From: a virus
Length of the DNA: 18,524 nt
Strand: one strand, 5' to 3'
Virus genome (UHGV): UHGV-0203747
How positions within the stretch are numbered: position 1 is the first letter of the stretch; every line of letters begins with the position of its first letter. The notes below the pieces were generated by a model, which was not told the origin of the DNA, did no database searches, and worked only from the letters and a program-made list of their open reading frames with translations. Position numbers and translations under genes: made by a program. Of this stretch, positions 1 through 18,524 are shown one piece after another.

Positions 1-8117: not shown

Positions 8118-8965
8118 TACTGCTCCGCGATTATCTTGATGGTTGTGGCAGTAAACGCCGCACCATTTGACTGAATGGTTAACGTACTGCCATTTGTGGC
8201 AAGAAATCCGTCTTTATCCACGCTGAAGAACGTAGCTAACAGGATGTTATCGGTTGTTGTCGCCGCATTACGACTGCTGACCAACGTGTCAGGAACAGAG
8301 CCGGAAAAGGTTAGCTGCATTGATCTGTTGGCGGTTCCGCTGGGCCATGTCCCGACAATCGACAGCTTGAAGAGCAAGGTTTTGTTCTCGTTGAACACAA
8401 CCATCTTGTTGTTAACGGTGTCGAAGAATGGTGCCAACGTCCCGGATGACGGCGTGAGCGTTTTCAGCAGGCTAACAAGGTTGGTCGGCGCTGTCGGGAT
8501 GGTTACAGATACGCCAGAGTAAACAACCTCTGACTTCTTGCGAGTAGTGGCATACTCCAGAGCATCGATGCGCGTTTCATGGTCTGAAACCTGCGATTCC
8601 AGCGACTGAACTCTGGTATCAAGCGACGCAATATCGCTTTCATTCTGAGCTATTCGTGTTTCATGTTCCTGAAGAGTTGATTCTGCCTGGCTAATTCGCT
8701 CCTCATGATTAACAAGCGTTGCTTCCGCAGCAGAAATTCGCTGCTCATGGTCAGCGAGAATCACATCCTGCTCATCGTTCCTGACCTGTGCATCATAAGC
8801 GCCCTGTCCGGCCTCGTTGGCCTTGTTAGCCACGTTACCAACATCAGTGCCCTGTGCGATAACGTAAAGCAGATACGACTGCGAGAAGATATTGCGTGGA
8901 AGGACTGATGTGTCGAGCCGTGTAGCCTGAATGATTACCGGCACATTGAGATTCGAATCAGCCAT
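8117..8965 (-). CDS. Tail needle (P22 gp26-like) with extended coiled coil and C-terminal knob domain (Sf6 type)
   Basis: 282-aa ORF, ATG at 8965..8963. N-terminus [43 protein letters not shown] closely matches the P22 gp26 N-terminus as recalled. Residues ~70-130 carry 14-residue periodic repeats (DHEQRIS / NHEERIS / EHETRIA / DHETRID). The extra ~50 C-terminal residues relative to P22 gp26 (233 aa) are consistent with an Sf6-type knob. Confidence 0.85.
8570..8760 (-). repeat. In-frame ~42-bp periodic repeats inside the tail-needle gene, encoding the trimeric coiled-coil heptad pairs
   Basis: Plus-strand motif tcatg recurs at 8661, 8703 and 8745 (42-bp spacing) and near 8578, each within similar flanks (cgtgtttcatgttcctgaag, cgctcctcatgattaacaag, cgctgctcatggtcagcgag). 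Coding repeat, not an independent element. Boundaries are approximate. Confidence 0.5.
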
Positions 8966-10383
8966 TACTCAATCCTTATCTGGCAGCCAGAAAGAGTGAC
9001 AGGTGACTTCGTGATAACGCGCAATTTGAAGCCAATGTTTTTCCTGATGCGCCCGACACGCTTCCACAAAACACGCTTGTCGTAAACGAACGGTTCATTC
9101 TGCTCAATCATCTGCTCACGCCCGTAATTGATTCCGTCAGTGGTTGCAGATAGGAACAGGCGATCGGCGTACTGAGCTACGCCAGTGGATGATTCCACCT
9201 CCAGATCGAAGCATCTGGCGTTATCCGCTTTGAACAGTGGAGTAAACAGCAGGTGTTCCTGTTGAAGCCCATACTGGCTGCTGATATCGAACTGCAATTT
9301 GCCGGTAACCGATTCCAGCTTATCGCCGCACGTTATCTGATTGCCTTCGTAAATGAAGTCGATAGCGCGGTACACATCGTCATACAAGCCAGTTTTCAAC
9401 ACACACCATTGCGGACCATTGGCGCTTGAAGATGCGTCGTACACGAGGACGTGGCGCGGAAGGTGGATAATCAGCAACTCATGAGCATCAAATCGTAGAG
9501 ACTCCATCACGCCATCAGCCAGTTCATCAGCAGTGTAGGAGCGGAGGATTTTCTCAATGCTCGCGCTGGCGATTGGTGATACCTGACCGGAGCCGATGAT
9601 GTAAACAGACGGCGCACCTGTTGCCGGATTGCTGATGAACGCATAAGAATCAGCGAATGGCGTTTTGCAGTAAGTCCCGGCAATGCCTTTCTGCACCATA
9701 AGAGATGGCTGTGCGACATACAAAGCAGCACCAACGGTGGTTGCCCCCGTCAGGGAGAAATATTCAATCGTTGATGAACCAAAGCAGACAATGAAGTCTC
9801 GCCATGTTCCGATGCCGATGATACCGTCAGGCTGAGACTCGGCACGATATTGTGCGCTGTATCGGTCAGGATGTGATTCGTCTTCAAGGTCAGTGATAAA
9901 CCATGAATCAGTGCCGTCTTTTGACCACGCATAACGCCCACGTAAGCGTGTAATGTCGCGGACTGAACCTAACTCATACTGCGTGAATCCGCTGTCTGTA
10001 GGCCAGTTTGAGACGGTTTTAACCGTACCATCATAGCGATACTCGACCAGTTGACCATTAACGCCTACAGCCTGTGATGTCCGACCATGTGCCATTGATA
10101 CGCGACCACTTCCGGCAACGTCACCGACTTCACTTTCGCCTTTGTAGAGCTTGCCACCACACACGCGATAAACAGCATTCTGCGCCATGTTGTACTCGAC
10201 ACCGCGCGATACACCATTCACATCAGAGCGTTTGGCAATGCCCGGGAATGAGCGAAGATATCCGCTGCTGTTGAGGATTTCTTTGGGTGTAGCCAGCATA
10301 TTCACTGGCAGATAGTCGATATAGTCGGCGTTTCGAAAGTCTTTGCCGACACCTTTCATAAGCGGAAGTTGCTGAATCGGCAT
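8965..10383 (-). CDS. Tail accessory factor / tail hub protein, P22 gp10-like
   Basis: 472-aa ORF (P22 gp10 is also ~472 aa), ATG at 10383..10381 with strong SD GAGGTGA 4 nt upstream. Syntenic between the gp4-like and needle genes. Confidence 0.8.
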
Positions 10384-10392
10384 TTATTCACC

Positions 10393-10854
10393 TCACGTAC
10401 TCGGATCATCTTTCTCGATGTAAAACCGATTCCACGTAAACGCGCTTTTGTTACCACTACCGCGAGGCATGTCATTTCGCCGCTCAAGTGGTGGTATTTT
10501 GGTTAAAGCGATGCAAATTGTCTGGTATGCACTGTCAGCAGCGGTAAGGAGAGCGTCTGACGGCTGAATGACGTTATCCATGCACACTTGCACAGCGAGT
10601 TTCAAGGCGACGCCATCATTTGCCCATGCAGGGATACCTGAATCATCGTCAGGTAACGGCATGATGCCGTTTTCTGTATCAGCAAACTGATATCCAAGCT
10701 CGATACCTTTAGCCTGCCATGCTGCCATCATGTCTTCGAGGTCATTAATGGCATCTTCAATTGCCTGAGGGTCAGCATCTGTCAACGTGGCATTGGAATA
10801 CAGCCCGGCTTTTCGTAAAGCCTTAAGAACGAGATCACCCTTCGTTTTCGCCAT
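10393..10854 (-). CDS. Tail accessory / head-completion factor, P22 gp4-like
   Basis: 153-aa ORF, ATG at 10854..10852. N-terminus MAKTKGDLVLKALRKAG...TLTDADPQAIEDAINDLEDMMAAW resembles the P22 gp4 N-terminus as recalled (..KTKGDLV...ATLTD..P...DA.DDLEAMMAEW). Confidence 0.8.
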   Translation of the reverse strand: MAKTKGDLVLKALRKAGLYSNATLTDADPQAIEDAINDLEDMMAAWQAKGIELGYQFADTENGIMPLPDDDSGIPAWANDGVALKLAVQVCMDNVIQPSDALLTAADSAYQTICIALTKIPPLERRNDMPRGSGNKSAFTWNRFYIEKDDPST

Positions 10855-11023
10855 CTTCTTCCGCCTTAGCCACTTTATGCTTCGTTGCGGTTTCTTCAGG
10901 AGTTTTTACCCAGCCTTTTTTCAGGTGAGATTTAACTTCTTCGTCATCAACAATGATGTAATCGACAGCAAACTGACCGCAGGTGATCATGTTGCCAGGC
11001 TTATAGAGCATTGTTCGTGCCAT
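10835..11023 (-). CDS. Small hypothetical protein (62 aa from the ATG; lysine/glutamate-rich C-terminus)
   Basis: ATG at 11023..11021 with SD GGAG 8 nt upstream, placed immediately after the coat terminator. The track's longer 75-aa version starts at a TTG (11062) and would have to be translated through the terminator stem, so I prefer the ATG. Overlaps the gp4-like start by ~20 nt. P22-like genomes carry a small ORF at this position. Confidence 0.45.
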   Translation of the reverse strand: MARTMLYKPGNMITCGQFAVDYIIVDDEEVKSHLKKGWVKTPEETATKHKVAKAEEDGENEG

Positions 11024-11034
11024 TGTCTTCTCCC

Positions 11035-11058
11035 AATAAAAATGGGGCCGAAGCCCCA
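11035..11058 (-). terminator. Rho-independent terminator immediately downstream of the coat gene (probably partial, attenuating read-through)
   Basis: Minus-strand RNA reads UGGGGC-UUCG-GCCCCA (plus 11043-11058): a 6-bp GC-rich stem with a UUCG tetraloop, followed by UUUUUAUU (complement of 11035-11042). It starts 6 nt after the coat stop (11065-11067). Confidence 0.6.
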
Positions 11059-11064
11059 CCAAAA

Positions 11065-12318
11065 TTACTGCCCGGCAATAACGATGCCCGTATATTCAGG
11101 AACCAGTACAGAGCAACCGTACAGAGTGGTGAAACGCGCAGTGGTTACACCTTTGATGTGGTCGAAGGCGTAAGACATGATCAGCGTAGCGCCCTGCTCG
11201 GTGGTTGCTGTCATTACCTGTGGACCCTGACCAGTCGGGAACGCCAGTTTGCCGTACATCAGCTCAACAGAACCATCAGCCCAGAACAGGTTAGCAGGTG
11301 CTGCGTTCTTGTTGAGAATGGTGATTGCTGCTGATGCTGCCGGCTTGGCATCGACGTTTGCATATGGACGACTCGCAACATCGGCATTTTCAACAGGGAG
11401 AATCTTTGGAGAGATTGTTACGGTAGTTCCGCTAACAGCCAGAACACGGAATACCTGCGGTTGCCCGGTGGTATCTTTTGTGATCTGGTGTACGGAATTC
11501 ACACCGGCAATGGTGAACGCATCACCAACCTGCAAGCCAGATGCAGATACCGTAATAGTCCCCTGTCGGTTATCAACTGGCATACCATTTGAATCTTTCG
11601 CTTCAACCTTGTGTTCAGGTTGGCCTGATACCGTCAAGGATTCAGCGCTTCCTTTCGGTAATCGACCAGAAATATCGGTCTTGTAGCTATCAAAGGAAGC
11701 AACCGGAGGGATCTGCGCTTTTTCGTATGCTGTCAGGGTTGCGCCCTGAGCATAGGCACGGTGACCAAGCTCGCCAGCAAGATCTTTGTAGTTGAAGGGG
11801 TTCCAGAAAGAGCGACGGTTGATACCCTGAGGTACACCAATCGCCGTCATGGTGGCATCAATGCCTGCCGCACAGTTCCACAAATCACGGCCCTGTGTAC
11901 CTGTGGTTGAGTCAGCCATCGTGATCACGTTAGTAGCACGCTGCGTGACCATGGAAATCAGGTCAGAGTCAATCTGTGCAGCAAGGCGCATACCTGCGGC
12001 GCGACCAGCTTCAGTTTTATGTTCCGGGTCACGCATTTCACGCGCATCCAGAGTGTACAGAATGTTTTTCGGCTCCTTGAACACAGAAGGAACAAGGCGC
12101 TGAACCAGTGCTGTTGGCGTTTTGCCGCTGAGGTCTAGGCCTTCCTCAATGTTCATGTGGTAATGCTGCGGACGATACAGAACATCACCTGCTCGCTGCA
12201 TTGCTGTATCACCGGGACGGAATTTTTTAGCGTTACGGGAAACTACGCAGGCGGCCTCAAAGCCTTCAACGTAGTTTTCGAACATGATTTCAAGGTCTTT
12301 TGCTAATTGGTTAGCCAT
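11065..12318 (-). CDS. Major capsid (coat) protein, P22 gp5-like
   Basis: 417-aa ORF, ATG at 12318..12316, SD GGAG ~10 nt upstream. Syntenic after the scaffold gene. Several segments resemble P22 coat as recalled (WNPFNYKDLAGEL vs FNPQDYKKAGYDL; NLFWADGSVELM vs NVFWADDAIRIV). Followed by a strong terminator, as expected for the most abundant virion protein. Confidence 0.9.
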   Translation of the reverse strand: MANQLAKDLEIMFENYVEGFEAACVVSRNAKKFRPGDTAMQRAGDVLYRPQHYHMNIEEGLDLSGKTPTALVQRLVPSVFKEPKNILYTLDAREMRDPEHKTEAGRAAGMRLAAQIDSDLISMVTQRATNVITMADSTTGTQGRDLWNCAAGIDATMTAIGVPQGINRRSFWNPFNYKDLAGELGHRAYAQGATLTAYEKAQIPPVASFDSYKTDISGRLPKGSAESLTVSGQPEHKVEAKDSNGMPVDNRQGTITVSASGLQVGDAFTIAGVNSVHQITKDTTGQPQVFRVLAVSGTTVTISPKILPVENADVASRPYANVDAKPAASAAITILNKNAAPANLFWADGSVELMYGKLAFPTGQGPQVMTATTEQGATLIMSYAFDHIKGVTTARFTTLYGCSVLVPEYTGIVIAGQ

Positions 12319-12336
12319 GCTTAATGCTCCGATAGG

Positions 12337-13230
12337 TTATTTTTTTGCCTTTTTAGCGGCGAAATACGGCGTCCAGTCACCAGTTTCCAGCGCCTTGGCT
12401 TTCAGTTTGTCGAGGTTATTGATTACTGCGCCGTTGCTCCCCTTAACTGTCGGGGTTGTGGCTGCCGTGGTTTTTGCTTTTGGCATGATTCTGGCCTTCG
12501 ATTCGATACGTTCCAGCAGACGACCAATTGCTACGGGGTTGGTAGCTTCTGCCAGTTGCTTGCGCAGTTCAGCGTTGCGACCGAGCGCCAGAACAACGAT
12601 TTCCGGCTTCTCTGACTCAAACAGGATCGCGTTTTGTGTCTCGATGGGGATTTCCTCGAGTACGGCCTGCTCAGCTTCCTGATAGCCAGGAACTTTGAGA
12701 GCCTTAACACGTTGCTGATATTTGGATAATCGCTCTTGATAGGCAGCCTGAAGCTCCTGCTCCTTCTGCTTGCGAGCCATCTCCTGTTGCTGGTACTTGC
12801 CGTTATCCTCTGCCCACTTAGCCATGCGTTGCTGGTAGATTTCTTCATCGAAACCGATGTCCTCATCATCCAGTTTTGGCATTCGCGGTGGTTGAGTGAT
12901 TACCGGCTGCTGCTCGACGGGTTTCTGAGACTGACGCATCAGCTCTTTCAGCTCGCGATCTTTCTCTTTAATCGTCTTGCGCAGGTGTTTTACCAGTCCA
13001 TGCTCTGCGCTATCTTCGCTGGTTGGCGAATCCAGCTTTTCGTCACCAAAGTAGAATTCCTGTTCTGATTCGTCGTCATCAGTTTCAGTAGCTTCCTCTG
13101 CATCATTGCCAGAGGACTCACTGCCATCTTCTGTTTCGACTTCTTCAGCCAGTTCGACATCATCAGGAATCTGCTCTGACGCGTCGGTTTCGATTTCAAC
13201 TTCTGGTGTGTTTTCTGCCATCTGGTCCAT
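12337..13230 (-). CDS. Scaffolding protein, P22 gp8-like
   Basis: 297-aa ORF, ATG at 13230..13228 (alternative in-frame ATG at 13221). Lies between portal and coat. Long charged helical middle region and a basic C-terminal helix-turn-helix-like tail (..DKLKAKALETGDWTPYFAAKKAKK) comparable to the coat-binding end of P22 gp8. The first ~70 residues are extremely acidic. Confidence 0.85.
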   Translation of the reverse strand: MDQMAENTPEVEIETDASEQIPDDVELAEEVETEDGSESSGNDAEEATETDDDESEQEFYFGDEKLDSPTSEDSAEHGLVKHLRKTIKEKDRELKELMRQSQKPVEQQPVITQPPRMPKLDDEDIGFDEEIYQQRMAKWAEDNGKYQQQEMARKQKEQELQAAYQERLSKYQQRVKALKVPGYQEAEQAVLEEIPIETQNAILFESEKPEIVVLALGRNAELRKQLAEATNPVAIGRLLERIESKARIMPKAKTTAATTPTVKGSNGAVINNLDKLKAKALETGDWTPYFAAKKAKK

Positions 13231-13320
13231 TTGTTACCCCTGTTTACTCGATGTTCAGCCCATCGGAAGGCAATAGGGTGCCAGGCCTCATAAAGACAGC
13301 CATTGCACGTTATGGGTTAA

Positions 13321-15519
13321 TTACTGCTGTGGTTGTTGCCGGGTTGATTTTTGCAGGATGCTGCTGATGTCCATGCGCTGCGCATGGCCCTGTGCCTGAC
13401 TTTTCAGGACAAGCTCTGCATCAGCACGGGCATTGTCTCCTTGCTGTTGCTGGAACTGTCCGAGCAGTTTCAGAGCCTCGCGGATATCAGATTTCTGCTG
13501 GCTATCGGCAGATGCGAGTATTTTCACAACATTTGCCGCTGCAACCTGAGCATCAGTCTGTGCCTGGAATGCTTTAACCTGAATGGCTGCCTGTTCGTTC
13601 TGCGCTTTCTGCAATTCAGCCTGACCAGCAAGAAGCTGACCTTGCGCTGCAACCATAGCCGGATCTGGCTGACTGGCCTGTTGTTGTTTCGCCTGTTCAA
13701 CCATCTGCTGCTCTTCAGGCGTTCTCGGCTTGATAACGCCAGACAGAAGCAACTGATTGCGGTTGTATTCTTTCAGGTCGTCCATCCCTTCGCCGTCCAT
13801 ATTGTCGAGAATCATCGACGATACAAGGTCGTGCTTCGGAGTTCCTGGTGGGATAAGTGCCAGCATGGAAAGTAACGACTTAACCGTTGCATCACGGCGA
13901 GTAGCGAACGACTGGCCAACATCGACAGTCACTTCATAGTTACCCTGCGAAAGGTCATTAAGCGCGATAACCTGCCCTGTCTGACGGTCAACCACTTCAC
14001 CAGTCATCAGCGCCACGTCATCGCTGCCGTCCTCATTAACGATACGCATCGGCGTATCACTGCCATAGACTTCACGAGCCATAGAAAGCCACACGACGCC
14101 AGCACGGCGCATGGATTTAGCCATGTTGTCCATGTAGATATAGGACTGCGTGTCCATCCGGTTAAAGATGCTATCAACGGTATCGGTAGCGACGTTGCTC
14201 GGCATGTTCTCAAGCTGCGACGCACCTGTAATTTGCTGAATAGCCGTTCCGGTGTACTGCAATAGCCCGGCAAGAGCAGGAGGCATTTGTGTCGGAGGTG
14301 TCCAGCCAGCAACCTGAGCCTCTGAAATGACCGTTCCGTTTTTGTCCTTCTTGCTGGTCATGGGAAGAACTGCAGGTCTTTTCTTATTCCTCTCTGCCCA
14401 GTGATTCATTAATGGGCCGGGAATGAAATCAACATCCACGATAGGAATGCCATCACCGCCAGCCTGAGTAGCGTTATCTGCAATCATGGAAACCATCAGG
14501 TTCTCAAGACGCTGTGCATCCATCGCTTTTGCTGCGTGGCCTTCGATTCGCTCCTGATTATCAACAAATGAGCGACGCCCATATACCGGGATGAGAGGAA
14601 TATGTTCACCCGGAATACGCTTCGGTTCTTCCAGCCATTCAGCGCCAGACAGAAGACCGCAATAAACTCTGCGTTTCTTCACTGTCCTCTCACCGATCAG
14701 CTCGAATGCACCATCGGTTAGCTCGTCAACAATATCTTTGATTTGCTCTTCATCATAGATTGCCGTTTCTCCGCTAACAGGGTTACGCCATGCTGTGAGC
14801 TTCACCTTCTCTATGCGAACTTCGTAGTAGCGTCCAACATAGATGGCATCAGGCGTTGACCAGTCATATTGAGTGCCAGTGTCATCACGAGAAAGGCTTG
14901 CCGCGATGGAATCAGGGTATTCAGCCTCGAACGCTTTAGGCGTCATGGAGAACATTTCCATAGCCCACATAGCATCAGAGCGGTCATATTGCTTGCTGTC
15001 CTGATCGAAGAAGACGCATGTCGCTGGGTCGTAAACAGGAAGAAGGCTGATGCGGCGCTGCTCGTTACTCGGATCCATTTCATCTTCGTAATCGGCACAC
15101 ATGCGGAAACAACCGAATCCGCCCGTTACAGCATCATCAAATGCGTTATCACACGCTTCACCACCGGATGTTTCCTGATAGTCAGCGCGGAATTTGCCGT
15201 TCATCTTTTCGGCTAACGCTTCCGATGCCTTGTCATCCTTCGGCCTGAATTTAACGCTGATGCGATTCTGTCGATACTCGCCAATGATGCGATCACATTC
15301 ACGGGCAATCTTATTCAGTTCAAAACGCGGGTAATGCTCAAACCTGCCCTCATCAAACGAGTAACCAGCGTTTGTGCTACCTTCCCACTGTGCGCCGGAC
15401 ACCCTGACGAAACGTTTAGCCTCAATAATCTGCTCACGCATATCCTGCGTTGCTGACCAGGCATTATCAAAGTTGCACAGCACCTTGCGATGCCAGTCAG
15501 CCATCTTTTTTTCTGCCAT
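13321..15519 (-). CDS. Portal protein, P22 gp1-like
   Basis: 732-aa ORF, ATG at 15519..15517, 1 nt after the large-terminase stop. Immediately downstream of the terminase genes. C-terminal region (PEEQQ...PDPAMVAAQGQLLAGQAELQKAQNEQ...RADAELVLKSQAQGHAQRMDI) closely parallels the P22 portal C-terminal barrel as recalled. Confidence 0.9.
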   Translation of the reverse strand: MAEKKMADWHRKVLCNFDNAWSATQDMREQIIEAKRFVRVSGAQWEGSTNAGYSFDEGRFEHYPRFELNKIARECDRIIGEYRQNRISVKFRPKDDKASEALAEKMNGKFRADYQETSGGEACDNAFDDAVTGGFGCFRMCADYEDEMDPSNEQRRISLLPVYDPATCVFFDQDSKQYDRSDAMWAMEMFSMTPKAFEAEYPDSIAASLSRDDTGTQYDWSTPDAIYVGRYYEVRIEKVKLTAWRNPVSGETAIYDEEQIKDIVDELTDGAFELIGERTVKKRRVYCGLLSGAEWLEEPKRIPGEHIPLIPVYGRRSFVDNQERIEGHAAKAMDAQRLENLMVSMIADNATQAGGDGIPIVDVDFIPGPLMNHWAERNKKRPAVLPMTSKKDKNGTVISEAQVAGWTPPTQMPPALAGLLQYTGTAIQQITGASQLENMPSNVATDTVDSIFNRMDTQSYIYMDNMAKSMRRAGVVWLSMAREVYGSDTPMRIVNEDGSDDVALMTGEVVDRQTGQVIALNDLSQGNYEVTVDVGQSFATRRDATVKSLLSMLALIPPGTPKHDLVSSMILDNMDGEGMDDLKEYNRNQLLLSGVIKPRTPEEQQMVEQAKQQQASQPDPAMVAAQGQLLAGQAELQKAQNEQAAIQVKAFQAQTDAQVAAANVVKILASADSQQKSDIREALKLLGQFQQQQGDNARADAELVLKSQAQGHAQRMDISSILQKSTRQQPQQ

Positions 15520-15520
15520 A

Positions 15521-16936
15521 TCAACCTACACCACAAGGAATTGAGTAACTGGAATAGTCGGGTTGCGCAGCCGACTCCGGGCAATGCATACACATCATCA
15601 GCGCATCAGCCAGGTTAGGAGATGGAATACCGAGCTTCTGCTTCATTTCGACCTTAGTCATTAGCTCCAGCTTCCCGTTGTTATTGAATTTGCGCTGAAT
15701 CTGCGTCAGTTCTGCAAACAGCTTCTCCAGCATCTTCTCGCCTATCGCTTCTTTGTCGAAACTCAGCATGTCGTCGGGGTCTGCATACTCACCGTAGACA
15801 ACCGCCCGATATGTCAGATACAGCCTGTCAGCCAGCGCGTAATAGAATTGCGCTCGCTTATTGCGGAACACATCGCCAATAGTGCGAACGTTGTCGCCCT
15901 GTACGACTTCATCAGCCCATGCTCCGGCCTGATACGGAGCATCTTCATCGAATGGCGATTCGCTGCCCTTGAACATCGTGGCGGTGATTTTCTTGCCGGA
16001 GAACGCTTCCGTTGTCTGTCTGCGTAGCCCAGCACCAACACCATCACCATCCCACAGGTAGTGGTCAGCGCCGTCTTCAATCGCCAGCGAAGTAGCCCAG
16101 TCAGCACCCTCGTTGATGTCCATCAGCAGACCTTCGGCAATGCGCTTAACTACCGAACCGTGACGCGATGCATAACCTTTAGCATCTGGTCCTGTATCTG
16201 ACGGGTCATGCGCAGAGACAACAGCGCCTTTCGCTTTCCATCCGAGTTTCTTGTGCGCATCGGTTGCGGCTTCAAGCCATTCACGTTTGATGATTGCCAT
16301 ATCACTTGCGCTTACTGGCTCACCAAGCCAGATGTGACGATACAGTGTCGGATTTCTGCGTTTACACTCTTCCATCTCCAGACGGAGAACTTCAGGAAAG
16401 TGCGGGTTGTCGGTGTAGTTCACCGTCAGCAGACAAATATCATCAGGAGGGTTTACGACGAATCGCTGATAGGTATCGTCGAGGATGTTTTTCGGGTTGA
16501 AGCTTACCCATATTTCAGAGAACGGCTTACGGATGGTTGGTATCAGAATATCCCACGATTCCTTCGTTACCGCTTCCGCTTCCTCCACCCAGCAGATATC
16601 AATACCTTCGAGCGATTTAATTTTTGTCGGGTTGTTTTTTATGCCGTAGAACATGAATTCAGCATTCGTTCCGAGATGACGGATCATTGAACGCTGAATT
16701 TCAAACTCAGCCGAATACCCTTCACGCTCGATGGTATCTTCAAGCAAACGGATTACCGAATCGCTGATACTGTTTTGCAGTTCACGAGCGCAGAGAATAC
16801 GCACTGGCTGACGACGCGCCGCTTCAACAAGCAGCCTCGCAATTGCCCATGATTTGCCGCTACCTCGACCGCCTTTGGCGACTTTGTAGCGATGCGCCTC
16901 AATGAACGGTTCAAAGATAGGATTAATCGAGGTCAT
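15521..16936 (-). CDS. Terminase large subunit (ATPase + nuclease)
   Basis: 471-aa ORF, ATG at 16936..16934, overlapping the small-subunit stop as ATGA. Walker A motif GGRGSGKS near the N-terminus; acidic residues consistent with Walker B and the nuclease domain. Size matches Sf6/P22-type large terminases (~470-500 aa). Confidence 0.92.
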   Translation of the reverse strand: MTSINPIFEPFIEAHRYKVAKGGRGSGKSWAIARLLVEAARRQPVRILCARELQNSISDSVIRLLEDTIEREGYSAEFEIQRSMIRHLGTNAEFMFYGIKNNPTKIKSLEGIDICWVEEAEAVTKESWDILIPTIRKPFSEIWVSFNPKNILDDTYQRFVVNPPDDICLLTVNYTDNPHFPEVLRLEMEECKRRNPTLYRHIWLGEPVSASDMAIIKREWLEAATDAHKKLGWKAKGAVVSAHDPSDTGPDAKGYASRHGSVVKRIAEGLLMDINEGADWATSLAIEDGADHYLWDGDGVGAGLRRQTTEAFSGKKITATMFKGSESPFDEDAPYQAGAWADEVVQGDNVRTIGDVFRNKRAQFYYALADRLYLTYRAVVYGEYADPDDMLSFDKEAIGEKMLEKLFAELTQIQRKFNNNGKLELMTKVEMKQKLGIPSPNLADALMMCMHCPESAAQPDYSSYSIPCGVG

Positions 16937-17373
16937 TTTCCGAATAGAGTGCTCATCGGTGATGTTTCAATCTGGATTGCGCCGCCGTCTTTGCCTGTTA
17001 GCTCGTGATCAACCTTGTCGCGCCATTTATCCTTCTGTCGGTTCTTAAGCCAGAAGATGGCGGCGGTTGTATCAGGCGGGTAATACTTCTCAAGCGGAGT
17101 TTCGACAATTCTGTTTTCAATAACACGAATATCGATGTCTGGAGCCACGAAGCCCATAGCGCGTTGATAAAGACGGTCACTAACTTCTGCATCAGCGACG
17201 GCCTTACCCTTTTTTATGGACTCCGAAAACTTAGGATAATCAAGCTTCCACTTGTTAATAGTTGACTCACTGACTTCAAAGAAATCAGCAAGTTCTGCGT
17301 CTGTATAGCCCAGCAAGCACAGTTTGCGTGCCTGTTCGGCATACGCCTCTTGATACTTTGTTGGGCGCGCCAT
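16933..17373 (-). CDS. Terminase small subunit
   Basis: 146-aa ORF, ATG at 17373..17371, SD GGAG 8 nt upstream. Directly upstream of and overlapping the large subunit. N-terminal helix-turn-helix-like segment (LGYTDAELADFFEVSESTINKW). Size and position fit an Sf6 gp1-type small terminase. Confidence 0.85.
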   Translation of the reverse strand: MARPTKYQEAYAEQARKLCLLGYTDAELADFFEVSESTINKWKLDYPKFSESIKKGKAVADAEVSDRLYQRAMGFVAPDIDIRVIENRIVETPLEKYYPPDTTAAIFWLKNRQKDKWRDKVDHELTGKDGGAIQIETSPMSTLFGK

Positions 17374-17375
17374 GT

Positions 17376-17618
17376 TTATGCTCCGGTAGTGAACAGGTCT
17401 AACGCTTCCTTCGATTTACGCACCGCTTCGATAGTACGGGTCGTGATATCTGAATTAGCGCCGCCTGACTGGAAGTGAATTTTGAATAGCTCAAGCTTCA
17501 ACTCGTCAGTGCCAATGAACTGAAATGCTTCTTCTGCGGCTGCGTTCTGGTTCATGACCAGTTTGTAAATCTCTAACTGGAATTTCTGTTCTTCAGTCAT
17601 GGGAATAATCTCTGCCAT
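17376..17618 (-). CDS. Hypothetical 80-aa protein immediately upstream of the terminase genes
   Basis: ATG at 17618..17616 with SD GGAG 6 nt upstream. Stop lies 2 nt before the small-terminase ATG. P22-like phages carry a conserved small ORF of this size here. No recognisable motif. Confidence 0.6.
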   Translation of the reverse strand: MAEIIPMTEEQKFQLEIYKLVMNQNAAAEEAFQFIGTDELKLELFKIHFQSGGANSDITTRTIEAVRKSKEALDLFTTGA

Positions 17619-17845
17619 TGTTGGCTCCGTTTATCCGTTAAAAGGGATATCAGTTAAGTTATCCCGTGTAGGGTATAAGCCATTGTCGAGACCACTCATT
17701 GAATGGTCTCTGCAATAACCGATGTCTTTCCATCAGTCCGCCACCACAAAGAATCTTTTTTGCCATAAGACAGGAGGTTCATCTTTCAGTGGCTGCCAGT
17801 GTTATTTCCCCACTTACTGGCTTGGGTTGTTTCGCTGTACTGCCG

Positions 17846-18388
17846 TTAATTGGTGAGTCCGGGGATTACGGTTTGCCCGTGCTGTTCAAGGCGTTCAATT
17901 CTCGCCAGTAGCTGAGGCTTCTTAATTTTTCCCCAGCGATTGAGCAGGCGGCCTGACATGCTGGCAACATCCTTCTCTTTCATGTACTCCAGCATTACGG
18001 CATTTCTCTCTTCTTCAAATTGACGATGACCAACCTGAAGCATGGCGTACATCCAGTTGAATGCGTTGATGTAAGCAATTTTGATACGCATTGCTTCTTT
18101 TTTGGTGTAGGACATAACCAAAAGCATCAACCCATCCTTGCGGAGACGGTAGAATTTTTGCGGCTTACCATTCTGTAACTCATTGTTTTTATAGCAAAGC
18201 TCAAAGTTGAGCTTTGTATCAAACTCAGGAGGGCAAGCTTCTATGGTTCGTTCAATGTCACGAACCACGTTCTTCGGCAGCTTTCCAAATGCTTTTGCCA
18301 CCATAAAAGAATCTGTAACCGGATCGTTGTTTGCTACAAAAATTAGGTCTCTGAAATCTATATCGTTAACAACGGTTGGGTAGTTCAT
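17846..18388 (-). CDS. Rha-family phage regulatory protein
   Basis: 180-aa ORF, ATG at 18388..18386. N-terminal region (DLIFVANNDPVTDSFMVAKAFGKLPKNVVRDIERTIE) fits the Rha N-terminal domain pattern (...T.S..VAE.FGKRH.NVLRDI..L.) as I know it. Sits between the lysis and packaging modules, where rha-like genes occur in P22-like phages. Confidence 0.7.
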   Translation of the reverse strand: MNYPTVVNDIDFRDLIFVANNDPVTDSFMVAKAFGKLPKNVVRDIERTIEACPPEFDTKLNFELCYKNNELQNGKPQKFYRLRKDGLMLLVMSYTKKEAMRIKIAYINAFNWMYAMLQVGHRQFEEERNAVMLEYMKEKDVASMSGRLLNRWGKIKKPQLLARIERLEQHGQTVIPGLTN

Positions 18389-18449
18389 TGCGTCTTTACC
18401 TTTTAGAAAGATGAGCCTGTTCGCACAGAAAAGCCGTCCCCGAGATGGT

Positions 18450-18524
18450 TGAACCGCCCCGGGAATCCTGGAGACTAAACTTCCTGAGAAAGAGGTAAAC
18501 AGGATGACTAAAAATACTCGTTTT
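18450..18524 (+). mobile_element. Left end of an IS3-family insertion sequence (IS629-like), truncated by the window edge; includes the first 7 codons of the transposase OrfA (ATG at 18504)
   Basis: tgaaccgccccgggaatcctggagactaaacttcctgagaaagaggtaaacagg ATG ACT AAA AAT ACT CGT TTT matches, from memory, the IS629 left inverted repeat plus the OrfA start MTKNTRF. It begins with the TG dinucleotide typical of IS3-family ends. Identification is by recall only. Confidence 0.6.

Follow-up and report, generated by a model that had tools for sequence, protein, structure and literature searches.

IS629 is abundant in E. coli and Shigella; it belongs to the IS3 family, where the isoform names IS1203 and IS3411 are also in use, and it transposes by a copy-out/paste-in route with an OrfAB DDE transposase made by −1 frameshifting. 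Its insertions into prophages are well documented, both as drivers of prophage decay and in strain typing, and prophages or prophage-like elements contain 62% of the IS629 copies in O157:H7 (PMC3271280). Lambdoid Stx prophages of O157:H7 harbor the element in genes or at intergenic positions, with effects that depend on position, and the inducible Stx phages phiPA2 and phiPA8 carry it (PMC10810198). A second described case is the P22-like phage Sf6, which is known to form plaques and carries IS911, an IS3-family element of ~1.3 kb that lies antisense to the antiterminated early-right (nin) operon and disrupts ninG. Close relatives without an IS at the position considered here are CUS-3, the argW prophage of UTI89, and vB_EcoP-720R6.

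We analyzed a stretch of 18,524 nt from the viral genome UHGV-0203747 (hereafter, the window), whose right end carries what we identify as the beginning of IS629, next to the late genes of a P22-like prophage. In its visible part, the element is without difference from the IS629 of E. coli and Shigella, with the same 75 nt, TG start, inverted repeat, orfA start, and preference for prophage targets, whereas the insertion site itself occurs in none of the collections searched. Over 47% of its length, the window matches Sf6 with 95.8% identity, and the late-gene order is the same; both P22-like genomes also contain an IS3-family element of ~1.3 kb that lies antisense to an operon under antitermination. 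However, IS911 interrupts a gene of the early-right operon in Sf6, whereas IS629 lies in the late operon and in a non-coding spacer, and the window prophage, unlike plaque-forming Sf6, is known here from sequence alone. The O157:H7 Stx phages share the same IS but are long-tailed or 933W-like, and their documented IS629 copies sit in early or regulatory regions, not in the spacer between the lysis genes and rha. CUS-3, the UTI89 prophage, and 720R6 are 95–99% identical to the window across the rha, terminase, and head genes and contain the same spacer up to the insertion point, but they have different tailspikes, and none matches the wzy-like region (window positions 1 to ~3156).

The preliminary description had identified the end of the window as the left inverted repeat and OrfA start of IS629, oriented opposite to the phage late genes, and the comparison bears this out base for base. 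Positions 18450–18524 (+ strand) coincide with the first 75 nt of the annotated 'IS3 family IS629' feature (1310 bp) of LC567824.1, an Stx2 phage that served as the source of the reference annotation, with 0 mismatches. The element starts at 18450 with TG, reading TGAACCGCCCC, and the transition from phage to IS629 at the window end reads ...GAGATGGT / TGAACCGCCCCGGGAATCCTGGAGACTAAACTTCCTGAGAAAGAGGTAAACAGGATGACTAAAAATACTCGTTTT. The core of the left inverted repeat, TGAACCGCCCCGGGAATCCTGGAGA (18450–18474), fits the reference IRL and matches the reverse complement of the right inverted repeat of the reference copy at 23/25 positions; the right end of the window copy lies beyond the window. The orfA ATG is located at 18504, 54 nt from the IS629 tip, with the same spacing as in the reference copy, and the seven codons that fall in the window (18504–18524, + strand) encode MTKNTRF, identical to the annotated OrfA start. 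IS629 occupies the + strand, with orfA directed away from rha, and all phage genes in the window are on the − strand. Taking at least 95% nucleotide identity as the mark of the IS629 family, the window sequence qualifies with 75/75 nt, on the 6% of the element that it contains (75/1310 nt); the other 1235 nt lie past the window end.

Among 5,426 complete E. coli genomes, 3,553 contain the same 75-nt end with 100% identity (E = 1e-30), at 22,808 places in all, and the copies are annotated there as IS3 family transposase. Other copies identical across the 75 nt contain complete orfA and orfB with a −1 frameshift, and a full copy with these 75 nt in the related locus L002 (3001–4310) is 99.5% identical over 1310 bp to the IS629 feature of LC567824.1. 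Together, the 75/75 match, the repeat, and the orfA codons put the proposed match far beyond chance, and the last 75 bases of the window are confirmed, by this identity, as the left end of IS629.

Judged from its ORFs and relatives, the phage portion of the window is an Sf6/CUS-3-like, P22-like Lederbergvirus prophage of E. coli inserted at the argW-side site. The gene nearest to the IS, on the − strand like all the others, is an intact rha-like ORF (17846–18388) of 180 aa with Phage_pRha and ORF11CD3 domains (Pfam PF09669/PF10549); a protein identical to its product is annotated as a Rha family transcriptional regulator. It is followed by the genes for a DUF2560 protein (17376–17618), the small terminase (16933–17373), the large terminase (15521–16936), and the portal (13321–15519), then by scaffold, coat, head-completion, needle, and ejection proteins (between 3662 and 13230), and finally by the tailspike (1317–3497). 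These downstream late genes (1317–17618) are all full length, with ORF lengths equal to those called in the relatives. On the downstream side of the IS, 16 phage ORFs were examined and none is truncated, so we see no sign of prophage decay.

The best genome matches are UTI89/CUS-3-type E. coli prophages, with 99% identity over positions 17300–18449. Window positions 1–13497 recur with 100% identity in two contigs, L014 and L015, and in both the prophage integrase adjoins yfdC, vacJ, and fadL, the argW-side site used by CUS-3. Proteins exactly matching the portal and tailspike are labelled Escherichia coli (NCBI), and, together with the 99% DNA identity to E. coli prophages, they identify the host, at the level of sequence comparison, as E. 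coli, in agreement with the Escherichia host proposed earlier. A Shigella source, proposed alongside it, is less likely given the E. coli label of the exact proteins, in collections without a separate Shigella genome set.

Several other features of this prophage group were observed along the way. At the left end of the window, which cuts it, a gene for a 453-aa WzyE-family (PF06899) membrane protein (1–1314, − strand) starts 3 bp after the tailspike stop and has a GC content of 33%, versus about 50% for the phage; it is complete in L014 (12184–13545), where it is followed by the integrase. A possible role of this gene is that of an O-antigen polymerase or of serotype-conversion cargo suited to this rare tailspike. 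Three sibling prophage contigs, L016 (1–230), L017 (1–28), and L044, break at window position 5191, inside the gp16-like ejection gene (3662–5659), and from there down match the window with 100% identity; L016 begins with a fragment of an HTH-transposase (IS). The breakpoint and the transposase fragment indicate a separate IS insertion at ~5191 in the siblings that is absent from the window copy. In some relatives, the gp10 (Phage_stabilise) gene has a NUMOD4/HNH_3 endonuclease gene (181–194 aa) next to it or, apparently, inside it (L035, 12077–12661; L032, 7540–8124; L008, 19626–20171; L023, 18443–18988). This placement suggests a mobile homing endonuclease, which is absent from the window. 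IS-bounded decay is found in the related P22-like prophages L002, L006, and L026.

The uninterrupted form of the locus is preserved in UTI89, 720R6, and Sf6, which share the order Q, PR', holin, endolysin, Rz/Rz1, a 50-aa ORF, a spacer of ~205 bp, and rha, with tRNAs between PR' and holin in some relatives. A near-consensus promoter (TTGACA-18-CATAAT) overlaps the 3' end of Q in the relatives, the position expected for PR', and rha, DUF2560, and terminase genes lie downstream of the IS site. Because this order puts the site between the lysis genes and rha, the insertion is placed, by synteny, inside the Q-dependent late unit, and no promoter-like site was found in positions 17300–18524. The location first described for the IS, between the expected lysis/late-promoter region and the packaging genes, matches the gene order of the uninterrupted relatives.

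In the relatives, the first element of the spacer is an intrinsic terminator, made up of AGCCTCGCATTCGCGGGGCT and a T-rich sequence after it, and the IS site lies ~92 bp downstream of this terminator. An intrinsic terminator within the late unit implies that this unit must be read by Q-modified polymerase. Past the terminator, the uninterrupted spacer folds into a long imperfect hairpin (z = −3.0), seen in L046 (2160–2372, − strand), whose inverted-repeat arms of ~19 bp, ...AGAAAGCTGAGCCTG / CAGGCTCATCTTTCT..., extend into the ribosome-binding region of rha. Scanned against Rfam, the window and phage 720R6 gave only the 720R6 phage tRNAs and nothing at the spacer. In the predicted fold, IS629 would sit in the apex of this hairpin, and all that the window would keep of it is the 3' arm, which together with the ribosome-binding region of rha occupies the remaining 61 bp of the lysis–rha spacer (18389–18449, − strand). 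The hairpin could be a regulator of rha translation or a protein-binding site, and a preference of IS629 for hairpin apices of this kind is a remote possibility. The 61-bp distance between the IS tip (18450) and the rha ATG (18388, − strand) is as first described, and the flank itself is 100% identical to vB_EcoP-720R6 and to five other loci.

The place of rha is occupied by different genes in similar phages. Between the lysis cassette and the DUF2560/small terminase genes of L018–L043, a span equivalent to window positions ~17620–18450, the listed matches contain rha itself, KilA-N, T5orf172, gp49_66, Tad2-like, trypsin-like, or DUF551 genes, or nothing; the Tad2-like gene belongs to PF11195, an anti-defence-type family. 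L043 represents the same phage, with just 4 mismatches to the window in 12.4 kb, yet KilA-N replaces rha, with a boundary near 17695. Judged by this turnover, the lysis-to-DUF2560 slot is a cargo hot spot, and rha is an accessory, non-essential cargo gene. Several draft contigs of this phage stop just downstream of rha, among them L014, ending at ~17659, and L044, starting at 17830, which suggests additional copies of the rha/lysis segment in other prophages of the same genomes.

The point of insertion is sharply defined on the phage side. Alignments to UTI89/CUS-3-type prophages, vB_EcoP-720R6, CUS-3, Sf101, and Sf6 all end exactly at 18449. Across the uninterrupted site, UTI89 reads ...GATGGT followed by CGCCACCATATACGG, and the relatives read GATGGT followed by CGCCACC... 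The IS tip therefore adjoins GGT (18447–18449), the expected left copy of a 3–4 bp target-site duplication, which would be TGGT if 4 bp long. This assignment, which we infer from the uninterrupted sites, agrees with the 3–4 bp duplications of related IS629 copies: among six independent copies in related prophages, four have duplications of this length (GTA, CATC, TAA, and CTGG), and two, in L002 and L006, are without duplication and form deletion borders.

We consider it rather probable that the window records the simple insertion of a full-length IS629 into the spacer, with the prophage continuing beyond it. The element would have transposed into the non-coding region between the lysis cassette and accessory rha, landing at the apex of the region that forms the hairpin, 61 bp ahead of the rha ATG. 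On the far side of the IS, the most likely sequence is the second GGT/TGGT copy, followed by the 50-aa ORF, Rz, endolysin, holin, PR', and Q. The late transcript, antiterminated by Q, would thereby acquire a 1.3-kb untranslated antisense stretch; late expression would be attenuated at most and not abolished, and the headful-packaged genome would be longer by 1.3 kb. The window itself shows the left junction and which IS is present; that the IS is complete, what its right junction looks like, and how it affects expression are inferred.

A different reading is that IS629 sits at the edge of a deletion or rearrangement mediated by an IS, such that the prophage ends at 18449 and its late genes form a promoterless remnant without lysis, Q, and early regions. 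Related loci document such outcomes. In L002, IS629 (3001–4310) joins a truncated ejection-protein gene to dsdX, and in L006 a minus-strand IS629 copy (gene 12282–13495) stands in place of TerL through gp10, neither with a target duplication; in L026 (8939–9636), an IS1 at the rha slot joins early-left genes directly to the DUF2560 gene. The sibling prophage copies with another IS in the gp16-like gene also mark the lineage as IS-active. However, the 16 intact phage ORFs and the flank identical to that of a phage isolate are as expected for a young event, and the majority of related IS629 copies (4/6) are simple insertions. From the ratio of four simple copies to two deletion-border copies, we regard an IS-bounded rearrangement as possible but unlikely and retain the simple insertion as the probable reading.

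A simple insertion is also compatible with IS629 being strongly polar on late transcription and leaving the prophage unable to make virions, a disabling effect that we consider doubtful on mixed evidence. The preliminary description had taken the IS as probably polar, with a prophage either defective or dependent on IS-derived read-out. Synteny with the relatives puts the IS site inside a single late unit, and a scan for sigma-70-like promoters found none at threshold, on either strand, in positions 17300–18524 or in the whole IS629. IS-derived read-out is consequently left unsupported, and the genes from rha to the tailspike would be reached only via read-through of 1.3 kb of untranslated antisense RNA. 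Weinstock, Riggs and Botstein reportedly defined the late operon of P22 by means of polar Tn1 insertions (Virology, 1980); if so, transposons can be polar in P22-like late operons despite antitermination. A search of the literature on transposon polarity in the P22 late operon returned nothing usable.

Late transcription in this phage group, however, already passes the intrinsic terminator just upstream of the IS site, which points to a Q-antiterminated polymerase, and the antisense strand of IS629 is without a strong terminator, its single weak terminator-like hairpin being within chance expectation. Polymerase loaded with Q resists pausing and termination, and Q-lambda is called a proven polarity suppressor, after Forbes and Herskowitz 1982 (PMC12360218). 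Plaque-forming Sf6 tolerates the antisense IS911 in ninG, upstream of Q, and inducible Stx phages with IS629 exist (PMC10810198). With the upstream terminator, Q-lambda, the IS911 of Sf6, and the 16 intact ORFs taken together, the proposal of a polar insertion and a defective prophage is left without support, and the sequence gives no evidence of IS629 crippling the prophage.

It is very improbable that the junction is an assembly artefact, such as a chimeric contig end in a repeat, or a solo IS end fragment. The window breaks off after 75 nt of a highly repeated element, a stopping point typical of short-read contigs, and the exact portal and tailspike proteins are recorded in 14 contigs each, all of them from draft assemblies and none above 1 Mb. 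Nevertheless, a contig that ends within a repeat leaves the junction itself valid, and here clean phage sequence gives way to the IS precisely at base 1 of its terminal repeat, which is the signature of a real transposition and not of a random chimera. The window end is probably a short-read contig running into the IS repeat. Least probable of all is a reversible switch, in which IS629, placed at the apex of the conserved hairpin spacer, would uncouple rha and all virion genes from Q-dependent transcription until precise excision restored a functional phage, the IS-excision enhancer known from EHEC being a possible promoter of such excision.

The insertion appears to be specific to the strain. 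None of the 5,426 complete E. coli genomes contains the IS–rha junction, and exact junction scans gave zero hits in the GTDB species representatives, IMG/VR viral contigs, and JGI metagenomes. The predicted right junction (IS629 right end, then (T)GGT and CGCCACCATATACGG) was likewise searched in the IMG/VR viral contigs, with zero hits. The portal and tailspike contigs listed, of the 14 on record for each protein, end before the junction or contain a different cargo gene. The Rha, small terminase, large terminase, and coat proteins are far more common, with exact matches in 373 to 15,653 blocks, and for each protein the examination covered the 24 blocks on the longest contigs. The lack of the junction in all collections searched argues for a strain-specific event, and the 61-bp flank identical to 720R6, along with the 16 intact ORFs, argues for a recent event in a non-decayed prophage.

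On balance, the annotation-level reading of the preliminary description is right, and its functional claim of polarity stands unproven. An IS629 copy in a prophage spacer is an ordinary, expected event and nothing new in kind. Its value lies in annotation, in that the window ends in a repeated IS and the host is an IS629-bearing E. coli, whose Sf6/CUS-3-like prophage may or may not remain inducible.
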